Positions 1 to 60,605 of a DNA stretch of 60,605 nucleotides are shown here, piece after piece (position 1 is the first letter of the stretch; each line of letters starts with the position of its first letter). The stretch covers positions 1 through 60,605 of the forward strand of contig ONSF01000004.1 of the NCBI GenBank assembly GCA_900320425.1. The letters are read 5' to 3'. The notes under the pieces are model-generated. The model searched no databases. It had not been told where the DNA came from and worked only from the letters and a program-made list of their open reading frames with translations. This stretch comes from an uncultured Eubacteriales bacterium. Its GTDB lineage: Bacteria > Bacillota_I > Bacilli_A > RF39 > UBA660. Made by a program: the position numbers and the translations under genes.

Positions 1-1140
1 AAAGAAAAATCTTTCATTAAAAGATATAAATGGTTAAAGAAATTTAATGAATTAAGTAATAAATATAATATAAGACAAAACCATTATTTTTGGGAGTTTT
101 TACATAATCAATCTATAAAAACAAAATATTATTATAAAATATTATTTAAATGCAATTGTAATTCATTATATTTAATTTGCAATATAATTATTAGCATTGG
201 ACAACTTCTAATGAAATTAAGAAAAAAAATTATAAAAAAAGACATAACATGGGATTTATTGATAAAATATGCAATTAAACAAAAAAATATGAAAAATCCT
301 GATTTATCAATATCGGTTGTAGTTCCTAATTACAACTATGAAAAATTTTTATTACAAAGAATATATAGTATTATATCTCAAACTTATAAGATAAATGAAA
401 TAATAATTTTAGATGATTTATCAAAAGATAATAGTCGTGATTTAATTAATCAAATAGAAAATAAATTAGATAAATATATAAATATCAAAACAGTATTTAA
501 TGATAAAAATTCTGGATCGGCTTTTAAACAATGGAAAAAAGGATTTAATTTAGCAAATAGTGACTATGTTTGGATAGCAGAAGCGGATGATTATTGTGAT
601 AAAAATTTATTAAAAAATCTTATTTATCAGATAAAGAAAGAAAATGATGTTATTATATCTTATGCTGATACAGCTTTTATTAATGCAGAAGGAAGAATAA
701 TTGTAAAAAGTATTATTCCAGAAATTGATATAATGAAAACTGGACATTGGAATAATTCCTTTATTAATAATGGAGTAGAGGAGTATAAAAAATATGCATT
801 TTTAAATTGTACGATTGCTAATGTTTCTTCTTGTATTATTAAAAAAGGTAATTATGATAAAGAATTTGAATTATCTGGAAAATTGAAACAAGCGGGTGAT
901 TGGTTATTTTATGTAAATATAATGCAAAAAGGAAAAGTTGCATATACAAATAAAGTATTAAATTATTATAGATTACATGGAGATAATGTTAGTAGTAACT
1001 TTAATTATAATAAACATTTAGAAGAAATTAAATATATTCATGAATATTATCGTAATAATTATGGATTAACTAAATACCAAGAAGATGAAATACAAAAAAG
1101 ATATAAATTTTTAAAAGATGCTTGGAAAATCAACAAGTAA
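1..1140 (+). CDS. Family 2 glycosyltransferase. The frame is open from base 1, so the gene probably starts upstream of the window.
   Basis: GT2 motifs are present: ISVVVPNYN, ILDDLSKDNS, AEADDY. The ORF-track ATG at 211 has no Shine-Dalgarno. Frame 1 has no stop between 1 and 211. Confidence 0.75.
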   Translation, partial: KEKSFIKRYKWLKKFNELSNKYNIRQNHYFWEFLHNQSIKTKYYYKILFKCNCNSLYLICNIIISIGQLLMKLRKKIIKKDITWDLLIKYAIKQKNMKNPDLSISVVVPNYNYEKFLLQRIYSIISQTYKINEIIILDDLSKDNSRDLINQIENKLDKYINIKTVFNDKNSGSAFKQWKKGFNLANSDYVWIAEADDYCDKNLLKNLIYQIKKENDVIISYADTAFINAEGRIIVKSIIPEIDIMKTGHWNNSFINNGVEEYKKYAFLNCTIANVSSCIIKKGNYDKEFELSGKLKQAGDWLFYVNIMQKGKVAYTNKVLNYYRLHGDNVSSNFNYNKHLEEIKYIHEYYRNNYGLTKYQEDEIQKRYKFLKDAWKINK

Positions 1141-1157
1141 TCTTATAGGAGGCTAAT

Positions 1158-2684
1158 ATGAAAAAAAGTTTTATTAATAAAAGAATATTAATGGTGTTTG
1201 TTGTCTTTTTTGTTATAATATTGTTGCAAAATCATTTTTTGTGGTTGTTTCATGATGATTACGGATATGCTTCGTTAAGTTATTTAACATCATTTAAAGG
1301 TGCAAGAGGTTTAAATACAGGTATTTTAGATATTATTAATTTTTTAAGATTACATTATAATATTTGGGGTGGAAGAGTACTTTATTTCTTTATAGAAATA
1401 TTATTACTTAGAATTGATATATCTGCATATCGAATATTTCAAAGTATTATTACAGTTTTGATATTTTATATTATTTATAAAATTATTGCTAAAAAGTTCA
1501 AATTTAATAATTGGATGGTAGCAGCATTTTGTGTTCTATGTTATGGTGTATTTGAAATTAATGTTTTAAGAGGTGGAATATATTGGATAACTGCTTCTGT
1601 TTTATATTTTATTCCTCTTTTACCATTTTTATTATATGTATATTTATATGATGGAAAACATAAAAAAATAATTTGTGCAATATTAATTTTTATATCAACT
1701 TGGTCTCAAGAACAAATAAGTGCTTTGGCATTATCATATGTTTCTTTATATTTTATTTACAACTATTTTATTGAAAAGAAGAGAAATAAAACAGATATAA
1801 TAATGTTTATATTTGCTATACTTGGTTTTGCAATTTTAATGTTGGCACCCGGATCAAGAGTAAGAATGGGTACGACTAGTGATTTTTATAACTTATCTCT
1901 TCTTGGAAAAATAATGACAAATGTTCCCGTTATATTAACTAAAAATTTTGGTCAATCTACCAAAATATTTAGTTTATCTTTCTTTTTAACAATGGTTTAC
2001 ATTATATATGAATATCGTAAAATTGGAAAATATACAAGACTTGCAGATTTATCAATAATTTCTACCATTATCATTATTTTAGGAATGATTTTTAAATCGG
2101 AAGGATATTTTGCTTATTTATTATATTTTAGTGATAATAAAATATTTAAAATATTAATAATGATTTTATTTTTTATTCAATTTCTATTAATATTCATAAT
2201 GGTTGTTATGTATTTTTATAAAAAGAAGGATATTAATATAATTTATTTAATAATAGGTGCTTTGGCTTCTCAAATGGTAATGATTATGGCTCCTTATTTT
2301 CCAGATCGATCTGTAATTATGTTCGAGATTGTTGGCTTTTTATTAATGGCATATTGTTTTAGCGATATTCTAAAGAATAAGAAAATTAATATTTATTATA
2401 TTTTTATACCATTCGTTATTATTAGTTTGTTAAATTTTAGCAAGATTCTATATGGTTATTATAAAAATAATGATGAAAAGACTTATAATGATAAAATATT
2501 AATTGATGTATCAAAAAGAATAAAATTAGGTGAAGATATTAAATTTGTTAATTTAAAAAAACTAGAAGACTTAACTTATGGAATTGAGGAACCATATTTA
2601 GAAGATTTTAGTTATATAAAAATATATATGAAATATTATTATGATTTACCTAATGATATTGAATTTATATATGAGGAGGATTAG
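1158..2684 (+). CDS. Polytopic membrane protein, probably a GT-C type (GtrII/YfhO-like) glycosyltransferase working with the adjacent GtrB/GtrA-like pair.
   Basis: 508 aa with many hydrophobic helices. AGGAGG lies just upstream of the ATG. It is sandwiched between a GT2 gene and a GtrB-like gene. The function is inferred from context. Confidence 0.55.
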   Translation: MKKSFINKRILMVFVVFFVIILLQNHFLWLFHDDYGYASLSYLTSFKGARGLNTGILDIINFLRLHYNIWGGRVLYFFIEILLLRIDISAYRIFQSIITVLIFYIIYKIIAKKFKFNNWMVAAFCVLCYGVFEINVLRGGIYWITASVLYFIPLLPFLLYVYLYDGKHKKIICAILIFISTWSQEQISALALSYVSLYFIYNYFIEKKRNKTDIIMFIFAILGFAILMLAPGSRVRMGTTSDFYNLSLLGKIMTNVPVILTKNFGQSTKIFSLSFFLTMVYIIYEYRKIGKYTRLADLSIISTIIIILGMIFKSEGYFAYLLYFSDNKIFKILIMILFFIQFLLIFIMVVMYFYKKKDINIIYLIIGALASQMVMIMAPYFPDRSVIMFEIVGFLLMAYCFSDILKNKKINIYYIFIPFVIISLLNFSKILYGYYKNNDEKTYNDKILIDVSKRIKLGEDIKFVNLKKLEDLTYGIEEPYLEDFSYIKIYMKYYYDLPNDIEFIYEED

Positions 2685-2687
2685 TAT

Positions 2688-3644
2688 ATGAAAAAAGAAA
2701 TACTGTATATTGTAGTTCCTTGTTATAATGAAGAAGCAGTATTAGAAGAAACTACTAAACAATTAAAGAAAAAAATGGAATATCTAGTTAAAAATGGTTT
2801 AATTAGTGATGAAAGTCGGGTTATGTATGTAAATGATGGTTCAAATGATAAAACTTGGAAACTGATTGAAGATATTTCTAATAAAGAAAAATATTTCACT
2901 GGACTTTCTTTATCAAGAAATAGAGGACATCAAAATGCTTTGCTTGCTGGTCTTATGACTGCTAAAGAATATGCTGATATAATTATTAGTATGGATGCTG
3001 ATTTACAAGATGATATAAATGCAATTGATGAAATGTTAAAAAAATATTATGATGGTTCAGAAATTGTATATGGTGTTCGAAGTGCAAGAAAGAAAGATAC
3101 ATGGTTTAAAAGAACAACAGCAGAAAGTTTTTATAAATTCATGAGTATGATGGGAGTTGATATTGTCTTTAATCATGCAGATTATCGTTTAACTAGTAAA
3201 AATGTTTTAGAACATTTAGAAGAATTTAATGAAGTAAATTTGTTTTTAAGAGGAATATTTCCTTTAATAGGATATAAAACTGCTATTGTTTATTATGAAA
3301 GAAATGAAAGATTTGCAGGGGTTTCTAAGTATCCTCTTAAGAAAATGCTTAACTTTGCTTGGGATGGAATTACCTCCTTTAGTGTTAAACCCATACGGTT
3401 CATTTTGTCTTTTGGAATAGTATTTACAATTTTAAGTTTTATATCACTTATAGTATTTATTATTTTAAATTTAGTTAAGTTAAAAACTCTTTCAATCGGA
3501 ACATTGATAAGTCTTATATGCTTTTTATCAGGACTTCAAACTATATTTATTGGTATAATTGGAGAGTATATTGGTAAAACTTATAATGAAACAAAAAGAA
3601 GGCCGAGATTTATTATTAGTAAAAATTTGAATGAGGATAAATAA
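2688..3644 (+). CDS. Bactoprenol-sugar synthase type GT2 glycosyltransferase (GtrB/CsbB-like).
   Basis: Motifs YIVVPCYNEE, VNDGSNDKT, MDADLQDD. There are two C-terminal TM helices, as in GtrB/CsbB. A strong RBS GAGGAGG is present. Confidence 0.8.
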   Translation: MKKEILYIVVPCYNEEAVLEETTKQLKKKMEYLVKNGLISDESRVMYVNDGSNDKTWKLIEDISNKEKYFTGLSLSRNRGHQNALLAGLMTAKEYADIIISMDADLQDDINAIDEMLKKYYDGSEIVYGVRSARKKDTWFKRTTAESFYKFMSMMGVDIVFNHADYRLTSKNVLEHLEEFNEVNLFLRGIFPLIGYKTAIVYYERNERFAGVSKYPLKKMLNFAWDGITSFSVKPIRFILSFGIVFTILSFISLIVFIILNLVKLKTLSIGTLISLICFLSGLQTIFIGIIGEYIGKTYNETKRRPRFIISKNLNEDK

Positions 3645-3645
3645 T

Positions 3646-4059
3646 ATGAAAAATTGGAAACATTTATTTGCTCAGTTAGTTAAATTTGGTATTGTTGGAG
3701 TTTTAGCAACCTTAATTGATTGGGTTATATTTTATCTTTTAACTAATATTATAAATATTCATTATGGTATAGCTACCGCGATTAGTTTTTTAATTTCAAC
3801 AGTTTTTAATTACTATTTAAGTGTTAAGTATGTATTTGATGTTGATAGTAGTACAAGTAAAAAAAGAAACTTTGTTATATTCCTTATTTTTAGTATCATA
3901 GGACTTGGTTTAAATGAATTAATTTTATGGATTTGTATTGAGAAGATTCGCTTATATAATATGATTGGTAAAATAATAGCAACAGGACTTGTAATGATTT
4001 TTAATTTTATTACTAGAAAAATATTTTTAGAAAAAAGTATGAAAATAATAAAAAAATGA
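3646..4059 (+). CDS. GtrA family membrane protein (putative lipid-linked sugar flippase).
   Basis: Small four-TM protein with KFGIVGVLATLIDW and a C-terminal NFITRKIF typical of GtrA. The start is moved to the ATG preceded by GAGGA. Confidence 0.75.
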   Translation: MKNWKHLFAQLVKFGIVGVLATLIDWVIFYLLTNIINIHYGIATAISFLISTVFNYYLSVKYVFDVDSSTSKKRNFVIFLIFSIIGLGLNELILWICIEKIRLYNMIGKIIATGLVMIFNFITRKIFLEKSMKIIKK

Positions 4060-4138
4060 CAGTTGTAAAAAGAACTTGCCTTTTTTTATTACTTATGTTA
4101 ATGTTAGTTTGTATGCAAATTAAATAGAGGAGAAAAAT

Positions 4139-4678
4139 ATGGAAATTTATGATTTTAGAGTAAAGAAAAGAAATGATGATGATTTTTCTTTGAATGAATA
4201 CAAAGGAAAAGTAATGTTGATTGTTAATACTGCAACAGGATGTGGATTCACTCCCCAATATGAGGGCCTTGAAAATTTATATCAAAAGTATCATGAAAAA
4301 GGACTTGAGATATTAGATTTTCCATGTAATCAATTTGGACATCAAGCACCCGGAACAGACTCAGAAATTCACCAATTTTGTACAGCAAAATATAAAACAA
4401 CCTTTGATCAATTTAAAAAAATTGAGGTAAATGGAGAAGGGGAAGAAAAATTATATACTTTCTTAAAAAAAGAACAACCTTATGAAGATGTTCATGGTAT
4501 AAAAAATAAGATGAGCATGAAAGCAATCGAAAAAATAAGTACAACATGTAAAAATCCTGGTGATATTAAATGGAATTTTACCAAATTTTTAGTAGATAGA
4601 GAAGGTAATGTAGTTAAAAGATATGATCCAACATTTAATCCAATGGATATGGAAAAAGATCTATTAGAGCTGTTATAA
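4139..4678 (+). CDS. Glutathione peroxidase family thiol peroxidase (Cys type).
   Basis: NTATGCGFTPQY active-site motif, FPCNQFGHQ and WNFTKFLVDR signatures. Confidence 0.9.
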   Translation: MEIYDFRVKKRNDDDFSLNEYKGKVMLIVNTATGCGFTPQYEGLENLYQKYHEKGLEILDFPCNQFGHQAPGTDSEIHQFCTAKYKTTFDQFKKIEVNGEGEEKLYTFLKKEQPYEDVHGIKNKMSMKAIEKISTTCKNPGDIKWNFTKFLVDREGNVVKRYDPTFNPMDMEKDLLELL

Positions 4679-4682
4679 GTAT

Positions 4683-5123
4683 ATGTACGATTCAATTAAA
4701 TTAAAAAATCAACTATGTTTTCCAATATATCTTTGCTCTAAGGAAATAATTAGAAAATATTCGAAAGTTTTAGAAAAATTAAACTTAACATATACTCAAT
4801 ATATTGTTATGATGTATTTTTGGGAAGTTAAAACTTCTAATGTAAAGGATTTAGGAAAATGTTTACTACTTGATTCTAGTACTTTAACACCACTTTTAAA
4901 AAAATTAGAGAAAAAGGGTTTTATAGAAAGGAAAAAGAATCAAATTGATGAAAGAAATTTAGATTTATCTCTAACCAAACTTGGAGAATCATTAAAGCAA
5001 GATGCCTTAGATGTTCCAAAAGAAATAAGAAAATGTTTAAATTTAACCAATGATGAGACAACAATGTTGTACTCACTTCTTTATAAAATATTAAATAATA
5101 TAGAAAAGGAGAATGAATTATGA
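4683..5123 (+). CDS. MarR family regulator, OhrR-like (organic peroxide sensing).
   Basis: LKNQLCFPIY carries the N-terminal sensing Cys. LTYTQYIVMMYFWE and DSSTLTPLLKKLEKKGFIERK form the winged HTH. It is embedded in a thiol-redox operon. Confidence 0.75.
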   Translation: MYDSIKLKNQLCFPIYLCSKEIIRKYSKVLEKLNLTYTQYIVMMYFWEVKTSNVKDLGKCLLLDSSTLTPLLKKLEKKGFIERKKNQIDERNLDLSLTKLGESLKQDALDVPKEIRKCLNLTNDETTMLYSLLYKILNNIEKENEL

Positions 5124-5425
5124 TAAAAGAAATTAAAGAAAATGAATTTGAGGAATTAGTTTTAAAATCAAAAGAAAAAGTTATAGTAGATTTTTATGCA
5201 AATTGGTGTGGACCTTGTAAAATGTTAAGACCAATTTTAGAAGAAGTTGCCAAAGATGGAAAAATTAAAATTATGTCTATTGATGTTGATGAGGCTGAGT
5301 CTTTATCTCAAGAATACGGAATTATTTCAATTCCTTGTGTAATTATGTTTCAAGATGGTAAAGAAGTTACAAGAAGCATTGGATTAAAATCAAAAAATGA
5401 TTTAGAAAGTGTGTTTCAAATATAA
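5120..5425 (+). CDS. trxA: Thioredoxin.
   Basis: WCGPCK active site, 101 aa, RBS AAGGAG. Confidence 0.92.
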   Translation: MIKEIKENEFEELVLKSKEKVIVDFYANWCGPCKMLRPILEEVAKDGKIKIMSIDVDEAESLSQEYGIISIPCVIMFQDGKEVTRSIGLKSKNDLESVFQI

Positions 5426-6333
5426 TGTATGATATTATAATTGTTGGTGCAGGTCCTGCAGGACTTACTGCAGCTCTTTATGCAACACGTGCAAGAAAAA
5501 AAGTTTTGGTTCTTGAAGCACTAAGTTATGGAGGACAAATAATAAATACATTAGAAATTGATAATTACCCAGTTGCTCCACATATTTCAGGATTTGACTT
5601 TGCCGAAAAACTATATAATCAAGTTTTAGAACTTGGAGTAGATTTTAAATTTGAAAAGGTTATTGAAATAAAAAACAATAATAATTATAAAGAAGTAGTA
5701 ACTAAAGAGAATACTTATCAAGGAAAAACTCTAATTCTTGCAACAGGATCAGAAAATAGAAAATTAGGACTTGAAAAAGAACAAGATTTTGTAGGATGCG
5801 GAGTATCATATTGTGCAACATGTGATGGTGCTTTTTACAAAAATAAAGAAGTTGCTGTTGTTGGTGGTGGAAATACTGCGATTGAAGACGCTTTATATTT
5901 ATCAGATATTGCTAGTCGTGTTTATTTAATTCATAGAAGAGATCAGTTTAGAGCTGATAATGTTAGTATTCAAAAATTAAAAGATAAGAAAAATGTTGAA
6001 ATTCTTTATAACAATCGGGTAACCAAATTAATAGGTGATAGAAAATTAGAAGGAATTTTAGTTAGTGATAAAAACAATGTTGAAAAAGAAATTTCTATTT
6101 GTGGACTTTTTATTGCTGTTGGAAGAATACCTGAAAATGAAAATTTTAGAAAATTAATAGAACTAGATGATTCTGGATATATCGTAAGTAACGAACTTTG
6201 TCATACAAATGTTCCAGGTATTTTTGTTGCAGGAGATAATAGAGTAAAAGAATTAAGACAATTAGTAACTGCAACAAGTGATGGGGCAATTGCTGCAACC
6301 GAAGCAATTAAATATTTAAATAGTCTAAATTAA
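5425..6333 (+). CDS. trxB: Thioredoxin-disulfide reductase.
   Basis: GAGPAGLTAA FAD motif, CATCDG redox centre, GGGNTA NADPH motif. Confidence 0.92.
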   Translation: MYDIIIVGAGPAGLTAALYATRARKKVLVLEALSYGGQIINTLEIDNYPVAPHISGFDFAEKLYNQVLELGVDFKFEKVIEIKNNNNYKEVVTKENTYQGKTLILATGSENRKLGLEKEQDFVGCGVSYCATCDGAFYKNKEVAVVGGGNTAIEDALYLSDIASRVYLIHRRDQFRADNVSIQKLKDKKNVEILYNNRVTKLIGDRKLEGILVSDKNNVEKEISICGLFIAVGRIPENENFRKLIELDDSGYIVSNELCHTNVPGIFVAGDNRVKELRQLVTATSDGAIAATEAIKYLNSLN

Positions 6334-6884
6334 AAGTTTTTTCTTATTAAATATACGACTTTTCCAATAACATAATCTAAATTTGGAAGAGTCAACTCTT
6401 CTTTATCATTTTTAAGATGGTGATAACCATCTTTTTTTGTATATTTATATATTTTATAATCTAAATTATTTTTTAATAAAACAAACTTATTATTTAAAAA
6501 TGTTTTACTTTTTTCGATAATTAAGATATCTTGATAGAATATCCCATAGCTTTTTAAGGAACTATCAGAAATTTGCAACGCAACATAATGACTTAATGGA
6601 TTAAATAAATTATTGTCTATTTTTATTATTTTATCTTTATTTATGTGTGGAATTGAAAATACACCATCATACTCTATACTATCTTTTAAATAAGTTATTT
6701 GATGACGCTTTTCATCATATTTTAAATATCCTTTATCTTCTAGAATATTAAGATATTTATAAATTGTATTATATGATTTAAATGATGACATAATAAAAAT
6801 TTCTTGCAATGTCGGGTATTCTTTTTTTGCTTTAGAAAGATTTAACAGAAATTTAAAAAATAATGTTTGTTTTTTTGTTAGCAT
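6330..6884 (-). CDS. LexA-like repressor (winged-HTH N domain plus S24 peptidase-like C domain).
   Basis: The N-terminal PTLQEIFIMSSFKSYNTIYKYLNILEDKGYL resembles the LexA DNA-binding domain. The C domain has SDSS (GDSM-like Ser) and YKYTKKDG (VKRLKK-like Lys). No clear Ala-Gly cleavage site is present. Confidence 0.6.
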   Translation of the reverse strand: MLTKKQTLFFKFLLNLSKAKKEYPTLQEIFIMSSFKSYNTIYKYLNILEDKGYLKYDEKRHQITYLKDSIEYDGVFSIPHINKDKIIKIDNNLFNPLSHYVALQISDSSLKSYGIFYQDILIIEKSKTFLNNKFVLLKNNLDYKIYKYTKKDGYHHLKNDKEELTLPNLDYVIGKVVYLIRKNF

Positions 6885-6923
6885 ATTTCCTCCTTAAATC
6901 AGATTATTATATCATATATTAAT

Positions 6924-6949
6924 AAAAGGTGAAACGATTTCACCTTTTT
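6924..6949. promoter_or_regulatory. 11-bp-arm palindrome AAAAGGTGAAA-CGA-TTTCACCTTTT between divergent promoters. Candidate operator for the LexA-like repressor.
   Basis: The inverted repeat is perfect when read directly. On the minus strand it abuts a TGaTATAAT extended -10 (about 6906..6914) upstream of the LexA-like gene. Confidence 0.45.
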
Positions 6950-6999
6950 GTGTGTCTAAAACCATATAAAATATATAAAAAAATTTTTTTATTTAATTT

Positions 7000-7028
7000 T
7001 TGGAATATAACGTAATTTCTATTATATT
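7000..7028 (+). promoter_or_regulatory. Candidate sigma-A promoter of the bacteriocin exporter operon.
   Basis: TTGGAA (7000..7005), 17-nt spacer, TATATT (7023..7028). GGAGG RBS at 7035..7039. Confidence 0.5.
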
Positions 7029-7047
7029 ATAAGTGGAGGTTTTAGTG

Positions 7048-9105
7048 ATGAAAATTTTATATGTTAACCAAACTGATTTAAAAGATTGTGGGGTTTCTTG
7101 TTTGATTTCAATTATAAGATATTATGGAGGATATGTAAGACGTGAATATTTAAGAGAAATTACTAATACAACAGAAAATGGGGTATCGGCTTATTCATTA
7201 GTTGCGGCTGCACCACTTCTTGGGTTTGAAGCGTGTGCTATAAAAGGAAAAATTGATGATATTAAAGACCAATTGCCGCTTATTGCACATTGTATAATAA
7301 ATAAAAATTTAGGACATTTTGTAGTTATATCTAGTATAAATTCGAAATATATAACCGTAATGGATCCTAACTCGGGATTTCGAAAATATACCTATTCAGA
7401 GTGGAATAATATTACTACAAATACTTACATACTATATAAACCTAAAAATACTATTTTAAAACAAGACAAAGAAAAAAGTTTTTTTCAAATTTTCTATCCT
7501 ATTGTAAAAAAATACAAGACAACTTTATTTCTTATCCTTGTGTTTTCTCTTATTTATACAGTTTCTAATATTTTCTTATCTTATGGATTTGGATTCTTCT
7601 TAAATTTAGAAAAAAATAAATTTAAAAATATTTTCTTTTTGTTAAGTCTTATTGTTTTATTAAAAGAAACTACTAATCTTTATCGAGGAAATCTAATGAA
7701 TTATTTAAATCATAAATTAGACAAAATGTTAATTACTGAAGTATATAATCACATTATAAAACTTCCATATTCCTATATAAAAAATCGTATGAAAGGAGAT
7801 ATTATTAAAAGGCTTGAAGATGTATCTAAAATAAGGGATACAATTAGTAAAGTTTTTGTTAGTGTATCTATTGATATTTTATTTGTTTTGATATTATTTC
7901 TTGCTATGTTAAAACTTCATAAAAAACTTTCATTATATGTTTTAGTTATTACCTTACTTTACGGTTTTGTTGTTTCTTTTTATCACAAAAAAATATCTAA
8001 AGGTATTTTTAAAGCAAAAGAAAAAGAAGTTATGGTTCAAAATCATATTATTGAATCATTAAGTTCTATTGATACTATTAAAGGAATGGGAATTGAAAAA
8101 TATCTATCTAATAAATTAGAAACAAAGTATTCTAGTTTGCAAGAGAAGAGTTTTCTTTTAAATAAAACGTATAATAAAGAAATATTTTTAAAAGAACTTA
8201 TTTATGGAATAGGATCACTGTTTATTATTTATATAGGTTGTCTTGAGGTAAAAAATAATGTATTTTCTGTAAGCCATTTAATTGTTTTTTATACTTTGAT
8301 GATGTATTATTTTACCCCTTTAGTAAGTATTTTTGATTTAGAAATTTTACTTAAGGATGCTAGTATTTCTTTTTTAAGAATTAAAGAATTACTAAATATT
8401 AAAGAAGAATATTTATATCCCAATAAAAAATCTTGTTATAAACCATTAAAAGGAAATATTAAAGTTTCTAATTTAAATTATTCGTATAATGGAATTGACT
8501 CTATTTTAAAATGTGACAAATTAAAAATAAAAAAAGGAGAAAGGGTACTATTATATGGAACAAGTGGTGGAGGAAAAAGTTCTTTAATGAAAATACTTAT
8601 TGGCTATTTTAATAACTATAAGGGAAGTATTTTAATAGATGATAAGGAAGTATATGATTATAATTTAGAAGATATTAGAAAAAAAATTACTTATGTATCT
8701 CAAGATGAGATTTTATATACTGATACAATATACAATAATATTGTTTTAAATAATGAAATAGATTATGATAAATATTTGGAAATTCTTGAGTTAACAGGAG
8801 TAAATTTAATAACTAAAAGAAGTATTCTTCATAGTGATATGATGATTGAAAATAATGCTAGTAATTTATCCGGTGGTGAAAGACAAAGAATTCTTTTAGC
8901 AAGAAGTTTAGTTAAAAATAGTGATATTTATATTTTTGATGAATCATTTTCAGCAATTGATATAAAAAATGAAAGAATACTTTTAAAAAATATATTTGAA
9001 TATTTAAAAAATAAAACAGTGATTGTGATAAGTCATAGATTTAATAATCGTGATTTATATCAAAAGTTTATTTTAATAGAAAAAGGTATGGTATATGAAT
9101 ATTGA
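7048..9105 (+). CDS. Peptidase C39 domain-containing ABC transporter (double-glycine leader bacteriocin processing and export; ComA/LagD/SunT type).
   Basis: N-terminal QTDLKDCGVSCL carries the C39 catalytic Cys, and HFVVI the His. Six TM segments follow. Walker A GTSGGGKSS, signature LSGGERQR, Walker B IYIFDES. Confidence 0.9.
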   Translation: MKILYVNQTDLKDCGVSCLISIIRYYGGYVRREYLREITNTTENGVSAYSLVAAAPLLGFEACAIKGKIDDIKDQLPLIAHCIINKNLGHFVVISSINSKYITVMDPNSGFRKYTYSEWNNITTNTYILYKPKNTILKQDKEKSFFQIFYPIVKKYKTTLFLILVFSLIYTVSNIFLSYGFGFFLNLEKNKFKNIFFLLSLIVLLKETTNLYRGNLMNYLNHKLDKMLITEVYNHIIKLPYSYIKNRMKGDIIKRLEDVSKIRDTISKVFVSVSIDILFVLILFLAMLKLHKKLSLYVLVITLLYGFVVSFYHKKISKGIFKAKEKEVMVQNHIIESLSSIDTIKGMGIEKYLSNKLETKYSSLQEKSFLLNKTYNKEIFLKELIYGIGSLFIIYIGCLEVKNNVFSVSHLIVFYTLMMYYFTPLVSIFDLEILLKDASISFLRIKELLNIKEEYLYPNKKSCYKPLKGNIKVSNLNYSYNGIDSILKCDKLKIKKGERVLLYGTSGGGKSSLMKILIGYFNNYKGSILIDDKEVYDYNLEDIRKKITYVSQDEILYTDTIYNNIVLNNEIDYDKYLEILELTGVNLITKRSILHSDMMIENNASNLSGGERQRILLARSLVKNSDIYIFDESFSAIDIKNERILLKNIFEYLKNKTVIVISHRFNNRDLYQKFILIEKGMVYEY

Positions 9106-9214
9106 TATATTTTATAAAGTAGAGTGTAATATAGTAAAAATAGAAATTTTATATGTATTGGTTATTTTAGGAATAATTGTTTTAATAATAATAAATTATT
9201 GTGAATTTATTTAA
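9095..9214 (+). CDS. 39-aa single-TM peptide (MNIDIFYKVECNIVKIEILYVLVILGIIVLIIINYCEFI). Candidate immunity or accessory peptide.
   Basis: The ATG overlaps the last codons of the exporter gene. It has a hydrophobic core and sits directly upstream of the two GG peptides. No homology evidence. Confidence 0.3.
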   Translation: MNIDIFYKVECNIVKIEILYVLVILGIIVLIIINYCEFI

Positions 9215-9226
9215 GAAAGGAGTAAT

Positions 9227-9367
9227 ATGACAAAATTAGAAATAGTCGATTTAAAAAAAATAACTGGTGGAGGATTAACTGGTTGGGGGATTGCTGCAAT
9301 TGGAGCATTTCTAACTTTTGTATCAGGTTTTATTGATGGGTTTGCAAGACCATTTAAATGTAATTAA
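9227..9367 (+). CDS. Double-glycine leader bacteriocin precursor A (46 aa): MTKLEIVDLKKITGG-GLTGWGIAAIGAFLTFVSGFIDGFARPFKCN.
   Basis: RBS AAAGGAG lies 7 nt upstream. The leader DLKKITGG fits the (E/D)LxxIxGG consensus. The mature part is Gly-rich and hydrophobic with GxxxG. It lies immediately downstream of the C39 ABC exporter. Confidence 0.75.
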   Translation: MTKLEIVDLKKITGGGLTGWGIAAIGAFLTFVSGFIDGFARPFKCN

Positions 9368-9381
9368 GAAAGGAGGTATTT

Positions 9382-9546
9382 ATGGAATTAACAAATAAAG
9401 AATTAAAAGAAATTATTGGAGGTGCAAGTTTAACAGGAGCATTTTTGAGTTCTATTAAAGGATGCATAAGTGTTGTCTTTAATCTTGGACAAGCTGTAGG
9501 TGGTGCAATTAGAAGAATTGCAACTGGTAATTTATGTAGTTTTTAA
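9382..9546 (+). CDS. Double-glycine leader bacteriocin precursor B (54 aa): MELTNKELKEIIGG-ASLTGAFLSSIKGCISVVFNLGQAVGGAIRRIATGNLCSF.
   Basis: RBS AGGAGG is present. The leader ELKEIIGG matches the GG-leader consensus exactly. The mature part is cationic and amphipathic, with GxxxG and two Cys. Confidence 0.78.
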   Translation: MELTNKELKEIIGGASLTGAFLSSIKGCISVVFNLGQAVGGAIRRIATGNLCSF

Positions 9547-9650
9547 ATAAAATTTGTCCCAAATCTTTTTAAAGCAATTTAAAATCTAATAAAAATGTGT
9601 ATCTTTTTTAAAAAAAACATATAATATTTTAGAAAAAGTGTCGATTTCTG

Positions 9651-9679
9651 TTGAATTTTTAAATTTAGTTTGATATAAT
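9651..9679 (+). promoter_or_regulatory. Candidate sigma-A promoter for rpsU.
   Basis: TTGAAT, 17-nt spacer, TATAAT, with a TG extended -10 (TGATATAAT). Confidence 0.6.
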
Positions 9680-9715
9680 CTATTTGATTTCTAAATGAAG
9701 GGAGGGAAGTATTGA

Positions 9716-9910
9716 ATGACACATGTTGCTGTTAGAAATGGTAATCTAGATGGGGCTTTAAGGAAGTTTAAACAAAAAGTTGCAAGAGATGGAATCCCTT
9801 CTGAATTTAAAAAAAGAGAAGCTTATGATAAACCTGGTGTAAAAAGACGTGAAGCTAAAAAAGCCGGTATTAAAAATGCACGTAAGCGTGAAAGAAATAA
9901 TAGAGACTAA
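9716..9910 (+). CDS. rpsU: 30S ribosomal protein S21.
   Basis: 64 aa and basic. LRKFKQKVARDGI and KPGVKRREAKK are typical of S21. RBS GGGAGGGA. Confidence 0.93.
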   Translation: MTHVAVRNGNLDGALRKFKQKVARDGIPSEFKKREAYDKPGVKRREAKKAGIKNARKRERNNRD

Positions 9911-9940
9911 GAAATCTAGAAAAACTAGGTTTCTTTTTTT
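9910..9940 (+). terminator. Rho-independent terminator after rpsU.
   Basis: AGAAAUCUAG-AAAAA-CUAGGUUUCU stem followed by a T7 run. Confidence 0.7.
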
Positions 9941-9978
9941 GAAATTTTAAGTTATAATATGGAAGGAGAGTGATTAAA

Positions 9979-10422
9979 ATGTATGAAAAAATAAAAAATG
10001 ATATTGTTTTGTTTATGAAAGAAAAAGATACGATGAAAGTTCAAACTTTAAGAGGAATTAAAGGAGAGGTAGATTTAGAACACATTAATAAAAAAATTGA
10101 GATTAATGATAATTTAGTTATTGATATGTTATCTCGTGGTATTAAAACGAGACGTGAGTCTTTAATTGAGTTTAAAAAAGGAAATCGTGATGATTTAATA
10201 GAAAAAACAAATCAAGAAATTGAATTTTTACAAGGTTACTTACCTAAACAATTAAGTTCTGAAGAATTAGAAAAAATAATTGATGAAGTATTTGTTAAAG
10301 TAAATCCAACAAGTCCTAAAGATATGGGACTTATTATGAAAGAAGTAACTCCTCTTGTTAAAGGAAAATGTGATATGAAAGAAGTAAGCAATATCATAAA
10401 AGAGAAACTTGGAAATTTATAA
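9979..10422 (+). CDS. GatB/YqeY domain protein.
   Basis: LRGIKGEV, RRESLIEFKKGNRDDLIEK and MGLIMKEV motifs. The conserved rpsU-yqeY neighbourhood supports the call. The start is chosen 10 nt after AAGGAG. Confidence 0.85.
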   Translation: MYEKIKNDIVLFMKEKDTMKVQTLRGIKGEVDLEHINKKIEINDNLVIDMLSRGIKTRRESLIEFKKGNRDDLIEKTNQEIEFLQGYLPKQLSSEELEKIIDEVFVKVNPTSPKDMGLIMKEVTPLVKGKCDMKEVSNIIKEKLGNL

Positions 10423-11066
10423 TGGAAGATTTATATAGTTTTGAAAGAGAATTAATAGAAAAAGGAATAACTTTAATTGGGGGAATTGATGAAGTGGGAA
10501 GAGGTCCTTTGGTAGGAGCGGTTGTTGCAAGTTGTGTAATACTTCCTTTAAATTATAAGTTAGATGGTTTGACAGACTCTAAAAAGTTAAGTGAGAAAAA
10601 GCGAGAAAAATTTTATGATATTTTACTTCATGATGCAATTTCTATTGGAATTGGAATTATTGATGAAAAAACGATTGATAAAGTAAATATATATGAGGCA
10701 ACTAAACTTGCTATGATAGATGCCGTTAAAAATATGAAAATAAAACCAGATTATATTTTAATTGATGCCATGAAGTTAGATATCGATATTCCATCAACTT
10801 CAATTATAAAAGGAGATGCTAAAAGTTTATCTATTGCTGCAGCCAGTGTTATTGCTAAAGTTACAAGAGATAGAATGATGATAGAACTTGATAAGAAATA
10901 TCCTATGTATGATTTTAAACACAACAAAGGATATCCAACTAAAAAACATTTAGAAGCAATTAATAAATATGGAGTAATAGATGAACATAGAAGAAGTTAT
11001 TCTCCTGTTTATGAATATTTAGAAAGGATTGAAAATGAAAGAAAAGTTAATAAAATTACTAAATAA
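10422..11066 (+). CDS. rnhB: Ribonuclease HII.
   Basis: GIDEVGRGPLVGAVVA, DSKKLS, ASVIAKVTRD and GYPT motifs. Confidence 0.92.
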   Translation: MEDLYSFERELIEKGITLIGGIDEVGRGPLVGAVVASCVILPLNYKLDGLTDSKKLSEKKREKFYDILLHDAISIGIGIIDEKTIDKVNIYEATKLAMIDAVKNMKIKPDYILIDAMKLDIDIPSTSIIKGDAKSLSIAAASVIAKVTRDRMMIELDKKYPMYDFKHNKGYPTKKHLEAINKYGVIDEHRRSYSPVYEYLERIENERKVNKITK

Positions 11067-11421
11067 TAGTTATAGTCCATATTCAAAATTCAGAGTTGCA
11101 TCAATTGCTGTTATGAAAGATGGAACTGAGTTTGTTGGGGTAAATGTTGAAAATGCTTCCTTCGGAGGTTCTATATGTGCTGAAAGAAGTGCAATACTAA
11201 GTGCAATTTCAAATGGTTATAAAAAGCATGATTTTGAAAAATTATACGTTATGTGTGATAGCGATAAAATTAGTATGAGTTGTATGTTATGCAGACAAGT
11301 TATATTAGAATTTTTTGAATATGATAAATATGTTATTTGCATGAATTTAAATGGAGATACCGAAGCTCATTTAGTGTCAGAACTTTGTCCTTATCCATTT
11401 TCAGAAGAGGATTTGAAATGA
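11035..11421 (+). CDS. cdd: Cytidine deaminase.
   Basis: YSPYSKFRVA, CAERSAI and CMLCRQV zinc ligands. The ATG lies 6 nt after AAAGGA. Confidence 0.88.
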   Translation: MKEKLIKLLNNSYSPYSKFRVASIAVMKDGTEFVGVNVENASFGGSICAERSAILSAISNGYKKHDFEKLYVMCDSDKISMSCMLCRQVILEFFEYDKYVICMNLNGDTEAHLVSELCPYPFSEEDLK

Positions 11422-12314
11422 AATCAGGATTTGTTAGCATTGTAGGTCGTCCTAATGTTGGAAAAAGTACTTTGTTAAATAATATATTAGAAAGAAAAAT
11501 AGCCATTACTTCTGATAAATCAGGAACAACAAGGAATATTATAGAAGGAGTTTATAATGATGATGATTCTCAAATTGTATTTGTAGATACTCCTGGAATT
11601 CACAAACCACGTCATAAGTTAGAAAATGTTTTAAATCAAAAAGCATATTCAATGACAAAGGACATTGATTTAGTTTTATTTCTTGTTGATATTAAAGATG
11701 GATTTGGTCGAGGAGATGAATTTATTTTAGAACACTTAAAACAAGAACACCGAGATGTAATTCTTTTGCTTACTAAAATAGATAAATTAAAAGATAAATC
11801 TGTTTTACTTCAGAAAATCGAAGAATTAAAAAATCTATATGATTTTAAAGAAATAATTCCTATTTCAGCTGTAAAAAATATTAATATAGATGAATTAATA
11901 AAAACAATTAAGAAATATTTGAAAGATGATTTAGCATATTATGATAAAGATTATATAACAAATCTTCCAACAAACTTAATGGTATGTGAATTAGTAAGAG
12001 AAAAAATACTTAGACTAACAAAAGAAGAAGTACCTCATTCCGTAACCTGTTATTTAGAAACATTTGAGGAAGAAAAAAATATAGTAAATCTTGGAGTTTT
12101 AGTAGTTGTAGATAGAGATAATCTAAAAAAAATTATTATAGGAAAAAATGGTGGTATGTTAAAACAAATTGGAACTGCTGCAAGATCTGATTTAGAAGAA
12201 TATTTTAATAAAAAAGTTTATTTATCTCTTTTTGTTAAAACTATTAAAAATTGGCGTGATAGAGAAAAATATTTAACGGAACTTGGTTTAAAAGACGATT
12301 TAGATATTGAATAA
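11418..12314 (+). CDS. era: GTPase Era.
   Basis: The start MKSGFVSIVGRPNVGKST (G1) overlaps the cdd stop (ATGA). DTPG and TKIDK motifs and a C-terminal KH domain are present. Confidence 0.93.
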   Translation: MKSGFVSIVGRPNVGKSTLLNNILERKIAITSDKSGTTRNIIEGVYNDDDSQIVFVDTPGIHKPRHKLENVLNQKAYSMTKDIDLVLFLVDIKDGFGRGDEFILEHLKQEHRDVILLLTKIDKLKDKSVLLQKIEELKNLYDFKEIIPISAVKNINIDELIKTIKKYLKDDLAYYDKDYITNLPTNLMVCELVREKILRLTKEEVPHSVTCYLETFEEEKNIVNLGVLVVVDRDNLKKIIIGKNGGMLKQIGTAARSDLEEYFNKKVYLSLFVKTIKNWRDREKYLTELGLKDDLDIE

Positions 12315-12340
12315 AAATTAAAAAGTAGAACATGATATAA

Positions 12341-12475
12341 ATGGTGATAGATGTGGAACATATACTATGGGATTTATTTAAAAAAACTGGAAATGTTAAT
12401 TATTACCTTTTATATCAAAAAATAAGAGGAAAAGATGAAAGAAACAGTGGAAGGGATTATACTTCAAGAAACTAA
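12341..12475 (+). CDS. YqzL-like small protein (44 aa).
   Basis: LWDLFKKTGNVNYYLLYQKI resembles Bacillus YqzL. It occupies the conserved era-yqzL-recO slot. The RBS is weak and it overlaps the recO start by 41 nt. Confidence 0.45.
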   Translation: MVIDVEHILWDLFKKTGNVNYYLLYQKIRGKDERNSGRDYTSRN

Positions 12476-13142
12476 TTATGGTGAAACAAGTAAAATATTA
12501 AATATATTAACAAGAAAATACGGATTAATATCGGTAATTTCAAAAGGATCAAGAACTTTGAAAAGTCGTCTTCGAGGAATTAGTATGAAACTTGTTTATG
12601 GAGAGTTTACAATTACCTATAAAGAAAAAGGATTATCTAATTTAATTGAAGGATGCATCGTTGATTCTTTAAAAAATATTATGACTAATTTTAATAAAAT
12701 GAAATATGCGAATAGGTTAGTAAGAATAACTCAAAATGTATTAAAAGATAATAATAATCCTAAATTATTTTTCTTATTGAAAGATTCTTTATTAAAAATA
12801 AATGAAGGACTTTCTGAAGAATTAATAACCATAATTTTTGAAACAAAACTTCTATCTTTTTTAGGAGTAGAACCTGATTTTTCTGAATGTATTATGTGTG
12901 GAGCTAAAAATATTAAAACGTTTGATTTAAAAATACCTGGAGTTGTTTGTTGCAATTGTTATCATGATACTTATCTATTTTCTTCTAAAACTTTAAAACT
13001 ATTATCTTTGTTTACTAATGTCGATATAAAAAAAATAGATAAATTAAATATCTCTTTAAAAATCAAAGAAGAATTACTTTTCTTTTTGAAAGAATACTAT
13101 GAAAGTTATACTGGAATTTTTTTAGAAGATTATAAAAAATGA
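12435..13142 (+). CDS. recO: DNA repair protein RecO.
   Basis: N-terminal OB fold (GIILQETNYGETSKIL), Cys4 zinc motif CIMCG...CCNCY, and position after era. Confidence 0.88.
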   Translation: MKETVEGIILQETNYGETSKILNILTRKYGLISVISKGSRTLKSRLRGISMKLVYGEFTITYKEKGLSNLIEGCIVDSLKNIMTNFNKMKYANRLVRITQNVLKDNNNPKLFFLLKDSLLKINEGLSEELITIIFETKLLSFLGVEPDFSECIMCGAKNIKTFDLKIPGVVCCNCYHDTYLFSSKTLKLLSLFTNVDIKKIDKLNISLKIKEELLFFLKEYYESYTGIFLEDYKK

Positions 13143-13308
13143 CAACCTAGATGTAAAACAGGTGTCTTTTTTTTAACTTATATTCCTTTTTTTTAAAAAA
13201 TTAGTTATAATGAATTAGGTGATGTTATGAAACAAGATTATAAAATATATAAATATTTAATTACTTCTTCTAATAAAAATAAATTTAAAATAGATAAATG
13301 GGGTTAAA

Positions 13309-14040
13309 GTGAACTTTAATTGTAGTTGGAATGAAATAACATACCAAGAATTCTTAAAATATTTGGATACCATCAAGGATTTGAAATTTCAAGAATTTCA
13401 AAAAAAAATTGTTTTATCGGAAGAAGTAATAGGAATAAAGACAAATGAATTAAAAAAAATTGCTAAAGATATAAGTAAATATGATTATGATAGTTTTATG
13501 AAAGTAAATAATTCTTCATTATATGAAACTATTATGATAGAAGGATTTATAATTGGAAATTTAAAGTTTTCCATAAAAGAATTAGCTCCATATATAGATA
13601 GATATTTAGAAAAAGTTAATACTTGGGCACATGTAGATTCTTTTGCTGCAAGTTTAAAACAATTTAAAAAACAAGAAAAAGAAGGATTTGCTTATGCTAA
13701 GAAATTAATTCATTCTAAAAATACATTTTATAAAAGATGTGGAGTGATTCTTTTGCTTGATTATTATTTACATGATGTTTATATTGATAAGGTTTTAGAA
13801 ATTGTTTCTAAAATAAAAACAGATGATTATTATGTTCAAATGGGTATTTCGTGGTTAATGTCTGTTGCATATATTAAATATAAGGAAAAAACTCTTGTAT
13901 ATCTTGTAAATTTGAAAGATGATTTTATTTATAATAAAACTTTAACTAAAATTGTAGAATCAAGACGAATAAGTGACGAGGAGAAAAAATTTATTAAATC
14001 GTTAAAGAGAGAAAAAGAAAAAATGGTTAAAAATAAATAA
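13309..14040 (+). CDS. DNA alkylation repair protein (AlkD/AlkC-like HEAT-repeat family).
   Basis: Size and helical-repeat pattern fit, with IGIKTNELKKIAK, W..VDSF and KRCGVILLL motifs. Confidence 0.7.
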   Translation: MNFNCSWNEITYQEFLKYLDTIKDLKFQEFQKKIVLSEEVIGIKTNELKKIAKDISKYDYDSFMKVNNSSLYETIMIEGFIIGNLKFSIKELAPYIDRYLEKVNTWAHVDSFAASLKQFKKQEKEGFAYAKKLIHSKNTFYKRCGVILLLDYYLHDVYIDKVLEIVSKIKTDDYYVQMGISWLMSVAYIKYKEKTLVYLVNLKDDFIYNKTLTKIVESRRISDEEKKFIKSLKREKEKMVKNK

Positions 14041-14048
14041 CCATTTTT

Positions 14049-14240
14049 TTAGTTTTCAATTTCTTCAATTGCACTGGTTGGACATCCATCTATTGCATCA
14101 TGAACGCTTTCTTCTAATTTTTCAGGAACAACATCTTTTATAGCATGACTTACTCCATCTTCTAAAGAAAATACTTCATCACATACACCTTCACAATATC
14201 CACATCCTATGCATAAATCTTCATTAACTTTAACTTTCAT
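14049..14240 (-). CDS. 4Fe-4S single-cluster ferredoxin.
   Basis: MKVKVNEDLCIGCGYCEGVC...GCPTSAI. The start is placed at the ATG after GGAGG. Confidence 0.88.
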   Translation of the reverse strand: MKVKVNEDLCIGCGYCEGVCDEVFSLEDGVSHAIKDVVPEKLEESVHDAIDGCPTSAIEEIEN

Positions 14241-14321
14241 TTTAAACCTCCACAAATATTATAGTAAGAATTAGAAAAATATGCAAGTGCATGATATAAT
14301 AATTTGGAAAGTGAGGTTTTA

Positions 14322-15326
14322 ATGATTTATCCTGAAAAAATAGAAAAAGATGATTTAATTGGTATTACAGCAACTAGTATGGGTTGTATTAGCAAGTTTG
14401 ATATCAAAAAATTAGAATTAGCTAAATTAAAACTTAAAGAGTTAGGATTTTCGTCTCTTGAAACACCAAATGTTAAAAGTAATAAAAAGTTTGTAAGTAG
14501 TGCTGGAATAAAACGTGCTAAAGAGTTTTTATCTCTTTGGAAGAGGAATGATATAAAATTAATTATGCAACTTCGAGGAGGAGAATTCTTGATGGAGATG
14601 ATTCCTTATCTTGATAGAAATTTACTAGGAAAATGTAGTCCTAAATGGGTAACTGGTTATAGTGACTCTAGTCTTTTAAACTTTTATTTAACAACTAACT
14701 TTAATATCGCAACTCTTACTGGACCAAATATACGAGAATATGCTATGAAACCATTTGCTACATTTTTAAATTATCAATTAGAATTATTACAAAATGATAT
14801 AGTTTTACAAAATAGTTTTGATTTTTATGAAGATGATCCTTTAAAAGAAAGCTTAGAATATCATTTTACAAAACCGGTTTGTTATAAAAGTTTATATAAC
14901 GCTGAAAAAATAATTATAAAAGGAAGACTTATTGGAGGATGTTTAGAAGCTATTTCTTCTATCATTGGAACAAAATATGATGTAACTGAAGAATTTTGTA
15001 AAAGTTTTCCTGAAGGAATGTTATGGTATTTAGATATCTATGATGCTAATCCTCTTACATTAACAAGACAACTTTGGCAAATGAAAGAGGCAAATTGGTT
15101 TAGTAATACAAATGGAGTAATTATTGGAAGGACGAAAGCTATAAAGGAAGTATTAGATTATACTTATCTTGATAGTTTGCATAAAACCTTTGATTCTTTG
15201 AATATTCCAGTTATTTATGATATTGATATTGGTCATGTTATGCCAAGTTTTAGTATAATAAATGGAAGTGTAGGAACTTTTATTTATGAAAATGGAAAAG
15301 GAAGTTTAAAACAAGAAAAAATATAA
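14322..15326 (+). CDS. S66 family LD-carboxypeptidase (LdcA/MccF-like).
   Basis: VTGYSDSS nucleophile motif and DIGHVMP His motif. The start lies after AGTGAGG. Confidence 0.8.
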   Translation: MIYPEKIEKDDLIGITATSMGCISKFDIKKLELAKLKLKELGFSSLETPNVKSNKKFVSSAGIKRAKEFLSLWKRNDIKLIMQLRGGEFLMEMIPYLDRNLLGKCSPKWVTGYSDSSLLNFYLTTNFNIATLTGPNIREYAMKPFATFLNYQLELLQNDIVLQNSFDFYEDDPLKESLEYHFTKPVCYKSLYNAEKIIIKGRLIGGCLEAISSIIGTKYDVTEEFCKSFPEGMLWYLDIYDANPLTLTRQLWQMKEANWFSNTNGVIIGRTKAIKEVLDYTYLDSLHKTFDSLNIPVIYDIDIGHVMPSFSIINGSVGTFIYENGKGSLKQEKI

Positions 15327-15417
15327 TTGATGTGTCAAATTATTGTCAAATTTTTCCAATTACCTTGCATTAAGTGTAATAGTAGATTATTCTAATAATA
15401 GAGGGAGAGTGAAATGT

Positions 15418-15624
15418 GTGATATATCCATCTATTGACAAACTTTTAAATATGGTATCTTCTAAATATGAACTTGTTCATATTGCTGCTAAAAGAAGCAG
15501 ACAAATTAGTGAAACGGGTTTTTTACAAATGCCTGCCAAAAAATATAAGTCTGCTAAAAATATTGGTAAATGTTTAGAAGAAGTTGCTGAAGGATTGATT
15601 AAGGTTCATAAAGACCTTGACTAA
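15418..15624 (+). CDS. rpoZ: DNA-directed RNA polymerase subunit omega.
   Basis: (V/M)IYPSIDKLLNMVSSKYELVHIAAKRSRQI matches the Firmicute omega N-terminus. A GTG start lies about 10 nt after GGGAG. Confidence 0.85.
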   Translation: MIYPSIDKLLNMVSSKYELVHIAAKRSRQISETGFLQMPAKKYKSAKNIGKCLEEVAEGLIKVHKDLD

Positions 15625-15680
15625 ATCTTCTAAATTAGTTAAAATAATCTTATAAAGTGTTGGTTAGGATTGGTGATTTT

Positions 15681-15878
15681 ATGAACAAAAAAGGACAAGC
15701 TCTTGTAGAATATGTGCTTATCATTGCACTTATTTCTGTTGTTATTATAGGTCTTGTTAATATTTTTGGAGGATACTTAAAAGATGCAATGACAAAATCA
15801 TCTTGTAATTTGGTAGGACAAGAGTATGTAGAAGGGAAAAAGCCAGGAGAGGGTTCCTGCAAAAGCGAAAGTAATTGA
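15681..15878 (+). CDS. Flp/Fap family type IVb prepilin-like protein (65 aa).
   Basis: MNKKGQALVEYVLIIALISVVIIG fits the Flp G-x4-EY processing motif followed by a hydrophobic helix. It has its own RBS and a strong terminator. Confidence 0.65.
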   Translation: MNKKGQALVEYVLIIALISVVIIGLVNIFGGYLKDAMTKSSCNLVGQEYVEGKKPGEGSCKSESN

Positions 15879-15897
15879 TTCGTCAATTACTTTTTCT
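15867..15897 (+). terminator. Rho-independent terminator after the Flp-like gene.
   Basis: AAAGTAATTGA-TTCG-TCAATTACTTT, an 11-bp perfect stem, followed by a T-rich tail. Confidence 0.7.
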
Positions 15898-15962
15898 CTC
15901 CAATAAATAGAATTTTAAAAATTATATATAATAATAAGGGTATAATAATAAGGGTGGTGGAC

Positions 15963-17228
15963 ATGAAAGAAAAAGTTGTTGATTTAAAATATGCAAAATT
16001 ACATCTAATAAAAACTAATAAATTTAGATCAATTAATTTTAAAGTATTATTAAAAGAAGAAATAAAAAAGGAAGACATAACCAAAAGAAATTTGTTAACA
16101 GATTTTTTGGTTTTAAGTACAAAGAAATATAAAACAAGAAAAGAACTTGCTTTAAAAATACAAGATTTATATTCCTTATATTTATCATCTTTTAATACAA
16201 GAATTGGAAATTACTTAGTTACTAGATTTAATTTATCAATTTTGAATCCTAAATATACTGAAAACTCTATGCTAGAAGAAAGTTTAGAACTGCTTCATGA
16301 AGTTTTATTTGAACCTAATGTTAAGAATAAAGAATTTGATAAAGAAATATTTAAAGTTGTAAAAAATGATTTAGAAAAAGAAATAATTTCTTCTTGTGAA
16401 AATCCACGAGTTTATGCTAATCTTGCTATGTTAAGTCATTTAGGAAATGGTGCATATTCTTATAAAGGTTATGGTTATTTAGAGGACTTAGAAAAAATTA
16501 CTGAAAAAAATTTATATGAATATTATAAAGAATTTCTTTATAAAAGTTGTGTTGATATTTATGTAATTGGAGAATTTGATGAAAAGGAAATGATTTCTTT
16601 AATAAAAGAAAAAATAGATTTTAAAACAATCAAAAAATCAAAAGGAGAGCTTATCATATATCATGATAAAATTAAAATGCGACCAAGTATTTTTATAGAA
16701 GATTCGAACTTTAATCAATCAAAACTTTCTATTGGATGTAAATTAAAAGATTTAACCGAATTTGAAAGAAAATATGTTATTAATATGTATAATATGATTT
16801 TAGGTGGAGGATTTAACTCTAAATTTATGCAAGAGATTAGAGAAAAAAACTCACTTGCTTATTATATTAATTCTAATGTAAATAAAGCTGATAATTTGCT
16901 AATTATTTCATCTGGTATTAGTAAAGAAAACTTTGATAAAGTAATAAGCCGAGTAAAGATGATTATGAAAAGTATTCGAGATGGTAAAATTACAGATGAG
17001 GAATTAGAACAAGCTAAAACTGAATATTTAAGTATTTTAGAAGAAACTTGTGATAATATTGATAGTATTGTCGAAAATGAAATTGCTCGTGATTTATTAA
17101 ATTTAGATAATCTTGAAGTAAGACAAGAAGAAATAAAAAAAGTTACCATAGAAGATATTATAAATGTAAGTAAAAAGGTTCATTTAGATACCATTTATCT
17201 ATTAAAGGGGGATAACAATGGAGCATAA
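15963..17228 (+). CDS. M16 family peptidase, non-catalytic partner subunit (no HxxEH).
   Basis: Length and pitrilysin-like layout fit. It overlaps and is coupled with the downstream catalytic M16 gene. This matches the YmfF/YmfH-type pair seen in Bacillota. Confidence 0.7.
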   Translation: MKEKVVDLKYAKLHLIKTNKFRSINFKVLLKEEIKKEDITKRNLLTDFLVLSTKKYKTRKELALKIQDLYSLYLSSFNTRIGNYLVTRFNLSILNPKYTENSMLEESLELLHEVLFEPNVKNKEFDKEIFKVVKNDLEKEIISSCENPRVYANLAMLSHLGNGAYSYKGYGYLEDLEKITEKNLYEYYKEFLYKSCVDIYVIGEFDEKEMISLIKEKIDFKTIKKSKGELIIYHDKIKMRPSIFIEDSNFNQSKLSIGCKLKDLTEFERKYVINMYNMILGGGFNSKFMQEIREKNSLAYYINSNVNKADNLLIISSGISKENFDKVISRVKMIMKSIRDGKITDEELEQAKTEYLSILEETCDNIDSIVENEIARDLLNLDNLEVRQEEIKKVTIEDIINVSKKVHLDTIYLLKGDNNGA

Positions 17229-18507
17229 AAGTTTTTTAAATTTAGATCAAGATTTATATACATTTACGTTAGAAAATGGTTTGCAAGTTTATTTAGTTCC
17301 ATTTAAAAATCAAAAAAATTATTATGCAATTTTAGGATGTAAATATGGATCTCGTGATATTGAATTTAAGGTAAAGACGGAATCTATAAAAACTCCTTTA
17401 GGAACAGCTCATTTTTTAGAACATAAGATGTTTGAAATGGAAGATGGAATAGATCCATTTAAATTCTTCTCTAAAAGTGGAGTAAATACTAATGCTTCAA
17501 CAACATTCGATAATACAAGATATTATATTTGGGGAATTAATGATTTAGAAAAAAATTTAAATTATTTACTTGATTTTGTTTATACTCCTTATTTTACAGA
17601 TAGTAATGTTTCAAAAGAAAAAGGCATTATTAAAGAAGAAATACTAATGTATGAAGATGATCCAGAATGGGCAATGGATGATGAAATGCGAAAAAATTTA
17701 TTTTATAACTTGCCTAGTCGAGAAAAAATTGCTGGAACAGTTGATTCTATCATGGATATAACTAAAGATGATTTATATCATGCTTATAATGCTTTTTATC
17801 ATCCAAATAATATGGTTTTGGTTATTGGAGGAAATATTAATCCTCAAAAGATAGAAAAATTAATTAGAAATCATAAAAAATTAAATTCTATAAAAAAAAT
17901 AGATTTGGTGAAAAGAAAGGTATATAAAGAACCAACGGATGTTTACTCTGAATTTAAAGCAATCTATAAAAATATTAAAATTCCAAAAGTAAGGTTCAGT
18001 GTTAAAATTAACAAAGAAAAATTTAAAGATTTTTCTGATATAGAGCAAAATATGTATTTAGGAATTATTATGTCAAGTTTATTTGGAAGTACATCAAATT
18101 TTAAAGAGTATGTTACTCAAGAAGAACTTACAAGTGGCTTTTATATAGAAAAAAATACTTTTGATTCATTTATGACATTAGATATAACTGGAGAATCTGA
18201 TAAAGCAGATTTGTTTATTGAAGAGATAAAAAAGACATTAGAAAATGTTAAAGTTAAACATGATGAGTTAGAACGAATAAAAAAAGTATGGATTGCAAGT
18301 GAAATAAGGATGATTGATAGTGTAGAAATGACTGTAGATAATATTTATAGCGATTTTATCATGTATAATAAAGTTTATTTAAATAGAGTAGAGTGTATCA
18401 AAAATTTAAATAGCAAAAGATTAAATAAATTTATTAAAGAACTTGATTTATCTAATCAAAGTTTAGTTATGGCTTTACCAGAAGAAAATAGAGATAGAGA
18501 TTTTTAA
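17218..18507 (+). CDS. M16 family zinc peptidase (catalytic subunit).
   Basis: GTAHFLEHKMFE carries the inverted zinc motif HxxEH. Confidence 0.85.
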   Translation: MEHKSFLNLDQDLYTFTLENGLQVYLVPFKNQKNYYAILGCKYGSRDIEFKVKTESIKTPLGTAHFLEHKMFEMEDGIDPFKFFSKSGVNTNASTTFDNTRYYIWGINDLEKNLNYLLDFVYTPYFTDSNVSKEKGIIKEEILMYEDDPEWAMDDEMRKNLFYNLPSREKIAGTVDSIMDITKDDLYHAYNAFYHPNNMVLVIGGNINPQKIEKLIRNHKKLNSIKKIDLVKRKVYKEPTDVYSEFKAIYKNIKIPKVRFSVKINKEKFKDFSDIEQNMYLGIIMSSLFGSTSNFKEYVTQEELTSGFYIEKNTFDSFMTLDITGESDKADLFIEEIKKTLENVKVKHDELERIKKVWIASEIRMIDSVEMTVDNIYSDFIMYNKVYLNRVECIKNLNSKRLNKFIKELDLSNQSLVMALPEENRDRDF

Positions 18508-18534
18508 AAGGATTTGATAAAAAATCCTTTTTTT
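18506..18534 (+). terminator. Rho-independent terminator after the M16 pair.
   Basis: AAAGGATTT-GATAAA-AAATCCTTT followed by a T run. Confidence 0.65.
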
Positions 18535-18665
18535 AAAAAATAATATATTTACTTTTCTTAGTATAACATTTATAATAAGCATGTTTAGAAAAGTTCTCAT
18601 TTTTATTAAAGAAAAAATGGTATAAAAAATGAAAATTTTGTGGTACAATCTAGGTGGTGGTTGTG

Positions 18666-19079
18666 ATGAAGAATAGAACTTTATTAAGAGAAGTTGCAGT
18701 TAAGGTATTATATCAGGTATATATTCTTGAAAAAACGAATGTTAAATTTGATGTAGATTCTTTAATTAAAGATCAAATGGAAGTAGAAAATGAATTTGTA
18801 AATAATTTAGTTCATGGAACTTTATCTCGTCAAAAAGAAATTACTAAATTAGCTAATAGGTATTTAGAAAATTGGACAATTGATAGATTAAGTAAAGTAG
18901 ATAAAGCCATACTCTCAGTTGGTATTTATGAATTATTATATACAAAAACACCTTGCATAGTATCTATAAATGAAACAATTGAATTATCGAAAATTTATAG
19001 TGACGAAGAAGTTTCTGATATGATAAATGCTTGTATGGATAAAATTTATAAAACTGAGGATTTACATGGAAAAGAATAA
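18666..19079 (+). CDS. nusB: Transcription antitermination factor NusB.
   Basis: REVAVKVLYQ, W..DRLSKVDKAILSVGIYEL and INETIELSK motifs. Confidence 0.88.
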   Translation: MKNRTLLREVAVKVLYQVYILEKTNVKFDVDSLIKDQMEVENEFVNNLVHGTLSRQKEITKLANRYLENWTIDRLSKVDKAILSVGIYELLYTKTPCIVSINETIELSKIYSDEEVSDMINACMDKIYKTEDLHGKE

Positions 19080-20406
19080 TTATATAACTGTATCGGTATT
19101 AAATCGTTATTTAAAATATAAAATCGACAATGATCCAAATTTAGGAGAAGTTTTTTTAAAGGGAGAAATCTCTAATTTTAAAGCCCATACAAGGGGACAT
19201 TTTTATTTTACTATTAAAGATGAAAACTCGAGAATAAATGCAATTATGTTTGCATCTAATGCCTCTAAAGTTAAGTTTCAGGTATATGATGGTATGAAAG
19301 TCTTAGTTACTGGTAGAGTAAGTGTTTATGAATCAAGTGGTGCTTATCAAATTTATGTTTCAGAAATGCTTGAAGATGGATTTGGATCACTTTATCTTGC
19401 TTTTGAACAATTAAAAGAAAAACTAGATAAAGAAGGGCTCTTTAAAGAAGAACACAAAAAAAGAATTCCAAAAATTCCCGAAAGAATTGGAATTATTACT
19501 GCTCCAACTGGTGCTGCAATTAAGGATATATTGTCTACAATTAAAAGAAGATGGCCTCTTTGTGAAACTATTCTGTTTCCTTCTTTAGTTCAAGGTGAAT
19601 ATGCAAAAGATGATATCGTCAAAAATTTACGTCTTGCTGAAAATTATGATTTAGATGTTTTGATTCTTGGTCGTGGTGGAGGTTCTATTGAAGATTTGTG
19701 GTCATTTAACGAAGAAATTGTTGCAAGAGCAATTTATGAATCAACAATTCCAATTATTTCAGCAGTTGGACATGAAGTAGATTTTACAATTGCAGATTTT
19801 GTCTCTGATAAAAGAGCACCAACTCCAACTGGTGCAGCGGAGATGGCTGTTCCGGATAAAAAAGATGTTATGTCTTATTTATCTCAAGTGTCTATTCGAA
19901 TGAATACAACAATAGATTCTATTTTAAAACAAAAGCTTGATAAATTAAATAATATAAAAAGTAGTCAAATATTTAAAAATCCATATAGAATGTATGAAAT
20001 TAAAGAACAACAATTTGATATATTATATGAAAAACTTTTAAAAGAAATTAAGATAATTTTTGAAAAAAAATTTCAAGAATTAAATTTATTAAAATCTAGT
20101 TTTGTTTTTAAAAATCCAAATGTTTTAATTATCGATAAAGTTTATCAATACAATGATTTAATTAAAAAGATAAATTTAAATATTGAAAATATATTTAAAA
20201 TGAAAATGCAAAACTATATAAATTTATTAGATAAAGTTGAAATATTAAATCCAATTACAACAATTAAAAGAGGATATTCGATAACAAAAGATAAAGATGG
20301 AATTTTAAAATCTGTTAAAAAGATAAAAAAAGGGGAAAAAATAGTTACAGAACTTGTTGATGGTTTTCTTGAAAGTGAGGTTTTGGAAATAAATGAAAAG
20401 AATTAA
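19066..20406 (+). CDS. xseA: Exodeoxyribonuclease VII large subunit.
   Basis: N-terminal OB fold (VSVLNRYLK...GEISNFKAHTRGHFYFTIKD), GRGGGSIEDLW and GHEVDFTIADFV motifs. Confidence 0.92.
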   Translation: MEKNNYITVSVLNRYLKYKIDNDPNLGEVFLKGEISNFKAHTRGHFYFTIKDENSRINAIMFASNASKVKFQVYDGMKVLVTGRVSVYESSGAYQIYVSEMLEDGFGSLYLAFEQLKEKLDKEGLFKEEHKKRIPKIPERIGIITAPTGAAIKDILSTIKRRWPLCETILFPSLVQGEYAKDDIVKNLRLAENYDLDVLILGRGGGSIEDLWSFNEEIVARAIYESTIPIISAVGHEVDFTIADFVSDKRAPTPTGAAEMAVPDKKDVMSYLSQVSIRMNTTIDSILKQKLDKLNNIKSSQIFKNPYRMYEIKEQQFDILYEKLLKEIKIIFEKKFQELNLLKSSFVFKNPNVLIIDKVYQYNDLIKKINLNIENIFKMKMQNYINLLDKVEILNPITTIKRGYSITKDKDGILKSVKKIKKGEKIVTELVDGFLESEVLEINEKN

Positions 20407-21196
20407 AGATAAAAATAATATTATAAAAAAGATTAATTGTGATAATGAAAAACTTGATATTAAAAGGATTCTCTATTATTTGATAGAAGAATATAAAATT
20501 AGAGTACCTATTATTAAAAACCATATAAGAGATTTTGATACATTTAAAATAATTTTAACAGATGGTGATGATAGAACATTTTTCTTTGAATTTGATACAG
20601 ATATGACATATATTGAAGTTTTAGTTCTTGGTAAAGAATACATAGATTACTATGATATCGATAATAAATATATTCATTTATCAAAAAGAATTTATGAAAA
20701 TAAAAATACCAAGACTAAAATTGAAAAAATTCAAAATGATGATAAAGAATATGATATGCGTATTATAAATGGAATTAAATATTATTATGAAAAAGAAATA
20801 AATTCAAATAAGCAAAAGATAAATGGTTCTTTATATAATATTTATGAGTTTAAATTTACAAATCAAATATTTAAGGCAACGATTAATTTGAAGATACCAG
20901 AAAACTTTCCATTTGTAGAAGGACTTGTTATTAAAAAATTGTTAAAAATTGAAGTAATTGATTCATTGGAAGAATTATTTGGAATTTTTTATAAATTAGT
21001 TGCTTGTCCAAATGCTATTATTCGTATAAATAAAAAGAAAGAATATATAAAAAAAGATAATCCAAACCAAATAGATTTTGGTGTTGTTAGAAAGAAAAAT
21101 AATAGAATTGAAGAAGAAGTTATGGAATATGTTCCAAAGATATTATTAAAATCAGTTGAAAATAATAAAACTAAGAAAAAAGGTGGTAAAAAATGA
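20393..21196 (+). CDS. Hypothetical protein (267 aa) nested between xseA and xseB.
   Basis: Long ORF whose start overlaps the xseA stop and whose stop overlaps the xseB start. I recognise no motif. Confidence 0.6.
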   Translation: MKRIKDKNNIIKKINCDNEKLDIKRILYYLIEEYKIRVPIIKNHIRDFDTFKIILTDGDDRTFFFEFDTDMTYIEVLVLGKEYIDYYDIDNKYIHLSKRIYENKNTKTKIEKIQNDDKEYDMRIINGIKYYYEKEINSNKQKINGSLYNIYEFKFTNQIFKATINLKIPENFPFVEGLVIKKLLKIEVIDSLEELFGIFYKLVACPNAIIRINKKKEYIKKDNPNQIDFGVVRKKNNRIEEEVMEYVPKILLKSVENNKTKKKGGKK

Positions 21197-21423
21197 AAAA
21201 AGAAGAAAAAGAGTTAAGTTTTGAGGAAAATATAAAAAAATTAGAAAAAATTGTTCAAGAATTGGAAAGTGGTGAAGTTTTACTAGATGATGCCATTTCA
21301 AAATTTAATGAAGCATCTCTTATAGCTAAAATATGCGATAAAAAACTAAAAAATGCAACTGATTCTATTAATAAAATCCGAAATGAAGATGGTTCTTTAA
21401 AAGAATTTGCTGTGGAAGAATAA
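21193..21423 (+). CDS. xseB: Exodeoxyribonuclease VII small subunit.
   Basis: SFEENIKKLEKIVQELESGEVLLDDAISKFNEA is typical of XseB. Confidence 0.9.
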   Translation: MKKEEKELSFEENIKKLEKIVQELESGEVLLDDAISKFNEASLIAKICDKKLKNATDSINKIRNEDGSLKEFAVEE

Positions 21424-21424
21424 T

Positions 21425-22330
21425 ATGAGTAAAAAAAATAAAAAAACGTCAAATATTAAAAATAAAGAATCTAAAAATAGATTAAAAGAAAATAAAACAT
21501 TCAAAAAAGATGGTATAGCAAAAGAATATAAAAAAGATTTTAAAGAAGCTATAAAAGAAATTAGAGAAGATGCAATTAAAGTAGAAATTGAAAAAGGAAA
21601 AACAACACCAATTAACGAAAAAAAAGAAGAAAATATAAATGAAAAGATTCAAAGTTTTATAAGTATATTATTTACTATTATTGTATTTATTCTTTTAATA
21701 TTTTTAATTGTTGTTTTATATAATAATTATTTTAAAAAAGAGAAAAAATTAGAAATTAATAAAGAGGAAGTTTGCCAAGAATTTATAAAAAAAGATTATG
21801 GTATAAAAGAAGATGATATCGAAGATTATATTAGAAAATATCGTAATATATTTTATAATATAGAAGCATTTGACATTAAAAACATCGAAAATAAAGATTT
21901 ACTTACAATATCGAAATTTATTATTTGGGGAGATACTAATGATTATATTGTTTGTGAAGGTGAGGATGAAAACTGTTTTGTATCAAAAAAAGAAATGGGA
22001 GAAAAAGATTTACAAAGTAAATTAAATTATTTCTTAAAATCAGATAGAAAAGTTAATTATTCAAACTTTTTTGAAGATGAAAATACAAGATTATATAAAC
22101 AAGGAGATAAAATTATTTTAACATTTAAGGAATTTGAATATGAAACTTATAGACATGATTTAGTTGAAACAATTATTGATAATAATAATGTTGAACTTAT
22201 TTTTTCTTTATCAAAACATATTGCAGGTAGTAATTATTATAATTATGTTGGATCTAAAAAAATATATTTAAAATATGAAAATAATGACTTTGTTTTAATT
22301 CGTCTTGAAACAATAATTAAATTTTCTTAA
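21425..22330 (+). CDS. Hypothetical single-pass membrane protein with a Lys-rich N-terminus.
   Basis: The K/E-rich cytoplasmic head is followed by the TM segment FISILFTIIVFILLIFLIVVLY and a 200-aa outer domain. Confidence 0.6.
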   Translation: MSKKNKKTSNIKNKESKNRLKENKTFKKDGIAKEYKKDFKEAIKEIREDAIKVEIEKGKTTPINEKKEENINEKIQSFISILFTIIVFILLIFLIVVLYNNYFKKEKKLEINKEEVCQEFIKKDYGIKEDDIEDYIRKYRNIFYNIEAFDIKNIENKDLLTISKFIIWGDTNDYIVCEGEDENCFVSKKEMGEKDLQSKLNYFLKSDRKVNYSNFFEDENTRLYKQGDKIILTFKEFEYETYRHDLVETIIDNNNVELIFSLSKHIAGSNYYNYVGSKKIYLKYENNDFVLIRLETIIKFS

Positions 22331-22350
22331 GATAAATAGTAAGATTTTAT

Positions 22351-22379
22351 TTGACTTTAAAAGGATTCTGTGATAGAAT
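22351..22379 (+). promoter_or_regulatory. Candidate promoter of the rplU-prp-rpmA operon.
   Basis: TTGACT, 17-nt spacer, TAGAAT, with TG extended -10. It overlaps a GATTCT/AGAATC hairpin plus T run that can terminate the upstream gene. Confidence 0.6.
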
Positions 22380-22383
22380 CTTT

Positions 22384-22458
22384 TTTGTTTGATGCCTCTA
22401 GCTCAAACCGCATTGAAAAGGTTAGAAACGTAGTACCTTTAAAGCGAGTCTTAAAAAG
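22384..22458 (+). promoter_or_regulatory. Ribosomal protein L21 leader-like structured 5' UTR.
   Basis: Locally GC-richer leader with two hairpins (GTTTGA...TCAAAC and AAAGGT...ACCTTT) directly upstream of rplU. This is where the Firmicute L21 leader sits. Confidence 0.5.
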
Positions 22459-22466
22459 GAGGAAAA

Positions 22467-22766
22467 ATGAAAGCAGTTATTAAAACAGGTGGGAAACAAT
22501 ACCTTGTCGAAGAAGGAAGTGTTATCTACGTTGAAAAATTAGAAGGAAACATCGGAGATGAAGTTACTTTTAATGAAGTATTAATGTTAGATAAAAAAGT
22601 TGGAAATCCTATTGTTGATGGTGCAAATGTTCGTGGTACAATTGTAAAACATGGTAAAGGTGAAAAGATTAAAATCTTTAAATACAAACCTAATACAACT
22701 TCAACAAGAAAAAAACAAGGACATAGACAACCTTACACAAAAGTTGAAATTAAAAAAATTGGTTAG
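22467..22766 (+). CDS. rplU: 50S ribosomal protein L21.
   Basis: MKAVIKTGGKQYLVEEG and GHRQPYTKVEI motifs. Confidence 0.95.
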   Translation: MKAVIKTGGKQYLVEEGSVIYVEKLEGNIGDEVTFNEVLMLDKKVGNPIVDGANVRGTIVKHGKGEKIKIFKYKPNTTSTRKKQGHRQPYTKVEIKKIG

Positions 22767-22768
22767 TT

Positions 22769-23062
22769 ATGATTCTTGTTAAGAAGGAAAAAAAATTAAT
22801 TTCTATTACTGGTCATGCATTATACGATGATTTTGGTCGTGATATAGTTTGTAGTGCTGTATCAAGCATTGTTATTACAACTATAAATGGAATTCTAAGT
22901 ATTGATTCTCGTGCAATTAAGTATAATACTAAAAGCGGAATAGAAATAGAAGTTATTAAAGAGGATAATGTTACACTTAAATTAATTCAGAATATGCTAT
23001 TACTTTTAAAAGAATTAAGTTTAAAATATCCTAAAAATATTCGAGTAAAGGAAGGTGTTTAA
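22769..23062 (+). CDS. Ribosomal-processing cysteine protease Prp.
   Basis: ITGHALYD...DIVCSAVSS carries the His/Cys dyad. It sits between rplU and rpmA. Confidence 0.88.
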
Positions 23063-23064
23063 TA

Positions 23065-23343
23065 ATGTTAGAATTAAATATTCAATTGTTTGCCCATAAA
23101 AAAGGTCAAGGTTCATCTACAAACGGAAGAGATTCTGAGGGAAGAAGACTTGGTGCTAAAGCATCTGATGGAGAGTTTGTTACAGCAGGATCTATTATTT
23201 ATCGTCAAAGAGGAACCAAAATTCATCCCGGATTAAATGTAGGTCGTGGAAATGATGATACTTTATTTGCAAAGGTAGACGGAATTGTTAAATTTGAACA
23301 TAAAGCAAATAAAACATTAGCAAGTGTTTATACAGAAGAGTAA
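23065..23343 (+). CDS. rpmA: 50S ribosomal protein L27 with a cleavable N-terminal extension.
   Basis: [24 protein letters not shown] is the Firmicute Prp cleavage context. Confidence 0.95.
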
Positions 23344-23361
23344 GAATTTGCTCTTTTTTTA

Positions 23362-23390
23362 TTGATATTTTTGTTTTCTAATAGTATAAT
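23362..23390 (+). promoter_or_regulatory. Candidate promoter for cdsA-rseP.
   Basis: TTGATA, 17-nt spacer, TATAAT. Confidence 0.6.
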
Positions 23391-23415
23391 TATTTATGCA
23401 AGGTAGGATTGATGT

Positions 23416-24198
23416 ATGAAACAAAGGATTCTTAGTGCAATTGTTATGTTACTTATTGCAGTACCATTATTAATAATTGGAAACATACCATTTATTTTGT
23501 TAGTAATTTTTTTAGCACAAGCATGTTTATTTGAATTATTAAAGTATCAAAATGAAATACCATTTACCATGAAATTAGTTAGTTATTTATTTCTCTTTTT
23601 ATTTCTTATAAAAAATGAAATTAATTTTTTATGGTTGCAAGAGAATTGTTCTTTATTACTTATTTTAATTTTTCTTTTGAGTTTAGTATTTGTTAAAGAA
23701 AGAAAAAAATATAATTATATGGAAGCAATATTTTTAATAGGAATTATTTTTGTTTTAGGAACGATATTTGAAAAAATTATTGTTATTAGAAATAATAATT
23801 TATATTTATTAATTTATTTGCTATTAATTCCTATTATTACAGATTCATTTGCACTTTTTATTGGAAAAAGTATTGGTAAACATAAACTTGCTAAAAGTAT
23901 TTCTCCAAATAAAACCATTGAGGGAAGTATTGGAGGAAGTATAGTTGGTGTTATTGTAGCTGTTACATATTATGTTTTAGTTATAAAAAATGTTAAAAAC
24001 ATATATTTACTAGTCTTTTTAACTTTATTTCTATCTTGTTTAGGACAACTTGGTGATTTAGTTAAATCAAGTATTAAAAGATATCTTGGAGTAAAAGACT
24101 TTAGTAATTTGATTCCTGGGCATGGAGGAGTTATAGATAGACTTGATAGTTTTATATTTGTTATAATAGGATATATATTAATTGAATGTTTATTTTAG
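23416..24198 (+). CDS. cdsA: Phosphatidate cytidylyltransferase.
   Basis: Polytopic membrane protein with the C-terminal signature [12 protein letters not shown]...[10 protein letters not shown]...[19 protein letters not shown]. Confidence 0.9.
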
Positions 24199-24208
24199 GA
24201 GGAGATTT

Positions 24209-25279
24209 ATGATATTATCAATTATTTATTTTATTTTAATTTTAGGACTTATAGTTTTAGTACATGAATTTGGACATTTTATCTTTGCCAAAATATTTCA
24301 TGTTCATGTATATGAATTTGCAATTGGAATGGGACCTAAAATATGGAGTAGTGAAAAACTACGGGAAAAAAGAAAAAAACAAGGAAAAAAAGTAAGTGAG
24401 ACCATTTATACAATTCGTTGTATTCCATTAGGTGGATTTAATCAATTAGCCGGAGAAGGATTAGAAGAGGATAAAAAAGTTAAAAAAGAAAATTTACTTC
24501 AATCTAAACCTGTATGGCAAAGATTTTTAATTATGTTTTTTGGTGCTGGAAATAACTTTATCTTAGCCCTTATTGTTTTATTTGTTGGAGCACTAATTTA
24601 TGGAAGTCCAAATATTTCAACAGTAATTCCTAGTGTAATCAATGATTCTCCTATGGCTGTTGCTGGAATTAAGTCTAAAGATAAAATTATATCTATAAAT
24701 GATAAAAAAACTAAAACATTAGATGATATTCAACTTTATATGACTTTAGCAGGAGATAATGAAACTAAATTTGTGGTTCTTCGAAATGGAAAAGAATTAA
24801 CTTATAAAGTTACCCCATTTACAGGAAGTGAAAAAGAAGAAAAAGGATATAGTTTTGGAATTCAATTTAACAATACACTTGAAAAAGGATTTATAAAGAG
24901 TATAACGTATACTTTCCAAAAGTTTTATGCAATAGCAAGACAAGTCTTTATAACCATTAAAGAACTTATTATTGGAGGAGTTAGTGTTAAACAATTATCT
25001 GGTCCTGTTGGAATATATTCAGCCGTAGATAAAACAAGAAGTGCCGGATTTTATAGTATTTTAAATTTAATTGCTCTTTTAAGTTTAAATGTAGGAATTA
25101 TGAATTTAATCCCATTCCCAGCATTTGATGGAGGAAGAATTTTGTTTCTTGTAATTGAAAAGATTAAAGGCAAACCAATCAAAATGGAAACAGAAAACTT
25201 AATTCATAATATAGGTTTCTTTATATTACTTGCATTACTTATTTATGTAACGTTTAATGATATTTTAAGATTATTTTAA
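24209..25279 (+). CDS. rseP: RIP metalloprotease RseP/RasP (M50, with PDZ domain).
   Basis: HEFGHF zinc motif in TM1, a PDZ-like middle region, and NLIPFPAFDGGRI (NPDG-like). Confidence 0.88.
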   Translation: MILSIIYFILILGLIVLVHEFGHFIFAKIFHVHVYEFAIGMGPKIWSSEKLREKRKKQGKKVSETIYTIRCIPLGGFNQLAGEGLEEDKKVKKENLLQSKPVWQRFLIMFFGAGNNFILALIVLFVGALIYGSPNISTVIPSVINDSPMAVAGIKSKDKIISINDKKTKTLDDIQLYMTLAGDNETKFVVLRNGKELTYKVTPFTGSEKEEKGYSFGIQFNNTLEKGFIKSITYTFQKFYAIARQVFITIKELIIGGVSVKQLSGPVGIYSAVDKTRSAGFYSILNLIALLSLNVGIMNLIPFPAFDGGRILFLVIEKIKGKPIKMETENLIHNIGFFILLALLIYVTFNDILRLF

Positions 25280-25332
25280 GCACTTTTAGTGCTTTTTTTA
25301 AAAAGTTTGCATAAAATTTACTGGGTGATGCT

Positions 25333-25959
25333 ATGAAAAATAATAAACTAGTTTTAGAACTAAACAAGAATAAATATAAATATATATTTTTAATAACCAT
25401 AATAGTACTAGGAATAATATCAGGAATAATTCTTTCTAATATTTTAAGTTATAATGATAAAAAAATGATTGGAGAAAATATAAATATTTATTTTTCAGGG
25501 CTTAAAAATGGAGAAAAAATTAATTATTTTGCTAATTTATTAAATTCTTTAGGTGTAAATTTATTATATTTTATTTTATTATTTATATTTGGAATATCGA
25601 TTGTTGGAATAGTTTTAAATCCCTTTTTATTATATTTTAAAAGTTTAATTATTGGTTTTACTTTAGGAATAATGATTTCTTTATATAGTTATTCAGGAAT
25701 AGTTTTAGGAATATTTAGTATTTTTCCTCATCAAGCTGTTAATTTAATTATTTATTTATTATTATCATTTTATGGAATGAATTTATCTTATAAATTATTT
25801 AGTTTTCTTTTTTTTAAAAAACAATTTAATGTTGTTTTATTTCGAAAAAAATATATAAAAATATTAGGACTTAGTTGTATTACATTAGTAGTATCTTCTT
25901 TTTATGAAGTTTTTTTAGGAGATTTTATCTTAAAACTTTTTACTTTTCTTATAAATTGA
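25333..25959 (+). CDS. SpoIIM/DUF95-like integral membrane protein.
   Basis: About 200 aa with 5-6 TM segments. The N-terminal layout resembles stage II sporulation protein M family members. Confidence 0.5.
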   Translation: MKNNKLVLELNKNKYKYIFLITIIVLGIISGIILSNILSYNDKKMIGENINIYFSGLKNGEKINYFANLLNSLGVNLLYFILLFIFGISIVGIVLNPFLLYFKSLIIGFTLGIMISLYSYSGIVLGIFSIFPHQAVNLIIYLLLSFYGMNLSYKLFSFLFFKKQFNVVLFRKKYIKILGLSCITLVVSSFYEVFLGDFILKLFTFLIN

Positions 25960-25992
25960 GTTATAATATATCTAAGTGTTGAGGGATGATGT

Positions 25993-27099
25993 ATGAAAAA
26001 AGTGGTTGTAGGAATGTCTGGTGGAGTAGATTCAAGTGTTGCAGCAATTCTTCTTCAAAAGGCAGGATATGAAGTAGTTGGATTATTTATGAGAAATTGG
26101 GATAGTAGTATAAATAATGATTATTTAGGAAATCCTAATTTAGGAAACAATATTTGTCCTCAGGAACAAGATTATAATGATGCAAAGGAAGTTTGTAAAA
26201 AACTAAATATTCCTCTTTATCGTGTAGATTTTGTTAAAGAATATTGGGATAATGTTTTTACCTATTTTTTAAATGAATTAAAGTGTGGTAGAACACCAAA
26301 TCCTGATATTATGTGTAATAAATATATTAAATTTGATGCTTTTATTAGAGAAGCTAAAAAATTAGGAGCCGATTTTATTGCAACTGGACATTATGCAAGA
26401 GTTAAAGATGGACATTTATTAAGAGGAATTGATGATAATAAAGATCAAACCTATTTCTTATCACAGTTATCTAATATTCAGCTTGAAAACGTATTATTTC
26501 CAGTTGGGGATTTAGAAAAGTCTGAAGTAAGAAAAATTGCTCTAGAATATGATTTAATTACTGCAAAGAAAAAAGATTCAACTGGAATTTGTTTTATTGG
26601 TGAAAGAAACTTCAAAGAATTTTTAAAAAATTACCTACCAACAAAACCAGGACGTGTTATTGATATTGAAACAAATAGGGTAGTAGGGGAACATCAAGGA
26701 TTAATGTATTATACAATAGGTCAAAGAAAAGGTTTAAATATTGGAGGAAACTCGGATAAGATGTTTGTAGTTGGTAAAAACTTAGAAAAAAACATTTTGT
26801 ATGTTTCATTTAATGAAGAAAACGAATATCTTAAAAGTGATAGTTGTTTAGTTACTGATGTAAATTTTATAAGTCAAGAAAGACCAACTAGCTGTACAGC
26901 AAAATTTCGCTACCGTCAAAAGGATATTTCTGTAACGTTAGAATATCTTGAAAATGGGAATTTAATTGTAAGATACAATAATATTAAAGCTGTTACGCCT
27001 GGACAAGCCTGTGTTTTATATTTAGGAGATATATGTCTTGGTGGTGGCATCATAAGTGAGGTGCGAAAAGATGAACAAAAATTATGGTATTTATTATGA
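25993..27099 (+). CDS. mnmA: tRNA 2-thiouridine(34) synthase.
   Basis: VVGMSGGVDSSVAA PP-loop, CNKYIKF, DQTYFL and DSTGICFIGE motifs. Confidence 0.93.
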   Translation: MKKVVVGMSGGVDSSVAAILLQKAGYEVVGLFMRNWDSSINNDYLGNPNLGNNICPQEQDYNDAKEVCKKLNIPLYRVDFVKEYWDNVFTYFLNELKCGRTPNPDIMCNKYIKFDAFIREAKKLGADFIATGHYARVKDGHLLRGIDDNKDQTYFLSQLSNIQLENVLFPVGDLEKSEVRKIALEYDLITAKKKDSTGICFIGERNFKEFLKNYLPTKPGRVIDIETNRVVGEHQGLMYYTIGQRKGLNIGGNSDKMFVVGKNLEKNILYVSFNEENEYLKSDSCLVTDVNFISQERPTSCTAKFRYRQKDISVTLEYLENGNLIVRYNNIKAVTPGQACVLYLGDICLGGGIISEVRKDEQKLWYLL

Positions 27100-27163
27100 A
27101 AAATTGACATTTTAATTGACAAAATAGGAGAATTTGATAAAATATTTTTAGGAGGTATTTAGG

Positions 27164-27931
27164 ATGAGTAAAATTAGTAATATACTATCCGATATTGGAG
27201 TATCAAAAGTAAGATTAGCAAAGTATTTAGGAGTTTCAAGGCAAATGTTATATAATTATTTATCATTTGATAAATTAGAAGATTGGCCTAGTGAAAAAGC
27301 AACAAGATTAATGCAACTTTTAGAAATAAAAAAAGAGGAAGATTTAGATAATTTAAGTATTGATGGTGAATATATTATAAAAATTGATAATAAATTAAAC
27401 GAAGGAGTTAAAGTTGCGCTTTCAGGTAGTAATCTAATTGATTTAAAAGGATTTAATCGTAAAGAAATTGAGGTACTTACAGATATTATTTCTCTCTTAA
27501 AAGATAGATTACGAGAGGATCATACTAAGGATACTTATAATACCTTTGTATACTTATATCATTATCTTCAAAGTATGGAAAATAATAAAGAATTAAAATA
27601 TTTATTATGCTTTGTATCAAAACTTATGGGATTTACTGAGCCAAATGAATTTTTGTATAATAATGAACAACAATTTAATTTTGAAGCTATTATCTTTAGT
27701 GCTTTTATGTTGTATAGCAAAGGTGGAGCATCCAGAAGTAAACTAGCTGATACACATAAAAGATTTGTTGCTGAAATAAATCGAAAACATGAAGAAAAAT
27801 TAAGCAGAACTCAAGAATTAACAGCAGTAAAAGAACAAGCGTTAAAAGAACTTGGATATACAACTATTACCGAAGAAAACGCAAAAGATGTATTTGAAAA
27901 AATTGCTGAAATTCAGTCTCGTGGAGATTAA
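27164..27931 (+). CDS. Hypothetical protein with an N-terminal helix-turn-helix.
   Basis: VSKVRLAKYLGVSRQMLYNYL is HTH-like. RBS AGGAGG. The rest is unrecognised. Confidence 0.6.
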   Translation: MSKISNILSDIGVSKVRLAKYLGVSRQMLYNYLSFDKLEDWPSEKATRLMQLLEIKKEEDLDNLSIDGEYIIKIDNKLNEGVKVALSGSNLIDLKGFNRKEIEVLTDIISLLKDRLREDHTKDTYNTFVYLYHYLQSMENNKELKYLLCFVSKLMGFTEPNEFLYNNEQQFNFEAIIFSAFMLYSKGGASRSKLADTHKRFVAEINRKHEEKLSRTQELTAVKEQALKELGYTTITEENAKDVFEKIAEIQSRGD

Positions 27932-27961
27932 TAAAAGAAAAAGAATAAAAGGTGGTAGAAT

Positions 27962-28483
27962 ATGATTAATATATTAGAAACTGTTGATTTATATCAAGAT
28001 ACATGGAAAATGACATTTTATTTTGTAGTATCGTTATCTTTACTGATTGGTCTTTTATGGACATATTATCAAGTTTTTATGAAATCATCAAAAAAGAAAG
28101 AAAACTTAAAAGAAAATATAATCTATAATCATCCAGAAGATGTAATTGAAAATTACAATATGGAGCCTAAACGAAAAAAGAATATTGTAACAGAAGTAAA
28201 AAATAATTATATTATTAAAAATCATGAAGAATTGTCTTTGAATAACGAAAATACAATAAATTATTATGATAAACTTGAAAAAGATGAAAATTTAAATGAT
28301 ATTAATCAAAATAAGGAATTAGACATTAACAACGAGATACATAAATTATCAAATGAAGATACCAATTCTTTAGAAACTAATAAAAAAATGCCAAAAAATA
28401 ATAATTATAAAAAAAATCAAAATAATAAAAATAAGTATTATCATAATAATAACAATAAAAATAGATATAATAAAAATAAATAA
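27962..28483 (+). CDS. Hypothetical membrane-anchored protein with an Asn/Lys-rich low-complexity tail.
   Basis: RBS AAGGTGG, one TM segment (FYFVVSLSLLIGLLWTYY), and a C-terminal N/K-rich tract. Confidence 0.55.
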   Translation: MINILETVDLYQDTWKMTFYFVVSLSLLIGLLWTYYQVFMKSSKKKENLKENIIYNHPEDVIENYNMEPKRKKNIVTEVKNNYIIKNHEELSLNNENTINYYDKLEKDENLNDINQNKELDINNEIHKLSNEDTNSLETNKKMPKNNNYKKNQNNKNKYYHNNNNKNRYNKNK

Positions 28484-28756
28484 GCTATATAGTATAGTTT
28501 ATTTATTTTTATATAAATAGGGTGGGTAGAAATGATATATTAATAATATAAGAAAGAATATATAACTAATATTATTTATAAATACGAAATATTATTAAAC
28601 ATATATATCTAAGTTAACATAAAATAAATTTTTTAATTTATTAAAAACGTTTAGAATATAAGATATATTTATTATAATAATAAAACAAAATCAATAGAAT
28701 TATTATTTATAATTATATAATATTAAGGTATATAGTATTAGGTTTTAAAATATAGA

Positions 28757-28784
28757 ACTTAACATAATATATATTATATAAAGT
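28757..28784. other. Candidate dif site (XerC/XerD chromosome dimer resolution).
   Basis: ACTTAACATAA-TATATA-TTATATAAAGT has an 11-6-11 architecture with imperfect inverted arms. It matches 22 of 28 positions of the B. subtilis dif as I recall it (ACTTCCTAGAATATATATTATGTAAACT). It lies at the point where gene orientation converges, 2 kb from xerD. Confidence 0.4.
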
Positions 28785-28894
28785 ACTATATTATGATGAA
28801 AATAGAAAAAATTATACTTAAAATAAGTTTATATTATGTTATGTATTTAATATTTAGAATACTATTAAGAATACAATCTATAAAATTCGTTTTC

Positions 28895-28922
28895 TATTAT
28901 TTATTATTTATTATTTATTATT
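28895..28922. repeat. Tandem heptamer (TATTATT) x4.
   Basis: Read directly in the AT-rich spacer. Confidence 0.6.
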
Positions 28923-29082
28923 TTTAATCTATAAATAATCTAAATTTTATTTAATCATTATTTATTATATATTTATAATTTATCTAAATTAAATTAAGAT
29001 TAATATTTATTCATCTTTTTAATTCTCGATTCGTTTTAGAACATGTTAACATTACTAGTATTAGTCATAAACGAGAAAAAAA

Positions 29083-29118
29083 CTCCCCTATTTTAAATCC
29101 AATTTTTGATAGGGGAAG
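29083..29118 (-). terminator. Hairpin plus T run, probably the minus-strand terminator of the Dps-like transcript.
   Basis: TCCCCTAT/ATAGGGGA stem. On the minus strand it is followed by TTTTTTT. It is the only GC-containing hairpin in the spacer. Confidence 0.5.
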
Positions 29119-29177
29119 TGTCGCTATTTTTTTACATATTAATAGAAAAATCCCACATAATATAAAAGGGTGATAAA

Positions 29178-29357
29178 ATGAAAAATAAAAAGTCAAATAA
29201 TGTTACAAATAAAAACAATAACAAATTAACTAATAAAAACAACAACTTAACTAATAAAAACAACAACCAAATAGATTCTAAAAATAATAATAATAATATT
29301 TGTGACAAAAATCAAAATAATTATGAATCTAACTTTGAATCAAATGAAATGGAATAA
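29178..29357 (+). CDS. Possible 59-aa Asn/Lys-rich low-complexity ORF (doubtful).
   Basis: ATG after AAGGGTG. The composition is almost only N/K/T. It would be antisense to the 3' UTR implied by the hairpin at 29083..29118. Confidence 0.2.
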   Translation: MKNKKSNNVTNKNNNKLTNKNNNLTNKNNNQIDSKNNNNNICDKNQNNYESNFESNEME

Positions 29358-29780
29358 TTAAATATTATAATTTTTTTTCAATTGATATATTCTGTTAGAT
29401 AAAAAATTATTTAAATCTAGTATAAGATTTATACTTTGAAAGTCATAGTTTTTTAAAGCATACTCCCCTACTTGATTATTCATACTATTTATGACTTTAA
29501 AATCATTTATTAAAATGCCTTTTGTCTCTTTTAAAGTATAATCTTTACTAGATATTTGTTTTATTGTTGATATACTTTTTACCTCTTCTAAATTCATAAT
29601 AGGATATCCTCCTATTTTTTTTATTAATATTGATAATTTTTCATAATATATATTAAATTTATTTAGATCATTTTGTAAATCAATTAATATACTATCTATC
29701 CCCTCCCCTTTTAAATTAAAATATAGATTATAAAGATTATTCTTAAATATAAAAATATTTGTTAGATATTGATTTAACAT
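29358..29780 (-). CDS. Dps/ferritin-like four-helix-bundle protein with a degenerate ferroxidase site.
   Basis: It aligns by eye to Dps (LNQ...N...F...L.....KKIGGYPIMNLEEV). The conserved His/Asp/Glu iron ligands are replaced (YFNLKG, ILIDLQ). Confidence 0.55.
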   Translation of the reverse strand: MLNQYLTNIFIFKNNLYNLYFNLKGEGIDSILIDLQNDLNKFNIYYEKLSILIKKIGGYPIMNLEEVKSISTIKQISSKDYTLKETKGILINDFKVINSMNNQVGEYALKNYDFQSINLILDLNNFLSNRIYQLKKNYNI

Positions 29781-29844
29781 ATCTATATAGTTAAATTTAA
29801 TAAAAAGCACCTCCATATTAATATATGATAGATGCCTAATTTTG

Positions 29845-31008
29845 TTATTTTAATTTATCTAAAAAACTAGTTCCCATCCATGGCTTTTCTAATTTAAAGT
29901 TATCTATAATTGTTGCTCCTATATCAGCTAAAGATTCTAAAATTTCAATTTGCTTAGGTTCTTTAAATAATCTAGAGTAGACAATAACAGGTACATTTTC
30001 TCTTGTATGGGAAGTTCCTGGCATTGTAGGATCACATCCATGGTCAGCTGTAATAATTAGTAAATCATCAATATTTAATTTATTAAGAAGAATTGGTATT
30101 TCTACATCAAGGGCTTCTAATTCTTTAGCAAATCCATCTATATCTCTTTTATGACCATATAAAGTATCAAAATCACTTAAATTTACAAAACATAAACCAT
30201 CAAAATTTTTTTCCATAACTTCAGTTAATTTATTTATTCCTTCTGAATTACATGTTGATTTCATTATTTTGGTAATTCCGTGTCCATTATAGATATCATT
30301 TATTTTTCCGATGGATATTACTTGATAGTTATTTTCTTTTAAAATATCTAAAACACTTTTATTAGGTGGAGTTAAAGTAAAATATTTGGTATTATTTGTA
30401 AATATATATTTTCCTGATTCACCTGTAAAAGGTCTGGCAATAACTCTTCCAACTTTCCATTCTTCACGTTTAGTTATTTGTCTTATTTTATCAGCATATT
30501 CGTATAATTCATTGATAGGAATTATAGATTCATGGGCAGCAACTTCTAAATTAGAGTCTCCTGTTGTATATATTATTAAAGATCCTGTTTCCAAATGTCT
30601 ATCGCCAAGTTTTTCCAATACACTCTCATGATTTCCAACTAAATTCCCAATTATACCCTTTCTTGTCTCTCTAACAATTGTTTCAAGTAAATCTCTTGGA
30701 AAACCATTTTCCCCAAAATTTTTATAAGATATATTGTTTTCAATTGCCATCATTTCATAATGACCGCTTAAAGAATCTTTTCCTTTGTTTCTAGGCCTTG
30801 CAATGGTATAATAAGCCTCAGTTTCTTCGTTATTCATAGAAAGGGTACTTAATAGTCCTAATTTTTTCAAATTTGGAAGAAATAAATTTTTTTCCTTTAA
30901 TAAGTTTCCCAATGTATTTACTCCTTCATCATTATAACTTATTGCATCAGTTGCTTCCCCTACTCCAAGGGCATCTAAAACAACTAAAAATATTCGTTTA
31001 AATTCCAT
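29845..31008 (-). CDS. deoB: Phosphopentomutase.
   Basis: RIFLVVLDALGVGE, NLSDFDTLYGHKRD and ITADHGCDPT motifs. Confidence 0.93.
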   Translation of the reverse strand: MEFKRIFLVVLDALGVGEATDAISYNDEGVNTLGNLLKEKNLFLPNLKKLGLLSTLSMNNEETEAYYTIARPRNKGKDSLSGHYEMMAIENNISYKNFGENGFPRDLLETIVRETRKGIIGNLVGNHESVLEKLGDRHLETGSLIIYTTGDSNLEVAAHESIIPINELYEYADKIRQITKREEWKVGRVIARPFTGESGKYIFTNNTKYFTLTPPNKSVLDILKENNYQVISIGKINDIYNGHGITKIMKSTCNSEGINKLTEVMEKNFDGLCFVNLSDFDTLYGHKRDIDGFAKELEALDVEIPILLNKLNIDDLLIITADHGCDPTMPGTSHTRENVPVIVYSRLFKEPKQIEILESLADIGATIIDNFKLEKPWMGTSFLDKLK

Positions 31009-31903
31009 TTTTATCCTTCTTTCTTAAATTATATTTCATGTAATCGTCTTTTAATTTGTTATTCAATACGTGAGTATAAATTTTTGTAGTAGCAATATCA
31101 GAATGTCCAAGAAGCTCTTGAATACTTTTTAAGTCAGCTCCTCCATTCAATAAATCAGTTGCAAAGGTATGTCTTAAGGAATGAGGGGTTGCTTTAATTA
31201 AAATATTATTATCCTCTAAAATATTTTTTAAAATATAATTAAATCCTTGTCTAGAAATTCCTTTCCCATGATTATTTAAAAATAATTTATCAAGTGTTTT
31301 GTTTTTACTTTTGACTAAAGAATTACGAATTTCTAAATAATCAATTATTGCTTTTTTTGCATATTTTGAAATAGGAACAATTCTTTCTTTCTTTCCTTTT
31401 CCTTCAATTAATACATAATCATTTTCTAAATCTATACTATAAATTGTTAAATTAACTAGCTCTGATACTCTTAAACCTGATCCATACATAAGTTCAAGCA
31501 TTGCTTTATCACGATATTTAAAAGCATTTTCTAGTTTAATATCTAATATTTTATTCATATCACTTTCTGGTATTACAACAGGAAGTTTTTTATCTTGTTT
31601 CATAGAATCAATATTTAAACTTACATCTGATGATACTTTTTTTATTCTTAATAAATATTTATGCCATTCTTTTATCGTGGTAATATGTCTTTTAATACTT
31701 CTAGGATTAAGTCCATCTTTACTTAAAAATTCAAGATATTTTTGAATATCATTTATAGTAATATTTGATGCCTTACAAATTCCTTTTTTTTCTAAATATT
31801 CAACATAACTATTTAAATCAAATTCATAATTGGTAATAGTATTTTTACTTAATTTTTTTTCTAGTTTTATATAAGTTAAGTAATCTTTTATATCTTCTTT
31901 CAT
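30998..31903 (-). CDS. xerD: Tyrosine recombinase XerD (XerC/D family).
   Basis: YLTYIKLEKKLSKNTI, RVSELVNL, HSLRHTFATDLL and LGHSDIATTKIYTHV (R-H-R-Y). The xerD-deoB order matches Bacilli. Confidence 0.8.
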   Translation of the reverse strand: MKEDIKDYLTYIKLEKKLSKNTITNYEFDLNSYVEYLEKKGICKASNITINDIQKYLEFLSKDGLNPRSIKRHITTIKEWHKYLLRIKKVSSDVSLNIDSMKQDKKLPVVIPESDMNKILDIKLENAFKYRDKAMLELMYGSGLRVSELVNLTIYSIDLENDYVLIEGKGKKERIVPISKYAKKAIIDYLEIRNSLVKSKNKTLDKLFLNNHGKGISRQGFNYILKNILEDNNILIKATPHSLRHTFATDLLNGGADLKSIQELLGHSDIATTKIYTHVLNNKLKDDYMKYNLRKKDKNGI

Positions 31904-32012
31904 AAGCATCAAATGTATTATAGCATAAAATAAATTCTTTATCAAATTTCTAACTTATAAAAGTATAGACAATAAAAATATTCTTTGATAAAATAAACCT
32001 AAGGAGAACACT

Positions 32013-33242
32013 ATGGAAAAACCTTTTGCTTTAAAATTAAAACCTCAATCTTTAAAAGAATGTTATGGACAAAAACATCTATTAGGTGATAATAAAATAT
32101 TATCTAATCTAGTTAAAAATAAAAAAATATTTTCAATGATTTTATATGGCAAACCAGGAATTGGAAAAACTAGTATTGCAACAAGTTTAGTTAATGATTT
32201 AAATGTTCGTTATCGTACCTTGAATGCAACTATAAATGATAAACATGATTTTCAAGTGGTATTTGAAGAAGCTAAATTATATGACGGATTAGTCCTCATT
32301 TTAGATGAAATACATAGATTAAATAAAGATAAACAAGATCTTTTGTTACCAGTTCTTGAAAATGGTTTAATTACATTAATTGGTTTAACTTCATCAAATC
32401 CTTATCATTCAATTAATCCTGCCATTAGAAGTAGATGTCATTTATTTGAATTAAAACCTTTAGAAGAAGAAGATATTAAAGAAGCATTAGAAAATGCTAT
32501 AAAGAAAAATATTTTAGAAAATTTAGAAATAGATAATGAAGCAATTTTATATATTGTAAAAAGAAGTGGTATGGATTTAAGATATGCATATAATTTTTTA
32601 GAACTTGCTTATTATTCTAAAGATGATCATAAAATTACTTTGGATTTTTTAAAAAGTATAGATAATAAACCTAATTTCTTTCACGATAAAAATGATGATG
32701 GCTACTATGATGTTTTAAGTGCTTTTCAAAAGTCTATTCGTGGAAGTGATGTTGATGCCTCTCTTCATTATTTAGGAAGAATGCTTAAAGCAGAAGATTT
32801 AGATAGTATTTTTAGAAGACTTTCAGTTATTTGTTATGAAGATATTGGACTTGCAAATCCAAATATGGGTATGAAAGTTGAAGCTGCAATTCAGGCCTCT
32901 TCTAGAGTTGGTCTACCTGAGGCAGTTATTCCACTTTCTACTGTTGTAATAGAACTCGCCTTATCTCCTAAATCAAATAGTAGCTATCAAGCAATTAACA
33001 GTGCACTTTCAGATATTGAAACAGGAAGATGTGGAATGATACCAGATCATATAAAAACTAATGCAAAAGATTATCTATATCCTCATGATTTTAAAAATTC
33101 CTGGGTTAATCAACAATATTTACCAGATAATATTAAAAATAAAAAATATTATATTCCTAAAACTACAAGTAACTATGAAAAAATGTTAAAGGATGTATAT
33201 GATAAACTTAAAAAATTAAGAAAAGAGGAGAAAAATGAGTAG
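32013..33242 (+). CDS. rarA: Replication-associated recombination protein A (AAA+ ATPase).
   Basis: LYGKPGIGKTS Walker A, ILDEIHR Walker B, FQKSIRGSDVDASLHYL. Confidence 0.92.
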   Translation: MEKPFALKLKPQSLKECYGQKHLLGDNKILSNLVKNKKIFSMILYGKPGIGKTSIATSLVNDLNVRYRTLNATINDKHDFQVVFEEAKLYDGLVLILDEIHRLNKDKQDLLLPVLENGLITLIGLTSSNPYHSINPAIRSRCHLFELKPLEEEDIKEALENAIKKNILENLEIDNEAILYIVKRSGMDLRYAYNFLELAYYSKDDHKITLDFLKSIDNKPNFFHDKNDDGYYDVLSAFQKSIRGSDVDASLHYLGRMLKAEDLDSIFRRLSVICYEDIGLANPNMGMKVEAAIQASSRVGLPEAVIPLSTVVIELALSPKSNSSYQAINSALSDIETGRCGMIPDHIKTNAKDYLYPHDFKNSWVNQQYLPDNIKNKKYYIPKTTSNYEKMLKDVYDKLKKLRKEEKNE

Positions 33243-33513
33243 ACCAAGAGGAAGACTTGTTCGAATTGAACTAGTATGTTTAAACTGTGGAAACATTGAT
33301 ACAATTCAAAGAGTAAAATGTTCTAAAGGATTTGGACATATTAAAGATTTATGGTGTTATAAATGTAAAAATGTAACAAAACATTATGAAATTATTGAAA
33401 AAAGCATTTTTTTAAATTTAGTTACTTTTGATAAATTATCACTGTATGTAAAATCATTATTAGAAAATCAAAAGAAAGTAGAAGAAGATTCTAAAAAATT
33501 AATTTTAAAATAA
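33235..33513 (+). CDS. Hypothetical Cys4 zinc-ribbon protein.
   Basis: CLNCGN...CYKCKN. The start overlaps the rarA stop. Confidence 0.55.
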   Translation: MSRPRGRLVRIELVCLNCGNIDTIQRVKCSKGFGHIKDLWCYKCKNVTKHYEIIEKSIFLNLVTFDKLSLYVKSLLENQKKVEEDSKKLILK

Positions 33514-33538
33514 AAAAATCCTTTTGGGATTTTTTTTA
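33512..33538. terminator. Bidirectional terminator between convergent genes.
   Basis: A run, AAATCC-TTTTG-GGATTT hairpin, then T run. Confidence 0.55.
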
Positions 33539-35890
33539 TACTATTTTCTCTTTCTTAGAAATTTTAGTTAATACTCTTAATCCCTTATAAAGTAAATCAT
33601 AAGAGTTTAAAGAAAATACAATTAACAAAAAGAATATTAAAGATATTTGTAAATTCATTGTTGTTAAATTAAAGAAAGAGTATTGGAACATAAAACCATA
33701 AATAAATCCAAATAGTAATACTAAAAATAAAGTAATTCTTAACATATTAAATGGCTTAGATATTTTATATAAATGAATAAATCCAGTAGTTGCAGTTAAA
33801 AGAACAGCAAGGGCATTTACAATATCATCAGGTAGGTCAAATGCTGCTTTAAATAATATTATTAAGATAATATTCAAAAATACTGTTACACCAGCTGGAA
33901 TACTATTTTTAAATATTTTTAAAATAAAGTTACCACTAACAACATTAGTATTTGGTTCTAGTGCAAGAATAAATGATGGAATTCCAATTGTTGTTGTAGT
34001 TATTAAAGTTAATTGAATTGGAATAAAGAAATATTCATTTCTTGTAAATAAACAAGTTAATATAATTAAAATAGTATAAATAGTTTTTACAAGTAATAAA
34101 GATGCACTTCTTTCAATATTATTAATGGTTCTTCTTCCTTCAGCAACAATTTTAGGCATAGAAGAGAAATTATTATCTAAAAGAACAATCTGAGCAACGC
34201 TTCTTGCTGCATCACTTCCACTAGCAACAGCTATACTACAATCTGCTTCTTTTAATGCAAGACAATCATTTACACCATCTCCTGTCATTGCTGTCGTATA
34301 ACCAAGTCGCTTTAATGCCAAAATAATTTGCTTTTTACCATTAGGAGTTACCCTTCCAAATATATCGGTTTCTTCTACCACCTTATCAATATTTTCATCA
34401 TTTAATAAACTGGCATCTATTGCTTTTAAATCTCCGTCCATTCCAGCTTTTTTAACAATATTTAAAACGGTTTTAGGATTATCTCCAGAAATAATTTTTA
34501 CCTTTACTCCTTCTTTTTTAAAGAACTGTAATGTATCTTTAGCTTCACTTCTAATTTCATCTTCAATTAAGATAAAACCCAGTATTTCTAAGTCTTTTGG
34601 TGTTTCAGATAACTCTAATTTATTTTTAGCAACTACTAAAATACGATAATCTTCTTGATAATTCTCAATTAAACTATAATCTAATTTTTTATCTTTAATA
34701 ACATATTCATAAGCTCCAATATAATAAGAATCATCGTTTTTTATTTTAACAGCTGAAAATTTTCTACTTGAAGAAAAATCAATTTTATTTTCTATTTCAT
34801 ATTTCTTTTCATTTGTATATTTGTTTCTTAAAGCTTTAAACGTTGGAGATTCATCATACAAACAATTTGTAATTTTCTCAACTACAAAAGAAAAATCTTT
34901 TTTAGAAATCGAATTACTTGGAATAATATCATATACTTTCATATTTCCTGTTGTAATTGTTCCTGTTTTATCCAAACATATTACATTTACTCGTGATAAA
35001 GTTTCAATACAATACAATTGTTGTACTAAAACTTTATATTTTGATAATCTTATAACACTTACAGCCATAACTGAACTGGTAAGTAGTACTAAACCTTCTG
35101 GAATCATTCCAATAAGGGCAGCAACAGTATTTATTATCGAATCACTTAAAGTACTTCCAATAACTAAATATTGATTACAAAATAAAGCAATTCCTAAAGG
35201 GATAATAATAATTGATAAAACTCTTACAATTTTTTCAAATGAATTTAATATAACTGAATTATTCTCTTTAATATATTTTGCATCATGAGAAATAGTATTA
35301 ATATAGTTTTCATTTCCAACATGAATTACTTGAGCTTTACAAGTTCCTGATACAATAAAACTTCCGGATAATAAAGTATCTCCAACTTGCTTTGAAATAG
35401 AGTCTTGTTCTCCGGTAATAAATGATTCGTTAACTTCAACATTTCCATCTAAAATAGTAGAATCACAAAGTACTTGATTTCCACTTTTTAACATGGTTAT
35501 ATCATCCAATACTATTTCATTCATTTCAATTGTTATTTCATCACCATCTCTTAAAACAAGACTTTTACTACTAGAAATAACTGATAGTTTATCAATTATT
35601 TTTTTTGAAATGATTTCTTGGATAATACTTATAATAGTATTACAAAATATTACTCCCATAAATAAACAATTTTTTAAGGAATAAAGAATTCTTCCAGAAA
35701 ATATTCCTGATATTAAAATCGAAGCTCCTAAAAAAATATTTAAAAAGTTAAAATAAGTAAATACGTTTGTAGTAATTATTTCTTTTATAGTCTTAGTCTT
35801 TGGTTGATTATCATAATTAACAAGACCTTTTTCAATTCTTTCTTCTACTTCTTTTTTGGTTAATCCAATGTCATAATTAATTTTTTTCAT
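33536..35890 (-). CDS. Cation-translocating P-type ATPase (HAD-IC, type II-like).
   Basis: CLDKTGTITTG phosphorylation site, TGES-like SGEQD, MTGDGVNDCLALKEAD hinge, and 8-10 TM segments. Confidence 0.85.
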   Translation of the reverse strand: MKKINYDIGLTKKEVEERIEKGLVNYDNQPKTKTIKEIITTNVFTYFNFLNIFLGASILISGIFSGRILYSLKNCLFMGVIFCNTIISIIQEIISKKIIDKLSVISSSKSLVLRDGDEITIEMNEIVLDDITMLKSGNQVLCDSTILDGNVEVNESFITGEQDSISKQVGDTLLSGSFIVSGTCKAQVIHVGNENYINTISHDAKYIKENNSVILNSFEKIVRVLSIIIIPLGIALFCNQYLVIGSTLSDSIINTVAALIGMIPEGLVLLTSSVMAVSVIRLSKYKVLVQQLYCIETLSRVNVICLDKTGTITTGNMKVYDIIPSNSISKKDFSFVVEKITNCLYDESPTFKALRNKYTNEKKYEIENKIDFSSSRKFSAVKIKNDDSYYIGAYEYVIKDKKLDYSLIENYQEDYRILVVAKNKLELSETPKDLEILGFILIEDEIRSEAKDTLQFFKKEGVKVKIISGDNPKTVLNIVKKAGMDGDLKAIDASLLNDENIDKVVEETDIFGRVTPNGKKQIILALKRLGYTTAMTGDGVNDCLALKEADCSIAVASGSDAARSVAQIVLLDNNFSSMPKIVAEGRRTINNIERSASLLLVKTIYTILIILTCLFTRNEYFFIPIQLTLITTTTIGIPSFILALEPNTNVVSGNFILKIFKNSIPAGVTVFLNIILIILFKAAFDLPDDIVNALAVLLTATTGFIHLYKISKPFNMLRITLFLVLLFGFIYGFMFQYSFFNLTTMNLQISLIFFLLIVFSLNSYDLLYKGLRVLTKISKKEKIV

Positions 35891-35900
35891 AAATCCCCCT

Positions 35901-37106
35901 TTATTTTTCTAACATTTCAGAAATATCTAATGCTTTTGTATGCTTAATTTCTTCCCAAACGTTCTTAGTATTAAACATAGAGTATATATAAATAGGAAGC
36001 CAACTTAAATGGAAAATTGGAAAGAATAAAATTCCCAAGATAAGCTTTTTAATACTTTTTTTAAAATATATTGTTAAGAAAATTGATACGCATACTTCTC
36101 CAATATACCCTATTAATATTCCAAGTATTATAAGTGGAAGTGGAATAAAGAATATATATGATATGATAAGAAGAAATAATGCTATAGATTGATTAATTGG
36201 AAGAGTTAATACAAAAAACATTTCAATAAGTTGAAAAGAATTTTTTTCTTTTATAGCATAAAATAAATCTTTCATATAATATTTTAATACCTGCATACTT
36301 CCTTGAATCCATCTTTTTCTTTGTTTCATTGAAATAAAGAAATTAGTAACTTGTTCATCATAAAAAATAGCACTTCTTTGATAACCTATTTTTTCATGAT
36401 TTATTGCACTTACACAAGTAAGTTCGATATCTTCTGTTGCTGTTGTAGCTCGGTAGTTAATTTTATTAATATAATCTTTTAAAACCGCATACCCCGTTCC
36501 ATTTATAGAACTACTCTCCCCCATTCTACTTCTAGCTTCATAAACAAATAAACTTTGTAAAAAGAAGAATAATCCATAACTTCCGGTTATAGCATTTTCA
36601 TATAAATTTTTACTATCACGAAATCCCTGTACAACTTTATATCCCTCATTTAACTTATCATTTATATTAACGAGAAAATTACGATCTAAAACATTATCAG
36701 CATCAAATATTATATAAGTATCAAAACTATTATCATTTTTAAAACATTCAAAAGCATAGTTTAATACTTCTCCTTTTGTTTTGGTTTTAAATTTAGGTTC
36801 TAATATCATACATCCTTCATTAAGAGCAATTTGTTTCGTATCGTCAGTACAATTATTCGGCATAACACATATTTTATAATAATTCTTATCATATGTTTGT
36901 TTTTTTATACTATTAATTAATTTTCCTAAAACCATTTCTTCATTTCTTGCAGCAATTAAAATTAAAAATTTATGTTTTTTCTTGGTAACTCTTTTTACTT
37001 CTTTTTTCTTTAATAAAAATGGTAATATAGCAAAGAGTCCAAAATGAATTGAATGAATTAGCAAAATCATATTTAAAACAATTATAACTATTTTTAATGT
37101 TTTCAT
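35901..37106 (-). CDS. Membrane-embedded processive family 2 glycosyltransferase (polysaccharide synthase-like).
   Basis: IFDADN, TEDIELT and QRKRW (QxxRW) motifs are flanked by N- and C-terminal TM helices. Confidence 0.8.
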   Translation of the reverse strand: MKTLKIVIIVLNMILLIHSIHFGLFAILPFLLKKKEVKRVTKKKHKFLILIAARNEEMVLGKLINSIKKQTYDKNYYKICVMPNNCTDDTKQIALNEGCMILEPKFKTKTKGEVLNYAFECFKNDNSFDTYIIFDADNVLDRNFLVNINDKLNEGYKVVQGFRDSKNLYENAITGSYGLFFFLQSLFVYEARSRMGESSSINGTGYAVLKDYINKINYRATTATEDIELTCVSAINHEKIGYQRSAIFYDEQVTNFFISMKQRKRWIQGSMQVLKYYMKDLFYAIKEKNSFQLIEMFFVLTLPINQSIALFLLIISYIFFIPLPLIILGILIGYIGEVCVSIFLTIYFKKSIKKLILGILFFPIFHLSWLPIYIYSMFNTKNVWEEIKHTKALDISEMLEK

Positions 37107-37108
37107 AT

Positions 37109-38500
37109 TTACTTCCTTTTTATCTTTTTTAAAATTGGTTCTATTAAAACTTTATTTACTTGATAAGAATAAATAATAGCAATGATTAATCCCAATGATG
37201 ATAACCAAATATTTTTTAAATAATAACAAGCTATTACTATACTTAAAACTATGGTATGAAAAATAACATATTTATCTTTTTTTAAAACAATATATTTTTT
37301 AAGTTTATAATTTCTGTAGAAATAAATAACAATATAGGCAGTTAAAGTTGCAAGAATTGATGCATAAAGCCCTATTCTTCGAATTAATAAAAATCCGACA
37401 ATAAAATTTATAATGGTTGCAATAATCGTTGTTCTTGCTAATATTTTAGTATCTTTATAAGCTGAGAATATTCCACTACAAAAATTTGATAAGTTAGAAA
37501 AATATACCGATATTATCATTAAAGGAATATACATATAAGCCTCTTTATAAGCATTTTTTACAAGTAAATTAAAAATAAATGGAATAATTGCAATAATTAA
37601 AATTGAAACACATATTAAAAATCTATTTAAATTAATATATACACTATTATAAAATTCATTCTTATCATTTTTATTTACTACTTTACTAGCTGATTCCTTC
37701 CATGATAAATTAAAATAACTATAACATGTATTAATAATAGTTGGAAACCTAAGTCCAACTGAATAAATTCCATTTTTGGCACTTCCTAAAATATTGACAA
37801 TTAAAAGTCTATCAGTAAGCCCAATTGCATTCCATGATATACTATTTGGAACAAGAGGAAAGGAATATTTAATCATTTCCATAGTAACTTTTTTATTCAT
37901 ATTTTTGATTTTAACATAAGAAAATACATGAATCTTTATTAATAACCAAATTGAAACAAGACTATTTCCTATAATATAAGATAAAAATAAACTATTAAGC
38001 CCCATTTTAAGTCCTACAATAAATAATATATTTAAAAGAATGGTTGCAAGACTAGATAAAAAGCAGAATAAAGAATAAAGTTTAAATTTAGAAAGTCCTC
38101 TTGCTGTACTTCCAGCAAGGGATGATAATAAACTAGCAAAAATATAAAATATCAAAAATACTGTATATGGATATTTTAAAAGACTACCAACAATTAAAAT
38201 TAATAAACTCCAAACAAAAAAACTAATCACTGAAAAAATAAAGGTTGCTGAAAATACTTCACCTTTTGATTTTTTATCTTTAGCATCAATTAAAAATCTA
38301 AACATTCCTTCTTCCATAAGTAAAGTAACACAAGGAATTAAAAAGATTGAAATTGTATTTAAAAAATCATATTCTCCATATTCACTAGTTGTAAGTAAAC
38401 TAGTATAAAGTGGTAATAATAAAAATGATATTAACTGAGTTGAAAATTTACCAATAGAAATAATAATTGTATTTTTAATAAGTTCTTTTTTTTGATTCAT
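37109..38500 (-). CDS. Polysaccharide flippase (Wzx/MOP superfamily).
   Basis: 463 aa with 12-14 TM segments. The N-terminal KNTIIISIGKFSTQLISFLLLPLYTSLLTTSEYG is typical of the family. Confidence 0.8.
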   Translation of the reverse strand: MNQKKELIKNTIIISIGKFSTQLISFLLLPLYTSLLTTSEYGEYDFLNTISIFLIPCVTLLMEEGMFRFLIDAKDKKSKGEVFSATFIFSVISFFVWSLLILIVGSLLKYPYTVFLIFYIFASLLSSLAGSTARGLSKFKLYSLFCFLSSLATILLNILFIVGLKMGLNSLFLSYIIGNSLVSIWLLIKIHVFSYVKIKNMNKKVTMEMIKYSFPLVPNSISWNAIGLTDRLLIVNILGSAKNGIYSVGLRFPTIINTCYSYFNLSWKESASKVVNKNDKNEFYNSVYINLNRFLICVSILIIAIIPFIFNLLVKNAYKEAYMYIPLMIISVYFSNLSNFCSGIFSAYKDTKILARTTIIATIINFIVGFLLIRRIGLYASILATLTAYIVIYFYRNYKLKKYIVLKKDKYVIFHTIVLSIVIACYYLKNIWLSSLGLIIAIIYSYQVNKVLIEPILKKIKRK

Positions 38501-38589
38501 ATAATCACTCTCTAAATAATTATATCATTTTCTGTCACATTAGTCTATCTATTCCTAAAAAATAGTTTTTATAGACTGTAAAGTTCTAT

Positions 38590-38618
38590 TTGCATTTATA
38601 AAAAAAATTTAGTATAAT
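38590..38618 (+). promoter_or_regulatory. Near-consensus promoter upstream of a 28-aa ORF.
   Basis: TTGCAT, 17-nt spacer, TATAAT. Confidence 0.6.
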
Positions 38619-38636
38619 GTTTATAGTGAGGTGGCT

Positions 38637-38723
38637 ATGAAGAAGAAAACGGTAAAAATAATAACTATAGCTATACTATTAATAATGGTAGTATCCTTTA
38701 TTTGTAGTTTAATTTATTTATAA
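38637..38723 (+). CDS. 28-aa hydrophobic peptide MKKKTVKIITIAILLIMVVSFICSLIYL.
   Basis: It has its own promoter, a GAGGTGG RBS, and an A-run/hairpin/T-run element directly after the stop. Confidence 0.45.
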   Translation: MKKKTVKIITIAILLIMVVSFICSLIYL

Positions 38724-38748
38724 AAAAATTGGAAAATTTCCAATTTTT

Positions 38749-39150
38749 TTATTTGTTCTTCTTTAATAAGTCTCTAATTTCTTCAAGTAATAAAATATCA
38801 TCAGCTTTTTTTACTTCTTCTTTTTTCTCTTCTTTAGCTTGTTTCTTTTTAGCTTTTTCTTGTAATGTATTAAATGCTTTTACTACGATAAAAATAGTAA
38901 ATGCAACAATTAGAAAATCAACAATATTTTGAATAAATTTTCCAAACATAATGTTAGCATCTCCTAAAGTTACTTTAATATCAGAAAAATCAATTCCACC
39001 TATTATTAAACCAACAAGAGGCATAATAATATCATTAACTAAACTAGAAACAATAGAATTAAAAGCATTACCAATTACAACAGCAACAGCTAAATCCATT
39101 ACATTTCCTTTAGAAATAAAGGTTTTAAATTCTTCTAAAAACTTTTTCAT
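38749..39150 (-). CDS. mscL: Large-conductance mechanosensitive channel.
   Basis: [20 protein letters not shown] and [15 protein letters not shown] motifs. Confidence 0.93.
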
Positions 39151-39162
39151 ATTTCTCCTTTC

Positions 39163-39789
39163 CTACTTTGTTCCAAAGATTCTATCTCCTGCATCACCAA
39201 GACCTGGCACAATATAACCATGTTCATTTAATGAAGAATCTTTATATGCAGAATAAATTTCAACATCAGGATGATCTTTCTTAATTCTTTCTATTCCATC
39301 AGGAGCTGCAATAATAGATAAAAACTTAATTTTTTTAACTCCCCGACTTTTAATCATACTAATTGCAGCACTTCCAGAGCCTCCAGTTGCAAGCATTGGA
39401 TCTAAAACAATAACTGTTTTATTTTCAATGTTTTTAGGAAGTTTACAATAGTATTCAACTGGTTCAAGCGTTTCTTCATTTCGGTATAATCCTATATGAC
39501 CAATTTTAGCATTAGGCATAACCTTTAAAACACCATCAACCATTCCCATTCCAGCTCGAAGTATTGGGACAAAAGCAAAATCATCTTCTGATATCACTTT
39601 ACCAATTGTTTTAGTAATAGGAGTTTCTACTTCCACTTCCCTAAGTTTGGCATCCTTTAAAGCCTCAAAGCAAAGAATCATAGCAAGTTCACTGATTAGT
39701 TCTCTAAACTCTTTGGTACTAGTATCCTTTCTTCTTAAAATAGATATTTTATGTTCCACCAATGGATGATTTAAAATAATTTCTTCCAT
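39163..39789 (-). CDS. upp: Uracil phosphoribosyltransferase.
   Basis: [23 protein letters not shown] and [12 protein letters not shown] motifs. Confidence 0.95.
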
Positions 39790-39850
39790 ATTCCTCCTTG
39801 AAACAATTTAATCTTATCATAGATTAACCTATTTTTCAATTATATTTTTT

Positions 39851-39877
39851 GAAAAAAGAATGCATATAATGCATTCT
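39851..39877 (-). terminator. Rho-independent terminator of the 638-aa protein gene.
   Basis: AGAATGCA-TTATA-TGCATTCT stem, followed by TTTTTT on the minus strand. Confidence 0.7.
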
Positions 39878-39891
39878 AATTATTATTATAT

Positions 39892-41808
39892 TTATAATCC
39901 AACTACATACGGATCAAGTTCTGTTCCAGAGCCTGATAGTATTTTTACAGTAGATTTTAAATTGATGGAAGGGCGAACAGGACGACTACTATTCAGTTCC
40001 GAGGTGGAAATGGTAGCATTGGCACTGACGCTTAAAACATACCAACTAGAAAATGGTGTTATTAGCCACATAGCACTTGGTGGATTATAAAAACCATCAA
40101 GTTGTGCTGAAAACATTTCTCCTACTCTTGGAAGTCCAACTTTACCAATATATATTTTATTTGCATCATATCCATCTGCATTTGGATCAGTTGGATATTT
40201 TGTACAATTTTTTGTTGTTACTGAATTCAAATTAGAATCTTTGCATATTGTTGCTTTATAACTAAAATTGCTAGTTCTATATAATCCTAGATAATATGTT
40301 CCATCTACCATCATATTTTTATATGTTGATGATATATTATTATACCACGTATTATTCAAATATGAATCCCAATAGGTATCTCCGGTTGTATTATCATTTT
40401 TACCAAAGTATGTACTACTTGCAAAATTTTTAGTAATTTCAGTTTTTGGAGTTGATGTACTTGTTTCATCTCTTAAGATATCATTTCTTGTTAATTTTGT
40501 TATATTATTTTCCGTACTTACTATTCTATATAAATCTCCATCAAAATTTACATATTCACCAGAATATCTTTTATACAATTCTGTTCCAATAGTCCCACTT
40601 TCATAATCACTACCAACAAGTTTATATGGATCAGTTTTAATTCCACATCCAGACAACACGACGCCAGATTGTAAGATAATTGAAGGACGGACGCCGATCG
40701 TGTAACTCCATGACGCATTGTAATTTATCAGTTCGCCATTGGTACTGACATACCGAACGTTCGAATCAGACGTTGGGGTCATTAACCACCAATAATCACG
40801 CATATTAAGGTAACCTGTAGCATAATTAGAAGTATTACAAGCATTACTGCCATTACAACGATAACTATTATAGTATTCATATGCATTTAATAGTCCTACT
40901 CTTGCTTGTTTTGTTTTTTGAGTTTCAATGGTTTCAGGTCTTACTGGAGGAACTGAAACACTTGTTGAATAATTCCATATTGCATTTTCAATGATAGTAT
41001 CTTTATTAATTAAAGTATCATAAAAATCTTCATTTAACCATTGATAAATATATGATCCATCATATTCTGCATTACTCCCCCAAATTATTGATGTTATTGT
41101 ATCTTCAGTTACCATTTTCATTCTTCCATCTGGATAAATTGCTGTTATTCTCCACATTTTACCACTATACCATAGATAATTAAAGTCTATACAGTCGCGA
41201 CTTCCTGATAGATATATTATTCCATCTTCTTTATAAGTTAACTTAGCATTTTGACAAGTTGATGAAGTGTTATTGCTTTTTATTTGTATAGGTGGTTCTT
41301 TTATTATTATATCTTGATTTAATATAAGTTCTGTTTGGCCATTTAATGTTGCACCTGTACTTTCAAATCCTCCGACAGTACCTAATATAATCGTTAAATC
41401 ACTACTTGATGAATTAGTAAATGTTAATGATATCGTTTTCGTATTAGTAAAAGTTCCTTCTACTAAATTATTTGGAAAACTTTCAGTACTAGTTACTCTG
41501 AATGTTCCATAACCTTCTACATCATAATACATTTTATAAGCCATTGCACTAGTAGTACTTGCTGTTATTTTAACAGATACTGTTTTACTACTATTAGCAC
41601 TTAAGGTAAAAGTATTTAAACTTGTATCATCAATTGTTGTTGTAATACTAGGAATGGATGATGAAGTATTTATTACAATAGCATTATTTTTTATAACATT
41701 TACTTGAAATAAAGCATATGAGTAATAAAAACAAAGTGCTACGATATTTACTAGTAAAAATAATACAATAAATTTTTTATTTATGTTTATTTCCTTATTT
41801 AGATTCAT
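39892..41808 (-). CDS. Secreted or surface protein with an N-terminal signal anchor, a Thr/Ser-rich beta-sandwich-like region and two DUF6273-like modules (WWL..P....GVRPS).
   Basis: N-terminal TM FIVLFLLVNIVALCFYY. Repeated pattern ...YQWLNEDFY...YWWLMTP...GVRPSIIL...DPYKLVG and ...YLNNTWY...MWLITP...VRPSINL...DPYVVGL. It is monocistronic, with terminators on both sides. Confidence 0.7.
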   Translation of the reverse strand: MNLNKEININKKFIVLFLLVNIVALCFYYSYALFQVNVIKNNAIVINTSSSIPSITTTIDDTSLNTFTLSANSSKTVSVKITASTTSAMAYKMYYDVEGYGTFRVTSTESFPNNLVEGTFTNTKTISLTFTNSSSSDLTIILGTVGGFESTGATLNGQTELILNQDIIIKEPPIQIKSNNTSSTCQNAKLTYKEDGIIYLSGSRDCIDFNYLWYSGKMWRITAIYPDGRMKMVTEDTITSIIWGSNAEYDGSYIYQWLNEDFYDTLINKDTIIENAIWNYSTSVSVPPVRPETIETQKTKQARVGLLNAYEYYNSYRCNGSNACNTSNYATGYLNMRDYWWLMTPTSDSNVRYVSTNGELINYNASWSYTIGVRPSIILQSGVVLSGCGIKTDPYKLVGSDYESGTIGTELYKRYSGEYVNFDGDLYRIVSTENNITKLTRNDILRDETSTSTPKTEITKNFASSTYFGKNDNTTGDTYWDSYLNNTWYNNISSTYKNMMVDGTYYLGLYRTSNFSYKATICKDSNLNSVTTKNCTKYPTDPNADGYDANKIYIGKVGLPRVGEMFSAQLDGFYNPPSAMWLITPFSSWYVLSVSANATISTSELNSSRPVRPSINLKSTVKILSGSGTELDPYVVGL

Positions 41809-41880
41809 TTTATCAACCTCTATTCTTAATAAGAGAATATCATATTTTTTTATTTTTGTGAAGTATATTTTGTTAATTTA

Positions 41881-41911
41881 TAAAAAAATATTTGAAAGAA
41901 ATCAAATATTT
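41881..41911 (-). terminator. AT-rich hairpin terminator after holA.
   Basis: AAATATTTGA/TCAAATATTT stem directly after the stop, followed by a T run on the minus strand. Confidence 0.5.
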
Positions 41912-42820
41912 TTACATTTGCATAATATATGATAAAAGAGAAATCGATGGAATTTGTTTTCCACTTTTAATATCTTCATCCATGATAGCTAAAGAATAAA
42001 GAATTGAAAGTAATTCTTTTTTAGAATATTTTAAACCCTTTCCTCTTGCAAGTTTAACTGGATATTCTTTAACATCCAAAATACTTGCTATTTCAAAGTC
42101 AGATAATCTATTTAATACTTTTACATTATAAATTAATCTTATTTGATTAGAAAGTAATACTAATATTTGAAAAACTTCCGTTCCATTACTAATAAAATAA
42201 TTATATAAATCAAATACTTTAACTTTATCTTTTTTTAAAATAGCATCAATTAAATCAAAGATAGTATCATCAAAATTTTTTTTAGTAATATTTTCTATAT
42301 CTTCTTTAGTTATTATTTTATCATCTAACTTATATTCTTTTAATTTAGATAATTCTTGATAAATTTCATGATAATTATTCCCTACTCTATTTATAAAATA
42401 ATTTATAGTTAAATTATCCATTTTATAGTCTTTAATATTTTCTTTAATGAAAGTTATTGGATTTAATTCTTTTATTTCTATTTTTTTAAAATATTTTAAA
42501 GTATCCTTGACAAGTTTTAATCGATTATTAATTTTATTTGTAATAATTATTAAAATATTATCACTAGGATGTTCTAAATATTTAATATATTTATTAGTTG
42601 GAAAATTATCATCAACATTTTGATAAAAGTTGGGATTTTTAGCAATTACAATCTTTTGTTTTAAAAACATATCATATGTATCTAATGTTTCTATTACATC
42701 TAAAATACTAGATTCTTCTAAATCAAATTCTATTACTTCGGTATCTTTAGGAATGATTTTAGCAAGTTCTTTTTCTATTAAATATTCATTATCTCCTTCT
42801 ATTAAATATAATTTATCCAT
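41912..42820 (-). CDS. holA: DNA polymerase III subunit delta.
   Basis: About 300 aa. The N-terminal YLIEGDNEYLIEKE and the C-terminal helical domain are typical of HolA. Confidence 0.8.
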   Translation of the reverse strand: MDKLYLIEGDNEYLIEKELAKIIPKDTEVIEFDLEESSILDVIETLDTYDMFLKQKIVIAKNPNFYQNVDDNFPTNKYIKYLEHPSDNILIIITNKINNRLKLVKDTLKYFKKIEIKELNPITFIKENIKDYKMDNLTINYFINRVGNNYHEIYQELSKLKEYKLDDKIITKEDIENITKKNFDDTIFDLIDAILKKDKVKVFDLYNYFISNGTEVFQILVLLSNQIRLIYNVKVLNRLSDFEIASILDVKEYPVKLARGKGLKYSKKELLSILYSLAIMDEDIKSGKQIPSISLLSYIMQM

Positions 42821-45500
42821 GAATATCCTTTTTTATTTCTTTAAATACTTCTTCAATAGAATCGATTGTTTTACCTGATCCCATAGCAAATTTAGGTGAA
42901 CCTCCTCCATTTCCATTTGATCTTGTTGATATTAATTTAATCATATCTGATGAATTTATATTAGAGTTACTTCTTGCAATAAAGGTTGGTGTATTATTAG
43001 TTATATTAGCTATTAAAATAAAAATATTATCATATTTATTTGCTAAAGTATCTAAAATATTTTTTAAACCATTGTTATCTTTTTCTTTTACTTTCATAAG
43101 AAGTAGATTTAGATTATTTATTTTTTCAATATTTTTTTCATACTCTACTATATCATTAATAGCAAGACTAGCTTTTTCTTTTTCATAATTTTTTTCTAGT
43201 TCTTTTAGTTCATTAGCAACTACTTTATCTAATTCTTTTAATTCAACAATTTCTTTATAACTCATTGGTTTAATTTCATTATTATAGGTTTCTTTAAAAC
43301 TTAATTTAATTTTATCTTTTTTAGCTTTTAAGAGAATATTATGTGCTTTCATACAATTTTTCATAATACTATCATTATATGGCTTAGATACAATTAATAA
43401 ACTATTTTCAATAGCATTAGATGTTGCTCCTGTTATACGATAAGTATTGCTTCCTTTTGATTCAAACGAAATAATTGCAAAACGTTTAATATCTTTGGTA
43501 TTTTTAACATGACATCCTCCACATAATTCTTTTGAATCTCCAATTTTAACAACTCTTACTTTATCTTTATATTTATCTTCAAAAAGAGCCATAACTTCTG
43601 ATTTATCAATTTTTGAAAAATCAGTAATTTCAGTTACTCTATCAATTTTTTTATTAATATAATTATTTACAAACTCTTCAACTTTTATAAGATCTGAATC
43701 AGTAATTTTTCCATGATAATTAAAATCAAATCTTAAATATTCATCAGTTACCTTACTTCCGGCTTGATAAATATTTTTATCAATTAATGTTTGTAAAGCA
43801 AGTTGTAAAATATGTACACTAGAATGATTACTTTCTATTGAAAGACGTCTATCTTTATCAACCATTTCATGTACTTTATCATGTCTTTTTATTGTTCCTG
43901 ATAAGACTTTAATTTTATGAATATTTTGTCCATTAGGACCCTTAAATACATCAAGAACCCTAGCTTTAAAATTATCTCCAATAATCATTCCTGTATCACT
44001 TATCTCACCACCTGATTCAGAATAAAAACAAGTTTTATCAAGAACAATAAATCCGTCATTTTTAAGTTCTTCTTGGAATTTATCATTTTTAATAATCGAA
44101 ATTACTTTTCCTTTTAATTCATATACTTCATATACAAATTCTGATTCTTCTTTATAATTTAATAAGAATTCATTTTGATTTTTAAATGATTCAGTTTGTT
44201 TTTGATTCTTTTTAGATAATTCTTTTTGTTTTTCCATACATTTTAAGAATTCTTCATGAGAAGTTGTAAATCCTTTTTCTTCTAAGTATTCAAGTGTTAA
44301 TTCAAAAGGAAATCCATAAGTATCATATAGTTTAAAAGCATCGCTTCCACTTATTTTATTATCAAGTGATTCATCCATCATTTGATATAATATTTTTTCC
44401 CCTTTATCCAAAGTTTTTAAAAACAAATCTTCTTCCTCTTTAATTTTTTCTTTAACCATTTTTTTAGTATCTTCTAAATATGGATAAACACTTTTCATAT
44501 TAGAAACAACAGAATCAACAAGTTTATACATAAATGGTTCATTTAATCCTAGTTTTTTTCCGTATCGAACACTTCTTCTTAGTAATCTTCTTAAAATATA
44601 TCCTCGTCCAACATTATCAAAGTTTGCTCCATCAGATAAAGCAAATGTTAACGCTCTAATATGATCTGCTATTACTTTATATGGCATTGAACCATCATAC
44701 AAAGTTCCTGATAAATCTTCTAATTTTTTTATCATTGGTAAAAATAAATCTGTATCAAAATTTGAATCAGCATCTTGAAAAATACATGCCCATCTTTCTA
44801 GTCCTGCTCCTGTATCAATATTTTTACTTGGAAGTTCTTTATAATCACGTCTTTCTACTCCTTCTTTAGAATTAAATTGACTTAAAACATTATTCCAAAT
44901 TTCAACAAATCTTTCGTTATCTTCTCCCTTAAAGAAATGTTCTTTTGCTTTTCCATCAAAATCGTATTTAAGTCCTCTATCAAAAAATATTTCCGTATCT
45001 GGTCCACATGGTCCTTCTCCAATCTCCCAAAAATTGTCAGAGAGCTTTGCTATATGATCAACTGGTACTCCTAAACTGATCCATTTATTAATAGTTTCTG
45101 TATCATCTGGATAGACTGTAAAATATAATTTTTCAATCGGAATATTAAACCAATCTTTACCAGTTAATAATTCATATGCAAATGTTAAAGCTTCATCTCG
45201 AAAATAATCTCCTACAGAAAAATTTCCCATCATTTCAAAAAAAGTATGATGACGACGAGTAACTCCAACATTTTCAATATCATTGGTTCTTATACATTTT
45301 TGAATATTAGTTATTCTTCTATTATCTGGAACAACACTTCCATCAAAATATTTTTTTAAAGGAGTAACTCCTGCATTAATCCATAATAATGAATCATCAT
45401 CTTTTGGTATTAATGGAGCACTCTTTATAATTTTATGTCCATGACTTGAAAAGTAATCAAGCCACATTTTTCTAATTTCTAAGCTTGTTAATTTTTTCAT
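42813..45500 (-). CDS. alaS: Alanine--tRNA ligase.
   Basis: IRKMWLDYFSSHGH, FEMMGNFSVGDYF, the editing-domain HSSVH/CGGCH zinc motif, and a C-terminal DHHA1-like domain. Confidence 0.96.
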   Translation of the reverse strand: MKKLTSLEIRKMWLDYFSSHGHKIIKSAPLIPKDDDSLLWINAGVTPLKKYFDGSVVPDNRRITNIQKCIRTNDIENVGVTRRHHTFFEMMGNFSVGDYFRDEALTFAYELLTGKDWFNIPIEKLYFTVYPDDTETINKWISLGVPVDHIAKLSDNFWEIGEGPCGPDTEIFFDRGLKYDFDGKAKEHFFKGEDNERFVEIWNNVLSQFNSKEGVERRDYKELPSKNIDTGAGLERWACIFQDADSNFDTDLFLPMIKKLEDLSGTLYDGSMPYKVIADHIRALTFALSDGANFDNVGRGYILRRLLRRSVRYGKKLGLNEPFMYKLVDSVVSNMKSVYPYLEDTKKMVKEKIKEEEDLFLKTLDKGEKILYQMMDESLDNKISGSDAFKLYDTYGFPFELTLEYLEEKGFTTSHEEFLKCMEKQKELSKKNQKQTESFKNQNEFLLNYKEESEFVYEVYELKGKVISIIKNDKFQEELKNDGFIVLDKTCFYSESGGEISDTGMIIGDNFKARVLDVFKGPNGQNIHKIKVLSGTIKRHDKVHEMVDKDRRLSIESNHSSVHILQLALQTLIDKNIYQAGSKVTDEYLRFDFNYHGKITDSDLIKVEEFVNNYINKKIDRVTEITDFSKIDKSEVMALFEDKYKDKVRVVKIGDSKELCGGCHVKNTKDIKRFAIISFESKGSNTYRITGATSNAIENSLLIVSKPYNDSIMKNCMKAHNILLKAKKDKIKLSFKETYNNEIKPMSYKEIVELKELDKVVANELKELEKNYEKEKASLAINDIVEYEKNIEKINNLNLLLMKVKEKDNNGLKNILDTLANKYDNIFILIANITNNTPTFIARSNSNINSSDMIKLISTRSNGNGGGSPKFAMGSGKTIDSIEEVFKEIKKDIHG

Positions 45501-45501
45501 A

Positions 45502-46050
45502 TTAACCCTCCATTTTTTCTAAAATGTCTTTTAAATTATCAATATAAGTGTCTTTATCAAAATTATTTAAAATATAATAATCAGCTATTGAAATAGGGCC
45601 ACCTTTAGCTAAGTTTTCTATTTCAGCTATATCTCTTTTTAAAGCTTCATCACCTGTTAATGGTCTAATATCTCTATTTTCAAGTCTTTCGTATCTTAAT
45701 TTTCTATCGGCAACAATTGCTATCATAGTAAGACTATTACCAAGTTTTTCTTTTAAAACTACATACTCATCCCAAGAATATAATCCATCTAATACAACAT
45801 CAGAGTCTTTTGAATAATCAATTATTCTAGGAAGTAAAATTTTAGCATAAGCTGCCATTCCTAATTCACTTCGAAGTTTTTCTCTCATATATTTTTCATT
45901 TTCAGGATTTATTTCCATGTTATTCTCTTTTAATTTTTCCATGGTAACTCCTCCAAAATAAACTTTTTTAAAGCCAATGCTTTCTAAATAATCCGAAGCA
46001 ACACTTTTGCCACTTCCACACATTCCAACAATTGCAATAATTTTTTTCAT
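45502..46050 (-). CDS. P-loop nucleotide kinase-like protein (dephospho-CoA kinase/dNMP kinase-like AAA).
   Basis: IAIVGMCGSGKS Walker A. It is 182 aa and is the first gene after the T-box leader. Confidence 0.6.
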   Translation of the reverse strand: MKKIIAIVGMCGSGKSVASDYLESIGFKKVYFGGVTMEKLKENNMEINPENEKYMREKLRSELGMAAYAKILLPRIIDYSKDSDVVLDGLYSWDEYVVLKEKLGNSLTMIAIVADRKLRYERLENRDIRPLTGDEALKRDIAEIENLAKGGPISIADYYILNNFDKDTYIDNLKDILEKMEG

Positions 46051-46065
46051 AATTCACTCCTTTAA

Positions 46066-46252
46066 ATAACAAAAAGACCCGACTAGGAGCAAGTTTCCTC
46101 GCGTTACCATCCTAATTTGGTCTTAATTTTTATAACGGTATCCCGAAATCCTAAATAAGCAGCCTTTCATATTAATAAATATTAACTTTCACCTTCCGTT
46201 AACTCTCTAAAATTCATTTAATACTACTTCGAATATTTAATAGATTTTTTCT
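46066..46252 (-). promoter_or_regulatory. T-box riboswitch leader, Ala-specific.
   Basis: On the minus strand: AGAGAG stem I element, a specifier loop GAAAGGCUG with GCU at 46161..46163, the T-box motif AAATTAGGATGGTAACGCG (46100..46118), then a terminator ending GGGTCTTTTT. It lies upstream of the kinase-alaS operon. Confidence 0.8.
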
Positions 46253-46345
46253 TACAGAGATTATTCTATCATAAACAAATTTAAAAATCTACTCTTTTTC
46301 TTGTTTTTAAGTAGAAATTATTTTATAATGAGGATGGAGGATGAT

Positions 46346-47419
46346 ATGAAAGAAATTAATGTGGTTCAAATAGGAACTGGAAAAATGAGTCGTTATACGA
46401 TGCGATATTTACTTGAAAAAGGATGTAATTTAGTAGGTGCATTTGATATTAATGAAAAAATAATTGGAAGGATGGTTAATGAAGTATTTCAAGAAGTAAA
46501 TTCCAATGTTATTATTAAAAACATTCAAGAATTAGATGCAAGTCTTAAAAAATTAAAACCCAATGTTGCAATAATTACAACTATGAGTTTACTTGTTGAT
46601 GTAGGAGATATTTTAAAAATATGTGCTAAAAATGGAGTTAATGCAATTACAACATGTGAAGAAGCCTTTGATTCATATAACTCAAATCCGAATTTAACAA
46701 AAGAAATTGATTATCTTGCCAAAGAAAATAATTGTACTATCACAGGTTCTGGATATCAAGATGTTTATTGGGGTAATTTAATTAGTTTAATTGCTGGTTC
46801 AACATTTAAAATTAAAGAAATTCATGGAAGTAGTAGTTATAATGTTGAAGATTATGGAATTGCCCTTGCTAAAGCACATGGTGCTGGTCTTTCTACTTTG
46901 GAATTTGATAAAGAAGTTGCAATTGTTGATAAAATAAGTGATGCAGAACGCCAAAAAATTATTAATGAAGGGACTTATTTACCAAGTTATATGTGGAATG
47001 TCAATGGATGGCTTATTGATAAGTTAGGTTTAACTTTAAAAAGTCAAACTCAAAAAACCATTCCAACAACTTATAAAGAAGATCTTTATTCAGAAACTCT
47101 TAAGAAAACAGTCAAAAAAGGAGAAGCAACAGGAATGAGTGCAGTTGTAACTACTGAAACACTAGAAGGTATAACTATTAAATCAGAATGTATTGGAAAA
47201 ATTTATTCTAAGGAAGATTTTGATAAAAATGAATGGACTATTATTGGAGAGCCAAATACTACCGTTATTGTTGAAAGACCATCTACTGTAGAACTTACCT
47301 GTGCAACCGTTGTTAATCGTATTCCTGATTTAATAAATGCTAATCCAGGATTTATCTTAACAAGCCAAATGCCAGAATTAACTTATAAAATTAAAGATTT
47401 AAAGGAGTATATAAACTAA
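46346..47419 (+). CDS. NAD(P)-binding oxidoreductase, DapB-like (amine dehydrogenase / 2,4-diaminopentanoate dehydrogenase-like family).
   Basis: INVVQIGTGKMSR Rossmann motif and about 357 aa. The start follows GGAGGATGA. Confidence 0.5.
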   Translation: MKEINVVQIGTGKMSRYTMRYLLEKGCNLVGAFDINEKIIGRMVNEVFQEVNSNVIIKNIQELDASLKKLKPNVAIITTMSLLVDVGDILKICAKNGVNAITTCEEAFDSYNSNPNLTKEIDYLAKENNCTITGSGYQDVYWGNLISLIAGSTFKIKEIHGSSSYNVEDYGIALAKAHGAGLSTLEFDKEVAIVDKISDAERQKIINEGTYLPSYMWNVNGWLIDKLGLTLKSQTQKTIPTTYKEDLYSETLKKTVKKGEATGMSAVVTTETLEGITIKSECIGKIYSKEDFDKNEWTIIGEPNTTVIVERPSTVELTCATVVNRIPDLINANPGFILTSQMPELTYKIKDLKEYIN

Positions 47420-47811
47420 TGGATAATTGTATATTTTGTAAAATTATAAAAAAAGAAATTCCTTCAGAAATAATATTTGAAGATAAAGATATAATGGTAT
47501 TTTTAGATATTAATCCAACAACCAATGGAGATACTTTAATTATTCCCAAAAAACATTATAAAGATATGTTTGATGTTCCAAGAGAACTACTTAATTATAT
47601 GGAAGAGTGTTATGAACATATATATGAAGTATATAAGAAAAAACTTCATTGTGATGGCTTAACTTTAACAACCAATATGGATTATGCTCAAGAAATTAAA
47701 CATTTTCATATGCATTTTATTCCAAGATATAAAAATGATGAAGTAAAATATTTATCTAATAAAGAAATATTAAAAGATTTAAAAGAAATCCAAGAAATAA
47801 TTAATAATTAA
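47419..47811 (+). CDS. HIT family hydrolase.
   Basis: CIFCKII and the histidine triad HFHMHFIP. Confidence 0.9.
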   Translation: MDNCIFCKIIKKEIPSEIIFEDKDIMVFLDINPTTNGDTLIIPKKHYKDMFDVPRELLNYMEECYEHIYEVYKKKLHCDGLTLTTNMDYAQEIKHFHMHFIPRYKNDEVKYLSNKEILKDLKEIQEIINN

Positions 47812-47813
47812 TA

Positions 47814-47846
47814 AAAATAGATATTCTAAATTGAATATCTATTTTT
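47814..47846. terminator. Bidirectional terminator between the HIT gene and the pilin-like gene.
   Basis: 13-bp perfect stem AAAATAGATATTC/GAATATCTATTTT. Confidence 0.7.
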
Positions 47847-47847
47847 A

Positions 47848-48702
47848 TTAATGTGTCAAAGTCCATTTATATTCTTTCTTGTAACCAGTTACTCGACTAA
47901 CCTTACAATAGTAATGTTTATTGTTTTCTGGACAAGCTGAATAGCTATATGTACATAACCAACGTGCAGTGCTTGTTGAATTCATTTGATTATAATAGCA
48001 TGATGGAGTACTATATTCACCATAAGTAGGAACATTTTGACTTATACATTTATAAGTACGAGTAAAGTTAGAAACATTCCCACTAAGTGAAGTACATGAG
48101 GCTGATATTGTTTGACTTCTATCTTTATTAGTTTCATTACAAATATATTGAGTATTAATAGTTACAGGACTTGTTGCTCCATAAGATCTACCTCGAACAA
48201 TAAAATCCTTTACAGAATTTGAAGGAGAGCAACTTAATGAAATTGTAGAATCAGTAGATTGGTAATGATAAATAGTAGTAGTAATTGCATCACAACTATC
48301 TCCATCATAAACACTATATTTATTTTTATGTTTACATATTAAACAAGTTTTGTATTCTAAATCAAAATTAACTCCATTATCTTCTTTTCTTACTACCTTA
48401 ACAAAACTATCGCTACAACTTCCTCCATTTGGATCTTTAAGTTCATCTAAATAATGTCCATCTACTAAATCTTGATATAATATTTTTACCGAAGAATCAC
48501 CATCACTACTTGGTAAATCATTAATATGATCAATAAAATAATTTCTAGCTGCTCCTTCTAAACTACTTTTATAATTTTTATAAAGCCCCTTTTTTCCATT
48601 TTGAATAATCGAGTTAACTGATATAACAACAAGTCCACCAATAATAGCAATAACAACAATAACTCCTAATAGTTCAACTAAAGTAAATCCTGATTTTTTC
48701 AT
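47848..48702 (-). CDS. Type IV pilin-like protein (prepilin-type N-terminal cleavage/methylation domain) with a Cys-rich 250-aa C-terminal domain.
   Basis: MKKSG-FTLVELLGVIVVIAIIGGLVV is a class III signal peptide. RBS AAAGGAG. The gene is isolated by terminators. Confidence 0.8.
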   Translation of the reverse strand: MKKSGFTLVELLGVIVVIAIIGGLVVISVNSIIQNGKKGLYKNYKSSLEGAARNYFIDHINDLPSSDGDSSVKILYQDLVDGHYLDELKDPNGGSCSDSFVKVVRKEDNGVNFDLEYKTCLICKHKNKYSVYDGDSCDAITTTIYHYQSTDSTISLSCSPSNSVKDFIVRGRSYGATSPVTINTQYICNETNKDRSQTISASCTSLSGNVSNFTRTYKCISQNVPTYGEYSTPSCYYNQMNSTSTARWLCTYSYSACPENNKHYYCKVSRVTGYKKEYKWTLTH

Positions 48703-48792
48703 AACCGCTCCTTTATTATCTAACTTTAGAATAACATAAAAAAAGAAAGAATAAAAGAAGTTTAGATAAAATCTTATAATTTTTACATAAAA

Positions 48793-51366
48793 TTAGACAT
48801 TTCTTTTTAAATTATATTTTTTTAAAATTATTTTTCTTATAATATCAACAAACCATACAGATAAAGAAATAAGTAAAATAAGAAAAAATTCATGAGATTC
48901 TAATCCATATGTTCTAAATACTTCTCCACCATAATAAATTAAATAAATTTGAACTATTATAATAAAAGTAATAATTCCTAAAAAAACTTTATTTTTTAAA
49001 ATGTTTGAAAAAATATTTATTCGATAAGTTCTAGCATTAAAAGAATTAAAAATTCCTAAAAAAATAAATAAAGCAAAATATGCTGTCATTAAGTATTTAT
49101 TATTATCCCCTACTCTAAATATTGTTTTTACAACTGGAAGTTTTAAAAAAAGAATACAAATTATAGCTGAATATAGAGAACTAACGATAATTTCATTATA
49201 CATATAACTATTAATAATTGCTTCTGTACTTTTTTTAGGTTTTTCTTCCATATATTCAAGAAGAGGTGGTTCATAAGAAAAAGCAAGTGCTGAGAAGGTA
49301 TCCATTATCATATTAAGCCAAAGCATTTGCACAATAGTAATTGGAGAGGTAAACCCAATAAATGGTCCAATTATCGATAAAATCAAAGCACACATATTAA
49401 CACTTAATTGATAAATAATAAATTTTCTAATACTTTTAAAAATTGTTCTTCCATAAAGAATAGCATGAGATATTGATAAAATATTATTATCTAAAATTAT
49501 AATATCACTGGCTTCTTTAGCAACCTCTGTTCCTGATCCCATAGCAAATCCAACATTAGCATGTTTTAAAGCCGGTGCATCATTTACTCCATCTCCAGTC
49601 ATTCCAACTATCATATTCATTTCTTCTAAAACTTTAACTAATCGACTTTTATCACTAGGAAGTGCTCTTGCAACTACTTTTATATTTTTTATTTTTTCTT
49701 TTAATTCTTCATCACTTAATTTATTAAGTTCATTACTTTCTAAAACAATATCTTTATTATTTTTTAATATACCTACTTCTTTTGCAATAGAAATAGCTGT
49801 ATCTTTTGCATCACCTGTAATCATAATTGTTTTAATACCAGCATTTTCTATAAGTCGAACTCCCTCAATTGCCTCACTTCTTATTTCATCTTTTAAATAA
49901 ATAAGTCCCATAAAGACAAATACATCAAATTTATTTTTATAACAAAGAGTTAAAACTCTAATTCCTTTTTTTGTTGCTTCTTTAATTTTATTTTTAATGA
50001 TTATATCACTTTTTAAATATTCTTCTTTTCCATTATTTAAATATTTACTACATTTAGGAAGTAATACTTCACTTGCTCCCTTATAATAGCTTATTTGATT
50101 TTCTAGTGTTATAAAACTATATTTGTCTTTGCTATCAAAATGTTTTTGATGAATAATTTTTTTATTTTTTTTTAAAGAGGAATTTAAATAACGAAGAATT
50201 GCTCTATCAGTTGAATTTCCTCCAATAATATTTCCTTGATCATATGAACTATCATTATTATATAAAATTGCATCTAAATATAGTTCATTTTTTAATAATT
50301 TTTCTTTAGATATTGATTCTAAATTACCATCTAAAATATTGATTACTTCAAGTTTTCCTTTGGTAAGGGTTCCTGTTTTATCAGTTAATAAATAGTTTAT
50401 ATTTCCTGCTGTTTCTATGCCAACTAACTTTCTTACTAATACATTATTTTTTAACATTTTCTTCATATTGCTAGATAAGACTAAGGTAATCATCATTGGA
50501 AGTCCTTCAGGAACTGCAACAACAATAATGGTTACACTTAAAGTTATAGCATAAATTATATAGTTTATTAGTAAATGTATATTAGTAATTGTTTCTTTAA
50601 TTAAGATAGGATCATAATGATTTTCTATAACAATTTTGGAAAATAAAAAAGCGATAGTTACTAAAATTGCTCCAACATAACCTATTCTACTAATAATTTT
50701 AGCAAGATTTGTTAATCTTAGTTTTAAAGGACTTATCGGTTCTTTTTCATGAAGTTCCAAAGCAAGACTTCCGTAAATCGTATCTTTTCCAACTTTAGTT
50801 ACTTTCATCGTACCATATCCAAAGTAGACAACAGTTCCTCGATATAATTTATTCTTATCTAATATTTCTCCATTTAAAGAGGGAATTTTATTTATTTCTT
50901 TACTTTCGCCATTTAAAATTGATTCATCAATACTTAAATTTCCATCTAATAAATATCCATCAGCTCCTACTTTATCTCCAGTTTCAAGTACTAATATATC
51001 TCCAACAACTATTTCATTAATAAATATTTCTTTGATAATTCCTTCTCGTTTAACTTTTACTTTAATATTATCAATATCACTTCCTAGTTTTTCAAAAGCT
51101 TTATTACTACCATATTCTGAAATGCTTGATATTAAACTAGATAAAAGAATTGCTATTATAATTCCTAAAGTTTCAAAGTAATCTTTATCTTGAAATAAAA
51201 AAATAATCTTAATCACTAAAGCAACTAATAATATTTTGATCATAGGATCACCAAATGACTCTATTAATAAGTCAATAAAGCGATTTTTCTTTCTGGATTC
51301 TATTTCGTTCGTTCCATATTTTTTTCTACTCTCTTCTACTTCTTTTAAACTAAGTCCCTTGTTCAT
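48793..51366 (-). CDS. Calcium-translocating P-type ATPase (PMCA/YloB-like).
   Basis: N-terminal GLSLKEVEESRKKYGTNE, DKTGTLTKG, TGDGVNDAPALK and 10 TM segments. Confidence 0.88.
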   Translation of the reverse strand: MNKGLSLKEVEESRKKYGTNEIESRKKNRFIDLLIESFGDPMIKILLVALVIKIIFLFQDKDYFETLGIIIAILLSSLISSISEYGSNKAFEKLGSDIDNIKVKVKREGIIKEIFINEIVVGDILVLETGDKVGADGYLLDGNLSIDESILNGESKEINKIPSLNGEILDKNKLYRGTVVYFGYGTMKVTKVGKDTIYGSLALELHEKEPISPLKLRLTNLAKIISRIGYVGAILVTIAFLFSKIVIENHYDPILIKETITNIHLLINYIIYAITLSVTIIVVAVPEGLPMMITLVLSSNMKKMLKNNVLVRKLVGIETAGNINYLLTDKTGTLTKGKLEVINILDGNLESISKEKLLKNELYLDAILYNNDSSYDQGNIIGGNSTDRAILRYLNSSLKKNKKIIHQKHFDSKDKYSFITLENQISYYKGASEVLLPKCSKYLNNGKEEYLKSDIIIKNKIKEATKKGIRVLTLCYKNKFDVFVFMGLIYLKDEIRSEAIEGVRLIENAGIKTIMITGDAKDTAISIAKEVGILKNNKDIVLESNELNKLSDEELKEKIKNIKVVARALPSDKSRLVKVLEEMNMIVGMTGDGVNDAPALKHANVGFAMGSGTEVAKEASDIIILDNNILSISHAILYGRTIFKSIRKFIIYQLSVNMCALILSIIGPFIGFTSPITIVQMLWLNMIMDTFSALAFSYEPPLLEYMEEKPKKSTEAIINSYMYNEIIVSSLYSAIICILFLKLPVVKTIFRVGDNNKYLMTAYFALFIFLGIFNSFNARTYRINIFSNILKNKVFLGIITFIIIVQIYLIYYGGEVFRTYGLESHEFFLILLISLSVWFVDIIRKIILKKYNLKRNV

Positions 51367-51400
51367 AGATCCTCCAATTTAGTATATGAACAAGATAAAG

Positions 51401-51429
51401 AAAAAGAACTTAAGTAATATTTAAGTTCT
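51401..51429 (-). terminator. Rho-independent terminator after ftsZ.
   Basis: AGAACTTAA-7 nt-TTAAGTTCT, followed by a T-rich run on the minus strand. Confidence 0.65.
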
Positions 51430-51440
51430 AGTAATTCATA

Positions 51441-52529
51441 TTAAAAATTTCTATTTCTTAAAAATGGTGGAAAATCATATTCGGAATCGTTATCATCATC
51501 ATCATCATCCATAATAGTAATTTCTTTATTTTGTGGAATTGTATTTGCTTGTTGATCATATATGGTATTTTGCTTTTTAGATTTATCAAATCCAGTTGCA
51601 ATAACGGTAACAATTACTTCATCCGTTAAATTTTCATTAATAACAGAACCGAAGATAGTATTAATATCATTATTTGAAGCATTTCTGACAACTTCAGCAG
51701 CTTGTTCAGCTTCAAACAAAGTTAAGTTTACTCCACCAGTTATATTAATAATTGCATCAGTTGCTCCTGTAATAGATGTTTCAAGAAGTGGACTAGATAC
51801 AGCCTGTTTAGCAGCTTCGATTGCTCGATCTTCACCCATTCCAATTCCAATACCAATAATGGCATTTCCTGATTTTTCCATAACTGCTTTTACATCGGCA
51901 AAATCAAGGTTAACAAGTCCAACTACAGCAATCAAATCAGAAATAGACTGCACTCCTCGACGTAATACATTATCAACTTCTTTAAACGCTTCAATAAGAG
52001 GAGTAGATTTATCAATAATCTCTCTTAATCGATCATTTGGAATTACAATTAAAGTATCTACATGTTTTTTTAATTCCTCAAGTCCTTGCATAGCATTTTC
52101 CATACGACGTTTTCCTTCAAATGAGAATGGTTTTGTTACAATTGCAACCGTTAATGCGCCAAGTCCTTGAGCAATTTCTGCAACAACACTAGCAGCACCT
52201 GTTCCAGTTCCTCCTCCCATTCCACAAGTTATGAAAATCATGTCAGCACCTTTTAAAGCTTCCTCAATTTCTTTTTTTGATTCTACAGCAGATTCACGAC
52301 CAATTTCTGGTTTTCCTCCTGCTCCAAGACCATCTGTTAATTGCTTTCCAAGTTGGATTTTAACATCTGCCTTTGATTTTGATAATACTTGGTAATCGGT
52401 ATTAGCAACAATAAATTCAACACCCTTAACCCCTGTTTCAATCATCCGGTTAACAGCATTTCCTCCACCGCCACCTACTCCAATTACTTTAATTTTAGCC
52501 ATTTGATCCATTTCTAACCCACTAAGCAT
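51441..52529 (-). CDS. ftsZ: Cell division protein FtsZ.
   Basis: [17 protein letters not shown] and GGGTGTGA tubulin signature. AGGAGG lies 5 nt upstream of the ATG. Confidence 0.97.
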
Positions 52530-52539
52530 ATTCTCCTCC

Positions 52540-53760
52540 TTAATCTTTCAAGTAACCATGAAATTTTTCTAACAAATTTTCTATAGTACTTGAATCTTCT
52601 TTCTTCGTTGTTAGTATATCTATATCATTACTATCAAACATAGTATAATCTACATCTCTAAAATTCATTTTATTTTCAAAATATTTAATTAGTCCAAAAC
52701 TAGATGAATAAATATTATTTCTAATTCCAAGTGGTGTAAGATTACAAATTATTTTTTCCATATCAAATTCTTTTTCTAATAAATATGGAAATCCAGATAA
52801 ATTTGTAATTCCTCCAGTTACAATTATATAACTAATTTCTCGATTTGTTAAGTTATTTATTTCCTTTTTGACACTTTTTATCATTTCAGTTATTCTTGCT
52901 TCTACAACTTGACTAAGTTCAAGTTGATTAATATTAATGATTTCACCACTTATATTACTAATTTCAATTATATCATTTTGATCAGCATATTTAAAACTTG
53001 CAACAGCAAAATTTTCTTTAATTTTAGTTGCCTCTTTTCTATCTATTTTATATATATAACTTATATCTTTATCAATTTTACTACTTCCATACGGAAGAGT
53101 TATTCCTTTTAATAATATTCCCTTATTAAAAATACCAATTTCCGTTTTACCATAACCGAAGTTTACAACAACTCCAAGTTTTTTATTAATATCTTTATTT
53201 CGTCCTTCAAAATAATCTCCAACTATAGAATATGTTATATCATCAACTTCTAATCCAGCATCCTGTAATAAAGTCAAATACTCATATAAAATTTCTTTTT
53301 CAATCGTTGATACAGCAAGTCTTACCTCTAATCTAGTTGTTGTAAGTCCTTTTGGATCTACTACTTGAATATTTGAATCAACTTCAAAAACAATTGGTTC
53401 TAAATAAACTACTTCTAAGTTATCAGGAATATTTTCTTTTATTGTTTTCTTAATTACTTTCTGAATGTCTTCTCCACCTACAGTTTCATTAATATTAATT
53501 TCTCCTGTTTCAATTGTTGTATTTACATCATATAAAGGAAAACCTAACAAGACTTTTTTTATCTTTATTCCTAAACTAATATTTATATTATCTATAGCTT
53601 CTTTTAAAGAAGTTAATACAAGTTCTTTATCTTTAATAATTCCCTTTTTTATTCCAAAACTTTTAACTTTAGTAGATGCTAAAACAACAAATTTATCATC
53701 TACTTTTTTGGAAACAATTATTTTTATAGAATGACTTCCTAAATCAATACTTGTATACAA
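52540..53760 (-). CDS. ftsA: Cell division protein FtsA.
   Basis: Actin-like fold ([34 protein letters not shown]). It lies immediately upstream of ftsZ. TTG start. Confidence 0.9.
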
Positions 53761-53833
53761 TGTCTAACACCTACCTTATAATATAATTATACATAAAACT
53801 GTTTTTTTTTCAAGAATTATCCATTTAAATCAT

Positions 53834-53860
53834 AAAAAAAATTACAAAAAAGTAATTTTT
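53834..53860 (-). terminator. Hairpin terminator after the sigma factor gene.
   Basis: AAAATTAC-6 nt-GTAATTTT, followed by a T run on the minus strand. Confidence 0.5.
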
Positions 53861-53863
53861 AGA

Positions 53864-54829
53864 TTATAATCTACTATTTATTAATCGTTTTTTTTGATAT
53901 CTTTTACTTGATGCTTCATTTCTTTCTTTCTTTTTTAATAAAAAATATTGAACTTTTTTTTCTAAGTTTTCTAAAGATTCTTGATAATTAGTTGTATAAA
54001 TAGCAAGTTTTTTCGTTTCTTCATAAAGTCTAATTTTGTGAAGAGCCTCTTTTTCTATTTGTTCTACTCTACTTTTAGATAAATTATATTCCTCCCCAAT
54101 TTCAGTAAAAGTAAGAGGGTCATTTCCATTAAAACCATTTCTTAATTTTAAAATTTCTATTTCTTCACTTGTTAAATTAGCATCATAAAGAACTTTATGT
54201 AATTCTTCTTGAAATAATTTTTTTATTATAATATCTTCAACATTTTCATTTTTATCGGTAATAAAAAATGACAATTCATCATTTTTTTCTCCTACTGTAA
54301 TATTTAAACTAATAGCATCTTGTTCATATTTTTGCAATTCTTTAATTTTTTTAATAGATAAATTCATTTGGTTAGCTATTTCTTCGATAGTTGCACTTCT
54401 GTTAAGCTTATTTTCTAAATTATTTTTTACTTTTTTATATTGAGATATCTTATAATATAAATCATGAGGCAACCTAAGACTTCTTGAATTTTTCTCAATC
54501 CCTCTTAAAATAAATTGTCTAATCCATGTTGCCGCATAAGTTGAAAAACGATAGCCTTTTAATGGATCAAATTTATTAATTGCCACCATAAGTCCTAAAT
54601 TTCCTTCTTGAATTAAATCAGCAAGAGGAAGTCCTAAATTTGTATACTCTTTAGCAATTAAAACTACCAATCTTAAATTTCTTTAAATAAAGATTGCTTT
54701 TGCATTTTTATCTCCGTCTAATATTTTTTTAGTTAATTCTTTTTCTTCTTCTATAGTTAGAAGTGGCATTAATTTTAATTCATTTAAATATATAGTAACC
54801 GAATCTAAATTATCATTTATTTTATTCAT
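53864..54829 (-). pseudogene. Sigma-70 family RNA polymerase sigma factor (regions 1.2-4 present) interrupted by one in-frame TAA at 54683..54685.
   Basis: The ATG at 54829 follows GGGGGA. The translation reads ...[53 protein letters not shown]...[10 protein letters not shown]...[10 protein letters not shown]... The stop replaces the Glu of the conserved L-x-E-x-NLRLVV. Confidence 0.75.
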
Positions 54830-54849
54830 ATATCCCCCTATTAATTTTT

Positions 54850-55521
54850 TTATTTTCGACCAGCTAATTCATAACTTATTGAAATAAAATGATAAATTGT
54901 TTCAATATCAATTTCCGTATCCAATATAATTGTTATCCAATTTTCTTTATTCATATGATATCCTGGCAAAATATTTTTTCCATTGATTATTTCATTTCTT
55001 TTTTCTTTAGGATATCTAAGAACTAAAATATCAACTAATTTATTTGAATCTAATCCTAATTTCTTTTTTTCGATAATTCCAAACAACAAATACCACTTTT
55101 TATTATCTTTTCTTCTTACTACCGCATTATTTGAAAATTTTTTCCATAAAAATTCTAAAGAATCTTTATAAGTACGATTTATATAATCAATAATATTTTC
55201 TACGTCTCTTCCCTTAAATATTTGACTAACTGAACATCTTTCTATAGTTTTTTCTAATACCTTTTCATATTCTATCTTTAACTTAGAAATAAAATTTCCT
55301 TTAGCTTTATCTATATCTACTAAAACATAATCTTCTTTTGTTTCTATCTCTATTAATTTAGAAGTCTTAGTAGTTTTCGATAATATAATTTGTACAATAA
55401 ATTCTTTATTATGAATTTTTTCTTCATAAACGAAATAATTATTTTCTTTTCGAAAATCAAGTTTTTCTAATTTATCAAAACATATTTTTCTATTGTTAAA
55501 ATAAGGTTCTAAATTTCTCAT
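54850..55521 (-). CDS. MmcQ/YjbR family DNA-binding protein with an extra N-terminal domain.
   Basis: The C-terminal half LWKKFSNNAVVRRKDNKKWYLL...GYHMNKENWITIILD is typical of YjbR. Confidence 0.7.
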   Translation of the reverse strand: MRNLEPYFNNRKICFDKLEKLDFRKENNYFVYEEKIHNKEFIVQIILSKTTKTSKLIEIETKEDYVLVDIDKAKGNFISKLKIEYEKVLEKTIERCSVSQIFKGRDVENIIDYINRTYKDSLEFLWKKFSNNAVVRRKDNKKWYLLFGIIEKKKLGLDSNKLVDILVLRYPKEKRNEIINGKNILPGYHMNKENWITIILDTEIDIETIYHFISISYELAGRK

Positions 55522-55561
55522 AAATATCCTTTTCATTTAAATATCGATATTATATCATAAA

Positions 55562-55969
55562 TTATCTTTTTTTTTCTATTATTTCTATTTCATAAATATT
55601 AGAAATTAATATCTTTTCTTTACTTTTTAAATATATTGTCTTCTCATTATAATTAGTTTTCCAAAAATTTCCCATTATAGTTCTATAATATCCACCATCT
55701 TTCTTTAAATCTTTAACAAAATATGTAATTTTTACAAAAGGAAAATATTCTTTTTCTAATTTTAATAAAATTCTATCCAAATTTTCTTTTTTATCTTCTT
55801 CAAGTATTATTTTTTGATCAATTTTTCTTCTTGCTTCTTTTAAATTATCTTCATAACCACTTAAAGCAGCAAAAGGAGAAAATTGAGATGCTCGATTTTC
55901 TTTAGACATTCTTATATGGTTTTTTGGCTCGGGATGTTCTAAATTAATAATATCAGAGTAATCATTCAT
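55562..55969 (-). CDS. YolD-like protein (accessory to Y-family polymerases).
   Basis: RASQFSPFAALSGYED motif. It overlaps the stop of the upstream polymerase gene, as in B. subtilis uvrX-yolD and yqjW-yqzH. Confidence 0.7.
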   Translation of the reverse strand: MNDYSDIINLEHPEPKNHIRMSKENRASQFSPFAALSGYEDNLKEARRKIDQKIILEEDKKENLDRILLKLEKEYFPFVKITYFVKDLKKDGGYYRTIMGNFWKTNYNEKTIYLKSKEKILISNIYEIEIIEKKR

Positions 55970-57456
55970 GCTTGATGCCCTCCTATTTGCCTATTTCGCT
56001 CTCTTGCTGTTGCCCCTTCTACATAATTAGTTCCTTTTAAAATAGAATTTTTACCATATTTATTTCTTATATTTAAAATAGTTTTTTGAATTTTCTTTTC
56101 TTTATCTAATTCTTTTTCTAAATTTATTTCTTCTTTTTCAAGTTCTTCACCGCTAGAAAATAAATCTAGTTGTTTAGTTATTTTTTTATTACTTGCTTCT
56201 AATGAATCAATTATATTATTAAAAACAATATTTATTCTTCTAACTGATAAACTTTTCTTTATTATTTGATCATATAAATTTAACATATTATCAGTTATTA
56301 TTTTAGTTGAAGATGTATATCTATCTAAATTAACACTACCTTTTGATTCTTTAGGCATTAATCTTCCGTATCTATCTTTTTCAATATTACCTTTATAGCC
56401 ATTTTCAATATTTTCTATATCATAAGAAATAATTAATCCTATTTGATTCGTAACAACATTTTTATCTACTAAGTCAAAAACTAATGAATCAGTCATTTCA
56501 GATACTATAATTCTTGCTTTTTGATAATCATATGGAGTATGTAAAACTTGACCTGATGATAAACTATTTATTTTAGGTTTGAATTTTTTTATATCTGAAA
56601 TCGTACATGGCTCATATCCCCAGGCATGATCAATTAAAATTTCAGCGTTTATACCAAATAATTTATAAAAAAATTCTTCATCATCAAGGGACTTTCTAGC
56701 AATTTCTCCCATTGTATAAATTTTGTTTTCAAAAAGCCGTTTTGCATATCCTCTACCAATTCTCCAAAAATCAGTAATAGGAGTATGATTCCATAAAAGT
56801 TTTCGATAACTAATCTCATCAAGAGTAGCAATTCTAACTCCATCTTTATCAGCATCTACATGCTTAGCAACAATATCCATTGCAACTTTAGCAAGATATA
56901 AATTAGTTCCAATTCCACCTGTTGCAGTAATTCCCGTTTCATCTAAAATATTTTGAATAATTTTTCTAGTTAGTTCATAAGGAGTTAAATTATATAATTT
57001 TAAATAATTCGTTGCATCTATAAATACTTCATCTATTGAATAAACGTGTATATCTTCTGGTGATATATATTTTAAGTAAATATTATAAATTATTGTTGAA
57101 TAATTTAAATAAAGAGACATCCTTGGTTTTGCAACAATATAATCAAGTTCTAAATACGGATTATTTTTAAGTTCATTATCATCATAACTTTTACCAGTAA
57201 ATGATTTATAATTAATTTTTTTTCTTCTTTCTTTATTAATTTCTAAAACTTTAGAAACAATTTCATAAAGCCTTGCTCTTCCAGGAAGTCCATATTGTTT
57301 TAAACTAGGGGAAACAGCAAGACAAATAGTTTTATTGGTTCTTTCTCTATCAGCAACCACCAAATTAGTTTTTAATGGTTCAAGTCCTCTTTCAACACAT
57401 TCACAAGATGCATAAAATGATTTTAAATCAATAGCAATATAAATTTTAGAATCCAT
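55966..57456 (-). CDS. Y-family (UmuC/YqjW-like) translesion DNA polymerase.
   Basis: YIAIDLKSFYASCE, SIDEVFID and palm/fingers/little-finger layout, plus a C-terminal extension. Confidence 0.88.
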   Translation of the reverse strand: MDSKIYIAIDLKSFYASCECVERGLEPLKTNLVVADRERTNKTICLAVSPSLKQYGLPGRARLYEIVSKVLEINKERRKKINYKSFTGKSYDDNELKNNPYLELDYIVAKPRMSLYLNYSTIIYNIYLKYISPEDIHVYSIDEVFIDATNYLKLYNLTPYELTRKIIQNILDETGITATGGIGTNLYLAKVAMDIVAKHVDADKDGVRIATLDEISYRKLLWNHTPITDFWRIGRGYAKRLFENKIYTMGEIARKSLDDEEFFYKLFGINAEILIDHAWGYEPCTISDIKKFKPKINSLSSGQVLHTPYDYQKARIIVSEMTDSLVFDLVDKNVVTNQIGLIISYDIENIENGYKGNIEKDRYGRLMPKESKGSVNLDRYTSSTKIITDNMLNLYDQIIKKSLSVRRINIVFNNIIDSLEASNKKITKQLDLFSSGEELEKEEINLEKELDKEKKIQKTILNIRNKYGKNSILKGTNYVEGATARERNRQIGGHQA

Positions 57457-57464
57457 TTTAACTC

Positions 57465-58205
57465 CTATATAGATATCCTTTTTGCATGAAGAACTACACG
57501 ATATTTATTATCTACATCACAACTTGAAATTGTAATAATTTCATTTGAATTTAAAATATCAGTTTGATAATCATAATCACTTCGCTTCTTTAAAGTATTT
57601 AAAAATTCTATATATTCTAACTCACTAGAAAAAGAGTTTTTAAAATAATAATTCTCAGCTTTAATCTTATAAGTTGAAAACACTTCATAAATTTGTTTTC
57701 CATTTAATGTAATAAATTCTATTTTTAAATTTAAAGGATTATCCTTCCACTCTTTAGTTAAAACATTTCGAAGAGTTCCAAACATACTTCCATCTCTTGT
57801 ATTATGTCCAAAAATACTAATATTTTTATCAGTACCGTCCAGTTTATTTAAAAAATTTACAAAGATAGATCCTGATATATTATAACTTTTATCGATACTG
57901 TGATTTAAGTAAAAATCATTATCTTTTCCTTGAACTACTAAATATTTAATATTAGTTCCATTTACTACCAAATAACCAACAATATCTTTGTTAATCTCTA
58001 AGGCTTTAGAAAAATCAATCACGTCTTCTTGTTCTTTTTCATTTATCTCATCTTTAGAATTTTCGACTATTTCTAATAATTCTTCATTTAACTTTTTATT
58101 TTTTTGATTAGAAATATACCAATTAATTATTTTATAGGATGAAAAAAATACTCCTATAATAAATATAAAAGAAATACTAAAAATCATGATTTTTTTTCTT
58201 TTCAT
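57465..58205 (-). CDS. srtB: Class B sortase.
   Basis: N-terminal TM, DIVGYLVVNGTNIKYLVVQGKDNDFYLNH, IFGHNTRDGSMFG (His), ITISSC (TLxTC-like Cys), and a C-terminal R. Confidence 0.8.
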   Translation of the reverse strand: MKRKKIMIFSISFIFIIGVFFSSYKIINWYISNQKNKKLNEELLEIVENSKDEINEKEQEDVIDFSKALEINKDIVGYLVVNGTNIKYLVVQGKDNDFYLNHSIDKSYNISGSIFVNFLNKLDGTDKNISIFGHNTRDGSMFGTLRNVLTKEWKDNPLNLKIEFITLNGKQIYEVFSTYKIKAENYYFKNSFSSELEYIEFLNTLKKRSDYDYQTDILNSNEIITISSCDVDNKYRVVLHAKRISI

Positions 58206-59023
58206 TTTCTGTCACCTTCTACTTCATCAAATAAAATTTTAATAGCATCTTTATAAATATTTTTTACTAATTCATAATCCTTTGGATGTTGAAGACAATA
58301 TTTTTCTAAGGTTACTCGATTATTTACTTCTAAAACAAGAATTTCCCCTTTTTCAAGTTCTACAATATCAATACTTGCAAATTTTAATTTCAAAGTATTA
58401 TAAACTTTATACGCAAGTGAAATTATTTGGTCTTTTAATATACTATCAATGTCTTTTACAGAAAAACTTCCTTTAGATAAATTAAATTGCCAACTACTTC
58501 CTCTAACCTTTTTATAAATAAGTCTAACTTGATTATTTAATATAATAACTCGATATTCATTTTTTATTTCATAAAAAGGATTTACAACAATAGAATTTGT
58601 ATTTTCAAGTAACATATAAAATATCGGTTTAATAGTCTCTTCCTTATCAATTTGAAAAACCAACCTTCCTCCATATCCGAGATTTGGTTTTAAAACAATA
58701 TGATGATTAAAAGCATGATAATAATCTTTTAAGATTTTAATTTTGTTCTCAATATTTTCTTTAACTTTTTCATCTCCTGAATGAAAGATTAATTTATACT
58801 CAAGAACAGGAATTTGATATTCTTTTAATACTTCATACATTGCATATTTATCATCACAAAGTAAAGTACTAATACTTGAATTAAGTCCCAAAAAATATTC
58901 ATTTAAATAACAAGTTTTATCATCTTTAGTAAGAATCGTTATAAAACCATCTGAAATAGTTTTAAATTTAATCTTTTCTTCTAAAGAAATATCTTTAATT
59001 ATTTTTTCTAAAAAATTTGTCAT
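58202..59023 (-). CDS. ATP-grasp domain protein (RimK/YheC-YheD-like ligase).
   Basis: HIVLKPNLGYGGRLV, EYRVIILNNQV and ASIDIVELEKGEILVLEVN are typical ATP-grasp strands. The stop overlaps the sortase start. Confidence 0.65.
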   Translation of the reverse strand: MTNFLEKIIKDISLEEKIKFKTISDGFITILTKDDKTCYLNEYFLGLNSSISTLLCDDKYAMYEVLKEYQIPVLEYKLIFHSGDEKVKENIENKIKILKDYYHAFNHHIVLKPNLGYGGRLVFQIDKEETIKPIFYMLLENTNSIVVNPFYEIKNEYRVIILNNQVRLIYKKVRGSSWQFNLSKGSFSVKDIDSILKDQIISLAYKVYNTLKLKFASIDIVELEKGEILVLEVNNRVTLEKYCLQHPKDYELVKNIYKDAIKILFDEVEGDRK

Positions 59024-59039
59024 AATATCACTCGAAGTT

Positions 59040-59068
59040 ATTATACAAAAAAAAGAATTTATTGTAAA
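59040..59068 (-). promoter_or_regulatory. Near-consensus promoter upstream of the ATP-grasp/sortase/polymerase block.
   Basis: Minus strand: TTTACA, 17-nt spacer, TATAAT. Confidence 0.6.
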
Positions 59069-59081
59069 ATTAACTCTAATA

Positions 59082-59774
59082 TTATTTTGAACAATTATCT
59101 TTCAATTCTAAAGGTATTTTATAGACTATTATATTATCATCTTTATCTTTTGCATTAATCTCTAAATAAAGACTTTCATTTGTATAATTATTACAAATTT
59201 TAGAGTAATTATCAATTTTAAATTCTATATCCTTTAAAAAATTTTCTAAAGTAATATTCTTTTTATTATTGCAACTACTTATTATTTTATTCGTATCATT
59301 ATTTTTTTCATATAAATTACAATCTATTTCATTATAAAGATTTTTATTATCTATTCCACAGTAATCAATAGAAGAAATATAGATTGATGATTTATCTTTA
59401 TTGTAAGCAATACTTCCAGATACTTTAAAATCCTTACAACTTGCTGAAATTGTTTTAAAATTAAAAGATGTATTCGATTTATAAAATATTAAATATAAAA
59501 GTAAAGAAAGAAAAACCAATATAATACCTATCATGATAAGGAGATGCTTTAATCTTCTTGGCTTTTTAAATTCTCCTTCTAAAATATTATCTATAGATAC
59601 ATTAAAATCTTGACTTATTTGTTTTAATAAAGCTATATCCGGAAGATTTATTCCGTTTTCCCATTTAGATACAGCTTGATAAGTAATGGCATATTTATCA
59701 GCAAATTCTTTTTGAGTTAAACCACTCTTTTTTCTTAATTCTTTAATAAAAGCTCCAACTTTTTGAGGTTCCAT
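59082..59774 (-). CDS. Membrane-anchored XRE family transcriptional regulator with a Cys-rich extracytoplasmic domain.
   Basis: IKELRKKSGLTQKEFADKYAITYQAVSKWENG HTH, the TM segment LLIMIGIILVFLSLLLYLIFY, then 130 aa with 7 Cys. Confidence 0.8.
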   Translation of the reverse strand: MEPQKVGAFIKELRKKSGLTQKEFADKYAITYQAVSKWENGINLPDIALLKQISQDFNVSIDNILEGEFKKPRRLKHLLIMIGIILVFLSLLLYLIFYKSNTSFNFKTISASCKDFKVSGSIAYNKDKSSIYISSIDYCGIDNKNLYNEIDCNLYEKNNDTNKIISSCNNKKNITLENFLKDIEFKIDNYSKICNNYTNESLYLEINAKDKDDNIIVYKIPLELKDNCSK

Positions 59775-60100
59775 AATACCACCACCTTTAATTTTTTAAT
59801 TTAATTACTGTTGATAATATTCTTAATAAATTCTTTTAATATATTAATAAGTATAATTTAATCATAACAGATCTTTATTTTTAATATGATCATAAATATC
59901 TTTAATTGTATATTCTTGTTTTTGATTTTTTCTTACATTAAATATAACATCTTTTTATTTAGTATTATAAGATTTACTTTTTACCATACCATCATTTCTT
60001 CCAGTATGAAAATAATTTTCATGTTAAATTATACATTTTATTTTAAATTATTGCAATAGAAAAGATCAAACTTATCGTTTGGTCTATTGTAGCGAATAAA

Positions 60101-60370
60101 TTATTTTACTTCAAATGGATCACTATACAAAGTAACAAAGTCCTTATCTTTTACAATCCTATATGTTCCTTTTTTTAATTTTCCATATAAACTATTCCAA
60201 TCAAGTTTAATTTCTGTAATTCCTTTTTCGTTAGGAACCATTATTTTCATTAATTGTTCAATAGTTGAATTTGATTTTAAATCATACCATACATTAGCTT
60301 CTGATAGCCTTTGTAGTGAATAGTAAGTATTCCAGAATGTAGGTATATCATTTTTATTATATGCAAGTAA
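60101..60370 (-). pseudogene. Start-less gene remnant (Ig-like/beta-sandwich C-terminal fragment).
   Basis: 89 codons are open between two stops (..NDIPTFWNTYYSLQRLSEANVWYDL...EIKLDWNSLYGKLKKGTYRIVKD..LYSDPFEVK). There is no in-frame ATG/GTG/TTG until codon 45 and no RBS. Confidence 0.4.
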
Positions 60371-60409
60371 TTATAAAATAATCTTAATATCTTAATCTTC
60401 CGAGCCTTT

Positions 60410-60595
60410 TTATTTGTTGGTTTTTATATCCTGAATCATTGCACCATTAATGACTCTAATGCATTCATCCTCTTTTATCTTTATCCAATACCCTTCAATT
60501 GCTACAACTATACCCGTCAATTGTATATGTTCATCTCCCATTAATGTTATTGTACAATTTTTATCAATAAACTCATTTAATAATTCTACTGGCAT
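60410..60595 (-). CDS. Hypothetical small protein (61 aa).
   Basis: GGAGG RBS at the window edge and a compact beta-rich sequence. The function is unknown. Confidence 0.55.
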   Translation of the reverse strand: MPVELLNEFIDKNCTITLMGDEHIQLTGIVVAIEGYWIKIKEDECIRVINGAMIQDIKTNK

Positions 60596-60605
60596 ATTAT
60601 CCTCC

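What the first reader, a model, noticed from the sequence alone, without database searches (positions are those of the whole stretch)
6885..9546. Compact double-glycine bacteriocin locus with two unannotated precursor peptides
The 690-aa ABC transporter (7048..9105) carries an N-terminal C39 peptidase domain (DCGVSCL). Two short ORFs follow it, both below the ORF-track cutoff and each with a strong RBS.
- 9227..9367 encodes MTKLEIVDLKKITGG|GLTGWGIAAIGAFLTFVSGFIDGFARPFKCN.
- 9382..9546 encodes MELTNKELKEIIGG|ASLTGAFLSSIKGCISVVFNLGQAVGGAIRRIATGNLCSF.
Both leaders fit the (E/D)LxxIxGG consensus cleaved by C39 exporters. Both mature parts are small, Gly-rich and amphipathic, with GxxxG motifs. That pattern is typical of class IIb two-peptide bacteriocins. 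I do not recognise either mature sequence as a named bacteriocin.
The locus is unusually minimal. It has no HlyD/LcnD-type accessory gene, no histidine kinase or response regulator, and no conventional immunity gene. The only candidate for immunity is a 39-aa single-TM ORF (9095..9214) that overlaps the exporter stop.
Basis: partly seen in the sequence, partly recalled or inferred. Interest (0 to 1): 0.7.

Follow-up and report, generated by a model that had tools for sequence, protein, structure and literature searches.

The report
Conserved two-peptide export cassette, reduced copy
A peptide-cleaving exporter gene followed by two small secreted-peptide genes is real and looks like a two-peptide bacteriocin system, but it belongs to a large, uncharacterised, vertically inherited family of gut and rumen Bacilli, and this copy has lost two of the family's usual accessory genes.

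Summary
A full C39-peptidase ABC exporter (7048..9105) is followed by two ORFs with canonical double-glycine leaders, which I call pepA (9227..9367) and pepB (9382..9546).

Neither ORF is a chance reading frame. The same ABC–pepA–pepB core occurs in 78 distinct loci from gut, rumen and digester metagenomes. pepA has 665 homologous 90%-identity clusters.

The full ancestral cassette has five genes:
- the ABC exporter;
- a ~140-aa accessory protein (a TM helix plus a small beta-barrel resembling a membrane-fusion-protein domain);
- pepA;
- pepB;
- a ~55-aa TM protein (orf4).

It usually sits directly upstream of rpsU-yqeY. Peptide divergence tracks housekeeping-gene divergence, and I found no plasmid or viral copies, so descent looks vertical.

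The window holds a reduced derivative. orf4, the better immunity candidate, has been deleted. Twelve of 50 fully assessable loci are equally minimal.

Each mature peptide has an invariant GxxxG motif and, almost always, exactly one Cys, which is invariant and lies near the C-terminus. That suggests a disulfide-linked heterodimer.

My best reading is a class IIb-like two-peptide membrane-active system, a new variant. Antimicrobial activity is untested, and a non-antagonistic role is a live rival.

The parts
6330..6884 (-). Divergently transcribed LexA-like repressor (HTH plus S24 peptidase domain). It neighbours the cassette only in the window's subclade.
   Evidence: Pfam Peptidase_S24 at 26 bits and LexA_DNA_bind at 23.5 bits; TIGR00498 at 48.9 bits, below the 111-bit cut-off. 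Ser and Lys align to E. coli LexA S119 and K156, but no Ala-Gly cleavage site is evident. It holds the same position in L018, L019, L024, L025 and L044.
6924..6948 (.). Perfect palindrome AAAAGGTGAAAcgaTTTCACCTTTT, a probable operator of the LexA-like protein. It overlaps the -35 of that gene's own promoter.
   Evidence: the only zero-mismatch site in the window; minus-strand promoter TTCACC-16-TATAAT at 6933..6906. Palindromes of different sequence sit at the equivalent place in L018, L024 and L025. Control of the ABC operon by this site is not shown.
7000..7031 (+). Promoter-like site for the cassette (TTGGAA-17-TATATT). The TATATTATA block just before the RBS is conserved in five of the six loci compared.
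   Evidence: The block is conserved in window, L018, L019, L024 and L025 and is not recognisable in L044. This is a consensus match only.
7048..9105 (+). Peptidase-containing ABC transporter (PCAT): C39 protease, six-TM domain and NBD.
   Evidence: TIGR01193 full-length alignment at 345 bits, below the 524-bit cut-off; NF045998 at 298 bits. (PCAT1 at 1e-106, ComA at 2e-75). (about 80 relatives at 54-63% identity in Erysipelotrichaceae/Bacilli MAGs).
9095..9214 (+). 39-aa single-TM ORF, the retained N-terminal stub of the family's ~140-aa accessory protein.
   Evidence: Alignment A3. An open 39-44-aa ORF with conserved M(N/S)ID.FYK.. plus a TM helix is present in window, L018, L029 and L031; dN/dS 0.28-0.84, inconclusive. 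Full-length accessory model: TM helix plus beta-barrel, pLDDT 77. Weak recurring Foldseek hits to membrane-fusion-protein barrels. 10 of 23 match NF045999.
9227..9367 (+). pepA precursor: 15-aa GG leader (9227..9271) and 31-aa mature peptide (9272..9364), with GxxxG (GFIDG) and the C-terminal RPFKCN.
   Evidence: 665 homologous clusters. 41 of 67 family members hit TIGR03949 at E<=0.01; the window copy scores 15.5 bits against a 21.5-bit cut-off. 116 of 118 independently retrieved homologues keep the C-terminal Cys, and the other two keep it before a longer tail.
9382..9546 (+). pepB precursor: 14-aa GG leader (9382..9423) and 40-aa mature peptide (9424..9543), with GxxxG (GQAVG), IRR and a Cys three residues from the C-terminus.
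   Evidence: TIGR01847 at 17.6 bits, above the 15.7-bit cut-off. 88 representatives at 50% identity, nearly all 50-57 aa. 82 of 85 have the C-terminal Cys. Only 13 of 59 touch TIGR03949.
9547..9650 (+). Remnant of the deleted orf4 (a ~55-aa TM gene in relatives). Its ATG is followed directly by TAG, and about 110 bp are missing.
   Evidence: DNA alignments A5 and A10. orf4 family alignment A4. orf4 is present in 50 of 64 loci. No significant RNA structure or terminator lies here.
9651..9910 (+). rpsU with its own conserved promoter, the usual downstream neighbour of the cassette.
   Evidence: TTGAAT-17-TATAAT with TG.. rpsU lies within 1.5 kb in 30 of 43 loci.

Best explanation
The locus is a PCAT-dependent two-peptide export cassette of the class IIb bacteriocin type.

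**Proposed mechanism**
1. The operon is transcribed from a promoter just upstream of the ABC gene. No terminator precedes rpsU, so read-through into rpsU is possible.
2. pepA and pepB are made as precursors.
3. The N-terminal C39 domain of the transporter (Cys/His/Asp present) cleaves each precursor after its GG.
4. The ABC core exports a ~31-aa and a ~40-aa hydrophobic, cationic peptide.
5. Outside the cell, the two helices pair through their invariant GxxxG motifs. They are probably locked by a disulfide between the single invariant C-terminal Cys of each. The pair then acts on a membrane, most likely that of related competitors.

**Family context**
- A small membrane-anchored beta-barrel accessory protein assists export in the ancestral form.
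- A ~55-aa TM protein (orf4) is the likely self-protection factor.
- The window's copy is a reduced but still selected version, with the accessory cut down to its TM stub and orf4 deleted.

**Shown:** gene content, motifs, family-wide conservation, synteny, and the reduction events.
**Inferred:** cleavage, export, pairing, the disulfide, and antimicrobial action.
For: - **Exporter.** PCAT domain architecture and catalytic residues are intact.
- **Leaders.** Both peptides have canonical GG leaders, conserved across 67 and 59 sequences. TIGR01847 is passed by pepB.
- **Similarity to known class IIb models.** It recurs across pepA: TIGR03949 in 41 of 67 and lactococcin G-beta in 36 of 67. NCBI already names some homologues class IIb bacteriocins.
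- **Obligate pairing.** pepA and pepB are always adjacent. The ABC gene is directly upstream in 57 of 61 loci.
- **Motifs.** Each peptide has one invariant GxxxG. Mature net charge is +1 to +3 for almost all pepA and +2 to +6 for pepB, with GRAVY 0.85 and 0.93.
- **Cysteines.** Exactly one Cys occurs in 58 of 59 mature pepA and 41 of 42 mature pepB. It is also retained in independently retrieved sets.
- **Selection.** dN/dS against the closest relatives is 0.15-0.30.
- **Accessory protein.** A TM helix plus a beta-barrel, with recurring weak matches to MacA, BesA, Spr0693 and AcrA barrels.
- **orf4.** It overlaps the pepB stop, the usual position of an immunity gene.
Against: - No activity, transcription or peptide data exist.
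- The window peptides fall below the curated cut-offs of every mature-peptide family: TIGR03949 at 15.5 vs 21.5 bits, NF038034 at 23.1 vs 37, PF10439 at 20.1 vs 27.1.
- The only immunity candidate is absent here and in 14 of 64 loci, while the peptides stay intact. That is awkward for a self-toxic product.
- The cassette behaves like a vertically inherited core locus fixed beside rpsU. It was not found on plasmids or viral contigs. This is atypical for bacteriocin loci, which are usually patchy and mobile (my own knowledge).
- The structural similarity of the accessory protein to membrane fusion proteins is not statistically significant (E 0.05-0.1).
- The disulfide is inference only. AlphaFold2 on a natural pepA-pepB fusion was uninformative (pLDDT 57).
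Confidence: 0.55

Rival explanations
1. The peptides are exported and processed in the same way, but they are not weapons. They are a lineage-wide, self-directed or signalling heterodimer, for example an autocrine membrane or envelope factor or a cell-cell cue. That would explain why the cassette is kept as a core chromosomal locus and why an immunity gene is dispensable.
For: - Peptide identity tracks YqeY identity (Spearman 0.63 and 0.74), down to about 47% YqeY identity.
- The cassette holds a fixed position upstream of rpsU in 30 of 43 loci.
- No plasmid or viral copies were found.
- The mature C-terminal parts are at least as conserved as the leaders.
- orf4 and the accessory gene have been lost repeatedly while pepA, pepB and the ABC gene stay intact. 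Twelve of 50 loci have neither.
- No terminator lies before rpsU.
Against: - No sensor kinase, response regulator or other receptor gene is linked to the cassette in any locus inspected.
- The peptides are long, hydrophobic and rich in GxxxG motifs, like pore-forming class IIb peptides and unlike known GG-leader pheromones (my own knowledge).
- orf4 is still kept in 50 of 64 loci.
Confidence: 0.3
2. The window's copy is a decaying relic. After losing the accessory domain and orf4, the remaining genes are non-functional or on the way out.
For: - Two of the five family genes are truncated or deleted here.
- Loss of the accessory gene and loss of orf4 are associated across loci (Fisher p = 0.0008, not corrected for phylogeny), consistent with stepwise reduction.
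Against: - The ABC gene, pepA and pepB are intact with good RBSs.
- dN/dS is 0.29-0.30 even against L029. L029 carries orf4 only as a pseudogene and has the accessory reduced to the same TM stub.
- The same minimal three-gene state recurs in 12 of 50 loci across divergent lineages.
- Identical copies occur on 10 contigs from several samples.
Confidence: 0.08
3. The two short ORFs are chance reading frames in AT-rich DNA downstream of a general ABC exporter.
For: The genome is 24.5% GC and short ORFs abound.
Against: - Homologous ORFs with the same leaders, lengths and motifs occur in 78 distinct loci, and pepA alone has hundreds of protein clusters.
- Both are under purifying selection.
Confidence: 0.01

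Closest known systems
Class IIb two-peptide bacteriocins of the lactobin A / cerein 7B / ABP-118 type (NCBIfam TIGR03949)
   Same: - Two adjacent GG-leader precursor genes.
- A dedicated C39 ABC exporter.
- Small, Gly-rich, cationic, hydrophobic mature peptides with GxxxG motifs and a Cys close to the C-terminus.
- Some pepA homologues pass the TIGR03949 cut-off and are annotated as members.
   Different: - The window pepA is below the cut-off, and pepB is mostly unrecognised.
- Known members, as I recall, carry two Cys per peptide forming an intramolecular bridge. Here each peptide has exactly one.
- The mature C-terminal motifs (DGFxRPLKCN and GxxxGxxIRR...C) matched no relevant text in the searchable literature; the one hit was an unrelated housefly paper.
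- The family is chromosomal and vertically inherited rather than patchy.
Lactococcin G / enterocin 1071 (NF038034, NF038035)
   Same: Weak recurring profile similarity of pepA to the beta peptide (36 of 67 at E<=0.01; window 23.1 bits). It covers the leader and the first helix, including an F-x-x-G segment.
   Different: - All scores are below the 37-bit cut-off.
- Those peptides lack Cys (my own knowledge).
- Their loci carry a ~110-aa immunity gene.
PCAT1 of Clostridium thermocellum and ComA of Streptococcus (solved peptidase-containing ABC transporters)
   Same: Full-length homology (E 1e-106 and 2e-75) with the same C39-TMD-NBD architecture.
   Different: - Only about 30% identity.
- The protein is below the curated TIGR01193 cut-off (345 vs 524 bits).
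- It partners with a ~140-aa accessory protein rather than a ~450-aa ComB/LcnD-type protein or none.
Mycoplasma 'Mbov_0121 family' C39 ABC transporter (NF045998) with 'MAG1140 family' small protein (NF045999)
   Same: - The window ABC scores 298 bits on NF045998.
- 10 of 23 accessory proteins of this family match NF045999 end to end (best E 1.3e-5), and no other family recurs.
- This suggests a shared exporter-plus-mini-accessory module in Mollicutes and their Bacilli relatives.
   Different: - All scores are below the curated cut-offs (500 and 35 bits).
- No function is published for the Mycoplasma proteins.
- I could not inspect Mycoplasma loci for pepA/pepB-like genes.
HlyD/MacA/AcrA-type membrane fusion proteins (bacteriocin accessory proteins LcnD/ComB)
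   Same: - Position directly after the ABC gene.
- An N-terminal TM anchor.
- The predicted extracytoplasmic beta-barrel superposes on MFP barrel domains (TM-score normalised to the query 0.35-0.40, rmsd 3.3-4.6 Å over about 80 residues).
   Different: - Only about 140 aa, with no alpha-hairpin or lipoyl domain.
- No Pfam HlyD hit.
- Foldseek E-values are not significant.
- In the window only the TM stub remains.

Membership tests
Peptidase-containing ABC transporter (PCAT / AMS exporter) | N-terminal C39 peptidase domain with catalytic Cys, His and Asp | tested here: met
   PF03412 at 95.5 bits against a 22-bit cut-off. DCG, GHF and MDP are readable in the translation.
Peptidase-containing ABC transporter (PCAT / AMS exporter) | ABC exporter TMD plus NBD with Walker A, Walker B and signature motifs | tested here: met
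   PF00664 at 107.7 bits and PF00005 at 92.8 bits. GTSGGGKSS, LSGGERQR and IYIFDE are in the sequence. PCAT1 at 1e-106.
Peptidase-containing ABC transporter (PCAT / AMS exporter) | Passes the curated TIGR01193 (bacteriocin_ABC) cut-off | tested here: not met
   345.5 bits against a 523.85-bit cut-off, although the alignment is full length. The protein is a divergent member of the architecture, not of that curated subfamily.
Double-glycine leader peptides (TIGR01847) | Leader of about 15 aa ending in GG, with hydrophobic residues at -4, -7 and -12 and an acidic residue at -8 | tested here: met
   pepB scores 17.6 bits against a 15.7-bit cut-off. pepA fits the positions by eye but gave no TIGR01847 hit.
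Class IIb two-peptide bacteriocins | Two different precursor genes adjacent in one operon | tested here: met
   pepA and pepB are 14 bp apart. They are adjacent in all 78 distinct loci that carry both peptides. The mature parts are not homologous to each other.
Class IIb two-peptide bacteriocins | GxxxG-type helix-helix motifs in both peptides | tested here: met
   Invariant G..DG in pepA and G...G in pepB.
Class IIb two-peptide bacteriocins | Cognate immunity gene next to the peptide genes | tested here: not met
   No such gene is in the window. The family's candidate, orf4, is deleted here. orf4 matches no known immunity family.
Class IIb two-peptide bacteriocins | Antimicrobial activity that needs both peptides in about equal amounts | not testable with these tools
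   This needs synthesis or expression and killing assays.
Lactobin A / cerein 7B family (TIGR03949) | Score at or above the curated cut-off of 21.5 bits | tested here: not met
   Window pepA 15.5 bits and pepB 14.3 bits. Relatives L026 and L027 pepA score 22.9 and 23.0 bits and pass. 41 of 67 pepA reach E<=0.01.
Lactococcin G-beta / enterocin 1071B family (NF038034) | Score at or above the curated cut-off of 37 bits | tested here: not met
   Window pepA scores 23.1 bits.
HlyD/LcnD-type accessory (membrane fusion) proteins | TM anchor plus barrel, lipoyl and alpha-hairpin domains, with a Pfam HlyD hit | tested here: not met
   No Pfam hit. The model shows only a TM helix and one small barrel. 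Fold matches to MFP barrels are weak. The window has only the 39-aa TM stub.
LexA (TIGR00498) | Passes the curated cut-off, has the Ser-Lys dyad and an Ala-Gly cleavage site | tested here: inconclusive
   48.9 bits against a 110.95-bit cut-off. Ser and Lys align to S119 and K156, but no Ala-Gly is evident.

The most novel reading that the evidence does not exclude
pepA and pepB form an obligate, disulfide-linked heterodimer, with one invariant Cys each. The heterodimer is exported by a vertically inherited core-genome PCAT cassette shared by a whole lineage of low-GC gut and rumen Bacilli, with a related exporter-plus-mini-accessory module in Mycoplasma. Its function is not interbacterial killing but a conserved physiological one, such as self-directed membrane or envelope action or signalling. 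This would explain why the immunity-like orf4 and the accessory protein can be lost without loss of the peptides.
Probability: 0.2. Interest if true: 0.8.

Novelty: new variant of a known kind. Interest (0 to 1): 0.5.

Why it matters
If the best reading holds, this is a large untapped family of two-peptide bacteriocin-like products from uncultured gut and rumen Bacilli. pepA has hundreds of 90%-identity clusters.

It also has a feature I could not find described for class IIb systems: one invariant Cys per peptide, which implies a covalent heterodimer.

The family offers a natural series of reduced cassettes, with and without the mini accessory protein and with and without orf4. These could show what a PCAT minimally needs to export its substrates and what really confers self-protection.

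Its core-genome, vertically inherited behaviour and the possible Mycoplasma link raise a further question. Some 'bacteriocin' cassettes may be housekeeping peptide-export systems instead.

Tried and rejected
- **GTDB representative genomes.** The scan with the transporter found only relatives at 28% identity or less, because the back-translated patterns were specific to the window protein.
- **Accessory-protein homologues.** The word-index search with the accessory alignment returned only 10 proteins and no named ones.
- **Rfam.** Nothing was found in the window.
- **AlphaFold2 on the natural pepA-pepB fusion P0272.** The model showed two helices at pLDDT 57. That is useless for judging Cys proximity.
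- **Distant dN/dS.** Synonymous sites are saturated in these AT-rich genomes, so only the closest pairs are quoted.
- **Glycocin-like S-glycosylation, or PedC-type disulfide help from the upstream GT2/GtrA and thioredoxin genes.** Rejected because those neighbours are not conserved beside the cassette in other loci.
- **AgrD-like thiolactone.** Rejected because the Cys is only 1-3 residues from the C-terminus and there is no AgrB.
- **SOS or LexA control of the cassette.** The palindrome overlaps the regulator's own -35, no second strong site lies near the ABC promoter or elsewhere in the window, and the regulator is linked only in one subclade.
- **Mobility.** No hits in IMG/VR or PLSDB.
- **Literature.** Searches for the peptide motifs, for Mycoplasma C39 systems and for intermolecular-disulfide two-peptide bacteriocins found nothing relevant.


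Full report
**1. The observation**

The window (24.5% GC) carries the following genes on the + strand:
- a 685-aa ORF at 7048..9105 (690 aa from the upstream GTG at 7033);
- a 39-aa ORF at 9095..9214, overlapping the stop of the 685-aa ORF;
- a 46-aa ORF at 9227..9367;
- a 54-aa ORF at 9382..9546;
- rpsU at 9716..9910.

The large protein has Pfam Peptidase_C39, ABC_membrane and ABC_tran domains, all well above threshold. Its closest solved relatives are PCAT1 (E 1e-106) and ComA. The catalytic Cys (DCG), His (GHF) and Asp (MDP) and the ATPase motifs are all readable in the translation.

The two short ORFs begin with MTKLEIVDLKKITGG and MELTNKELKEIIGG. Both have hydrophobic residues at -4, -7 and -12 and an acidic residue at -8. 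Each is preceded by an AGGAG-type RBS.

**2. The ORFs are real genes of a large family**

A protein search with the transporter found about 80 relatives at 54-63% identity and further ones down to 36%. All come from metagenomes or MAGs that the sources name Erysipelotrichaceae or Bacilli bacterium.

I fetched the DNA around eight of these relatives; one returned gene calls without DNA. All eight loci showed the same order: ABC, a small protein, a 44-49-aa ORF and a 54-57-aa ORF. Most also had a 52-65-aa ORF, and rpsU-yqeY usually followed.

The short ORFs align well.
- **pepA** has the consensus M..L...ELKKI.GG|..S.W......I.AGITF.IGVIDGF.RPLKCN.
- **pepB** has the consensus M..L...EL..I.GG|.SISGTLIN.......I......GR.LGSAIRRI.....C...

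A profile search with pepA found 665 clusters (at 90% identity) with E<=0.001, almost all 45-47 aa long. A full scan of 1.84 billion representatives with the window pepB found 88 families at 50% identity, almost all 50-57 aa.

A pattern scan of metagenome contigs added 80 loci from human gut, rumen, digesters and sludge. One caveat applies: that scan used the pepA C-terminal motif as its pattern. The invariance of that motif in those loci is therefore partly by construction. The transporter-derived loci and the profile search show the same motif independently.

For the window against its nearest relatives, dN/dS is 0.19 and 0.15 (L018) and 0.30 and 0.29 (L029) for pepA and pepB. More distant pairs are saturated at synonymous sites.

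**3. The full cassette and what the window has lost**

Across 78 distinct loci that carry both pepA and pepB:

| Feature | Count |
|---|---|
| C39-ABC gene directly upstream | 57 of 61 with enough flank |
| Accessory gene of about 130-160 aa between ABC and pepA | 33 of 61 |
| orf4 (48-65 aa) overlapping the pepB stop | 50 of 64 |
| rpsU within 1.5 kb downstream | 30 of 43 |

The accessory protein has an N-terminal TM helix followed by a beta-rich domain.
- An AlphaFold2 model from a nine-sequence alignment (pLDDT 77) shows a long TM helix and a small barrel.
- Foldseek against the PDB gives no significant hit. The list is nevertheless populated by the beta-barrel domains of the membrane fusion proteins MacA, BesA, Spr0693, AcrA, ZneB and MexA. 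TM-scores normalised to the query are 0.34-0.40, with rmsd 3.3-4.8 Å over about 80 residues.
- Ten of 23 accessory proteins match NCBIfam NF045999 ('MAG1140 family', Mycoplasma) end to end, with best E 1.3e-5. No other family recurs.
- The transporter also scores 298 bits on the Mycoplasma model NF045998.

The window's 39-aa ORF aligns to the N-terminal cytoplasmic and TM part of this accessory protein and stops where the barrel would begin. The same stub is kept as an open 39-44-aa ORF in L018, L029 and L031.

orf4 has a basic N-terminus, one TM helix and a conserved G.Y.GTF(L/I)R..Y motif. It matches no Pfam or NCBIfam family.
- In the window its ATG is followed directly by TAG, and about 110 bp of its body are missing.
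- In L029 the region is still there, but as a pseudogene.

Of the 50 loci where both genes could be scored, 24 have both, 13 have only orf4, 12 have neither (the window and L029 among them) and 1 has only the accessory gene. The association gives Fisher p = 0.0008, without correction for shared ancestry. The 'unusually minimal' locus is thus one end of a reduction series, and that end state is itself recurrent.

**4. Inheritance**

- Pairwise identity of the neighbouring housekeeping protein YqeY correlates with identity of pepA (Spearman 0.63) and pepB (0.74). The pairs are not independent, so this is descriptive. YqeY identity to the window falls to 46-47% in loci that still carry the cassette in the same place.
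- No pepA relative was found on IMG/VR viral contigs.
- Neither peptide was found in PLSDB plasmids.
- The rest of the window is ordinary chromosome: glycosyltransferases, trxA/trxB, RNase HII, era, recO, alaS and P-type ATPases.

The cassette therefore looks like an old, vertically transmitted chromosomal locus. A few loci sit elsewhere, for example L028 near ftsA/ftsZ.

**5. Features of the mature peptides**

| | pepA (window) | pepB (window) |
|---|---|---|
| Leader | 15 aa | 14 aa |
| Mature length | 31 aa | 40 aa |
| pI | 8.2 | 9.7 |
| GRAVY | 0.85 | 0.93 |

- Each family has one invariant GxxxG: G(V/I/L)(I/L)DG in pepA and G(R/Q)x(L/F)G in pepB.
- Each has one invariant Cys close to the C-terminus.
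- Among parsed mature peptides, 58 of 59 pepA and 41 of 42 pepB contain exactly one Cys.
- In the independently retrieved sets, 116 of 118 pepA and 82 of 85 pepB have the C-terminal Cys. Most of the apparent exceptions simply have longer tails after it.
- The window pepB has an extra Cys at mature position 16.

Profile comparison shows that pepA and pepB resemble each other only in the leader and the first few mature residues.

One invariant Cys in each of two obligately paired, exported peptides is most simply explained by an intermolecular disulfide. This is inference. I found no report of such a two-peptide bacteriocin and no relevant text matching the motifs; the one hit was an unrelated housefly paper.

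**6. Regulation**

A 184-aa LexA-like protein (HTH plus S24) is divergently transcribed upstream in the window and in L018, L019, L024, L025 and L044, but not in more distant loci.
- Its Ser and Lys align with the LexA catalytic dyad, but no Ala-Gly site is evident.
- A perfect 11+11 palindrome at 6924..6948 overlaps the -35 of its own promoter.
- Equivalent palindromes with different sequences occur in relatives.
- No second good site exists in the window.

The data support autoregulation. Control of the cassette by this protein is not shown.

No terminator-like structure separates pepB from rpsU, which has its own strongly conserved promoter. Read-through into rpsU is therefore possible.

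**7. Interpretation**

The supported steps are these: a PCAT, two bona fide GG-leader substrates, obligate pairing, purifying selection, and a family-level accessory protein and small TM protein.

By analogy with PCAT1, ComA and class IIb systems (established knowledge), the precursors should be cleaved after GG and exported. The two helices should then associate through their GxxxG motifs.

Whether the product is a bacteriocin cannot be decided here.
- **For:** the peptide chemistry, the recurring weak profile hits to TIGR03949 and lactococcin G-beta, NCBI's own annotation of some homologues, and an immunity-like gene in the usual position.
- **Against:** the window peptides are below all curated mature-peptide cut-offs. 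The immunity-like gene is repeatedly dispensable. The inheritance pattern is that of a core gene set.

I put the class IIb-like antimicrobial reading at about 0.55. A non-antagonistic exported heterodimer gets about 0.3, and a decaying relic about 0.08.

**8. Novelty**

The kind of system is known. The family is uncharacterised, and it differs in several ways:
- one Cys per peptide;
- the mini accessory protein with a possible Mycoplasma counterpart;
- the natural reduction series;
- the core-like chromosomal fixation.

I rate it a new variant of a known kind, with moderate interest.

Noticed in passing
P0272 (102-aa protein from the representatives search): A called ORF in which a pepA homologue and a pepB homologue are fused in one reading frame, each with its own GG site. 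It is either a natural fusion or a lost stop codon. If real, it is independent support for their functional coupling.
   Followed up: partly
L032:837-971: One locus has an extra 44-aa GG-leader peptide without Cys between pepA and pepB, so some cassettes encode three peptides.
   Followed up: no
window 9612-9640: A ~25-nt element, AAAAACATATAATATTTTAGAAAAA, lies just upstream of the rpsU promoter. It is almost invariant in window, L018, L019, L024 and L029, while the flanking DNA diverges. Its function is unknown; it may be a second promoter or a regulatory site.
   Followed up: no
window 6924-6948: A perfect 11+11 palindrome overlaps the -35 of the LexA-like gene's promoter. Palindromes of different sequence hold the same position in L018, L024 and L025, which suggests co-evolving operator-repressor pairs.
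   Followed up: partly
L019:8017-9165 and L025:6989-7852: An IS605 OrfB/TnpB (Cas12f-like) gene is inserted between rpsU and yqeY in L019. A radical-SAM gene lies on the opposite strand between orf4 and rpsU in L025.
   Followed up: no
window 5120-6333: The trxA-trxB pair lies just upstream, and the thioredoxin has a weak precomputed PedC-like Pfam hit. That is tempting given the peptide Cys residues. However, these neighbours are not conserved beside the cassette in other loci, so the link is probably coincidental.
   Followed up: partly
window 211-4059: A GT2, DUF6056, GT2 and GtrA block, probably for cell-surface polysaccharide or teichoic-acid glycosylation, lies upstream. L025 also has glycosyltransferases upstream, but other loci do not.
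   Followed up: no
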